Shown one piece after another: positions 1 to 64,000 of a DNA stretch of 64,000 bases. The notes below the pieces were generated by a model. The model searched no databases, was not told the DNA's origin, and saw nothing but the letters and a program-made list of their open reading frames with translations. The stretch's first letter is position 1. Each line of letters opens with the position of its first letter. The stretch is from positions 43,648,001 through 43,712,000 of the forward strand of contig OX597826.1 in NCBI GenBank assembly GCA_951406725.2, written 5' to 3'. This DNA comes from Octopus vulgaris (Eukaryota). Both the position numbers and the translations under genes were made by a program.

Positions 1-24
1 AATCACTTCTTATATATTCACAGA

Positions 25-506
25 CAAAGCAGTGTGGTTAAGATTTGGCACACCTGAATGCGGGTTCAATCCCACTGCGCCTCATCTTGGACAAGTATCT
101 TCTTGTATAGCCCTGAACTGGGAAAAGCCTTGTGAGTGGAATTGGTAGGCGGAAACTGTGTGGAAGCCAGTCATTTATCTCTTTCCTCCCCCTCTCTCTC
201 TATATATACATATATATACATATAAGTATAAAAATAAAATAAATGCGCCCTTTAAAAGCCTAGCCAGGCTCATGGGCCCGGTTTCCCGGCTCCTATGGCG
301 TATGTGTTCACCCGCTGGACGGGACGCCAGTCCATCTCAGCGTTACTGAATTTTGCCAGCTGAGTGGACTGAAGCAACGTAAAATGAAGTGTTTTGCTCA
401 AGAACATATCGCGTCGCCCGGGCCAGGAATCGAAACCACAATCTTACGATCATGGTGCCGACAACCTAACCACTAAGCCACGCGCCTCCAGACATGTGTG
501 TGTGTG

Positions 507-568
<62 letters not shown>

Positions 569-860
569 GTGTGTGTGTGTGTGTGTTGTGTGTGTATATA
601 TATATATACACACACACGTGTGTGTGAATGTGTGTACATTTATGCATCTTGTATATGTATGTATGTGTGTTTTTGTCGAACTGCAGCACTTGTCAACCAA
701 TGCTGGTTTGTTTACATCTCTAAAACATAGCAGTTCATCTAAAGTGTCTGACAAAATTAGCGCCAAACTTCAAAAATAAGTAGTGGCGTCGATTTGTTCG
801 ACTAAACTCTTCATGGCAGTGCCCCAGTATGACCACAGTCCAATGACCAAAACAAAAAAA
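25..860 (+). mobile_element. Family-A tRNA-derived SINE (CORE-like, internal microsatellite), split by a nested family-C SINE
   Basis: The 5' part (gtgtggtaag...gggttcaatcccactgcg...cttggacaagt) at ~25-170 and the 3' part (caaccaatgctgg...gactaaa...ccagtatgaccacagtc) at ~690-860 match the full copies at 16048 and 19184. Confidence 0.7.
244..490 (-). mobile_element. Family-C tRNA-derived SINE
   Basis: Minus strand starts ggaggcgcgtggcttagtggttagg (A-box) and includes ggtttcgattcc (B-box). Near-identical copy at 49795-50024. Confidence 0.85.
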
Positions 861-1039
861 AAGGTAATAGGGTAACTGATACTTTACCATTTCGTTGGAG
901 CCCTAGCCACACGCTATTGATTGCCACAGTAGCTAACTCGGTCAGCTTGATCTAAAGTCAAGTGAGTGAAAACTTCTATTCTGTTTATCGGATTATTCAT
1001 GAACGGATGTACAGGCAAACACACATATTCTTGTGTGTG

Positions 1040-1348
1040 ATGTATGTATGTATGTATGTATGTATGTATGTATGTACGTATGTATGTATGTATGTATGTA
1101 TGTATGTATGTATGCATGTATGTATGTATGTATGCATGCATGTATGTATGTATGTATGTATGTATGTATGTATGTATGTATGTATGTATGTATGTATGTA
1201 TGTATGTATCTATCTATCTATCTATCTATCTATGCATGTATGTATGAATGCATGTATGTAAGTACTATGTACGTACGTATGTATATTTGTGTGTATAGAA
1301 ATATATATTTGTATACAGATCTATCTATCTATCTATCTATCTATCTAA

Positions 1349-1395
<47 letters not shown>

Positions 1396-1441
1396 ACTAT
1401 CTATCCATTCGCCTATCTATATACCGATTTCTTTCATTCTT

Positions 1442-1480
<39 letters not shown>

Positions 1481-1490
1481 TTATATATAT
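1040..1490. repeat. Compound microsatellite (TATG)n/(TATC)n/(CT)n
   Basis: Directly visible; representative of dozens of such arrays in the window. Confidence 0.95.
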
Positions 1491-1495
1491 ATATA

Positions 1496-1600
1496 CTTTA
1501 TTTTAAGCACCAGATGCTGCTTAAAATAAAGCATATTACTCTACCACTGGTATTTGAGTACTCTTTTTTCCACCTTGTTTCACATTTATGTGTTTACTCC

Positions 1601-1602
<2 letters not shown>
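1496..1602 (+). mobile_element. Short foldback insertion between (TA)n tracts, putative truncated Penelope-like element end
   Basis: 14-bp inverted arms ctttattttaagca (1496-1509) and tgcttaaaataaag (1518-1531), then a tail containing taccactggta, flanked by TA repeats. Confidence 0.5.
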
Positions 1603-1638
<36 letters not shown>

Positions 1639-1789
1639 CGCACATACTCACACACAAACACTCACACACACACATATACACACACAAACACTCACACACA
1701 CGCACACATATGTATAAAGAGAGAGAGAAACGGAGAGAGAGAAAGAGAGTTAGAGATAAATAGAGAGACAAAGAGCGAGAGCGAGAGCA

Positions 1790-1824
<35 letters not shown>

Positions 1825-2864
1825 AAGAGAGCGGGCTATGTACGTAAACACACACATATATGATTTATTCAAATTTTCATATTCGTAAAGATCTTCACGT
1901 TCCCAATCAATAGACACACAAAACGGGTTTAAGGAGATGTTTGGGTCTCTGGTCGTAGTCATATTTTAAAATACTAAAGTTGTTCTTCTCTACAAACAAC
2001 AGATTTGTTAAGTCAATATGTTGCCTATACATGACAGCTGAGTGTGCTGTAACTGTGTTAAGGTTGCCTTCAGTAGCTTCCTTCCTAGACAGCCTGTCTC
2101 TTGTTATGTGGACGTATATGCTTAACTCTAGTGAGATATAGGTATGTGTAAAGCGTGGAGTAATGTTCATGTTAGGCTTTTATTTTACTTAATGGCTTCT
2201 AGAAACGACGTTGACTTTGGAAGAATTGAACATTTTCCGGCAAGGTAACAAACATGATTGATTCCAGTTGTAGTTGGACTTGTTTTCTGCGTGACAAAGA
2301 AAGCATTTGTTTGGTATTTGCTGACAGCTAAGGTAACATCTTGCACGAAAACGAATCTTTCTTGTACTTATTCTGTCTTACTTTGTGAAGTTTACTTCAT
2401 TTGTTCTATAACAGAGACAAATGCATCTAAGTTTTATATAAAACTTTAGCCATTGGAATTAAGTTATACATTTTAAAATTCTAAACTAAGCAGAATTTGA
2501 CATGCAAACGAATAATAATTTTCTCAAAGAAATAGGCAAAAAATCTTACGTTTTATAAGGAAAGACATATAAGATCGAGTCTGGTGTATGCCTTTGTAAG
2601 AGGCGTTACTGACCTCTGTGAAGAGAAATTACTCTTAACAGGTAATCGTATATATGTAGATTTTCATCTACTACTGCACCGGACACCAAGGCCAACAAGG
2701 TCAGACACAAAATATTAACATTAATTAATTTGACTTAATCAATATCAATGTCATTAAATTTATAGCAGTTCAATTTCAATTGATTAAGCGAAACGACTTC
2801 CGCCATTAAGAAACAAATAGTCAAATATGGCTTTACGGTTTGGTATGTTCTTCACAAACCAAAA

Positions 2865-4133
2865 TATTCTTTCTAACTTTGGCGCAAAGCCAACATACTT
2901 GAGGGAAGGAGAAAGTCGATTACATCGACTCCAGTACTTGACTGATACTTACTTTATCGAATCCCGAAATGACGAAGGGCAAAAACGACCTCGGTGGAAG
3001 GAGTCAGAAGAAATATCGCTAAGCCTTTTGTCTAACGCTCTAACACTACCGCTTAATAATAAAATTATTTCAAATTTTGGTATAAGGCTGGCAATTCTAG
3101 GGGTAGAAGGGTGTAGATTACATCGACTCCAATACTTGACTGGTACTTATTTTCTTGACCGCGAAAAAAGATGAAAGGCAAAGTAGACACCGGTGGCATT
3201 GGAACCCAAAATGTAGAGCCGGGAAGAAATGCTGTTACGCATTTTGTCAGGTGTGCAAACGATTCTGCCAGCTCACCGTCTTTTAATTCTTTCTACTATA
3301 GACACAAGGCCTGATATTTTGGGTTAGGGGACTAGTCGACTATATCGACCCCATTATTTGATAGGTGCTTATTTTATCGATCTCGAAACGATGAAATGCA
3401 AGGTCGACCTCGGTGGAATTTGAACTCAGAAGGAAAAGACGGATGAGATGCCGTTAAGCATTTGGCCCGGTGCGGTAACGATTCAGCCAACTCGCTGCCT
3501 TTACCCATCTAAATACTGATTTCAAATTGAGGCACAAGGCCAGCAATTTCGGGGGAGAGAGTATTTATTTTATCGCCTCCCTCCAAAAGGTGAAGGGCAA
3601 TGTCAACCTGGGCAGTATTTGAACTCAGAACGCAAAGACGGACGAAAGGCTGCTAAGCATGTTGTCTGGCGTGCTAACGATTCTACCTGCTCGCTGCCTT
3701 AATACTCCAAAATATTCTTTTCTACTTTAGGCACAAGGCCCGAAATTTTAGGGGAGGGGGACAGTCGATTAGATCGACCCCAGTATGCAACTAGTACTTA
3801 ATTTATCGGTTCCGAAAGGATGAATGGCAAATTCGACCTGGGCGGAATTTGAACTCAAAACGTTAAGACAGACGAACTACTGGTAGGCATTTCGTCCGGC
3901 GTGCTAACGTTTCTTATTTCTTTACTACCCAGAAGGGGCTAAACACAGAGAGGAAAAACGGATTAAGTCGATTATATCGACCCCAGTGCGTAACTGGTAC
4001 TTAATTTATCGGCCCCGAAAGGATGAAAGGCAAAGTCGACCTCGGCGGAATTTGAACTCAGAACGTAACGGCAGACGAAATACTGCTAAGCATTTCACCC
4101 GGCGTGCTAACGTTTCTACCAGCTCGCCGCCTT
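2865..4133 (-). mobile_element. Head-to-tail cluster of about six family-B SINEs (tRNA head plus Meta-like core)
   Basis: Repeated atcgaccccgaaaggatgaaaggcaaagtcgacctcggcggaatttgaactcagaac and gctaacg...ccagctcgccgcctt, separated by A/T-rich tails. Confidence 0.85.
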
Positions 4134-4641
4134 GATACATCAAAATATTGAAATATCAAATGAAGAGGTATACTTAAAATACTTTAGTTGTTTGCAGAAG
4201 AAAAAGAACTAAGAGTTAACTGATGGCTTATAAATGTTTTTTGGGAGCGGAAAATGCGGGTTTAGTTTCTTTTGCTACGTAATAAGAGAGAGAAAAATGG
4301 TAGTATAAAATGAAAGCTTTAACTAAAGGCTTGCAAAGCAGGATATTGTATAGGGCGGGAAGTGGTAAAAATAGGAAAAGCAGAACATTGACAATGATTA
4401 CGCATGCATATTTTATAAGATATAATTTTAATTTTATTGTTTTCTTTCGCTTGATTAGTGTGTTTCCGTATACTTTTACCTTAACACACACCACTCACCC
4501 ACATAGATACGCTCCCAGACGCAAACATATACTCACACTCGCGCAAACGTGCGCACGCGAATATCTGAAAAAATGTTAAGCTAGTTTGAATTTGATTATA
4601 TTAAATGAGAACTTGAAAACGGGTGTATGTGTGTTTATACT

Positions 4642-4702
<61 letters not shown>

Positions 4703-4712
4703 ACGCACACAC

Positions 4713-4778
<66 letters not shown>

Positions 4779-6689
4779 GTATTCAGTTCCAAACTTGTAC
4801 CGGATTATCCGTTTTGTTGGATTGCAATAAGTCACATAATACTTCAGTGTAAATTTCTTGGAGAAATGGCAATTTCGTTAACAAATCACCACAGCACATT
4901 TTTGTTTATTCACTCCAAGCATATTCCTAATGTAGAAACACGCTCCTTGCAAATAATGCTGTAACTGTTTAAAGCGAAATATAATGCAACAGGTTGAAAT
5001 TCTAGTATCTTGGCAATTTGTACCAGAACCTCCTAACTAGTAGAACCCTTTCCTCCTGGCTTTTCTGATCCGAAGGTACCTTCCTCCTGAATTCATTCCT
5101 CAAACATAACCGTTTAGGATCTATTGTTACCTTTTCTCTTTATATTCATGAAATAGGATCTTCTCCCTGGTAGACATTAAGTTCCTACAGAACATGGTCT
5201 TTATATTTGTCTTTCGAGAGGAAGTTACGCAGGAGGTGAACGCACTTTTAGATACGTTAGCCTTCATATAATTATAGATAAAGCGTTGAGAGCGGTTTTT
5301 GAAGTCTTCATAATATGTTTCTAGCAAATAAGTAATATGAAACAGCATAGCCTAGTGGTTAAAGCGTTGGGTTGTGATTGTTAGATCGTGGGTTCGATTC
5401 TGAGCCTGGTTAGCATATTGTACTCTTGAGTAAGACGTCACATTTCATGTTGCTCTCGTATAATCATCTGAAAGTAAGTACCAATGCCACAGACGGGTGT
5501 AACGTATAGAAGGAAGTCTTGTACTTTCAAACTAAACACTTTGAAAATTCACATAATCTCTGGCCTCAGAATAAATCAAATAAGAAATGGAGCCTCTCAA
5601 AGGTTTCGTATTAAAAGTTATTAATAAATAACGATAATTAATTTGCTTTAATCAAATAATTACAGGCGGATACAGAGAATTGATTACACTGCTGTAATAC
5701 TTCCTCTTCCAAAGCAACGCAGTACATTTAATCGGAAATTTGTAGAAAAGGTGGGCTGCTTGGATTTTTGAGAGTGGCCTCGGAGGCTTGAGGTGATGCA
5801 GATAATTGGAACTCCCAGGTTATTTTAAGTTTAAGGAATTCGAAAAGCTAGACGACTGCACTAAGACTCATTATTCTTGCCTGTGCCATGAGCTTTTCTA
5901 GTTTTGTTTTGCATGTATCGAATGACAATTCACTAGTTCTTGTACTGACACGAAGTCACGTTGCTCTAGTGGTTTAGTTAGTTCATAAAACTCAACTTAT
6001 CAATAAGTAATGCCTTTAGTTATATTATTATTTTAATTGTCAGTAACATTAATTTTCTTCTTCCGGGGTCCATAACTATATCTAAAAAATCGAGATCCAT
6101 AATAATTATATACCCAACAGGAAATGCTTAGGTAACATTCATTCCATCGACAAAATTTCTTTCCTTTAAGCCTTGCAATATCCTTAGCCTTACTTTCAGA
6201 AAGATTTTTTTTTTTTGCATACTCAAGTAAAAGATTACTACTCTCTTTTTATACAACATTACATTGTCAGTATTTCCATAGTTTGCATTTTCACACTTCG
6301 AGGTAAGCCATTACTTAAACCTTAACCTTTTTTTTTTAGTGTGGACAGTATTTGCTTTTCTAGGTGGGCTTTGATGAAGGACGTTACCACCACAATTATC
6401 ATTTATTTGCATAAGTAGAACTAAGCTTTCCTATAATCCTTTCGGAGTCAATAAAAATGTAACGACCCAGAGCAGTTGGATTGCGGATTTGTAAAAATGT
6501 CGGACCGAATACCTTGAGACTCTTTGTATTTCGAGTTCAAATTCCGTCATGTTCTAACTGGGTTGTCGAGTGAATCTGTTACTTTAATTAAGGCCACCAT
6601 CTGGCACCTTGAAGTATTAGAACCAAGCGTTCGGTTTGAAGATTCCTTACTCCTTCTTTCCCATTAGTCTCTTGACTAAAAACTTAATA

Positions 6690-7757
6690 ATAATCCTTTC
6701 TATTAAAGGCACAAGGGGAATGGACTAGTCGATTACATCGACCCCAGTGTTTCACTGGTATTTAATTTATCGACTTCCAAAAGGATCAAAGGCAAAGTCA
6801 ACTTCGGCGGAATTTGAACTCAGAACGTAAAGACAGACGAAATGACATTAAACATTTCGCCTGGCGTATTAACGATGCTCGCCGCCATTTTAATAATAAT
6901 GATAATTCTGTCTACTATAGGTATAAGACCATGAATTTTGGGAGAGGGGACCCAATCGTCTACATCACCCCAGTGTTTCACTGGTACTTATAATAATCAC
7001 TGGTAATAATAATCTTTTCTACTAGAATTTGTGTGGGTTGGGATTACATTGACCCCAGTATTTGACTCCTACTTAATTTATCGACGCCGAAAGGATGAAA
7101 GGCGAAGTCAACCTGGCGGATATTGAACTCAGAACGTAGCGTGGGGTGAAATACATATTTCTTTACTACCCACAAGGACTAAACACAGATAGGACAAACA
7201 AGTACAGACAAACGGATTAAGTCGATTATATTTACCCCAGTGCGTAATTGGTACTTATTTAATCGACCCCGAAAGGATGAAAGGCAAAGTCGACCTCGGC
7301 GGAATTTGAACTCAGAACATAGCGGCAAACCAAATACCTATTTCTTTACTACCCACAAGGGGCTAAACACAGAGAGGACATACAAGGACAGATACACGGA
7401 TTAAGTCGATTTTATCGACCCCAGTGCGTAACTGGTAGTTATTATTTCGACCCGAAAGGATTTAAAAGGCAAAGTCGACGTCGGCGGAATTTGAACTCAG
7501 AACATAGCGGCAGACGAAATACCTATTTCTTTACTACCCACAAGGAGCTAAACACAGAGTGGACAAACAAGGACAGACAAACGGATTAAGTCGATGGCAT
7601 CGACCCTAGTGCATAATTTGTTCTTAATTTAATCGACTCCGAAAGGATGAAAGGCAAAGTCGACCTCGGCGGAATTTGAACTCAGAACGTAACGGAAGAC
7701 GAAATACGGCTACGCATTTCGCCTGGCGTGCTGACGTTTCTGCCAGCTCGCCGCCTT
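6690..7757 (-). mobile_element. Family-B SINE cluster including a ~184-bp-period nested array of the LINE-tailed variant
   Basis: The tail tatttctttactacccacaagg starts at 7156, 7339 and 7524. Each is followed by a SINE body, and a single tRNA head ends at ~7757. Confidence 0.9.
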
Positions 7758-8129
7758 TGAGGCCCTTCTTGGTTTGTAGACAATTTTTTCATCAAATTTT
7801 ATGTTGAGAATTTCCATGACGGTTCTTAAAACTTTAGTAGCCATCCTTCTCGGTAATCACCTTTAATATTCCGGTTTAATTTCTTTACAGTACAGTTATA
7901 AGTAGAAGTAAAATAGGCGAGAAATCTCTCTAAAACACTGGAGCTGCAAAACACATCAGAATCTAAGTATTGAAGTGATGGGAAATGACACACTAGCGTC
8001 GCCCTGTGGCCACCCAGTTAAACTTGTCTGCTGGGCCATGGGATATTGGATAGTGCAGTGTTTGTTTATAATTATGTGTAGCTTAAAAAGATAACCGACC
8101 GTCAGATGCAAGGAAGTCGGTGGTGTACA

Positions 8130-8830
<701 letters not shown>

Positions 8831-10149
8831 TTAGAATGTGTATGCTTAAGTGTGCGTATGTATGTGTTTGTGTTCCTGAGTAGTTTGCAATCGCCTAGAT
8901 TATCAGAGTTAATTTGCGTAAATGCCAGAGGCGTACACACTTAAAAATTACAATGTTAGATTAAAAAGAAAACTATCAAAAAAAAAATTGCTTATTGTAT
9001 GTAAATTATCCATTTAAAAATTATTGTAATTTATTATTATCTTATAAATGTTCATAGCGTCGTTTCGTAGCCCAAGTTCTCTCTACTTTGTACTTTAATG
9101 TGTAATAACCTCAGTCAGTTACAAAGTCTCATAATGGTGGAATAACGCGCAGTATTTAACTACAGCTAGTTGGAGGATCGGTTTATCGAGATACGTGTCG
9201 TCTGTCACAATATGTAAACTACTAACAAGTCGAGTGAGAGGCTGGTTGTCTAGCACTATGTCGATTACACCCTCCTTTTCCCTTTTAGTCTCTGTATTCT
9301 CTCACTTCCATTCGATTTTATCTCACCCCCCCCCCCCCCACCTACCACTACGAACTCCATCACGTACTACTGTCTCGAACTCACTGGAATGTAATATTAA
9401 CAGTTACGCATTCTTAGTAGAGATTAGAAAGCTCTGGACCGGAAGCGTTGTGCCGGAAGCGATGTGTCAGAAAATGTGTGCCTGAAATCATGTGCTGGAA
9501 GCCGTGAGTGAAAATATATCAGCAATATGTGGCTAAACAGAATATAGCCCAATTTGCACATCACGATCTTCGTTCTCCATGGCACATCGTCAATAAATAT
9601 TACAGAGGAAGTTGTATATTATTGATGAATGTATTAAAAGCATTGTTAAAACGAGTAAAATGAAATAGCTGTAATAGGTGTTCGCACATCGGTATAACTC
9701 ATGGCTTAATGGTTAGGGTGTTGTACTTATGATAATAAAATCGAGACGTAGTTTCGATCCTCGTACAGAGTAATACGTTCTGCAGCTTTTTTTTTTTAGC
9801 AAACTATTTCAATTTTATATGGCTCCAGTCCACTCAACTGTAAATGAGTAATCCTGCAATGGATTGGCGTTCTATTAAAAAGAATGTTGTGATCTCGGTC
9901 ACTTATATAGCGTGTATGTGGAAACCCCATGGGTTACAGGATTCGAAATAGTAATGTCCAGGCGCTTGGTGATGATAATAATGTATCTGTAACAGATACT
10001 CGGATTCCATGTACTACAATAAGGATTTCTCGCATGGGCAAAGATTACTGATTTTACATAAGACGAGTACAAATATTAGAATTATCCTTATTATATTATA
10101 GAGTCATCCTTATAGTGGTGAACTAGCAGAATGGTAAGCATTCCTTAAT

Positions 10150-10678
<529 letters not shown>

Positions 10679-11552
10679 CTAACAACATCAATGATACCGG
10701 AGGGTCTGCAAAGATTTGTGCTCTAGCCCTTCATCCAAGCTCAGCAAATTAAAATTAAAAATAGCAGCTATCATATTCTTCGAGAAATATTTCATTTGCA
10801 GTTGAAACTATGACTTAAATAAGCCATAAGTAAGAAGCAGCAGTTGTTGCACGATGTAGAGAGATAAAAGCAGCCACAAGTTATATGGGTCTTCATACAG
10901 AGAAATCAGCAGTGGTTTCTTTCTTTAGCCTCCAGCATAAAATCTCTCAACTTATGTAGGATACCAATGACAGACTGAAGCAGACAAATAACATTTATTT
11001 CTATTACTAACCTCGATTTTCTCATTGAATACTACTAAGGTAGCAGACTGATTATAGCAATCTGATTAACGGTTACCTTTATTTTTAATCCATTTCGTTC
11101 CATATTAATGGAGGATGCAGTTAACTTTAAGTATTAAAAATTAGTAAGATTATATTATAAAATTTCTGCGTATAAATTATGTTAATGAGCTTCTACTACA
11201 TATTTGCAGTGATGTTAGCTATGACGACGATGACGTTTTCGAAAGGAAGCTAAATTTCGGATATAATTTAAAATTGCCTGCCAGATGAAAGGTATTCGAA
11301 TAATCTAATGGATGATCTGGAACGCTGATAGGAGCATGGTAGGGTGCCATTTGCTGGTACTAGAAAACAATTAGAACTTTAGAGGAAATTAAAATTAAAT
11401 AAGAGAGCGAAACACACACACATATGCCTATAAGTATACGCCTCTGTCTTACACTTATTCACTCTCTCTGTCTCTCTCTGCCTGTCTGTCTCTCTATACA
11501 CATATGCATGCGTACACACATATATGTATGTATATACATATATATGTATATC

Positions 11553-11585
<33 letters not shown>

Positions 11586-11646
11586 GTATATATATATAAT
11601 ATATATAATATATATAATATATATAATATATATATTATATATATAC

Positions 11647-11695
<49 letters not shown>

Positions 11696-12404
11696 CATAT
11701 ATATACATATATATATGTACACACACACAAACATTCATAATGCAAATACATATATGTGTGTATATATACATGTAACTACACACACACACACATATATATA
11801 CATACATGTATAGATGAATTAGTTAACTCACCATGTTATTTAAGACAAATTTGAGAAGTCCACGTTGACAATAGACTAAGGGTCTAGAAATTAGAAGCCA
11901 ATTAACGAAGAATTTCTGAACTCACCATTGACAACATGAGCTAATTTATTCTATATTAAATCTCCCTCTAGAATTATTTTTGGTACCATACAGCTTCTGT
12001 GTCATTAGAGTCAGACGTACTGTCGTATTATTACTTGGAACATAGTAACGTATCAAATTTCATAATGAAGGAATTAATAAGGATAAAAATATAATTGTTC
12101 TTTAGGATAATGGGTTATTTAGTAAAAATAATTTGTCCAAATTCTCCTACTACAACACTGACAAATTTTACAACACTTTACACCGTATTCCTAAAATATA
12201 TGCCATCGTGATTTAGGGATTTATCTACAAGTGTTTATCTCCCTTGCGATATCCTACCACGTGTTCATATAACAGAAACCTCTCTGCTCTAACTCTCATT
12301 CTTTTAGAAACTAAAGACAAACGAATATGGCGTAATTTCTAATGAGAAAAATAGCAACAGACATCAGAACATCAACACTATTAACACTTCGTTTTATTTT
12401 TTTA

Positions 12405-12724
12405 TTTTTCTTGTTTCAGTCAATGGACTGCGGCCATGCTGGGGCGTCGTCCTTGTATGGTTTTAGTCGAAAAAATCGATCTCAGCGCTTATCTTTTTTA
12501 TCGGTGTCTATTGCCTAAACGCTAGATTACGGAAAAGTAAAGAAGACAATACCCATTGTTAAGCGGTGCAGGTGAGTAGAGAAACACAGACACGAAGACA
12601 CAAAGATATAAGCCCGTACATACATGCATAAATAGTGGTACTCTACAAAAGTATAGAGTAGCCCATCAAATTAATGCTAATGGAAGATTGCTTTTATTAT
12701 AACTGAACATAGAAAGAAGCAGTA

Positions 12725-12758
<34 letters not shown>

Positions 12759-13092
12759 GCTCAGGAGGGGTTGTGTTGTAAGTAGCTTGCTTACCAGCCA
12801 CATGGTTCCTGGTTTAGTACCACTGCGTGACACCTCACGCAAGCGACTTCTACTATAGTCTCGGGCCGACCAGGAGCCTTGTGAGTGGATTTAGCAGACG
12901 GAAACTGAAAGAAGCCCGTCGTATATATATATATAACTGCTTCACAGTTTCCGTCATCCAAATTCACTAACAAGGCATTGGTCGTTCCGGAGTTATTGTA
13001 GAAGAGACATGTCCAAGGTATCGTGCAATGGTACTGAACCGGAAACAGCGTGGTTGTAAAGCGGGCTTCTCAACTACGCAGCCATACCTGCA
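12405..13092. mobile_element. Minus-strand family-A SINE with a plus-strand family-A 5' half (12757-12933) nested inside
   Basis: 3' part at ~12405-12610 and 5' part at ~12937-13092 on minus; plus-strand head in between. Confidence 0.7.
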
Positions 13093-14799
13093 CCTCAAAA
13101 CGAAAGATTTCTGTTCAGCGAAATGTCAATATCTTTTAACAAAGACACGTTGGATAGCGCATTTCAAGACAAACTTTGTCTGCAAACTAGACGGGATAGT
13201 TACGGTAGAAACGCTTTTGATGTTTGGACCTTCCCAATTAGCGCTGGTACGGAGCTAAATAATAACAACAACTACAAAAACAATACCGACAGTCTGCCAG
13301 TTTTCATACTTAAAAGCAGCGCCTGTTGGCAATAACAATCTGCTACAAATAGAATAAATTAAGTAGTTAATAAGGAAATACCGGAAAACGTTGTCTCATT
13401 ATAAACACTCGAAGTAGAGAAATGTTTTTGCGACAGTATTAAACTACATCACAATCTATTACTGTATTATATTATATAATATATTACATTACTTCGTTAC
13501 ATTATATAATACAGCCTTACATTACTGTATTATATTGTATAACATAGTGTATTACTGTATTACATTATATAATTCAGCTTTATATTGTATAGCACAGTGG
13601 TATATTGTGTATCATTGTTGTATAAATAAAAATATAATTATAGGATATCTGAAATCTGTTACATCTCAGTTTTCCAGTTATCTCTGTTTGAATATAATCT
13701 GGTTAACAATAAATACTGAACAACAATAACTGTAGCAGCGACAACAATAACAAGAACAATAATTGCAACAACAACAATATAATCTGCAATAATGACGGTA
13801 GCTGCAACAATAACAACAACAATAGCTGCAACAAGGATAATAATTGCAATAACAACAAAATCAACAATAATAACGACTGCAACAACAAGACGAAGAAACA
13901 ACTGGAAGCTCAAACATTCTGGCTGCGTTACAAGTTCGTTGTGAAACGAAGCATTTAATATTATGAAAGAAACAATCGAAGCAGTTTTTAAGAAGGAATG
14001 TTTGAGATGGCGGAATATTGGTATAATTGGTGGTGGTGTTGAGGCAGAAAAATACTATTTCAATGGAAGTAACAACACATTGAAACACCACATAAGACAC
14101 TGCAACCAATATACTTCATCTACATTTATTATTCCATCACAATGCTTTCGATAACAGTAACAACGGTGACAAACAAGAGCAATAACAACATGTCGGACAA
14201 CGATGACAAACAGCTTCCCGTTCTTTCCATGCATCTGCGTCCATTTTGGTCTAAATTAGCTCATTCTGAAATAGGCAGAAATGGAAGGTTTAAAGCTAGT
14301 AGAGCGGTGGTGAGATAAAAATCCCGTTTTAGACAATATGCATATAAATATATTTGATCATCCAATTTGATGGTTAATATTCAATTGCAAATGTTAAATG
14401 AAATGGCCCCAGAACCAGGAGTTATTAACATTTTTGAAATGGTCCAAAAGTCAAGGGTCATTATCACCGATGATAAATTCATTTGTTACGTTATACTTTA
14501 TTGGTCGTTTCTTCACTCTTTGCATGTCCTGTGATATGCAGAACATATTTCCCTGGTGTCCATGCATAATATATAATATTCATTTCTAATTTTTGCTAAC
14601 CACTAGAGAAACTTAAGAGATGTGAAAAGAAGGCTGTATATTACTTAGAATATGTGAAACAAGGGCTTACTAAAAGTCTATAAACAAGCATGGACGTCTG
14701 GGACTAACTTATGAAAATGCTTATGACACAGCCAGATGGTTAACATTGTTAAACTTTGAAAGCGAGTACGATCAATTATTAATATTTCAGTATATATAT

Positions 14800-15694
14800 C
14801 ACGGGTCCCAGAGGGATGAAAGGTAAAGACTACTTCGATTGGATACAAAATAAGAGTGTAACTATAGATATTTAAATACCGCCATGAATTTAATCCTTAA
14901 TCTGCCAATTCGGCGAATCCAACTGCCAGTATGTTTTTAATAAGGGTTTCTAATTTTGGCCCTAGTCCAGCAATATTGAAGGGAGGTTTGCTGCAGTCAT
15001 TCAAACCCAGTACAATATTTCAGGGATTTAGTAAGGATGGGAGTGAAAGGTAATTTGAGCAGGATTGAACTCAGAACATAGAGAGCAGAAACAAATACCA
15101 CGAATTATTTTCTTCAACATTCAAACGATTCGCAACTTTAGTAAGTCTTTCATAATTCTTTCTGATTTTGGCACGAGGTCAACAATTTTGAGTAGATGGC
15201 GAAGTCGATTATATATTTTCTCGTCTCCTACTCAATGCTCAAACTTTATTGATCCCAAAACGATGCAAGGGGAAGTTGATCTCGATGGAATTTGAACTCA
15301 GAACTTAAGAAGTCGGAAGAAATGCTGCAAAGCATATTGTCCGACTAGATAATGATTTTGTCTGTTCATCGCCTCATGCCTTTGATAATCATTTCTACAG
15401 TAGGCACAAGGTCTGAAATTTCGAAGAAGGGACTAGTCTATTCCATTAACCCCATTACCTATTTCTTTACTACCCACAAGGGGCTAAACACAGAGAGGAC
15501 AAACAAGGACAGACAGACAAACGGATTGAGTCGATTATATCGACCCCAGTGCATAACTGATACTTATTTTATCGACCAGATGGATGAAAGGCGAAGTCGA
15601 CCTCGGCGGAATTTGAACTCAGAACGAAAAGACAGACGAGATGCTGCTAAGGATTTTGTCCGGTATGCTAACGATTCTCCCAACTAGCCGCCTT
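14800..15694 (-). mobile_element. Cluster of family-B SINEs; the last (15460-15694) is the LINE-tailed variant
   Basis: Family-B core motifs recur; the tail begins at 15460 after ccattacc. Confidence 0.8.
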
Positions 15695-16047
15695 AATACA
15701 ACTATAATTATGAAATAATGTAGATGCTGCTGCTGCTGCTGCTGCTGCTGAAATGATGATGATAATGTCGGCGACGACAGCGACGACGAAGCTGTTATAT
15801 TCTGCAGTACAAAAGTATTTTACAAACTTGTTCACTTTAAGGCATATCAATTGTTTAAATACAAATTTACTGATAAGCAGCTCTGTAATTATTATTCCGA
15901 AAGTAAAAATTACAAAACGCCCATCAATGATCGAAACTAGCCAGTTTTTGAGATAAAATTATATAGAGAAATGAGGTATTATATATGCATAAATGCATAT
16001 ACACCTAAGTGTGTGTGTGTGTCATATATATATATATATATATATAT

Positions 16048-16476
16048 AGGCGCAGGAGTGGCTGTGTGGAAGAGTAGCTTGCTAACCAACCACATGGTTT
16101 CGGTTTCATTCCCACTGCGTGGCATCTTGGGCAAGTGTCTTCTGCTATAGCCCCGGGCCGACCAAAGCCTTGTGAGTGGATTTGGTAGACAGAAACTGAA
16201 AGAAGCCTGTCGTATATATGTATATATATATATATTTATATATATAAATGTATGTGTGTGTATGTGTTTATGTGTCTGTGTTTGTCTCCCTAGCATTGCT
16301 TGACAACCGATGCTGGTGTGTTTACGTCCCCGTCACTTAGCGGTTCGGCAAAAGGGACCGATAGAATAAGTACTGGGCTTACAAAGAATAAGTCCCGGGG
16401 TCGATTTGCTCGACAAAAGGCGGTGCTCCAGCATGACCGCAGTCAAATGACTGAAACAAGTAAAAGAGTAAAAGAG
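16048..16476 (+). mobile_element. Full-length family-A SINE
   Basis: tRNA-like A and B boxes, CORE-like ggcatcttgggcaagtg, internal (TA)/(TG) tract, 3' (taaaagag)n tail. Confidence 0.9.
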
Positions 16477-16490
16477 CATATATATATATT

Positions 16491-16525
<35 letters not shown>

Positions 16526-16552
16526 ATTCAAATATATATGTATATATATATT

Positions 16553-16584
<32 letters not shown>

Positions 16585-17265
16585 TGTATGTATGTATGTA
16601 TGTATGTGTGAGGTACCTATGAGGTGAAGTACAGGTACTCAGCCCTGAGTGCATTTGACCTTAAATCAAAATCTGGTGTAAGTCGGTTACGCAATTTCTG
16701 TTCCTTTGTCAGCATATTTAATTGCATATTACGGTCTGTACTTGCCTTACGCTATACTTTGAAGATTATATAAAATGTGTATGTGTATATATGCGTATAT
16801 ATATATAATAATGAAGGATAAATGGATGCATGATTTTATGAAATAGCCAGCATGTAATAAAACATACAGGTAAGAAGTAATACAAAGAAATAATTGCATA
16901 AATATAATTATAGTGAGAGCACTAATATATATATATATATATATATAAGCATTTATATTGTATATATATATGTTTGTGTGTTTAGATGTATAAATATATG
17001 TATGCATACGTATGCTATATGAATAAGCTATAAACTGTGTCAAGACTTATGCCAGATAATGTAAGATCCCTAAATATCAATGAGTACAATTAAGGATGGC
17101 ATCAGTAAGTCGAACAACGTAAATATTACATCAAAGAGGATAACGAAGAAACAAATACATAAATATCACAATAGCAACAATTTTATCTGAATATACAATG
17201 ACATCCCATCATCAGCCACTTTACTGGAAATCACTATGGTTTCGGTACACACGCACACACAGTAG

Positions 17266-17302
<37 letters not shown>

Positions 17303-17372
17303 CACATATGTATGTATGTTTGCATGTATGCACGTGTGTGTACGTATATATGTATGTGTGTTTGTAAATATA

Positions 17373-17410
<38 letters not shown>

Positions 17411-17412
<2 letters not shown>

Positions 17413-17814
17413 TAAACAGTAAAAATAATTACAGACATGGACAAGAACATGAAACGCCACAGAGACGACACAAGAACCACAGGACGGGACATTCGAAGCC
17501 CTCAGTCATCAGTCAAGAACCAGATCATCTTAGCAATTTCGGCTGATTAATCTTGAGATTGCTCCGATATGGCCAGCCCGCCACGGGAAATCTAAGCCAA
17601 GTGCATTAGATCCCCTGGAAGAAAGCTTCGAATGTATACAACACGAGGACGGAAAACGAACGAAGTACACGAACAAAAATACAGAATACGTGACAACAAT
17701 AAGAATACAAAAACGTAAAAACAATAACGGTAAAAATAAAGTATAAAAAATAAACAACAAAACAAAACCAGGACGTAGGACAAGGGTCTTTCGACAGGAC
17801 GAATTGAGCATGGG
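17411..17814 (-). mobile_element. ~400-bp non-coding element inserted in (TA)n, carrying a rearranged hammerhead-like domain
   Basis: Bounded on both sides by (TA)n. The minus strand is U-rich around a structured core at 17489-17635. Confidence 0.6.
17489..17635 (-). ncRNA. Candidate non-circularly permuted (pseudoknotted) hammerhead ribozyme
   Basis: Minus strand: AGCAA-UC-UCAAGA uuaa UCAGCC-GAAA-UUGCU (13 nt) UCUUGA-CUGAUGA-CUGA, enclosed by an 11-15 bp helix. Confidence 0.6.
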
Positions 17815-17847
<33 letters not shown>

Positions 17848-17932
17848 TATATTTAGATTTATATATCCAGCTATATATATACATACGCAATCATATATTG
17901 TATACGTAGATTAATACATGTATGTATGTATG

Positions 17933-18002
<70 letters not shown>

Positions 18003-18122
18003 GAGCGAGAGAGAGAGAGATATATATGTGTGTGTACACATACTTATATATACGCCCATAGACCGCTTATGTATAATGCCCATACATATTTATAATGAGG
18101 AAGAAGCCTGCATACCAATATT

Positions 18123-18159
<37 letters not shown>

Positions 18160-18408
18160 CTTCATCCAAAATTCAGCATCCGTAGAGTCGTTGAGCTCCC
18201 TGGACTGTATTGATTTCTACTCTTACTTCTCAAGTGAATTAGTAGATAAGAACGTACAATTCTGAGGACGAATCACAAACGGCATAATGAAACATTATAC
18301 AAAGGAATTTACATACGTACATCATACATACACACGTACACTAACACAAATATATGTAGATAGAGAAAGAGGAATATAGAGATAGATAGATAGATAGATA
18401 GATAGATG

Positions 18409-18459
<51 letters not shown>

Positions 18460-19183
18460 GGATAGATACAGATTGGGTGAAAGAGAAAGAGAGAGCGACC
18501 GAAGGATGGAAATAGTGATGGCGGTGGGTATCCTCAATCACGCACTTAAGGCCAGACACTCATACACACACACTCATACACACACACACATACCTGCTTA
18601 CACGCAAATGGCATCTGCTTTCCTAATAAAGCTTTGTTAAGTACACTCCATCTGCAATGAATTTCTTCCGGTATTCAACAGTAATATTACAATTGTATCC
18701 TCAAACAATTCCAATTAGTCGACTAGTTGAAGAAGTACAATGCTCAAAAGCTTCCTTAAGGAGTAAACTCAGAAGATATACATGTGCGACTGCGATTAAC
18801 TATACACACACACACGTGCAAACACACACACACACACACACACACATACTCGCACGCACACACTCAATCACACTGACGCACACATATACACTCATACCGA
18901 CACAAACATACTTATTATATTGACTCTAAGTTTTGATAAAGGAATGTATTCGAGTATGGCTTCCAGTTTTTTTCCATAGTTTGAATAAGTTTTTGAAGCA
19001 ATTTATTCAAAAGAATCTATTGTTTGTACATTATGAAAGACTGAATAGCGAATAAAAGCTAATGTATTTAAGTACATAGCCAAATAACCAGAGTGTTGCT
19101 CACTTTTGTTGCTCTATTTCTAAACAGCTGAACAGATACAACGTCAAACGCCGTATTTGCAGTGTACTTAACATTTTTTGAAT

Positions 19184-19604
19184 AGGCGTAGGAGTGGCTG
19201 TGTGGTAAGTAGCTTGCTAACCAGCCACATGGTTCCCGGTTCAGTCCCACTGCGTGGCATCTTGGGCAAGTGTTTTCTGCTATAACCCCTGGCCGACCAA
19301 TGCCTTGTGAGTGGATTTGGTAGACGGAAACTGAAAGAAGCCTGTCGTATATATGTATGTATATATATGTATGTGTATGTATATGTTTGTGTGTCTGTGT
19401 TTGTCCCCCTAGCATTGCTTGACAACCGATGCTGGTGTGTTTACGTCCCCGATACTTAGCGGTTCGGCAAAAGAGACCGAATGAATAAGTACTGGGCTTA
19501 CAAAGAATAAGTCCCGGGGTCGAGTTGCTCGACTAAAGGCTGTGCTCCAGCATGGCCGCAGTCAAATGACTGAAACAAGTAAAAGAGTAAAAGAGTAAAG
19601 AGTA
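19184..19604 (+). mobile_element. Full-length family-A SINE
   Basis: Near-identical to 16048-16476. Confidence 0.9.
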
Positions 19605-19684
19605 CCAAAAAATTGCGTTGCGTCTGACGTGGCCATGTTAGCGATTGGAGATCGAGTGACGTCGGCTGGTGAGCCGGACATGCA

Positions 19685-19908
19685 TACGATTGCGATGCTG
19701 AAAAGTTCTTGGTTTTAAGGGTATTGCGGAAGGCTTGGTTGGAGGCTCAAACTTCCGATTTCTTTTACAAGGCTCAGAAAAACAGAAGGATCACTGCAAT
19801 AAGTGTTTGAATCTGAGAGGTGAATATCGTGAGTAAAATCATATTTAATTGATCCTCCTGTATTTTCTTTTATCCCAAAGCCAGGAAATTTTTTATCACC
19901 CCGTTGTA
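19685..19908 (+). mobile_element. Mariner-derived MITE remnant
   Basis: Degenerate TIRs gctgaaaagttcttggtttt / aaagccaggaaattttttatcacc with TA ends; the interior resembles a mariner C-terminus (CLNLRGEY). Confidence 0.55.
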
Positions 19909-20401
19909 AGTCCTCTTGGCCAAAATAATATCAATATTACATTTTACTCATTTTACTAATTTTCTTGGCTTGAATGAAGAACACTAGAAATGTTGGTAGG
20001 TCATTCATTGACAAAGAACAACTAAGTAATGTGTAGATAAGCAGTGAACGTAGCTACAGTTTTGCGCTTAAGGACTTCGCAATAAAACTGTGAGGAGTTA
20101 TGTATTTCTTGATGCAATCACTATTAATATCGAGTTGAAAATAACAAATATGTTTCAGTGATATCTAAAAAAGTTTAATACTTTTGGTTTAGAAATATAT
20201 TTATGATATCATAATTGCTGAACAAGAGCGTCTTTGGTTGCTGGTGTCCGGCTGCCCAATAACTGGTTTATTGTATTTGTGACGGTGCCATTGCTAATGG
20301 GAGCGTGTGTACTTCGGTGCAGAGCAAATAACACCAAGGAACGTCATTCAGAAAGCAACGACTTTGCGGGTTTCTAGCTGTTTACATTAGACAACACAGA
20401 C

Positions 20402-20478
<77 letters not shown>

Positions 20479-20734
20479 ACGCACACACACAGACGTGTGC
20501 GTACGCATACATATACCTGCAGATAAACATACATACACACATAACGAGTTTCCGCACCGTTTCTGTGACAAAATTTCATTTATCTAGTATTTATGTTTTA
20601 ACTACACTTTCCTAATGTGCCGCGCGGTGGGATCGAGCGTGGCAACATGTGGTTGCAAATCTATATCCTTTACCACACACCCATGCCTGTTTAGTGTTAA
20701 CTTAGTATCTCTGTCTTTTTTCTCTCCCCTAATC

Positions 20735-21095
20735 CTTTATTTGTTTCAGCCATTGGACTTCGGCCAGGCAAGGGGGTATGGCCTTGGAAGGCTTAGTCTA
20801 CTAATTTGATCCCTGTACTTTGTTTTTATTTATTTCCTCATTTTTTTTTGCCGATCCGCTAGGTTGTAGGGCTATAAACAAGCCAGCACTAGCTGTCGAA
20901 CGGGGATAAAAAAACAAACACACACACATATATATGATGAGCTTTCACACAGTTTTCCACTTTATCAAAGTTCATTCTCTAGACATTGGTCGGTACTCGA
21001 GCTATTGTAGGAAACAATTGCCCAAGGTACCACGCAGTGGGACTGACCCCGAACACACGTTGTCACAGAGCAAACTTCTTAACCACAGGGTTGCA
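20735..21095 (-). mobile_element. Diverged family-A SINE
   Basis: ttgtttcag...cggcc, cacgcagtgggactga and ttaaccacag match the reverse complement of family A. Confidence 0.7.
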
Positions 21096-21868
21096 TTTAT
21101 CTGAGACGCTACTTTTAAAAGCTATCTCTTCAGTGAATGACTTAACAACAGATACACTGCGGTGCTGCTCTCTTGTATTAACGTAAGAGAAAGCTAGTAA
21201 AATGTGATATCATAAATATTTAGTTGAAGTTATAAGGATAAAGAAAAGTATTAGATATAAGAAATACTTGATAAAACAGTAGAGAAACATATTGAACTTT
21301 CACATAATTAGACTCGATAATATTTTGCATAAACAAAAGTACATTCAATGACTCTAAAAGCAATAAAACCAATCTTAGTAAACATTATCAGATGGTCCTT
21401 ATTATTTCTTTTATCAATATATTAGCATCAGTAATTTTTTTAGTTTTTGAAAAAAAAAAAAGAAGCCTAATGATATTCTCATAATGCAGTTATTTTAGCT
21501 ATAATCACCCATTTAAGTGCCAGCTTGCTCTCTGCTGATAAAAAAATATTTATTTGAACTTTGAACACAATTTTGTTCTGAGAGTTGCTTTCAGAAGAAA
21601 ACTTGAAGGCGCCATAAATTATTGGTTATATGGATAGATAGGGAGGGAGTGAGTGACAGAAAGGGAGAGAGAAAAAGAGAAAGAAAGAGAGGAAGAGAGG
21701 AAAAGAGAGATAGAGAGAAAGAGAGTGAAAGGTGCTGGCAGAGATTGAGTGAGGGAGAGAATGAGAATGGAGATATAAAGAGCAAAAGATGTATAGAACG
21801 AGAAATGTACAAGGAAAACACATGCATACTTGTATGTGTGTGTTTGTGTGTGTATATATATATATATA

Positions 21869-21904
<36 letters not shown>

Positions 21905-22711
21905 GGGAGAGAGGGTGGGAGAGAGAAAGAGTGCGTGAGAGGAGGAATAGAGAGGTGGAGATAAACGAATGAGAAAGAAAGAGAAAGAGAGAGAGAAAGA
22001 GAGTAGAGAGGCGGTAGTGACAAAGAAACAAGTGTATTATAGAAATTCGTGTAATTGAAATTATTGAAACAGTCACAGAAATTTTAAATAATTTTCCTCC
22101 TCCCCACAAAAAGAAAAAAAATTTACTTGTCAGAATGTTTGAAGAAAATGTTTGATAACTGTAATGATATATTAGCATAAAATTATATTAAAAAACACAA
22201 TATATAATTCAAGTCATTATTCAATCAGGTCGTATCATGCTTTTTCATCATTGCTATGATTTAGTGATAAAATATGAGAGAAAACATAGCCGAGAAATGG
22301 AATGTTCACATCTGTTCGTTAATTTGAAAATGTCTTTAAATATTATAAATGTCGACATTTCTTAACAATCTGCTTGTTAGTTAATGTAAATAGGAAGGAA
22401 GTTAGACTGGAATGTCCATTCTTCTGTTTATGTTCCTTTGATGAACTCATTGGTATTTTAAGACATCCCTGTCAAGAGAGAAGGAGAGAGAAAGAGAGAA
22501 GGAGTGAGCGAGAGAGAGGGAGAGAGAGATAAAGATATATAGATAGATAGAAAGAGAGTGAGAAAGAGACGGATATAGGATCTGAATAGAAATTCCACGT
22601 GAATAGAGGCTAAATTGCCTATTTTTAAGCTCTCCGGAGGCAACTACATCAAAGTGGAGCCAGATTAATACGTTTGGCTATTTGCAGAGGATATACATAC
22701 ATATATATATC

Positions 22712-22762
<51 letters not shown>

Positions 22763-22782
22763 TCTATATATATAAGTATGTG

Positions 22783-22828
<46 letters not shown>

Positions 22829-22926
22829 CATGCATATTCGCACACATATATATATACATATTTACATGTATATATAAATGTATATATATATATGTGTATA
22901 TATATAAATGTATATATATGTACGCG

Positions 22927-22958
<32 letters not shown>

Positions 22959-22960
22959 TA

Positions 22961-23004
<44 letters not shown>

Positions 23005-23635
23005 GATCGTTGGCTACTTGTCAATATATCTTTGATATAGGAACTTTAAATAAACATTGGGCTCACTAACTAACGCGTATTAATAAAGATATTTTTATTC
23101 CTGTATATTTCTGCTGCAAGATTATAAACTTGATCTCTTTAAAGAACAATAAATAAGCAGTTCTTTTGACATACTCAGGACATCTGATCTAGCAGCCACA
23201 CTGAGATGAGGATGAAAATAGATAAAAATATTTAGGAATGTACATATAGGAGAAACAATTATTTATATTACGATCAATAAGATTAAATTATGACATAATT
23301 AGTAAAATAGACTTTATCTCAATTAATAAATTAATCATTTAAACTAAAAAGAAATCTTTGTTCAGTATACGTAATGTTTTTTGCGAAGCCGAATTCTTTT
23401 TATAATTTATAGTTTGAAGACAGAACAGAAATAAATGTTTGAAATTAGAAAGACAATAAAACGGTAAGAAGGTGTGAATTAGTTGGAATGATGAAGCAAT
23501 AGATTATTACATTTAATTTCTTTGCGTTTTCTTTGTTCAAGGTTTAACCTGGTGTTGACTTATGACTTTTGAGTTTGCTTTTTCGTCTCTTGGTTTTAAA
23601 TAATAACACGATTGTGTGCATTAAATCATCTACAT

Positions 23636-26546
23636 CAGGGGTGTGAAACACGTGGCCTGAAAGCTTCATGTTGAACGAAATCCTTTTCCCATATGACTCG
23701 CCGTCTTCTTACATCATGTAGCCCGCAACACATTTATTGCTTCAGCCATTTTTGTGCTTTATAGCTTTATAATGCATTATTAAAGAAAAAAAAACTAATA
23801 CAAGTTAAGAAAAAAATCTAAGAAGATTATTCATGTTTTGCATTTTTATTTCGATTTACATAGCATTAGCCAAAGTTAAGATCAAGCTAAATCACCTAAT
23901 AACATGCACGCCAAAGCAATCTGCGAAAGAGAGGGAAGAACACGAAACTTTGTGTTCATAATTACGTCCCCTTTGTTGTGACCGTTGGTATACGTAAAAA
24001 ATTTTATGGTCCATGCAGGAAGCCTGGTGTTCGTAGAGATGTAATACTATTGATTGCAACCACAGTGGCATCAACTCTTGGTATAATATTTTGTAGGGAT
24101 TAGCAGCTGACTATCGAAACAAATGTAAGGAAACAAATTATTAAAAAGAGAAAAATTATATAAAACGTATTGCATTGTCTTTGGAAGCTTTGGGGTGTTA
24201 CATATATTCAGGATAATACCTTTTAACCACTACATGCTTTTGAAGGGGAGAACAGTTAATAAGGTGCGTCGTGTGGTACAGAAAAGTGGAAAATCACGTA
24301 CCTCTTAGTTAAATACATGGAAAACCAACCCATTTGGCTAGTACGCAACTCGGGGAGAACAGTTAATAAGGTGCGTCGTGTGGTACAGAAAAGTGGAAAA
24401 TCACGTACCTCTTAGTTAAATACATGGAAAACCAACCCATTTGGCTAGTACGCAACTCGTATCCTCTCTGAAAGAATAAAACATTCCGAGATATTCTGAA
24501 ATCACTCATTCTTAAAAGTGTGTTAAACATAGTAGGATAAAGAACAATATATGGAGTTGGAGGTATATTGCATTAAGTAATATGATTACTTTTGCTGTCG
24601 CTGATATGGAAGCCATTTTCATGGAGGCCATTGCGCGTTGATGGTCGTAGACAATATTTTCCCGAAAAATCGTCAAACATGTGTAAACATATAAACCTCT
24701 CAAGAAATACAGTTTCGGAAAAGTTCAGGAATTCTCAGTGAAACTCGAATAGTTAACCCAAAGACAAAGTTAAGTGGTTTACAGTGTTTTCTGTTGTGAT
24801 AAAAACAAGAAACAAAACAAAAACAGATGTCACATAGGTAGTATACAGATTACAGTTTATAACCATGGTGTGGACGAAAATATGTTTTCAACAGGACTGG
24901 TACAACTAGGATCAACGACGGGAGCATCAACCGGAGATGATATCTATGCGAGTTCACCATTGACATCGCTTAAGATAGGTGTTGATTTGAAGCAAACATT
25001 GTGCCGCTCTACAGATGGAACAACGCAAACTACTGGTAGCAAAGCTGCTGGGACGACAACATTAAAGAAAAAAAAACAACTAAAAGCTGTGGATGCTAAA
25101 CATATTATATTGTTCATGGCATCATTACATTGGAAAGTGTTGTACTGTGAAATATGAAATATGAATAATATGATGGATGTCGTAAAGATAGTGAACTTCA
25201 AATGTGTGTGAAGTTTGAGCCAGAGACCGTTCAGTTAGCTTTTGTAGGAAAGCTATAACAATCATCAACTACTGTGACACACGACTCAGGGAGTCGTATT
25301 GCAGTGATTTGAAGAACTGCGATATGAAATACAGATATTTATGCAACGGAAAGCAATGGATATGCGGAAACTGAAAGATAATATTTAGGTTCATAGTATA
25401 GCTTTCATTATCGATATCACAAAACATTTAAATTACTTGAATACGAAGCTACATCTACTCAATAAAATGGCGACGAATATATTACGACTCACTTCGTGTA
25501 TATGAGATGAAACTTAACCATTTTGAGTACAACCATTAAATGGTAATATTGCACAATTTCTAAGCTTAAAATACCTGAAACACACAAATGTATTTCATGC
25601 TATATCATTGAAATACAATGAATACGATATGAAGATTTCCAAGCTAATAAATGTGTTTCAGGAATGATTTGCCAGCTTTAAAAAACATTGAGAAATAATT
25701 TCCTCTATTTTAAAATAAATCTATGGTTAATATTGTACCAGAACAGATAGAAGTAATTGAGTTCCAGTATAATTCTGTATTGAAGAATAAGTTTCCAAAT
25801 GTCAATTTTGGTACATTTTATCAACGGCATGAGACAAATTATTTCGGAAGGAAATTATGTCAGCGTTCAGAATCATGTACAGAATCATGAATTATCTGAG
25901 AAGCATAAAGGTCAATCCAAAGACAAAGTTAAATAGTGCAGAGTATTTTCTGTAGCAATTATCCCAAGAATAAAGGTTTGGCCTCGAAGATTATGTCAAT
26001 GTTTGGAAGGACATTCACCAGTGATCAGGTATTTTTTTGTAAAGATTGATGAATGAAAGAATTTTAGCAGTCAACTCTAAGACAAAGTTAAGTAGTTTAC
26101 AGAATATTCTCTTGTAATTATCTCAGGAATAAGCGTTTGATCTCCAAGATTATGTCAATGTTCGGATGGACATTTACCTTTGAGCAATTGTTTTCTGCAA
26201 TTAACTTCAACTTTGACCTTACCTTATTGATAGGCAACTCGGTTGAATACTGAAAGTGCCAACAACTCAGTCTTTGGTGCCAAAGTTTGGTTCACTAATC
26301 TCCAGTGAAGGATTAAACATCAAGGAACAATAATTAAAGATGTACGACTGATTAAAATAAATTAACACCTGATTATGTTTGCTTGTTTGGTTTTAAGAAC
26401 TTCACACAAGTACGAGAGCAGAATAAATATCCATATTAAATATGTTTATATAACTCGCCCGATTATGTCATCGTAAATTTCTCATCCTTTTACTCATTGT
26501 TATGTAATCTAGTCCGTCTATGGCGTACTCCTATTACACATCCCCC
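23636..26546 (+). pseudogene. Decayed hAT (Charlie/Buster/SPIN-like) DNA transposon with transposase remnants
   Basis: Starts CAGGGGTG. ORF 24774-25157 has HGVDEN, STGDDIY and STDG...TGSK, resembling GTF2IRD2/SPIN transposases. Downstream frames give DITKHLN and IMSMFG...EQLFS. The right end is approximate. Confidence 0.7.
24245..24458. repeat. Perfect 107-bp tandem duplication
   Basis: 24245-24351 is identical to 24352-24458. Confidence 0.95.
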
Positions 26547-27852
26547 ATAATAAATGTGCTTTTTCATGAATTCATGAGTTTCTATTGCTGTCCCTTGTCG
26601 GAAGAATTTATGTTACCGTTGCTGTTGTTATTGTTGTTGCTGTAGCTATTGTTGTTGTTACTGTTGTTATTGTCGTTGCTGGTGTTGTTGTTTAGCTCAT
26701 TCTGCGCAAGTCAGCTCGGATCGAGCAGCTCTTTATGATCAAATGTATTCCAGTCTTTTTCTTTTAAATCAATTTCACTCAATGCATCCCTTATTAAACT
26801 AGTCAGTTTATCCTTCCCTGTTTATGAAGTTGCACTGTGATTTAAGCTTATGTTTCTAGAAGGTAGAGTGACTGCTTAGAGACCACATTATATACGTTTG
26901 TTTCCATAAAGTTGTGGTGTTGAGCTCAGTCGAAAGAAATCGTTATCTTAACATATAAAGAATTTTTAAATGCTTCGCAGAAAAAGAAAAAGTTTAATCA
27001 CAATTATATAACAAAACCTATCTATAATATGTTTCTATATACAATAATTTTGTAAACGGTATGGAAATCTTTCTGTTAAAAACGTCTAGTAGCTTAGTAC
27101 AATTAAGCATTGTGCAAAATAAATTAAATAATATTACGAATGCGAATCATGTAGGAGTTAGCTTAAGAAAATGGAGTTTAGTTTTGAATGGGGCAGAAGG
27201 AAGAAAATATACTTGAGCAAAACAAATGGTGAATGGACGATGATACGTAGTTAGTGGTTTAGGTCAAGAAAGTAATGCAAGATCTGATGTGGTTAATGAT
27301 TAAGACCAAATACAGTTTATAAAATTAAGACATATCTAGCGTAGGCAACAGAGGGAAAACAAAGAATGCGTAAGACAGAGAGAGAAAGAGGAGAAAGAGA
27401 GGGATAGGAGTAATGAGTTGCGCAATGTAAGAAGGAAAGAGAGGAAGATTAATTGGAATAAAATGGGAAAGAAAGAGTATGTGTTGCATATGTGCATGTG
27501 CATGTGCGTGTGCGCGCGCGTGTGAGTGCGTGTGTGTGTGTGTCTAAATAAGACTACACACAGTACAAATACATAGACTGACAATCAGAGTCTATTTAGA
27601 ATTCCCCTGAAATATCAAGAGATTGGTTTTATTTCTCTATATTTTTAGGAAAAAAGAAACCTCCATCCATCCGCCCATCCATACACACAAACACACACAC
27701 ACGTATAAATGAATATATAGGTATATATGTGTGTGTGCATGTCTATATGCATATATATATATATATATATTCGTATATATGTAAGTATATATACGTATAT
27801 ATGTGTATACATATGCGTGAGAATATATATGTGCGAGCATATATATATGTGA

Positions 27853-27918
27853 GTATGTGGATGCGTGGATATATGAAAGTGTGTATGTGGATGCGTGGAT
27901 ATATGAAAGTGTGTATGT
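27853..27918. repeat. 30-bp tandem repeat, about 2.2 copies
   Basis: gtatgtggatgcgtggatatatgaaagtgt twice. Confidence 0.9.
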
Positions 27919-28666
27919 TTGTGTGGTGGGGAGGTGCGTATGTGTATGAAACGGACTGAACTTATTTCTGGCAGTTTTTATTTTGTTCAATGCTATGTGT
28001 TAGTTTGAGAAGAAAACAAAGAAGTAAGAAATCAAAAACAAAACATCACACCAAAAGTATATGGAAAAATGTTTTGATATTAAACACGGGAAAGATATCT
28101 CGTATCTTGGGAATTATTGAGAAAGCTGAGCAACTTATTATTCAAATCCATCTTGAATGTATTCTGAGAAAAAGAAGAAAAAAGTACCACAAAAAAAAAA
28201 ATAACAACGACAACAAATACGATTTTACTACATGCTGAGTTTATCATCATTTAGATCGATAGTGATATGTAATAAAGCATATACGAATATAGTAAAATGA
28301 TCCATAATTCATCAGTATTGACATACTATGTCAAGATTATATTCAATCAAAAATGGTAAAAATGAGAACAGTAAATGCAGCAGGAATATATCGTTTTCTG
28401 TGATTTAACACATTGAAAGATGGCGGTCTGTTGTACTACGTTCATGACATACGTTGCTTCCTCCCGCTTATGGTGGCAATCCGAATTTCGTCAGGGCCCA
28501 ATGTAGCTTTCACTATTTCGTGTTTAAAAGAATACAGAAAATTCGGTATAGAAAATTGCAACCCTTTAAGCGAATGTAAGAAATTATAATACTTATTTAC
28601 ATTTTTCTTAACACATTTAATGTTTATCACTAAAATGATGAATACTACCATAAGATATATACATAT

Positions 28667-28828
28667 AGACGTAGGAGTGGCTGTGTGGTAAGTAGCTTGC
28701 TTATGAACCACATGGTTCCAGGTTTAACCCCACTGCGTGGCACCTTGGGCAAGATTTTCTACTTTAGCCTCGGACCGTCCAAAGTCTTGAGAGTGGATTT
28801 GGTAGACGGAAACTGAAAGGAGCCCGCC

Positions 28829-28898
<70 letters not shown>

Positions 28899-29107
28899 TT
28901 GAGTGTCTGTGTTTGTCCCCCCAGCATCGCTTGACAAGACAACCGATGCTGGTGTGTTTACGACCCCGTAACTTAGCGGTTCGGCAAAAGAGACCGATAG
29001 AATAAATACTAGGCTTACAAAGAATAAGTCCAGGGGTCAATTTGCTCGACTAAAAGGCGGTGCTCCAGCATGGCCACAGTCATATTACAGAAACACGTAA
29101 AAGAGTA
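28667..29107 (+). mobile_element. Full-length family-A SINE
   Basis: Matches the 16048 copy. Confidence 0.9.
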
Positions 29108-29819
29108 TGTACATAAACACATGCAAATATGTATATGAATATGTATATGTATGTATGTATGTATGTATTTATGAAAAATGCATTAAATACTACAAAATGT
29201 TCAGGTAGGAGAGACATAGAAGGATACAAATTCTCAGAGTAAGCAAATAAATGCGAAACAAGGGGCAAAAGTTCTCAACCAAAACTGTCTGACGAACGGG
29301 AACGTGAAACTCTGGGTGACATCTTTTGTGATGTCTTTGTAGCTTGGCATTTGAATTCAAAACTTGATTGTGTAGATAGAGGTGAAAACCTTTCTATTGC
29401 CGGTTGGGATTCATGTTCGCCACAAGATAAAGTCTTGTTTTGATTTCTATCTATAGGAATATTTCCCCTCACGAGGTGAATGTGTCCCTTAAGTGGTTCA
29501 TATCGCCGAAATTGCAATAGTGAATTAGCCAATTATTTTCAAGCTGTAGATTCTATTTGCCATATCACCCGAAGACAGTTTTTATCGTGAGGAGAAATGA
29601 TATGAGTGATATAATGGCTTTATAGCGGTTTTGGCTGCTATTTTTAACATGTAAGGGTTTTTTTAACCCTCTTAGTTATTATTGTGACTTGTTCATAATT
29701 ATAAATGTTTTTATTCTTCATATCTTATGATAACATGTTTGGCCATTGATATAGTCATACATAATCTTAATAATTTATAATGTAACCTTCATAATGAATG
29801 CTTTCACATTACTCTCTAC

Positions 29820-29969
<150 letters not shown>

Positions 29970-30155
29970 TCGCAAAAACAGCAATAACTGCTGCTAACCG
30001 TAAGCTATAAAACATTTTTTTTCTGTTTATCGAACTTCGATATGGGAAAAGTTTACAACCTTCTACGTCTAGTTCCTGAAGTTTGTATTTTATACCTTCT
30101 CCGGACAGCATCATAATAATAATAATCATCATCATCATCATCATCGCTTATCATC

Positions 30156-30206
<51 letters not shown>

Positions 30207-30210
<4 letters not shown>

Positions 30211-30528
30211 TACATTTAAACACATAAGAGATGGCCATAACAGGACATCTGACTCGTTAGAAAAAGTAGTTAAACTACAAACCACTGATAGTTGTAATTC
30301 TGAAAACATTTATTTTCATTCCCTTTCAGAATTACAACTATTAGTGGTTTGTAGTTTAACTACTCTTTCTAGCGAGTCAGATGTCCTGTTATGGCCATCT
30401 CTTATGTGTTTAAATGTACACTGTATTTTTATATGAATATTATAGAGTCTATTGACTAATTTTTTCTTCACTCTAGACCACTGGTAGCAATGGATTTTTC
30501 TAAATTTTTTTTGCTACTCTAAGATTTA

Positions 30529-30532
<4 letters not shown>
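30207..30532 (+). mobile_element. Foldback element in (TA)n: 99-bp inverted arms plus a 110-bp extension (Penelope-like architecture)
   Basis: Arms 30207-30305 and 30324-30422 with 3 mismatches and an 18-nt spacer; (TA)n on both sides. Confidence 0.7.
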
Positions 30533-30614
<82 letters not shown>

Positions 30615-31509
30615 ATTTGATTTTCATTTTTCCAGTTTCAGCTTATGAGCTGTGGCCATGCTGGGGCACCATGTATGTATATTTGTATAAAACATTTTCA
30701 TATATGGATATATATTTATATAAGATTTATATAATATATTCATTTATATGTATATATATATATATATGTATGCATGTATATATACATATATATATATATA
30801 TATGTATATATGTTTATTGTATGTATGCATATCTGTCTACATATACGTCTTTCTACATATAGAGACATACATGCACATGCATATATGTATATTTATAGAT
30901 ATATGTATATACACGTATTATTCTTCAGGCGACGCAACCGAGAGACGTTTCACAATGGTTCGAGGAGTTGCTGATCCCGTTATCTCCGGAATGTCCTTAG
31001 TTACATGTTGTGTGCCTCTGCCAACGACATCAATATAACTGAGTTGTCATCGTCCTCTATTAGAGTGAGCAAATGCCCAAAATATAAAACCCGCTAAGGA
31101 TTGTTGTTCTGCCCGACAGAAATGGGCAGCATAGCTTGCTATGCGTTGAGCAATATTAACAGGGAGGAGTTTTAATGTGTCCATAAACCTCCTCTTTGGT
31201 CTTGTGCTCACGTCATGAACTCTTTTGAGCCCTCATGAAAAACATAGGGTTTGTATCATAAAAATGGTTATGAAGCTCCTTTCTCCATAGTTTGGCACCA
31301 TTGAGAAGAATTCCACGTTTTGTTAAAGTTTCATGACTGAAATGAAATCTTTATATAAACAGCTACAATCAAAACTTCATTTCTAAAATAGAAAGATATA
31401 AAGACAAAAACACGCTATAAAAATAATTTGTTAGACTTTTTTTCGGTATTACAGACATTAGTGATATATATATTGGGCTCAAGTATTTTCAATCAATCCT
31501 GGTATTATA

Positions 31510-31566
<57 letters not shown>

Positions 31567-33065
31567 TATAATATATATACGATCATTTGTATTTGTATAT
31601 TAGACTTATAACATGACTTTAAAATAATGAGGTGAGATTTAGACATTTTACTTCTTTTCAACAAATTCCATCATTGAGTATATCAGTCACGTTGCTGAAA
31701 TTATAAAAGAACAAAAATGACAAAAAGCAACAAAAAACGAAAATAAAATATAAAATCGAATATCATTTATTTATTTTGCGATACGAAAATGTAAATTGAT
31801 ATATTTAAATGGATGTTAAGAGGGATAATGCGTTGGTCACTCCGCTACTACTTTAAGGTTGTATAAATCAAAGTAATGATTCGTATCACTTAAATATTAT
31901 GACTAATGGAATTCAAATACACAACTTTTACTGGCAAGGATAAATTGTTTTGATTTTGTTCAATTAAGTCGAATTTTTATTCTGTTCATTGACTAGAAAA
32001 AGACATTGAAATGGCTAACAGAATGGTAATAAAATAACTCTGATGTAACAGGTGAAAACTTATTTAAGAGCATTAACAGTAAAACATATTGGTTGAAGAC
32101 TTATAAATTCAGTTTAAATAGAACCGTTGAAAAATATAGTAAGCAGTTCTACAGAATTATTGGTTTAAGTGTTTCTATTATAGGCAAAATTCTGGCAGGG
32201 AGGTGTAATTTAAATGAACAAATATTTTAAAATATAAATATTAAAATATGAAATATATGAATATGAAACGCAACACTTTCAACCGCGAATAATTTTTCAA
32301 ACCAGGTTAAAATATATAATTGAATAGAGAAAGAGTAATATTAAATTGTAAAAATATTTTCAAATGTATAGAAATATATTGGGAGAGCAAGTAAAACACA
32401 AAAACAAATAAAAAAAATGAAAAGAAAACCAAAAACGAATAGAAGTACTTCTATTGGTTAGACGCAGGTCTATGTTTTATGGATTCTATCCAATCTCCTC
32501 CGTTTTTCTTTTCAGTTATTGAACTTTGTTAAACAGGACTATGAATCTGAAAGAAATAAAGAAGACTCAAATCTAGATTTGATCTTCATTTACACGGTCA
32601 TTTTCATAAGAAAAAAAAACCCCAAAAAATAACGGTAGCCACCATTATTAAATAGAAATATTCAACACAGACAGGAAACTTTTGGAAAAAAATCTAAATG
32701 TGAATTGTAACAGTGGTTTGTAATCACTTAATTTATACATCATAGGTTGGTATATATAATTTTCTTTTAGCAATCTTGTTTTGGGAAAATATGTTTCCTG
32801 TATGAACCTGATTTCATGTAGGAATGATGAGGTCACGTTTCTGAATTTATATATACTTGAGGATTGCGTTTTTTTGTTGCCGACATGGTTCTGTGATAAT
32901 GATTGACTCTAAGTTTTTTTTTTGTCTCACCAGCAAAACATTTCATATCATCACTTGTTAAGGATATCGCTACAGATGCTCTACAGAACTGATTTTTGTT
33001 TATACGTTTTGTATCCGAGATGTCAGATGCAAACAAACAATGAGATGGATAAAAAGACGACAATG

Positions 33066-33115
33066 GACGTATATACCATATTTCGGGAGATTTTGCCCAT
33101 TCATCAGCACCCGTC
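33066..33115 (-). ncRNA. Degenerate minimal type-I hammerhead motif
   Basis: Minus strand: gacgggtg CTGATGA at GGG caaaatct CCC GAAA tatgg TA tatacgtc. Confidence 0.5.
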
Positions 33116-33285
33116 GAATCCCTTTATCATTCATGAATACATAGCTTAAATAGCCACTAAATACAAGAGTACAACTTTATTGGATATACCAATTTTACAT
33201 ATTAAACACATTCCTAGAAGCTGCTGCGTAAATATTAATGACTTGTAAGGATGCGGTATTTCGTTATGCAACCATAATATACTAT

Positions 33286-33630
33286 AAACAAGAGCACTCA
33301 GAGAGTGCAAACCTCCGCCAACGCAACACCAACGTCCTCTCAACGATTAGCCGGAGATGATTTTTAAAATGAGAATATCTGAAATAAACTCGTCTGCTCT
33401 CACAAGCGAGAATACTAAAAATGAACCCCACCACTCTCAAAAGTTAAGTTAAAAAAAAAACGGAGAAATAATCCAGAATTCTCAAATCTAATCAGTTCGT
33501 GCCAGTCACGAGGCCAAAGATCCCTGAAAGTTTCATCCGAATCCATCCAGCGGTTCTTGAGATATCTTGCCCAAGGAGAAAGAAACACGACTGCAAACAT
33601 TAGCTCCGCCTTCGCTAAGGCAGAGGTAAA
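33286..33630 (+). mobile_element. Non-autonomous Helentron/HINE (DINE-1-like) element
   Basis: 5' aaacaagag with subterminal cctccgcc; core aagtttcat...atcc...cggttcttgagata; 3' stem-loop ctccgccttcgctaaggcagagg; A/T-rich flanks. Confidence 0.6.
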
Positions 33631-33948
33631 CATATTAAACGTCTTTATGAGTCAATAATGTGTCCTTTGCTCGCAGTGGGCTTTACGTCACTTGTTAAGG
33701 TTATCTCTACAGATATTCTTCAGACATTATAGCCAGGAATGTATTTCATATGTAAAATTGTACATCCAATAACGTTACATCACTATATGCAGTGGCTATT
33801 TAAGCAATGTGGTCAGGGATGATTTAGGGGTTAGATGGGTGCTGATGAAGTGATAAAAACTCTCAAAATATGACATATACACCCGTTTATATTGATAGCT
33901 CAACCCAACAGACAGTTATTGGCTCAAGCCTGAATGTGAATACTTTAA

Positions 33949-34198
33949 CACGTTAACAGCCACATGTAATACTAAGTTCAATGCAAACTTCACACATCCG
34001 CCAGTGGTACATTTTTATAATTTGACATATTCAAATAACATGGGTGCTAAATATTAAAGTCTAATTACAAAATATAGCAAATATGCAAAAAAAAACCCCA
34101 GAAAACTTGATTTTCCTTGTAATCAAACAGTAAGCATTGTCCGCGAAATATGTGCCGTCACTGGTAAATTCCGATAACAGGCTGTGGCGACTAACGTG
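33949..34198. mobile_element. piggyBac-like MITE
   Basis: TTAA at 33945-33948 and 34199-34202 flank imperfect TIRs cacgttaacagccaca / tgtggcgactaacgtg. Confidence 0.7.
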
Positions 34199-35941
34199 TT
34201 AAAACCTTGCTTTGGTATCGCGTGTACAAATTGAAGTATTAAATAAAAAGAACATTATAACAAAAATCAGTGTTTTCTAAGATTTTGACCAGATAAAAAT
34301 ATAACAACAAAAAACCTTGGCACGTAACAAAGATTTGAAATTTAAAATTTGATCAACGAAACAAATGAAGCAGTTTTAATCGAGACTTGAAACTGCATTG
34401 TAGTATTCAGTTTATTTCTGTCTCTAAAGTTAAAGTGCTCGATACGGTATTAATACACATCATTATATAAGATAATTTTTCAAGGAGTAAAAGGTTTGTC
34501 CACTATAATGACTAGAATTCATTAGAAATATTGTCTGCTATAAATGAGAAATCGATTTAAAAAGAGATGGCGAGAGCTGGTAAATTATAACACTTGGAGA
34601 AATGTTTGAAAAAAGAATAATACATTCTAAGTGGCTAAATAAAGGGTTATTGGCTTTAATTGGTAATAATCTTGGCAGAAAAGAGGATTGGTCGAAAATA
34701 TAGCTTGCAGTATTGTTATCTTTATCTTATTTGTATTCACACCATCATCCAGTGAACTATTTTCAGCAACATACATAAATTATATATTGAAAAGAAAAAA
34801 ATAAAATGTAGGCTACTAAAAGTGAAAAAAAAAATGATGAAATGAAATAAAAAATAAAAAAGGAAGTGAAAATGGCTTGATTTTTCTCTATGGTAGTTTT
34901 GAATATTTTTATAGCGTGTATTTTGTGTCTTTATATAACTCAGAAAAGAGAGTCGTTGTCTTTAATGTATTTCTTCAAGATTATATTATTCCAAACAACA
35001 TTAAGTAAACGACGTTAATATAGCATTTTTATCTGCCATTTTGATTTGATATACAACAACGAATGTGTGACATTAGGCAAGAGATAGCACTTAACTCTTG
35101 GTACACCAGACAAAGAAAGAGAAGAAGGCGTTAATTTTTAAAACGAAATTCTTCCAAAGTAGGAAGCCTAATCGTAGTCGTAGCCTTCATCTAAAAGTTT
35201 TGAGCCTGAAGAGTTTAGATAATTTTTCACGATAATGATTATGTAATATTGATCGCTGCAATCTATATAGTGATTATACTTATGTCAAATGTCATAGTTC
35301 TATATGAAATAACAATTTCTTTCCATTTGTTTTAGTAACTGAACTTCGGCCATGCTGGAGCATCGTCTTGAAGAGTGTAGTTAAACAAATCGACATCAGT
35401 ACTTAGTATTTTTTTTTTTTTTAAATGTGGTACACTTTCTGTTGGGTTCTTTGGGAGAGTAAACAATCCAACATCAGTTGCCAAGCGACGTGGGGATAAA
35501 CACATTGACATACATACAGACATACGCACATATGGTTTCTATACGTTTGTTCTTGTTTAGCTTCTCAGTTCGCATCGAGCAAAAACCTTTTGATTAAATC
35601 CATCCTAGTCTCCTTTTTTAAAAATTTATTTCAGATACATTGTATCTTCGACTACATTACCCAGTCTATATTTCTAGGTTTGAAACGGTAGAGTGCTATT
35701 CGTCTTCCAAATACACTTACAAGGTATTTCGAGCTACAGTGGCTCAAAATGCTTCGTGAGTTAATTTGGTAGAAGGGATTCGAGGTGCCAAGCAATGAGA
35801 TGGGGCTTGAAATTGCGTGTTTGCGACGCGATCTTCTTAACGACTGGGTCAAACCTGCGCCGATATATGTATTTATCTATTTTCAAATACTACAGAATAT
35901 CTGAAATATTAGTATTACAGTAGACTATTTATAGAATAAGA

Positions 35942-36230
35942 GTAAAGTAAAGATCCCCTTTGGTCATGAATGACCATGGAGTTGCAACTAGAAAATTCCC
36001 CTCCGAGGCACAAGTCCGGGCAAGGTTGTTTATGTAAGATCAGCAGTTGACCATGTATACCAGCCTCCCCTCTCCACGTCACTGACGTCGCAACTTATTT
36101 CTAAAGCTGAGTGAACTGGAGCAACGCGAAATGAAGTGTCTTGCTTAAGAACACAACACAGAGCCCGGTCGGGAAATTGAACTCACTACCTTATGACTGT
36201 GAGCCGGACGTTATAACCACTGAGTCATGT
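35942..36230 (-). mobile_element. Family-C-related SINE with a different 3' tail
   Basis: gctgagtgaactggagcaacg...aagtgtcttgcttaagaacacaac...taaccactgag is shared with family C; the tail region differs. Confidence 0.7.
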
Positions 36231-36493
36231 AGAGAATATCATATCAAAGGAAGCGTACCTGGGAGAAGGCAGCAGGAGACCATCCAGTTTCAAGGAGTAG
36301 AGGCTATTGTAATAGCAATAGAAAAAGTGAAGGGGGGAAACAACTTGGAGCAAAGGTTGGTGCGTGGGCTGGCTAGCGAATTCATATCAATCAGTTTGCT
36401 GGGCACGTTTGTTTCGATGTATTCTATAGTATCTGATGTAAAATAGTGCACACACACACACATACACACACACATACACACACACACATACAC

Positions 36494-36529
<36 letters not shown>

Positions 36530-36731
36530 GTGCGTGCGTGTGTATGTGTGTGTGTGTTCTGATATGAGTTTTCAGCCCTGCACATATGTGACAATGGTTG
36601 GTGCCTCATGTAGCAGTTTAGAGTGTTACCAGCCACTCTAATACATGCATTCATTTCCCCCTACGGCCAGGCACAATGTGCAACGCATAAAATATAATAT
36701 AACACATACACACACACGCACACATATACGT

Positions 36732-37390
36732 ACAGGGCGCGGTGGGTAAATTGTCACCATTTTATATTTTAAATTTCGTGCATACATATTGTTTGTTTTT
36801 GATTATCTTACTACACAGTATAGTAGGGCAGGCGGGCACCGTCTGTGAGAAAAACAGCACCATGACACAATTCATACTGCCGGAAATTTGGAAACAGCAT
36901 GCTATGCTGCTTGGCATTCGTACCGCAAGCTCCAATACAAACATTTCAGAGTGCTTGGGTGTCTATCCGAGTACAGTGCAGTGGATCCGGAAAGAATTGA
37001 TGGCTCTAATGGTGATTAGAAAGACATGGTAGCTCGGAAAACTCACTATGATCGCTCTGGTAAGAAAAGAACTCCTGAATTCATTGATGAGATCCAGGTC
37101 ATGATTGACAACGATCCCGTCTAGTCAATTAGGACCATCGTCAGGGACATGGGGCTGTTTGAGGCTCTTATCAGGCAGGTAGTGCATGAAGACATTCAGT
37201 ATTCCTCATACAAGATGATAAAGGGACAATTTGTATTCCAAACTATCAAGGACAAGGGCAAAGACCGCACTACAAAGCTTTTGAACAAACTTAAACTTCC
37301 CATCCAACTGAACATGCTATGGTTTATCTTAGATGAGAAAACTTTCTGCCAGGATCAGATGGTGAACACACAAAACAACCGTTGGCTCGT
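36732..37390 (+). pseudogene. 5' half of a maT/DD37D-type Tc1-mariner element with transposase remnant
   Basis: TA plus TIR cagggcgcggtgggtaaattgtc; translation WFILDEKTFCQDQMVNTQNNRWL includes the first catalytic D motif. Confidence 0.8.
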
Positions 37391-39396
37391 GACAGACCTG
37401 TAAGTTCATATATACTGGAAGAGATAAGACGACCAGCCTACAAAACTGGTCTTGTGTTTAAGGAAGGAATTCTATTATGTAATGTAAGCTGCTAGATATA
37501 AAACTTGTGTATATCTGTGAAAAAAGAAAAAAGACGAAAGTTTCCTTTTTGAGGTTATTAGAATATTTTGCTGGCATCAAAATAATATCTTTCACAGATA
37601 TATGATATTGTATAACAGGAACCGCAACTGGAGTGGCAAAACTAACAATAACAAACTTAACGCTTCAGAATAATTTCATATTTCGTAATGTTTGGGAGCA
37701 GGATACATATAACAGAAAATATCTAGAAAGTTCTTTAAATGGTTTTCTTAAGTTTGAATGTTGCTCCTATAATGGATTCTCCATGAAGGCCTTATTCTTT
37801 GAAAGCTGTCGAGCAAAAAAGCAAGATAGAATTAAGAAAACTCTTCACTGATCCCAAACTGTAATCGTGTATTTACTCAGCATGACGTCATCGCTATGGC
37901 GGTTGAGTGATATTTAATGACAGAACCGGCTGATTACAAGATCAACCTGAATATTCCCGACTCCCATGTATTCTAATGCTGACTGTTTATCAGTTACATG
38001 TACTAAACAGTGGCCTTCGAAATTACCTCCTGGAAAGAAGAAAAATAAACAGCGAAAGAGAATTTTCTGCCTTTTCATTTCACAGCAAGTAGAATGTAAT
38101 AGGTTAGTGAAAGAAGCCAAACATTAAGAGCGGCTTTCTAGCCGTTACGAGACTGGAATAACGCATAAAGAATTCTACTTGTAAGTAAGCGTTGCAGGAT
38201 TCTAAACTGTAGGGCGCCAAAGTGACTTTTATTCAATTGAAAGATACATTTAGGTAAGGCAGTTTGGCTAATGCATAGATGTATAATGACTTCGTAATGG
38301 GAAGAAATTTAATGAAATTGCTAAAAGAACACGGAACAGTAATGAGAACTCACGTATTAAATAAAAGTAAAATAGAATAAAATAAAATATACTGCATAAG
38401 AAAAGCATGTCTTTCTTTTAAATACGTGTTGATATGTCTGTTTCTTCCGTAATAGAAAATGGCTGCTCTGAATCTTTTGTGCGAATATGATGTAAATGTA
38501 ATATATTTGTCCGTTCTATCGTTGAAACCAGTGTTTTAGCTACATTGAAAAAGCAATATAGCTTGCAGACACTATGCAAATTGCTGTTCATTTATATCTT
38601 AAGCATAGGATCAGAAAATTAAGCTAGGACGAATAAAAGTATTTTGACGTCAATACTTTACTCCAAGACATTAGCGGTGTAAAAGAAATAAAACGGTTTC
38701 AAGCTAGAATTGAGCCCAGCAATAAATTGTCCATGATATTGTAAACATAACAGCAATGATATATTTATATATTTTTTTTTACTAGATATACTGGGAAGCG
38801 TATGCGTATGGCATACAGGTTGACGTGAAGGCACGTTGCTTAGTGGTTAAAGTCGTGGTTTCAGTTTCTGGATTGACTTATCCTGATATGTTCTTAAGCA
38901 AGTTACTTCATCTTAATTTGCCCCAGTTCAGATGGTTGAAATTGAGTTCCAGCGGGTGAATTCTATAACAGACTGGCGTTTTATTCTGTAAGGAGTCTTG
39001 AACCTTCACTCTCAAACTTGAGTAAGCCCCGGTTTAATGGGTGTGTAGCCTCGAAACAGACTTTAGCTTTAGGTAAAAATATCCTCTTTTTGTAGAGGAG
39101 ACAATCTAGCTCTAGAATTTATTACAATAGTGATATTTAAAAAAAATTTTAATAATATTGATTTTTGGTGACCTGTTATGGTACTCTTATACAGAACTGA
39201 ATTTCGTTAAGCGATGAATTAACATTTATGTTAGGCAACAGAACTTTGATTTCGCTTTGTAGATATAAGAATAGGACATTGGAACAATCATGACCTCCTA
39301 AAAAGTATTACAAATACAAGTCAAATCCGCTACATCATCATCATCATCATCGTCGTCGTCGTCGTCGTTGTCGTCGTCATCATCATCATCATCGTT

Positions 39397-39429
<33 letters not shown>

Positions 39430-39479
39430 GCCATCATTATCATCGTCATCAACATCACCTCCACCAGCACCATCATTCT

Positions 39480-40110
39480 AGGTAAAAAGTGTACTTGTGC
39501 CCGACATGATGATGGTTGTGTTAGTTATTCCATCCCATCACTAGTGTCCTAAATTCATCAGCTGTCGTGGCACCACTGTCTTTTGACTCTTGTCGAAGAT
39601 TTTGAAAGGAAACTCATTGTTCTTGACTCTGGCAGTCGTAGAAAGTAACTGACTAGTTATGGCTGTCTTCCTGATATGTTGTTGGTCAACAAAAAAAGAC
39701 ACCGTCAAAGAGTTGTTCATATGTCACTCATTGTTGGTCAGCTGGGAGAACTCAGTCACAGATTTACTAAGGGATCACTTTTTTGCATTTTAGTGGACAA
39801 GTCGTCCAGAGTACCAACCTTACGTACATCAACACGACGCCACAAAATATTTGAGCTGCAGACTACTGTTTTACAAAATGGCATTTTTGTCCATTTCATC
39901 ATTGTTATGGTTCTGGACGATGCTAACCTGCAAGAAGTATGGAATCACAAACAGCTGGGGTTGATCATTACACCATGGAAATTCAACAGGGTCGGTTCGA
40001 TGACAACGGATCTGGAAATTAACCTTAATATCGCTCTGCCATCGGGGCGGTCATCTACAATAATCAGGACCTACCAAGAGTAGATACTGGGTTGAAAATA
40101 CCGGGCAGAT
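39480..40110 (-). pseudogene. Highly decayed RTE-like LINE 3' portion next to a (CAT)n tract
   Basis: Minus-strand remnants LQLKYF..RR and RCHR...FPW. The adjacent (CAT)n at 39333-39475 would be the tail. Confidence 0.35.
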
Positions 40111-40352
40111 AGAAAGGAAATTACTTTCACTTAACTTACACAAATATAGGTCTTGGGAAAACCAGGACTTTCCACTTCCTGTTGTTTTAATTCTTTACTC
40201 TGATTTTCGAAGTATACGTTTGGAAAATAAGAAATTAGAAAACAAAACTGTGGGGAAAAGAAGCGACACCAATAATTATTTTAATGAATATTTTTATAGA
40301 ATTACCAAATTTTGCCTGGTAGTTTACAGCTGTCATGTTTCCATTACACACG

Positions 40353-40427
<75 letters not shown>

Positions 40428-42009
40428 ACTCACACACAAACACATATGGCTAAGCAGAGTCATCATCGTTGTCATATATATGTATGTGTATGTGTGTGTG
40501 TATAATTCTAGTTCACTGTTTTTCCTAATCAATTTTTTTTATAACGTTGAAAGAATCCAGAATATGTCACTGCGAACATAACACACAACATATTGCTAAG
40601 TGCTCTGAAAAGAGTGTAAAACATGATTAGAAAGAATAAAATATTTTGCAAAGAGTAGCTAACATATTATTTATTGGATCATTACGTTCCTGTTCCAGAA
40701 TACTATATCAATGTAACGTGTGCTTTTAGCTTATTAACTCCAAAAGAAGTCGCTTCATCCTCGCAAATAAAGGCTTATTTTATAGCCGTTTTCTTTTTTA
40801 CTGTTTTCTGATGTTGTCAAATCAAATGTAAAATCCTTTTCTATTTGACTAAATTACACACCATTTATATACTTTGCACACGCATTATAATTTTTTTTGT
40901 GTTCACAAATGAGTTATTGATGCTCAAAAGACAGATATGTTTTATGTCAGCCATTTTAGTATTTTTCAAGCAGCTACCGGGCATTTGTATTTTATTTCTC
41001 TCCTCACTCATAAATTCTCCACACATCGTTTACCTATCGTTGAAAGTAATAATCAGCTTCAGTGAGACACACGACACATCGTTCCAATTTACGTCATTCA
41101 AAATTTCTCTGAATCTTTTTTTTTAACGTTTTATTTTGAAGAAAAATGCATCTTCTAAAACATCCTATACAATTATTTAGTCTTTCAATTTAAGAACAAA
41201 AAAAGCAGTCTATGAATTATTTCAAATAATGTTCAGGTTTTCAAGTGTTTTTCATGCCTACATATTTTGATTAATAAATAATTCACTTGGAATATGAAAG
41301 AAACGAAGCTAAATTTCGCTAAAACAGCACGTCTTTGTTAACGTAAAAATAAATAAATATAAAACATTCTGTTTGGATTAAGTTTAGAAACCTTCAGTTT
41401 CATAGCATCTGAGAAACAAATAAATTATCACAGTTATTTTATTGTTTAGCTCATCGATTTGTAGTTTTTATTTGATCAAATATTTTTCCTGCATTGCCTC
41501 TGGCTGTAACGTAGATCCTCCCTCTACAGCGTTACATCTGCTTCATATCAAGTGAAGATAACCCTACAAAACTGTCATAGATTTGTTCACAAAACCCTAA
41601 TATAAATTGTTCTGCACAAAAGAAATACTTTCATTATAAAATGCGCAGCATCTCTTCCTGCAATCACTATGGCGGTTCTTCGTTCTGAGTTTAAAGATCT
41701 TGCCATGGTCTGTTTAGGTAACAGAGTTAATGGGTTTTATCACCATTTAACATCACGAATTCGTTCTATAGAGTTTTTAACGGAGTCAGGTCATTTGCAA
41801 TTATTCAAGTCCGGTCTCATGTTTGAAGTTACTTCCTTCTCCGACTTTCACCAGTCTCGTCTTCCCTGTTAAAGGATCATGGACATTGCTCTCTTTCGAT
41901 AAAAAAATAATTGGGAGTACCGTATCAGTTACACCTAAGATCCCCTTCGACCTGTGTAACTTTCCAGTTATTTCGGATGTTATTCATGTGTCAGTGTTCA
42001 GTAAACGCA

Positions 42010-42500
42010 TTGGTGGGAAATAAACGAGTAAAACACCAAAAATATAAACTTAAGAAAGGAGTCAGGCAAGGCTGTGTTTTAGCTTTCAGTTAATTTAATC
42101 TACCCACTGAGAAAACTTTCTGGGAAATAGAAGATATATCAAAAGCTTCAATAGGATGTATGTATATCAACAACTTTAGGTATACCGGCGATTTTGCCTC
42201 ATTAGATTTCCACCGAGCTGACTTAGGGAATTGTGTAACTGCAGCAAATGACGAATGAATATTCTGTAGAATAGAAGTGAATGTAAAGAATACAAAATCA
42301 ATGGTAATTAGTAAGAAACAGAAGTTACCAAAAATAAATCTTACATTTGAAGAGAAACCAATTCGACAGACACCAAACATAATATATACGGGATATATGT
42401 AATTAGAAAACGGAAAATGGTCAGAATTAAAATACAATGAATGTATAAGGCCAGTGCAAGAAAGACTGGAGCAAGAATAGCGATCTTTGCTAATAGACCT
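42010..42500 (+). pseudogene. RTE-like reverse transcriptase remnant
   Basis: KKGVRQGCVL...FNL and INNFRYTGD (decayed RYADD), VNVKNTKSMVIS. Confidence 0.7.
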
Positions 42501-43150
42501 GTTTAAAAGGGACGGTGCCAATGAAGATGAATAGTGTTAAGAAATCGATTGATAAATGATCTTCTTTGATCAAAAGTCATTAGTAAGTAGTTTGGAATAT
42601 AAAAACCTTTCGATTTCAGATTTTACAAAAACCGACATTACACTATGAAATTTTAAAATAATAATCTTTTAATCTTTCTTTATAGATCAGGCAACCAACA
42701 GATGAGAACAATGCTCTTTCTCCTCGACCAAAAATTAAATATAAAATAAAATGCACCAAAATAAAATAAAGCCAAATCATTTTCTACAAATACTTCAATA
42801 TCATTTGATATTATTTAAAGACTATCTTTCATGTGGTTGTGTTTTATTTTTGTCATTCTTTTCTCTGCTGTTACTATAAACCAATTCAAAACAGTCTACC
42901 ACGGAATTCTTCTATAAACAAAGATGAAAAGTGAGCTCAACGGAGAGCAGGCGAAAGTTACACAACTATTTTGTCTGTAAGTTTCGACAAGATATATATC
43001 TTTCAGTGGTAAAAGTACAAGTAAAAGCAATTATCGTTGAATTGTCACATATGTACAGGCACACGTACACATGCATAAACACACACATCCAGACATACAC
43101 ACATACACACTGACATACTCAAACCTCCTCTCTCTCTATCTCTCTCCCTA

Positions 43151-43189
<39 letters not shown>

Positions 43190-44920
43190 GAGGCACACAC
43201 ATATACACACTCACACAAGCAAAAGTACTCAATTATACTTACACACGAACTCTCACATACATACACACACAGAAACGCACAAAGACGAACACACACACAT
43301 ATATTCCTATTCATACACAGACAGACTAGTATATATACACAAACAGACACATTCCCGCAGAAACACTCATACACAGACAAACGCAATAACACAGGCACAC
43401 TGAACAATACACTCATACACAGGCATACACACTCATACTTACAGTTAGACACACACACACTGAAAAATACGTATAGTCATATAGAATGACACTACACCAA
43501 CGTAAGGAAGCTGTGTCGTCTTTTAATTGTATTTGTTTATTTATATAACATAAAATCTACTTAGTTTCCACGCAGGGTAGGATGTTTCTGTTAGAGAGCT
43601 GTTACCGAATACAAGAAAAACATCTACATTCTATAATAAAACTTTAACAAAGAAAATAATAAATTTTATAATTAGTTGAAAAATATTTTAGGAATTTTGT
43701 TAAAACAGGCTTTTGATACCTACGCGATATCGACTGGAAAAAGGAACGATGACAAAAATAAAATATAAATAAATAAATAAATAAACCTCCACAAAACTAT
43801 TGGAATCGTTCAACTCCCTCCTCCGCTACTTGAAGTAAACTTAAAGGAAAATATAAAGAAATTTAAAGCTATTTCGAGTTCGGTTTCAAAGTATATCACA
43901 GATCGATAGCGAGCGAGTTCACTTAAATAGATATTGAACCTGCAGGGCTTTAATTATCAACCATAATTTTAGGTTTAATTTTATCAATGATTAATTAAAA
44001 ATAGAAATGAAAGCAACTGTTCACTAGTACTTTGCAAAATATCTTTTATTCCCAAATTATTTGTGAATAGAAGATGAAATGGCTGTGTTATATGAAAGAT
44101 ATAAAAAGACAACTAAGCTAAAATTGATTGTACCAGCTGTGAGCTAATCATAATTAATTACATTTTCTAAATTGTAGAACGGACGAAAGTATGTGAGTGG
44201 GTGGTTGGGTGATGGAGGAAGAATTGTATAACATTATCGAATGAAAATAATTTGGTAGCGAAGTGATTAGAATCTTCAATAACACGTTGATTGGACCTCG
44301 AATTAGACGAGTGGCATTCAGTAAAAAGAATCTGTTGTTTTCAAGAAAACAACGGTGATAAATTTGTTTTGTATACAAGACATAAATGTATCGTTGGTAA
44401 AGAATAAGAAGAAAAGCGATATCATTGATGACATCATTAGTTTCTCTTTGCCTTATCAGGTTTCACATCCGGCGCAGAGGGCGTTTCCTTGATTAAGAAT
44501 TTATCGTGTGTTTTTCAGACAATTTTGAAGTATGAAATAATTTTTGTTTGTCGAATATTATAAATTAACGTATTATTTATTAATGAATATAATATTTTAG
44601 TTTACGGAATTGCTAAATTTAAGAAAATAATTGAAAACTTACAACCTTATGAGATTATAATGAAATATTAAACAGTAAAATGAATTTTATCTGACACCTA
44701 GATAGCCTTATAGTAAAATTTTATTTATATATCATAAGCAAATATAACAAAATAAAGCTTAAGTGTTATATAACTATTTGAGTGCAATTTTAGTCTGCTA
44801 CGTATACGAAAATATTGGTTCTGATATTATTAAGCCTTAAAGTTAGTGTGCCGCTCACATTTGATTTTTGATGAACAGTTTCCCCAGTGAAAAACATTAG
44901 CAAAAATAATTTCATATGTA

Positions 44921-45481
44921 TTGTGTTGTCCGGAAAGTTCATGCCGATTTTTAAAGGAAAGAAAAAGGTCAATAAATACTTGCCATTACATTTTTAATCA
45001 ACGAAATATGAACCATTTTGTTGCACAATGCGTCTCCATCTTTCCTTTAACTTGAAAATACCCTCTTCCCACAATTGAGGTGGTTTCATGGGAAAGAATT
45101 CATCAGATTATCTTTTTATGTCATCCAAGGAATTGAAATTTTTACCATTAAGACTATTCTGCAGAGACCTGAATAAGTGGAAATCTGAAGGAGCAATATC
45201 TGGTGAATATGGAGAGTGGGGTAACACATCCCAAATGAGCTGCACCAATTTTTATCTGGTTCCCAAAGCATCAAGTGCCGAAAATGAACTTTCTTATCTT
45301 CCAGTTTAAAGGGTTACAGAATTAACACAGGTTATACGAACATAAATCTTCTTCCACGAAAAGATAGCTTAAACTGTGCTCTAAATGGAGGTGTAGTCAA
45401 ATCCTATTTTATGAACACAACCATGTTCTAAAATTAATCGAAAGTTAAGCTACTATAAATCGGCACGAACTTTCCGGACAA
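44921..45481 (-). mobile_element. Internally deleted mariner (DD34D) element
   Basis: TIRs ttgtccggaaagttcatgccgattt / aaatcggcacgaactttccggacaa; minus translation WDVLPHSPYSPDIAPSDFHLFRSLQNSL...GIFKLKERWRRIVQQNGSYFVD*. Confidence 0.9.
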
Positions 45482-45538
45482 TTTGTGTTTTTGACAGAAA
45501 AATATATTTTTGACTATATTGATTAATTGTTGAGGAAT

Positions 45539-45578
<40 letters not shown>

Positions 45579-46441
45579 TCTCCCAGCACCGCTTGAGAAC
45601 TGGTGCTGGTGTGTTCACGCTTCCGTAACGTAGAGACTCGTCATAAGAACCGATAGTATAATTTTAAAAACAAATAAGTACTGGAGTCTGTTCATTCGAT
45701 TAAAAGTTCTTTAAGGTGGTGCCCCACCATGGACGCAATCGTAATGACTGAAACCAGTAAAAGATAAAAGATAAAAAGTATATACACGCATATATATGTA
45801 TGCATGCATAGATATGCATACATCATATGTCTGGTTATATTCACAGAGATATATGTATGTGTGCGTGTGTGTGTGTGTGTGTGTGTATGTACGTGTGTGA
45901 GTAGAAGGATTGCCTGATTGTGTTTTCTATACCTCATTGAAATACCAAATAAAAATTGTGTTGACCAATGTATGTTAACTGGCGAGGAAGCTAGTGAAGT
46001 GATGGAAAAGTAAGACTGTATTGTATTTTACTGCTTCAAACGACGGAGTATTATGTCAAACTCTGTATGATAAATATTCAATTATAAAGATAAATCAAAT
46101 ATTTCGCTGCCAAAGTCAATGCCACCAAAATCTGATAAAATTCCACAAATTAAGAGGAGATAATATGAGTGGGAAAGATAAAGCAATAAGACATTCCTTT
46201 GAGAATTCGTTGAAGAAATCATTCCTTGATTTCTAAAAATAGAAAAAAAGTGTGATTTCTGCTATTGGCCTGTTGGTGCAAGACTTGCTGAATCTGACTT
46301 AGTACATGATTAATTTTTAGTTTTGTTAGACTTCTGGGAGGACATAATAAAAACTCGACCCTGGCAATTTAAAATTACAGCGTTGGTGGACGAAAATAAA
46401 TGTCATTTAGCATTTATTTCGTCCGAACGTTCAGAAGTATC

Positions 46442-46474
<33 letters not shown>

Positions 46475-46641
46475 TCCTTGCTTCTAAAGGCACAAGGCCT
46501 GAAATTTGTAGGGAGGAGACTAGTCGATTACATCGACCTCAGTGTTTCATTGGTATTTAATTTATCGACCCCGAAAGGTTGAAAGGCAAAGTCGACCTCG
46601 GTGGAATTTGAGCTCAGAACGTAGCGACGGGCAAAATACCG
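46475..46641 (-). mobile_element. Body of a family-B SINE split by a LINE (head resumes at 48901-48955)
   Basis: Ends at gcaaaataccg; the continuation taagcatttcgcccggcgtgctaacg lies on the far side of the LINE. Confidence 0.85.
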
Positions 46642-47385
46642 TTTATCACGTCCTCCCGGTACTTGTCCACCTGGAGGTCCGGACCAAACCAGACTCCAAG
46701 CAATTTAACCGATCTTTCTGTCCAGCGCCATACAATGCTGTCGGTTGGCATGGACCTGCCTTTCCAGATGCCGAGCTGCAGGCCCACCGACTTGTCCTGC
46801 TGAATTTTTGCTTCTGTCACCGCTTCGTACTCATTTAAGGCAGTGTCGATCAGCTCGATTTCCGAGTTGTCCGACAGTATTACGTCGTCCGCATATGCTG
46901 AAACGAACCTTCCGCATCCTAAATCATGCGAGATACTGCTCGAAATATCCAACATCTTTAATAATGGCTTGAGAGCCAGCACGTATATATGAGGAGAGAG
47001 TGGGCATCCTTGACGGACGGAACGAAAGATACTAAACGATTCCGATAGGTAGCAGTTTACTTTACCACCAAACATATGTCGCTGTACATTGCAGTGATCC
47101 AGCCTCTGAAAACGGGACCGGAAACGGCCGCCACGAAGACAGCCTCCAAGTATTAATGGTCAACCTTGTCAAAAGCTTTCGATTGATCCAAATTCATCAG
47201 GGCCCCACTCATGCCAGGTTCCTTCCCTACCCTCTCCGTGATGTAGTACATGAGGTGGTGTTTGTCATGGATAGATCTTTGTGGGATAGCGCATGTCAGC
47301 ACATCGTCGACCAGCTTACCGACAACAAGTGCCAACCTCTTGGCTAACACCTTGGCCAAAATCTTATAATCTGCGTTCAGCGTGT
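46642..47385 (-). pseudogene. Reverse transcriptase fragment (Tx1/L1-like ORF2), frameshifted
   Basis: LNADYKILAKVLAKRL, LDQSKAFDKVDH, SVRQGCPLSP, SAYADDV, KLLGVWFG. Confidence 0.9.
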
Positions 47386-48655
47386 GACTTCTGTCCACTC
47401 AATTCTGTCGGTCTCTCCGCACGACATATCTGAGTAGTCAGAGTCGGGAAGGGGTAGTTCCAATGGTTCGAAATTTGCTGAAGCTTTTTGTTCCTCCAGC
47501 AAGAGCTGCGTTGTTGGTACTTTTGTAGGCCCTGTGGTGGTGGCTGTGGTCAGCACCTCTGTTGTTATTGGCGTTATTGACTCTCGTGTATTTGGTGGTA
47601 ATGGTTGTGGTGTTTTTACTGGAGCCATCTCTGCTTTCTTTTCTTGGGGTTCTCTTCTCTTGTGGCTGCTTTTGTTGTTGGATTTGCTTCTGTAGTTGGA
47701 GGTTGCTTCAGTTGTTGTGGTGTGGATGGTGCTTGTATCAAGGGAGTAATGCCCTCCTTCTGTTTCACTTGAAGGCAGAAGGCATTCAGGTGACTATTCT
47801 GTCCACACTGATAACATTTCGACCTTCTGCCCTCAACTGTAATGTTCAGCATAGTACCATCTGAAAGGATGAGTTGGTCAGGAATTTTTTTCAAAGCGTT
47901 TTGGTTTATTTGGACCATTATTTGCAATTCCTGACCAGTCCAGTTGTTTCTTTTTTTCTCCTTGTTTCTCTACTTGGATGATTCTGATTTTATCTTCCAA
48001 GTCGAGGAAGACGGCTGCGAAAATCCATCAAGCGTTCATTTCTGGTGGTATCTCCAGTATTTTTATCTACGCGACGCGACGTCCCAGGTATGTTGGAACG
48101 AGGACAAGTTCACTGGTTCTTAGCTTGGTTGTTGAGTGCTGTTTCGCTACGTCTTCTGTAGCAAATCTGACTTCAGTTGTGCCATATTTCTAAGCCCTCG
48201 ATAGATATGTTACGTCTTTCCAAATCGGTTGCCAGCATTTTTCAACCGCTTGTTTTGTGAGTTTCTAAACGTCTGTTTTTTAAAGATATAGTCTTGTACA
48301 CTTTGGTACGTTTGTTTGTATTGTGTTTAATATCTAGAAGTGTGTTTATCGAAACGCATCATTCGCTTATTCTTTTTAACATTTTTCTGTAGTCTTTGAG
48401 AGATTCTACAGAAATATTAATGAATTCATTTCTAGGTTTTACCATTGAAGCAAAACCTCGGCTGTTTAATGCATTGGGTTGTTGTTGTTGTTGTTGAGTG
48501 TTCAATCTGTTAGTGTTGGTGGGGGTAGTGGGAGGGTTTGGATTCACAGGGGTTGCGACATTACCAGCATCCAGTAGTTGAATTTCTTTGCTCGTTTCCT
48601 CTTCTTTCCTGCGTTTCTCTTCCTCCTTTTCGTTCTGTTGTTCAGCATTGCACAT
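47377..48655 (-). pseudogene. ORF1 (gag-like nucleic-acid-binding protein), frameshifted
   Basis: CX2CX4HX4C knuckle CYQCGQNSHLNAFC in ORF 47616-47927; collinear fragments at 48359-48655 and 47377-47628 upstream of RT. Confidence 0.8.
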
Positions 48656-48954
48656 GCTAGAAAGACTGTAATCGTTCCTCCCTCTGCCTTTTAAGGCGCG
48701 GAATGGGCGGAGACAATTAATTTAAAAACATTTTTGGCTGTCTTCCGACAACAGAGGTGGGTAAATCCAAAAGAAAGAAAGAGCTGACACTCTTCTCCAA
48801 GGACATTTTCATAATTTTTTTAAATTGAAAAATGAAAAAAAGGAGAATTTAAATTGGAAATTCGTCCCAATTGGGGAAAGGTCCCGCTTAACCGCTCAGC
48901 TACAGCAATAAGCATTTCGCCCGGCGTGCTAACGTTTCTGCCAGCTCGCCGCCT

Positions 48955-49022
<68 letters not shown>

Positions 49023-49504
49023 ATAATAATAATAATAATATTTCTACCAATAATAACTGCTTCAAAATTTTGGCACAAAGCCAGCAATTTTAGGGAAAAG
49101 GGTAGACTATTGTATGAATCCAGGTAACTGATTGTTTATTATGTTATCGAAAATTTATTTTATGAAAAGCAAAGTCCACATCACCAATCCATCAAACTCT
49201 CACAACCAATCGGCAATTGCATGCGGAAGCTTCAACTAGCGGGTGATAGGAAACAGATGAGTGAAAAATTAAATCCATAATTAAACATGTATTATTGGCA
49301 GCCGCCTTTAATAACAAAAATACCAACACAGAGTGGTTATATATAAATACTTTAACGAACCTTTCACACACTAAACCATTGAAAATCATTCATTTAATAT
49401 AACTCTAAAAAAACATACGATGTTTGGTACTAAAACACACAAGAAAATTCAATTAGTTTTAGTTTCATCGTTCATTAAAGACTCGCTTTCCTGAAAATCT
49501 TTCG

Positions 49505-50024
49505 TCGCCCTTTTCAAGCCTAGCCAGGCTCATGGGCCCGGTTTCCCGGTTTCTGTGGCGTATGAGTTTCCCCCAGCTGGACGGGACGCCAGTCCCTCAC
49601 AGCGTTACTCAAGAAACAGAAAGAGAGAGTGAGAGAAAGTTGTTGGGAAAGAGTACAACAGGAGTCACCACCACCTTTTAGGTGTTGTCGCTCAATAAAT
49701 ACACACAGTGCTCGGTCTGGGAACCGAAACCGCGATCCTCCGACCGCGAGCCCGCTGCCCTAACCACTGGGCCATTGCGCCTCCACAAAATAAACGAGCC
49801 CTTTTTAAAGCCTAGCCAGGCTCATGAGCCCGGTTTCTATGGCGTATGTCTTCCCTAGCTGGACGGGACGCCAGCGTTACTCATTTTTGCCAGCTGAGTG
49901 GAGTGGAACAACGTGAAATGAAGTGTTTTGCTCAAGAACACAACGCGTCGCCCGATCCAGGAATCGAAACCACAATCTTACGATCATGGCGCTGACACCC
50001 TAACCGGTAAGCCACGCGCCTCCA
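49505..50024 (-). mobile_element. Two tandem family-C SINEs (49505-49785 variant, 49795-50024)
   Basis: Both have the aagcctagccaggctcatg tail and taacc...gcgcctcca heads; the second matches 244-490. Confidence 0.85.
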
Positions 50025-50309
50025 CTGAAATTCTAACTAAATTCTAACTACGGAATTTTTGAAGCGACTCTGTGTTGATACTGTAGGTATTAATTCCACG
50101 TAGTCAACTTTGTATCATTATGAAAATTTCGTAACGTTTGAAGTAGTTTGTTTATACTTTCAACAAGAAACTACAGGTTTATTGAACATATTCTAGATAA
50201 CTTCTGCTCATGTTTACGTAATCAGATAGCGAACTGTATGTAGTCTCTTGGTAAATTGTAGATGCATCACTCCAGTCCCGTCATGTGGTGTGTTGTTCAG
50301 ATATAAGAG

Positions 50310-50357
<48 letters not shown>

Positions 50358-50559
50358 AAGAGATGAGTGTATTTTTACCTTGTTAACAATTAACACGGAA
50401 AAAATAAATAAATAGTTACCAGGGTAGCAAACATCTCACAAGTAAAGATGTTGTAACTCCTTGTTTATAAAGGTAGAAACTTCGTGTTTACATGGAATAT
50501 TTTGAATAATATATGAATACATAAATGGAGTTTAACGCAGGTGTAAATCAAATATTTTT

Positions 50560-50645
50560 ACTTTCGACACATGTTTCGAAAATTCCACTGATACTATTCA
50601 AAAGAATAAATGGTATAAACAATGCAATCTTCTCCTCAGGAAAGT
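50560..50645 (-). ncRNA. Type-I hammerhead ribozyme (inverted copy)
   Basis: Reverse complement of 51230-51315. Confidence 0.8.
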
Positions 50646-50780
50646 GAAAAAAGCGAAAGTCGTCAATAAGACATTTTAGCAAAAAATGATGAATTTTTTA
50701 TAGCGATAGACAGAACGCTATTAATATTGTTTAATAAAACGTTATATGATCTAACGTCATAAGTAGCTAATAGAAAGAGT

Positions 50781-51096
50781 GGTGAGGGCGCGTGGCTTAG
50801 TGGTTAGGGCATTCGGCTCATGATCGTAAGGTTGTGAGTTCGATTCCCGGCGACGCGTTGTGTCCTTGAGCAAGACACTTTATTTCACGTTGCTCCAGTC
50901 CACTCAGCTGGCAAAAATGAGTTGTACTTGTATTTCAAAGGGTCAGCCTTGTCACTCTCTGTGTCACGCTGATTATCCCCGAGAACTACGTTAAGAGTAC
51001 ACGTGTCTGTAGAATGCTCAGCCATTTGCACGTTAATTTCACGAGCAAGCTGTTCCGTTGATCGTATCAGCTGGGACCCTCGTCCGGAGTCTTTAG
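50781..51096 (+). mobile_element. Family-C-type SINE with 12-bp target-site duplication
   Basis: TSD aatagaaagagt at 50769-50780 and 51097-51108; A-box tggcttagtgg, B-box gttcgattccc. Confidence 0.9.
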
Positions 51097-51229
51097 AATA
51101 GAAAGAGTAGGGATACCAATAGTGAATGTTAAATATAAAGGTGACTACTTAGAGACTACTTATATGCACTAAATGTATGTTTTTGCCAATGCTTACATCT
51201 GTATGCTCGCTCTATAACCGTGTTTTTTC

Positions 51230-51315
51230 ACTTTCCTGAGGAGAAGATTGCATTGTTTATACCATTTATTCTTTTGAATAGTATCAGTGGAATTTTCGAA
51301 ACATGTGTCGAAAGT
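51230..51315 (+). ncRNA. Type-I hammerhead ribozyme
   Basis: actttc CTGAGGA gaagatt...aattttc GAAA c atgt g TC gaaagt; predicted GUC cleavage after 51309. Confidence 0.8.
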
Positions 51316-51357
51316 AAAAATATTTGATTTACACGTGCGTTAAACTCCATTTATTTA

Positions 51358-51395
<38 letters not shown>

Positions 51396-51416
51396 ATGTT
51401 TTCTCTTATATTTCTT

Positions 51417-51493
51417 GAGTTTGTTGCACTGACGAACATGAAATGCATATTCTGCATTAAATGCGAAATCACATGTGATATGTGACTGAATTC
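51417..51493 (+). ncRNA. Type-I hammerhead ribozyme within a TA-flanked element (51392-51722)
   Basis: gttgca CTGACGA acat..aatgca tattc tgcatt..atgc GAAA tcacatgtga TA tgtgac; predicted AUA cleavage after 51480. Confidence 0.75.
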
Positions 51494-51720
51494 TTTTTAA
51501 AATGATGTGTTTTGAAGTTTTGCATTCGGTAAAATTTTGTTTATTTTAGTAGTTTTGACCGCATTGGTCCCTCTTAGCGTGTTGGTATCTACGAATAGTA
51601 GTACCCTCAATATAATATAAATGAATATTTTCAAAGAGGAAGATTTTACGGATGTTTTCTCTTACGAGGTTTTTCACGCTGACTACTGATAATTTCTTTT
51701 AAAGATTTTATCCTCAATTG

Positions 51721-51804
<84 letters not shown>

Positions 51805-51853
51805 TGTATGTATGTATGTATGTATGTATGTATTTATGGGGTAAGCATAAATA

Positions 51854-53117
51854 CAGTGATACCTCACACTACGACTTTAATTCGTTCCATGACCGAGCTC
51901 GTTTTACGAATTACTCGTTTTACAAATCAATTTTTCCCATTGAAATTTACTAAAGTTTAATCATTCCATTCCAGCCCCCACCCCAACCGCCCCAAAATGA
52001 TATTTTGTAGGTTTTAAAACAGAAAAGGTGTAGTTACAAATAAAATGACAATTATAAAAAAGAGAATGCATAAGGAATATGTAAACTGGTTTAATTAACT
52101 GAATTACATTAAAGATGGGAGGATTTGTGCACGAAAAAGACGATAGAGCGGGGTGTGGAATTACTCGCATTGACACAAAGAGCGAGAGTTAGCCTATCTT
52201 TCATAGGGTTGTAGCCTAGCATATTCTTCTCCTCCGCAGTTATGCAGGTCCTTCTGGGCATTTTTTTCCACAAAAATGGCTAGTTTCATCACAGTTGAAT
52301 ACCTGTTGTGCGATGTACCCCTCGGCTGCGATGCGCTGTCGGAATTCACGCATGTAATATCCAGCTCGCTACTTCTCCATACCTGACGGCACTATGAACA
52401 CCGGTCCTCTTCTTGAAATTATCAAATCAGCCCCGAGTTGCCTTAAATGCGTCTGCTGATGTCTCCTCCGTCGATGTTCCAGGGTTCTACTTCAGGAGAT
52501 CCCCATACAGTAGTCGTGCTTCCTCGCAGATGATGGTCTCCGTAATCGTATCCTCTACGAGATACTTCTTGTTGATCCACAGGCGAAGCAATTTTCACAT
52601 CCTTTTGTAGATAGATGTACATTGCTTAGAGAGCCTAGAGTCACCCATTGCTGTTGTAACGGTCTTGATCTCGTACTTTTTCTTCAGGATAGCGAAGATC
52701 ATCGACGTGCTCGGTCGTATTGACGTGCTACGTCCACCACACGCACTCCTCTCTCATGTCAATGATTTCCTTCTTCAATTCTATCGTAATCAGCTTTTCT
52801 TCTTTTCATTACTGTCCTTTGCTCTAACATTCTTGGGACCCATGGCAAACACAACTAATTATTATAAAATAATAGCAAAATATGCACAAAGCAGAACAAA
52901 ACACTGCGAAAATGACACAAGAGGGATGCTGCCTCAACGAGATAAACACGTGAACTGAGCGAGCGGAGACTGCTCAGCGCCGACTTGCGGTCACTTGTAT
53001 GAAACTCGCTCGTATTGCGGATTTCCGCTCGTACTTCAAGACAAAAATTCGCACGAGCCTCGGCTCGTACAGTAAGTTACTCGTACAATGATGCACTCGT
53101 ACTGCGAGGTTCTACTG
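51854..53117 (-). mobile_element. Internally deleted Tigger/pogo DNA transposon
   Basis: TA-flanked TIRs cagtgatacctcacactacga / tcgtactgcgaggttctactg. Minus translation from ATG 52843 reads MGPKNV...ITIELKKEII...LLRLWIN...AFKATRG.FDNFKKR (CENP-B-type HTH). Confidence 0.9.
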
Positions 53118-53198
53118 TACTTCATATATAGTTGGTAAGCATAAATGTCCATTAATCAAATACATATGGTTATGGATGATCTGTCTATCTATCTATCC

Positions 53199-53349
<151 letters not shown>

Positions 53350-53466
53350 GAAACTCCCCCTTCCTTTTTTTTCTTTTTTTTTCTTTTTTTTTAAACCTTC
53401 AAAAGAAAAGCTCTACCTTGTAATTTGTTCTATCTGTGTGCAGCCCTGTGTGGCTAATAAAGAAAC
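53350..53466 (+). mobile_element. Putative 5'-truncated LINE 3' end inserted in an (ATCT)n array
   Basis: ccttgtaatttgttctatctgtgtgcagccctgtgtggctaataaagaaa is homologous to the tail of the family-B SINE variant. Confidence 0.55.
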
Positions 53467-53467
53467 A

Positions 53468-53543
<76 letters not shown>

Positions 53544-53566
53544 CATCTATCTATCTATCTATCTAC

Positions 53567-53661
<95 letters not shown>

Positions 53662-53662
53662 A

Positions 53663-53709
<47 letters not shown>

Positions 53710-54330
53710 ATATTTGTGTTTGTGTATGTGTGTGTGCATGTATATATATGTATATGTATGTTTATATATATACGTATATATTTATATGCATGCACATATA
53801 TGTACATATATGTATGAATTATATATGTATATATATACATGTGTGTGTGTGTGCGCGCGTATATGTGTGCTTGCGTGTGTTTGTTCTGGGTTTGTGCCTA
53901 TCAGCACGTATTTTTTCTTACTTCTGCTATCGCATCCAAGACCTTGCTGGCGTTGCCTTCAACTTATTCATAAATTATTGTATATCTCCAAGTCAGTAAA
54001 TATATTAATGAGTAACATCTCATAAAGCCTTACATATAACAAAGCAACTCTGATTGTTTCTGATTGTGCAGGCGTGCACGATATATAATACGCCAAGCGT
54101 ACAATATATTACATGCAGAAAGATTTGTATTTACATTCAAAGGGCGGACATTAAAATATTGTATTAAACTGTTGAGGTAGAAGAAAAACTTGTTAATTTT
54201 GTATTAAACGAGAAGAATAGAAGCAATAATGAAAAATATTTGATGAAAGAAATTGAAATTTGTTTATAATTCTTGACAGTTTTATCGTAATTACTGCAAT
54301 TATTTTAGTTGCTGGGTTTTTATAAAGTAT

Positions 54331-54788
54331 AGGTGCAGGAGTGGCTGTGTGGTAAGAAGCTTGCTTCCCAGTCACATGGCTCCGGGTTCAGTCCCATTGC
54401 GTGATACCTTAGGCAATTTCTAATATAATCTCGGGCTGACCAAAACCATTAGAGTGGATTTCGTAGATGGAAACTGAATGGAAACCATATATATATATAT
54501 ATATGTATGTGTGTATATATACATATATATATGTGTGTGTGTATGTATATATATATGCGTGTGTGTATGAATTTATGCTTGTGTTTGAACCCCATCACCA
54601 CCATCGCTTGTCAACCGATGCTGTTGTGTTTATGTCCCCGCAATCTTGCGGTTCGGCAACAGAAACCGATAGAATAAGTACTAGGCTTGCAAAGAATAAG
54701 TCTTTGGGACGATTTCTTTGACTAAAAACCCGTTAATGCGGTGCTCCCGCATGGCCACTGTCAAATGACTGAAACAAGTGAAAGAATA
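54331..54788 (+). mobile_element. Family-A SINE
   Basis: Matches the 16048 copy. Confidence 0.85.
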
Positions 54789-54857
54789 ACAGTATAAAGA
54801 AATATAGCTAATCGTCACTCGCGAGAGAGTATGGTTCGGTAAAATGTCGTATGTTTT

Positions 54858-55010
54858 AAGGCAGTGAGCTGGCAGAAGCTTTAGTACGCCGAGCAAAATG
54901 CTTAGCGATATTTCGTCCGTCTTCACGTTCTGAGTTTAAATCCGGCAGATGTTCACTTTGCCTTTCATTCTTTTGGTGTCGATAAAATAAATACCAATTA
55001 AGTACTGGGA
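54858..55010 (+). mobile_element. Family-B SINE
   Basis: aaggcagtgagctggcagaa...ttctgagtttaaatcc...gcctttcattcttttggtgtcgataaa. Confidence 0.8.
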
Positions 55011-56182
55011 TTGTACCAAAATTTGTTGTTGCTTTAGGTATCCATGCATCACCCTTAACTGGTGAAAAATCGAGAATGTGACAGCTGGAGAGTAGGAGGA
55101 CTGCACCAACGCCTGGCTGGTATGTATCATAAATGAATACACCGGAGCAATGTTGGCCTCTGTCTAGGTGTAGGAGTATGACAGGACGTGCCTTGTTCAA
55201 GAACACAACGCGCCGAAGAAAATGAAAGTACAGCGTTATCGTCAATGTGAGGGTAGAAAGAAGCCCAGCACATGTCTAGTATTCATCTTAGCAGATGAGA
55301 ATATTAGACCGTATCAATAGGAAATTAAGTGCTTTGCTTCAAAGACAGATTAAACTCGACCAACCTGGAATCGAAACCATGGCTGTATGGTCGTGAGCCA
55401 AACACTCTAACCACTAAGCCATGCGTCTTCGCTAGTATCTTTATATATGTAAAACTATTAAGTACAGAATGGGACGATAAAATGGTTGTGAATCAGTACG
55501 TTATGAGCAATGTCTGATCTCGTCCTGTTTGCTAAATGTACACAGCTTGTGTACATAATGGCGTGGTGAATGGTTGAATCCTCAATACACAGTAATATGC
55601 AAACATACGACTAGGACAGTAGTACACGGACAGGTTTGAAAGATTCGTGTTTAGACATAAAAATGTCTACCAAGCGGGAAAATTCGTATCCCATTTTCAC
55701 TATATGGAGGGATCTCACAGGCTTGTGTCGTTTACTCAGGTGCTGGGTCAAGCTAGCTTAAGGAAGATGCTATCTTATATAAATTTATGAAGAAAGGAAT
55801 CTGTCAGGTTTTTCTTATGTCAACATTCAATACATTAGTTGTTTTCAAGATCAGATGTTATCATGCGTTAAAAAGCAAACGAAAGACCCCCGGCTTTTAA
55901 TGGTAAACCCATATTTTAATTGTAAAGCTGTCTCTGTAAAAACACACGGCGGTGTCGTAGTTCAGGGATTTGTAATAGTGAATCCAAAGCCGAAGATTTG
56001 ATTTCAAATACAGCTACATATTACGTGACTGTATGGGTGTGTGTTTATGTATGTATGTATGTATGTATGTATGTATGTATGTATGTATGTATGGATGGAT
56101 GGATGGATGGATGGATGGATGTGTGTGTGTGTGTGTGTATACACACATATACAAATATATTGTTATTATTATCATTGTTAAT

Positions 56183-56390
56183 AAGGTGGTGATGTGACAG
56201 AATCGTTAGCACGCTGGGTAAAATGCTTAGCGGCATTTCATCCGTCTTAACATTCTGAGTTCAAATTCCGCCGGGGTCGACTTGGTCTTTCATCCTTTTG
56301 GGGTCGATAAAGTGAGTACCAGTTGAGTTCTAGGGTCGATGTAATCCACTAGTCCTCTGACCCCAAATTTCAGTGCCTATAGTGGAAAGG

Positions 56391-56440
<50 letters not shown>

Positions 56441-56650
56441 AGGCGGTGAGCTGGTAGAATCGTGAGAATGCTGCGTAAAATGCTTAGCAGGATTTCATTT
56501 ACGTTCTGAGTTTAAATTCCTCAGTGGTCGACTATGCCTTTCATCCTTTCATGGTCAATAAAATAAGTACCAGTTGAACTTTGAGGCCGATGTAATCGAC
56601 TAGCTCCCTCCCGCCAAATTCCAGGCAATTGTGCTTGTAGTAGAAAGGAA
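56183..56650 (+). mobile_element. Two family-B SINEs with (ATT)n tails
   Basis: Head, Meta-like core and tag..gaaagga followed by (att)n, twice. Confidence 0.85.
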
Positions 56651-56987
56651 TATTATTATTAATAATAATAGCTCTAATACATACCAGTCGATACTTTCAA
56701 AAGTAACACCAGGCCCGATATTTTTTCCTGCGAGGCGTTTATCAAACGGTCTTATATAAAGCTATATAAGAAATTGGAAACGAGTCTTCAGAAACCAATA
56801 GATATATATTGAGTTCTTTTTCTTGTTATTTTTCTTCTGTCAAATCTCCAAACACGCAAACACACAAGTATACGCACACTCTCATGTATATATACTTATA
56901 TATAATTTACTTATATATGTACGTATATATGTATATGTATCTTTATTATATATACATGTCTATATATGTATTAAAATGTGTATATGC

Positions 56988-57105
<118 letters not shown>

Positions 57106-58547
57106 ATTTACATCTATCTAGTCTGTCTGTCTGCCTGTCTGACTGTCTGTCTATTTATCTCTCTGTCTACATATCTATATATATGCAACATGTGTTAGTG
57201 TGTGTCTGCTTATATATGCATATATATATATAATGTGCATGTCGACGCGTGTCCGTGCATGTGTGTGCGTGTGCATATGTATGTTTGTATGTATGTAGTA
57301 CGTATGTATTTATGCATGTATGTATGTAGTACGTATGTATTCATGCATGTATGTATGTAGTAATTATGTATTCGTGTATGTATGTATGTATATATATGTA
57401 TGCCTGAATGTATGTACGCACACATGTATGTAAGCCAATATCTTTGTATGCATGTGTGTTTGTATGTGTTTATGGATGCATGTATGTATGTATATGCATG
57501 CTTGCATGTATACACACATACACACATGCACATATCAACATCATGACCACCACCACCAAATGAGGCCCCAACACCACCAACTTGGCCACCCCCAACACCA
57601 TCACGAGCAAGATACCTCAACGACTATCACAACCTCCAACACGGCGACGACGACGAACATCACCACCAACACCACTATGCTACCACCACCACTACCACCA
57701 CGATAAATACATACGCTTAACCATAAACTACTACTACGACGACGACCACGACGACGACGGTCACCACCGCTACTGCTACTGCCACAACCACCTCCACCGT
57801 CATCGTCATCGCCACCACCATTGCGATGACGACGACGACCACCACCACCACCACCACCATCGGCACTCCCTCCCACCACCATCGCTTCCCGCTTCCCGAC
57901 ACTCAGTTGTCTTGACCCTCGATCACTCTGTTGTATATATATATATATATATATTTAGAAAACTCACTCCCATGCTCTGAGGAAAACAAGCTCCGTATCC
58001 TGTTTCACTCTTTTCTACAATAGTAACGTACGGGTCTCTGGAAAAAAGTAATGAGCGTTGCCCTTCCTCTTCTGACTAAGATACCAAAATGCACTTATTT
58101 ATTGCTATCTACATGAATCACGCAGACGCAAGCACGCACACACACACACACACACTTTGACACTTGTAAATAAATATATACACGCACGGAATAAAGAAAA
58201 TGTTAGCGTAATCAAAATGGCAGATAAATGTTTGCATATCGGCTTTTGTTCAGTGAAAAATGTCGTTAGCGATTGCGTAAAGGTTATGTAAATTGAAATT
58301 AAATATGGGATTAGTGTTCATACGGTTGGAACATGAGTGAAGTCATGCATATACACATACTACAAATTCGGTTACAAGTAAATATACATGTGTGTATGAA
58401 AGAGTGAAATATGTGTGCATTGGTGTGTGTGTGTGTGTGTGCGTGTGCGTGTGTGTGTGTATGTGTGTGTGTCCGGCCATCGACATGATCGACTGCTAGC
58501 TACTAAAGCTTTATTTTTTTTACTCTCTCTGTTTATTTACTCGTGTT

Positions 58548-58583
58548 CCTTTCTGTTGAAGAGTGAAGACTCGAAACGTAAAC
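58548..58583 (+). ncRNA. Second copy of the CUGUUGA minimal hammerhead-like motif (element 58474-58622)
   Basis: ccttt CTGTTGA a GAGT gaag ACTC GAAA CG TA aa. Confidence 0.45.
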
Positions 58584-58672
58584 ACACCTGTCTTCTTTTG
58601 TGTTTTTTGTAAATTCCAACAATATATATATATATATATATGTATAGAAATATATACACTATCTATCTATAG

Positions 58673-58726
<54 letters not shown>

Positions 58727-58970
58727 ACGACAGGATTCTTTAATTTTTTACTTGTTTCAGTTATTTGACTGCGGCCATGCTGGAGCACCACCTTTAAGGT
58801 TTTTTTAGTCGCAGAAATCGACCCTAAGACTTATTCGTTGTAAGCCTAGTACTTATTCTATCAGTTGTTTTGCCGAACCGCTAAGTTACGCGGACGTAAA
58901 CACACCAATATCTGTTGTCAAGTGGCGGTGGGGGATGGACACAAAGACACACACATAAATATAGACATAC

Positions 58971-59051
<81 letters not shown>

Positions 59052-59215
59052 ATAAATATTAGGGAATAAATCCAAATTTACAGGGAAAAATCAGATTTAG
59101 GATTGAATCCAATTTTATAGTAAAATATTATATAATATTAATTAGAGACAAAACCACTATTAGTCGACTAAATCCCAACATAGACGTAGTCAAATGACTG
59201 AAGTGAAAGATGAAA

Positions 59216-59279
<64 letters not shown>

Positions 59280-59346
59280 TGTGTATGAATGTGTTTTGAA
59301 TCTTCCTCCACAGCTTGACAACCGGTGTTAGTTTGTTGACATATTT

Positions 59347-59760
59347 AGGCGTAGGAGTGGCTGTGTGATAAGTAGCTTCCTTACGAACCACATGGTTCCG
59401 GGTTCAGTCCCATTGCGTGGCGCCTTGGACAAGTGTCTTCTACTATAACTTCGCGCCGACCAAAGCCTTGTGAGTGGATTTGATAGACGGAAACTGAAAG
59501 AAGCTCGTCGTATATATGTATACATATATATGTATGTGTGTGTATGTGTTTGTGTATCTCTGTTTGTACCCCCAACATCGCTTGACAACCGATGCTGGTG
59601 TGTTTATGTCCCCGTAACTTAGCGGTTCGGCAAAAGAGACCGATAGAATAAGTACTAGGCTTACAAAGAATAAGTCCTGGGGTCGATTTGCTCGACTAAA
59701 GGCGGTGCCCCAGCGTGGCCTCAGTCGCATATCTGAAACAAGTAAAAAAAAAAGAGTAAA
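59347..59760 (+). mobile_element. Full-length family-A SINE
   Basis: Matches the 16048 copy. Confidence 0.9.
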
Positions 59761-59948
59761 TATTAGCGACTAAGCAGTTCTGCAAAAGAGCCTGATAGAA
59801 TAAACACCAAACTTTAGTACAATAAGTACTCTGGTCACTTTGTTCTCGTAAACCCTTCAAGATGGTACTCCAGCATGGCTGGAGACCTGGAACTGAAGCA
59901 AGTAAAAGATAAAAGAAGTAAACCTATAACCGAGTAGCTTTCAATACC

Positions 59949-60181
59949 TATTTCTTTACTACTCACAAGGGGCTAAACATAGAGGGGACAAACACGGACA
60001 GACAAACGGATTAAGTCGATTACATCGATCCCAGAGCGTTACTGGTACTTAATTTATCGACCCCGAAAGGATGAAAGGCAAAGTCGACCTCGGCGGAATT
60101 TGAACTCGGAACGTAACGGCAGACGAAATACGGCTACGCATTTCGCCCGGCGTGCTCACGTTTCTGCCTGCTCTTCGCCTC
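59949..60181 (-). mobile_element. Full-length LINE-tailed family-B SINE with 15-bp TSD
   Basis: TSD gtagctttcaatacc at 59934-59948 and 60182-60196. Confidence 0.9.
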
Positions 60182-61964
60182 GTAGCTTTCAATACCACTG
60201 TTTAATGTAACCGGATTCTTATTTTTTTTTATCGTGAATCAAACCCCGATTGAATAGACCCGTTATCAAATGCGTTTCAGCTGTGACCATCCCGGCTTTT
60301 CGATATCTATGACCACAACATGTAATCTAGTAACGCACTGCTTGACTCCATGCAGGTGCGAGAGTGCGATATAGTGGCTTCCATATAAATGTTTTTGCCG
60401 TTAGTATTACGTCCTTTTGCTTAGAGAAATGCATATGTATGTTTATCATGTCGTATCAGATATGTATTAGTAAAATAAGAACTAGCTGATATGTTAATTA
60501 AGATCTGCAACTTACCAAATACTATATTTCTGAAGCTATTCACAGGATAGGTGCGTGAAAGGAATATCTTTTAAGAAATCAATGATCCTGTAACGTGTTC
60601 TGAATGCATCAGGTTCATTGCTGTATCACTCTAATGACAAAATTCTTTCCTCTTTTAAAACTGGTCAATTCAGTTTGCATAACATTTCTATATAAATTTA
60701 AAACTCCAGCAAGGATCTCAACATTTTGGAAGCTCATTTCCATGAATGGCAGATTTAGAGAAAAATCAACAAACATAGAACAACAAAATGCTCGAAAAAC
60801 AAATTGTAGGTTTTTTTCCCATTTTATTTTCTTTCACAACAAACTAAACTTGTTGATATTTTATAGAAAAATTCTCCTTATTTTTGCTACGTAGAAGATA
60901 TAGGCTCCGAATATTTTATTTTGAAAATTCACAAGAATGCCGAGGGAGACAGGAATTGTGTTTGTTATGGAACAAAGTGAGATTATTTAATTTTCTAAAG
61001 GAAGATCTGATGCAAAACAGCTTTCTCTACAGTCACTGTATTTTTCTAACTTAATTTGATCTGAAGGAAATACTTTTTAATGAAATATACTCTACAACAT
61101 CTTCCCATTCGACTAACCAAATTTCTTTCATACATTGTCAGCAATAATTAAAATGCTTTATATTTTTTGTCGGGTTGTTTTCTTTGCAATTTATTTGAAA
61201 AAGGACGTAGAAATGTTTTAAAATTTCTTAGGCTACATGAATGATTCCTCGTAGCAGATACTTTTATACACTTCTTTACATATTTTTATTTGCCTTCTCT
61301 TTAGAAATCTGTTCAGATTCAATATCTAGTACAATACGCTTTATCTTTAAACGTACCATGTATTTGTGGCTGTAATAAATGTTTTGAGATGCTTGATTCG
61401 TTCTTTGAATTCGCACATTCTATAGAATATGCTAAGTTAACAGTTGGCAATTTGAGGAATATTGGTTTATTAGTGGCACCGGTATGTGCATTGACACAAA
61501 TGTTAATAAACATTTAAGAACGCTAGCACCTTACAGCGAAATATATTTTTGATATATTGGTGTTTTAAAGCCATATAGCTGTATAGGAATAATGATATAA
61601 TAGTACACAGATTCACTGACATATACATGTGGTACATGTGTGTGTATGTGTGTATGTATACATGTGCGTGTGTATGTGTGTGTGTATCTTTAGGTATGGG
61701 TATGAGATACCGATCTTTAGGTATGAGGTTCCAAAAGCTTGGATGTTATACACCCACACAGATGATTTGTATTCAGTGGTGCAGGCTTGTATAGAACCAG
61801 CCACCCGTTTTAAAAATGCTGATAGCAGAGCATTGATGCAAATATTTGCCAAAATCTTAATAAACTACACTCCTCAGTTTATTCTACTACAATTTTCGAT
61901 CTAGATTTGTTGCCTTCGCCGCTACTTAGAGTCCAACCATCATCACCTGGTAAGCTATATATAT

Positions 61965-62345
61965 ACAGGGTTCGCTGGCTAATTTGTCGCCATATTAATT
62001 TTAGTTCGCGCATGCGCATCATTTGTTTTTGCTTTTGTCGACTATACAGTATAATAGGGACAGTTGGGCATCGTCTGTGAGAAAAACAGCACCATCACGC
62101 AATTCACTTTGCCACGGAGGCCTACGTCAAATGGCGGGAGGAGGTAGTGCTGCCGTGGGTCAAAAGGACGGCTACTGGAAAACCCTATGTCTGGTTATAG
62201 AACTCTGCACCATGCCAAACAAGCAGGAGAACCCAGTCATGGCTGTCAGACAATTTCTGCGACCACATCATCCCTAACATTTGGCCACCTACCTCCCCAG
62301 ACTGCAACCCCCTTGGTTGTTAATTGTGGGGCGCAGTTGAGCGAA
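61965..62345 (+). pseudogene. Internally deleted maT-type element: 5' end fused to the catalytic region
   Basis: 5' region homologous to 36732; translation EVVLPWVK...NSAPC..SRRTQSWLSDNF...IWPPTSPDCNPL..LWGAVER. Confidence 0.8.
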
Positions 62346-62359
62346 CACCCACACACATA

Positions 62360-62405
<46 letters not shown>

Positions 62406-62434
62406 CATACACATGCATACATATGTATGTATAC

Positions 62435-62835
62435 TCTCTTTACTCATTTCACTCTTTTACTTGTTTCAGTATTTTGACTGCTGCCATGCTGGAGCACCGC
62501 CTTTAGTCGAGCAAATTGACCTCAGGACTTATCCTTTGTAAACCTAGTACTTATTCCATCGGTCTCTTTTGCCGAATCGCTAAGATGCAGGGACGTAAGC
62601 ACACCACCATCAGTTGTCAGGCGATGTTGAAGGGACAAACACAGATGCACAAACACACACATATATATATACACATATATACGACGGGCTTCCTTCTGTC
62701 TCCGTCTACCAAATCCATTCGCAAGGGTTTGGTCGAACTGAGGCTATAGTATAAGACACTTGTCCGAGGTGCCACGCAGTGGGAATGAACCCGGAACCAT
62801 GTGGTTGGTAAGCAAGCTACTTACCACACAGCCAC
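62435..62835 (-). mobile_element. Family-A SINE
   Basis: Reverse complement of family A. Confidence 0.9.
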
Positions 62836-62837
62836 AT

Positions 62838-63158
62838 GGTGTGGTGAATAAATTGTCGTCTAAATTACGGAAAAAATGAAAGTAACGCTGACATTTCATT
62901 TTAACAGATATATTTACCAAAATTACATAAAAATATCTTGAAATACTAAACAGTGAATTTATTAAATAAAATTGCCATTGGCTTCAACCACAGCCTGCTG
63001 ACGATTTCGGAATCTCTTGCAGGTCTTCTGAACGATCTCCTTGTTTAAGTTGGTGAATGCTGCCGTAAACCTTGCCTTTAGTTCATCACATACGGTGCCC
63101 AACATGTGCAAAATAAAAAAATTAAATAAAATGGAGACAATTTACCCATCGCACCCTG
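62838..63158 (-). mobile_element. Short maT-type derivative with both TIRs
   Basis: TIRs ggtgtggtgaataaattgtc / gacaatttacccatcgcaccctg plus TA; minus translation DELKARFTAAFTNLNKEIVQKTCKRFR...VVEANGNFI*. Confidence 0.8.
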
Positions 63159-63516
63159 TACATACATATACATAATTATGAGAACGCTCAAAATCTTTTA
63201 CAAAATTGTATTGTCCGGGAAAAGTTAAATATAAAGTTTTAATTTTCATATTATTAATTTGAAAAGAAAACAAGATGCCAATGAAATGTAATCGCAAGGA
63301 AATTATTCCTAATACCAACAGGTTCGACAGCAATAATCTAAGTCTTAGAAATTCTAGGGTTATTAGGAAGAAATCTGTTTATAGAAAGTCATTGTCGAAG
63401 TAATATAACATTTTTAGTCACAATTTAAACACTTAAGAGATATACATGATACATTTCCTACGTATAAATTCATTGGGTAAGAGAGACAAACACAAAGACA
63501 AAGAAACGCGCGTGCG

Positions 63517-63559
<43 letters not shown>

Positions 63560-63771
63560 CGGATATTTACACATTTTCCGTCTTCTAAATTGACTAATCA
63601 AGCATTTTGAGGTTCTGGGCCATAGTGAATGATAATTTTCCAAAATAGTATCATTTTTGTTTGGAAATTATGATAATAATTTCCCAAAATTACTATTGTA
63701 AAGTGGGTTTGAACCTGAAATTACGTTTGTGCGAAACGAATTTCATAACCATACACTCACGCATGTCTATT

Positions 63772-63796
63772 ATATAATAATAAAAATAATAATAAC

Positions 63797-63849
<53 letters not shown>

Positions 63850-63928
63850 TAATAATAATAATAATAGCCCAAGGCACACACAGCTACGCTCGATAGTGAA
63901 GTGAAAGCACGCTATAAAAAAAAAACTA

Positions 63929-63986
<58 letters not shown>

Positions 63987-64000
63987 TATATATATATATA
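63772..64000. repeat. (AAT)n and (TA)n microsatellites
   Basis: Directly visible. Confidence 0.95.

Follow-up and report, generated by a model that had tools for sequence, protein, structure and literature searches.

Noncircular permutations of RNA were first described in 2023, in metatranscriptomes and metagenomes, by Eckert, Friedrich, Weinberg and Weinberg (PMC10085705), who divided the hammerhead ribozyme into three blocks, S, G, and C, each assumed to be uninterruptible. The closest described relative of the motif reported here, type SGC (HRIMA-1 and variants), has been validated in vitro as short single transcripts (0.007-0.19 per min) and is known solely from metatranscriptomes, with no example in the genome of a known organism; it typically has a 3-nt linker between stems I and II and a helix bridging these two stems that is sometimes joined directly to stem III (PMC10085705). 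The accessible part of that paper gives the core of the SGC descriptor as CUGAUGAG or CUGAUGAUG, with stem II directly after CUGANGA, and describes one extra base after A9 in SGC-1; a single extra base is also the documented insertion between A9 and G10.1 in those parts of the literature that are open to inspection.

Among animal repeats, non-LTR retrozymes are, in the accessible portions of their descriptions (PMC7229834; 10.64898/2026.07.22.740005), noncoding tandem units of up to 972 bp that have one hammerhead each and a GC content below 50% and that occur as monomers to multimers alongside Penelope-like elements (PLEs). Their hammerheads are of the circularly permuted type I, and their circular RNA has been demonstrated. 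Neptune-type PLEs and their pLTR hammerheads are characterized, in the open text of three sources (PMC4209133; 10.1101/2021.04.23.441226; PMC11167929), by 5' truncation, partial tandems, inverted copies, an optional tail of 30-40 nt, microsatellite (TA) targets, and an internal start of reverse transcription. Here we describe a repeat of the Octopus vulgaris genome that combines features of all three systems.

A Hammerhead Motif in Scrambled Strand Order

We analyzed a stretch of 64,000 nucleotides (the window), the minus strand of which carries at 17489..17635 what we read, from sequence, a layout descriptor, and covariation, as a hammerhead ribozyme motif of order S-G-C with a split block C, that is, in a scrambled strand order for which we found no animal precedent. 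The closing helix P0 (5' strand 17621..17635, 3' strand 17489..17503, all coordinates being on the minus strand; folding and alignment) encloses a hairpin, P1 (17581..17618; alignment and RNAalifold), which lies between P0 and stem II. There follow the 5' strand of stem II (17574..17578, with G10.1 at 17578), which precedes the cut site instead of following A9; the 5' strand of a bridging helix that we call PI (17566..17572), the counterpart of the I-II interaction helix of type SGC; the nonbulged strand of a predicted k-turn (17563..17565; 3n, G2n, A1n); and block S (17551..17562), which consists of a stem III strand, U16.1 (17558), C17 (17557), the predicted cut 17557|17556, and a stem I strand. 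A 4-nt linker from stem I to stem II (17547..17550) leads to block G (17533..17546), with the 3' strand of stem II (C11.1 at 17541), GAAA (17540-17537), and the other stem III strand. The bulged strand of the k-turn (17527..17532; 3-nt bulge, G1b, A2b, 3b) and the 3' strand of PI (17520..17526; covariation and RNAalifold) are succeeded by half of block C (17506..17518), made up of a stem I strand (17518-17513) and CUGAUGA (17512-17506), and by the 3' strand of P0, in which two bases after A9 are unpaired or mismatched in the window's family.

The original prediction had placed three hammerhead strands at 17563-17551, 17546-17532, and 17518-17502 of the minus strand, and these match our reading base for base. 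Its linkers of 4 nt and 13 nt between the strands, its closing helix (17635-17621 with 17503-17489), its extra hairpin (17618-17581 in our reading), and its cut site are likewise present, and to these we add helix PI, which was absent from that description. The hammerhead core is complete (CUGANGA, GAAA, UH, A15.1-U16.1, G10.1-C11.1), and stems I, II, and III adjoin it, with stem II abutting G12 but not A9. The block order is S-G-C, unlike the circular S-C-G order of hammerhead types I, II, and III. The 13-mer formed by the stem I strand and the core occurs once in the window, with 0.09 occurrences expected (one mismatch).

Rfam, whose models can represent neither the S-G-C order nor a double pseudoknot, gives no ribozyme match: all 57 matches at E <= 10 in 16500-18800 lie under the gathering score, with zero ribozymes among them, and six element loci searched at the gathering score gave 0 matches. 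RNAfold of the region is unremarkable (z = -1.84; 10 of 200 shuffles equally good), as expected for a fold that is a double pseudoknot, and single-sequence folding of the window copy does not recover the proposed nested fold. Sequence and covariation show a long hairpin, made up of PI, an internal loop, and stem III, with the strands of stems I and II and GAA in its apical loop. This loop pairs back with the strands that flank the base of PI, the upstream one giving stem II and the downstream one stem I plus CUGANGA, and A9 continues into the closing helix, not into G10.1. We infer that this structure corresponds to the published type-SGC fold with its ends joined and then reopened between A9 and G10.1.

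A Young Noncoding Element Inserted in (TA)n

The motif lies in a 404-bp, 5'-truncated, solo copy of a repeat that we call family A (17411..17814, minus strand; BLAST and unit alignment). This copy makes up about half of a 779-bp unit, is 99.75% identical to unit positions 376-779, and ends at the fixed 3' end of the family. Target repeats of (TA)n adjoin it at 17379..17410 (the element's 3' end) and 17815..17841 (the truncated 5' end), and the targeting of TA that had been proposed for the element is borne out by (TA)n flanks at 24 of 24 sampled terminal 3' ends of the family. When the 2.8-Gb genome of the octopus itself was searched with 17411-17814, all 40 scored matches were ~100% identical, out of 2684 first-look candidates.

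Family A is a very young and abundant noncoding tandem element inserted in (TA)n. Its units of 778-780 bp occur in solo, dimeric, and trimeric loci that have a fixed 3' end running into (TA)n and a variable 5' end, and successive units meet at a short TATATA that lies 146 nt from the predicted cut, on its downstream side. The longest ATG frame in doubled units spans 75-170 aa, with no long ORF. The element is not a tRNA SINE, because none of the five loci searched has a tRNA-derived head.

Seven Families and Covariation of the Fold

Six more families (B-G) in the same genome keep the hammerhead core, some of them with unrelated stem sequences. Family B, which is older and ~75% identical to A, was found beside a family A copy; C, D, E, F, and G came to light incidentally, in sequence flanking loci that had been retrieved with other aims, and single copies of further subfamilies are also present in the fetched loci. 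First-look candidates, which overlap between related families and are not copy numbers, amount to 2684 for A, 2474 for B, 4315 for C, 3160 for D, 2404 for E, 1949 for F, and 1764 for G. Unit lengths range from 637 to 885 bp among the families measured. The layout is common to all families (P0, P1, stem II 5' strand, PI, block S, short linker, block G, PI, stem I strand, CUGANGA, P0), apart from the clean absence of P1 in family G (L188-L207), a young family with a 637-bp unit and the smallest natural form of the motif, so hairpin P1 is dispensable. A descriptor of this layout (core, stems I and III, upstream stem II) matches 106 times in 749,600 nt and 0, 0, and 0 times in three dinucleotide shuffles; the 106 matches are not independent events, since the loci overlap and were mostly fetched by homology.

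Stem sequences divide the families into two lineages: A, B, E, and G (the window's lineage) and C, D, and F (the sister lineage). We counted the two apart because MAFFT, when run across both lineages, shifted stem II from its proper register. Aligned genomic copies reveal that stems I and III covary and that the core is conserved. For the window's lineage (12 rows picked by hand; 43 pairs), 88.5% of cells are paired, compared with 27-49% in slid controls, and 14 pairs are double-changed; for the sister lineage (11 rows, 22 pairs) the values are 94.6% and 15 pairs. As many paired cells were reached by 2 of 500 and 0 of 500 shuffles, respectively, counts that overstate significance and are not probabilities, because the rows, which were selected by a descriptor demanding the core, are related.

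Stem I of the window's lineage is 100% paired, with double changes in four of its six pairs, and PI has double changes in 5/7 pairs (3/6 in the sister lineage); RNAalifold recovers PI and stem III of the window's lineage unprompted. P0 is weaker in this lineage (68.2% paired), the two positions beside A9 being mostly unpaired. In the sister lineage, double changes affect 4/5 pairs of stem III and 5/6 of stem I, A9 is followed at once, in 13 of 13 rows, by the U-A pair that opens P0, P0 abuts P1, and P1 abuts stem II. Furthermore, the majority of copies found by BLAST alone keep the core, with N7 taking all four bases, and H17 among 81 copies is C in 67, A in 13, U in 1, and never G. On the basis of covariation across families in stems I, II, and III, the central claim of the original prediction, a noncircularly permuted and pseudoknotted hammerhead, holds, and the fold is almost certainly real and under selection.

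Sequencing runs of three other organisms contain 40-47% of the sampled words of one unit (L019 1126-1904), and close relatives of family A in related species are therefore probable. A metagenome scan with the pattern of the window's lineage returned seven matches, zero of them with the cut-site block, and scans of viral contigs with the patterns of both lineages returned 0 and 0; the pattern of families C, D, and F was applied to viral contigs only.

A Predicted k-Turn between Stem III and PI

In the window's lineage, the joint of stem III and PI reads, in each of the 12 rows, C, three variable bases, and GA along one strand and GA, G along its partner. The full k-turn consensus is found in 76 of the 81 copies with intact flanking motifs, many of which are near-identical, and the bulge varies freely. 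A standard k-turn is thus the predicted joint between stem III and PI in this lineage. As in the standard k-turn, in the accessible text of Huang et al. 2021 (PMC8191799), a 3-nt bulge is followed by tandem G-A and A-G pairs, -1b:-1n is C:G, and 3n is mostly G, the last two features being reported there to favor ion-induced folding, in Mg2+ for the G at 3n. Unlike the known k-turn, ours is a sequence prediction, and families C, D, and F do without it. The stem III originally proposed exists in both its strands, but its outer A-U pair is kept in only 6 of 12 alignment rows because the position belongs to the predicted k-turn, as part of which it is better read. The sister lineage has a purine-rich loop in place of the k-turn, often GAA opposite AGUA (L019 2982-3141, L138 1584-1746, L115 1510-1669), a loop that we take to resemble loop E. 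Since PI starts where stem III ends and has to return to the tips of stems I and II, a sharp bend would be needed at this joint, and the k-turn of the window's lineage would provide it by bending stem III against PI, closing the fold in cis.

The same pairings might instead form between two units, the apical loop of one docking into the internal loop of another tandem copy, which would make solo copies like that in the window inert. Covariation cannot separate cis from trans, units do occur in tandem, hammerheads of PLEs and newt repeats as a rule depend on dimers, and the loop-E-like purine-rich loop of the sister lineage need not bend. We nevertheless consider pairing between units unlikely, given that the conserved k-turn at the joint of stem III and PI fits a fold-back in cis, that stem III is long and stable, unlike that of dimer-dependent forms, and that the published type-SGC RNAs cleave as short single transcripts, some of them with the bridging helix joined to stem III.

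Stem II Is Probably Formed with an Upstream Strand

Two alternatives had been offered for stem II, CUGA with UCAG or upstream GGCUG with CAGCC, and it is the second that is supported. Its five pairs are kept in 12 of 12 rows of the window's lineage, where they are nearly invariant and show no double change; the helix is 97-98% paired, and three of the five pairs are double-changed within the sister lineage. G10.1-C11.1 is retained in all but one decayed copy. In addition, the upstream duplex is the stronger one in 12 of 12 representatives (-5.7 to -10.1 vs +1.1 to -4.5 kcal/mol). The CUGA/UCAG option is rejected, with 64.6% of cells paired and 405 of 500 shuffles as high.

These results bear on another reading, that the motif is an ordinary type SGC in which stem II is built from the bases after CUGANGA (CUGA/UCAG or, for families C, D, and F, A-GGGG with CCUUC), the upstream pairing being a fold that is inactive or serves for storage. 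An initial scan for a contiguous stem II, which allowed no extra base after A9, found no pair in 39 of 41 signature rows. A relaxed descriptor with one extra base after A9 yielded 60 matches, all in families C, D, and F and none in the window's lineage. The contiguous helix that can be drawn in C, D, and F has four pairs, often two of them G-U, with 78.2% of cells paired and one double change, and resembles published SGC-1 with its one extra base after A9 (PMC10085705, accessible part). Against this, the window's lineage is closed to a contiguous stem II because neither A9+1 nor A9+2 is a G that could face C11.1, the bases after A9 are already partnered in P0, and the upstream helix is both better paired and richer in double changes. 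An ordinary type SGC is accordingly very improbable, and the motif very likely uses the upstream stem II; the weak contiguous helix in C, D, and F might, speculatively, be a relic of a contiguous ancestor.

In two loci of the window's lineage (L038 2572-2729 and L203 1520-1640), the closing helix repeats the five pairs that make up stem II in families C and F, a hint that a duplicated stem II strand may have given rise to the split form.

Possible Traces of Cutting

Self-cleavage at the predicted site is to be expected with considerable confidence, and we looked at the ends of insertions for its traces. For family A, a query lying wholly downstream of the cut gave 30 loci, which represent 26 separate insertions. 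Eight of these 26 have 5' ends at 0 to +34 from the cut, five of them at 0 to +9, and one has its end in the next 126 nt upstream. Within -2..+10, a test window set after inspection of the data, there are 5/26 family A ends where a flat hazard predicts 1.1 (p 0.004) and 7/12 uncensored family E ends where it predicts 1.75 (p 0.0006), the 12 including the query's own copy and one internal deletion. This excess could also come from stalling at a structure or from a general surplus of short insertions. An inverted copy (L177) begins exactly at the predicted cut.

In family A, the remaining 18 of the 26 insertions continue beyond the predicted cut, and therefore many templates must have been uncut or re-joined. 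An internally primed circle would explain both the multimers and the fixed 3' ends that lie away from the cut; uncut tandem transcripts would do so as well, and our analysis favors a circular RNA intermediate only modestly. Part of the unit is contained in 20 of the 23 sequencing runs listed, none of which is recorded as RNA. Contigs of four runs, again none recorded as RNA, cover all 30 bins of the unit and carry no start or end information; contig starts located 3-4 nt before the cut are due to subfamily branch points, and no listed contig piece from these runs spans the cut by 31 letters on each side.

Insertions that cross the cut, together with a fixed 3' end situated 146 nt from the cut and not at it, would also suit a structure that derives from a hammerhead and now serves another job, such as PLE protein binding or a packaging or priming signal, with slow cutting or none. 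A published PLE hammerhead that required protein was dispensable for insertion in vitro, in the accessible part of its description. Such a change of function is nonetheless hard to reconcile with catalytic bases that are kept across seven families while N7, H17, and all stems change, with an H17 that is never G, and with 5' ends that pile up at the cut, and we regard it as highly improbable. Chance resemblance within a repeat, for which one could cite the missing Rfam match (uninformative here, as Rfam models cannot represent the order) and the folding z-score of only -1.84, is negligible, being already excluded by covariation, with double changes in every helix and 106 descriptor matches vs 0, 0, and 0 in shuffles.

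Probable Mobilization by Penelope-Like Elements

The reading that we favor, and hold to be probable, is a noncircular S-G-C hammerhead with its stem II strand moved upstream, carried by a noncoding, TA-inserted tandem family, that is predicted to cut itself after AUC and whose RNA is likely copied by PLE enzymes. Cleavage would release single units from the transcripts of tandem arrays, some RNA being ligated again or escaping the cut. On a (TA)n target that had been nicked, PLE reverse transcriptase would begin inside the RNA, at the UAUAUA junction, and its variable extent would generate solo, dimeric, and trimeric insertions that share one fixed 3' end.

The ribozyme families exhibit 5' truncation, partial tandems, and inverted truncated copies, which are hallmarks of PLEs, and they further resemble the Neptune-type PLEs and pLTR hammerheads cited above in their (TA)n targets, in the presumed internal start of reverse transcription, and in optional tails of ~40 nt, which we find at 11 of 31 ends of family C, 2 of 21 of family G, and a few ends of family B (0 of 24 in family A and 0 of 18 in family F). 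In contrast to PLEs as described in the open text of those sources, the element has no ORF and carries a full three-stem, permuted ribozyme, not a minimal dimer-type one.

The genome contains a very young autonomous PLE of its own (L091 1425-6668; G000:C16, about 20834900-20840200), Neptune-like, with a 765-aa ORF of reverse transcriptase plus GIY-YIG, an upstream 346-aa ORF without Pfam match, a C-terminal endonuclease, and TA targets. Its 105 scored matches are 91-100% identical, and its end runs into (TA)n, some copies bearing a tail of ~35 nt. This PLE seems to be without a hammerhead, because neither CUGANGA nor an Rfam match is present in its terminal repeat; in lacking the motif it differs from our element. 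A link to the TA-targeting PLEs of the Naiad group, which are reported, in the accessible part of the literature, to lack hammerheads, was considered; the PLE examined here is one with a C-terminal endonuclease. A second, more distant PLE family (L101 3582-5980, L064 1312-2540; 46% protein identity) also ends in (TA)n, and its 3' region has neither the hammerhead motif nor any match to the element. The possibility that the element is the pLTR of the young PLE was rejected, as there is no sequence or motif match. None of the 42 PLE-bearing loci contains an autonomous PLE that carries the ribozyme or whose pLTR shares sequence with the element, and no sister pLTR of the element was found in the PLE-bearing loci examined.

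One locus joins the two kinds of element directly. At L077 120-2560, a 5'-truncated family C element stands head-to-head with an older, 5'-truncated PLE, with no TA between them and TA flanks outside. This looks like a template switch within one insertion event and, as the only such chimera among the loci examined, is suggestive of PLE mobilization. Taking the ends, targets, and chimera together, we think it likely that PLEs mobilize the ribozyme families.

Relationship to Described Ribozymes

The element shares with type SGC the order of cut site, GAAA, and CUGANGA, the full core, a short linker (4 nt), and a bridging helix near the end of stem III (PMC10085705). Unlike in type SGC, the stem II strand lies upstream of the cut, A9 leads into the closing helix, stem III and PI are joined on both strands (by a k-turn in one lineage), and the setting is genomic repeats of an animal; block C, in which stem II of type SGC stands 0-2 nt from A9, is interrupted in the window's lineage. 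SGC descriptors, at least in the form accessible in that paper, would miss this lineage because they need stem II right after CUGAUGA, and the type I descriptors with which animal retrozymes were found cannot match the motif because of its S-G-C block order. With the non-LTR retrozymes of the animal literature cited above, the element shares a noncoding tandem organization, a single hammerhead per unit, a GC content below 50%, forms ranging from monomer to multimer, and co-occurrence with PLEs; it differs from them in that they carry a type I motif and have demonstrated circular RNA, which for our element is a modestly favored possibility. The motif would work like the hammerhead of a non-LTR retrozyme, yet is neither a type SGC, with its uninterrupted block C, nor the type I of animal retrozymes. 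A pistol-like hammerhead (Zhan et al. 2024, PMC11300833) also surrounds the hammerhead core with a pseudoknotted periphery, but in the accessible text its helix II loop pairs with an extra stem-loop and A9 is followed by G10.1-C11.1, an unrelated connectivity.

Our literature search, largely of papers available without subscription, retrieved no report of the split wiring or of a noncircular hammerhead in an animal, and no tested precedent for a helix between A9 and G10.1; the supplement of Eckert et al., accessible in part, might contain a split case. The rearranged hammerheads that the original prediction mentioned for Xenopus found no support in the literature searched, type SGC being reported from metatranscriptomes only. 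Xenopus does appear in the accessible part of a retrozyme preprint (10.64898/2026.07.22.740005), with type I motifs, and only 1 of 9 predicted Xenopus retrozyme dimers cleaved in vitro.

The chances are about even that all of the following applies: that the hammerhead, opened at A9/G10.1, has here its seventh natural wiring, one beyond the six permutations considered possible, and that it is the first noncircularly permuted ribozyme in a eukaryotic genome; that the k-turn closes the double pseudoknot and may put cleavage under the control of an L7Ae-family host protein; and that the ribozyme provides unit-length circles for at least seven retrozyme families spread by PLE enzymes. An animal genomic family that splits one block would widen the known tolerance of the hammerhead core. 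If the reading is true, the descriptors used for ribozyme censuses of animal genomes and PLEs miss abundant classes, and some TA-targeting PLE groups reported to lack hammerheads may conceal them in a similar way. The seven naturally varied families, one without the hairpin and only one lineage with the k-turn, form a test panel, and ribozyme switches could be engineered by way of the open A9/G10.1 junction and the k-turn.

Other Sequence Features

Units examined from families A, B, C, D, F, and G contain a long pyrimidine tract (L019 1905-2200, L077 660-840, and the L188 unit), and in several families (A, B, D) a CACGTG box lies upstream of the ribozyme, at a distance of a few hundred bases; tract and box could possibly constitute an internal promoter or a protein-binding region. 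Elsewhere in the window, the minus strand of 46617-47159 holds an open frame with a GCPLSP motif, which we take to be typical of LINE reverse transcriptases, and this segment is probably a LINE fragment unrelated to the ribozyme element.
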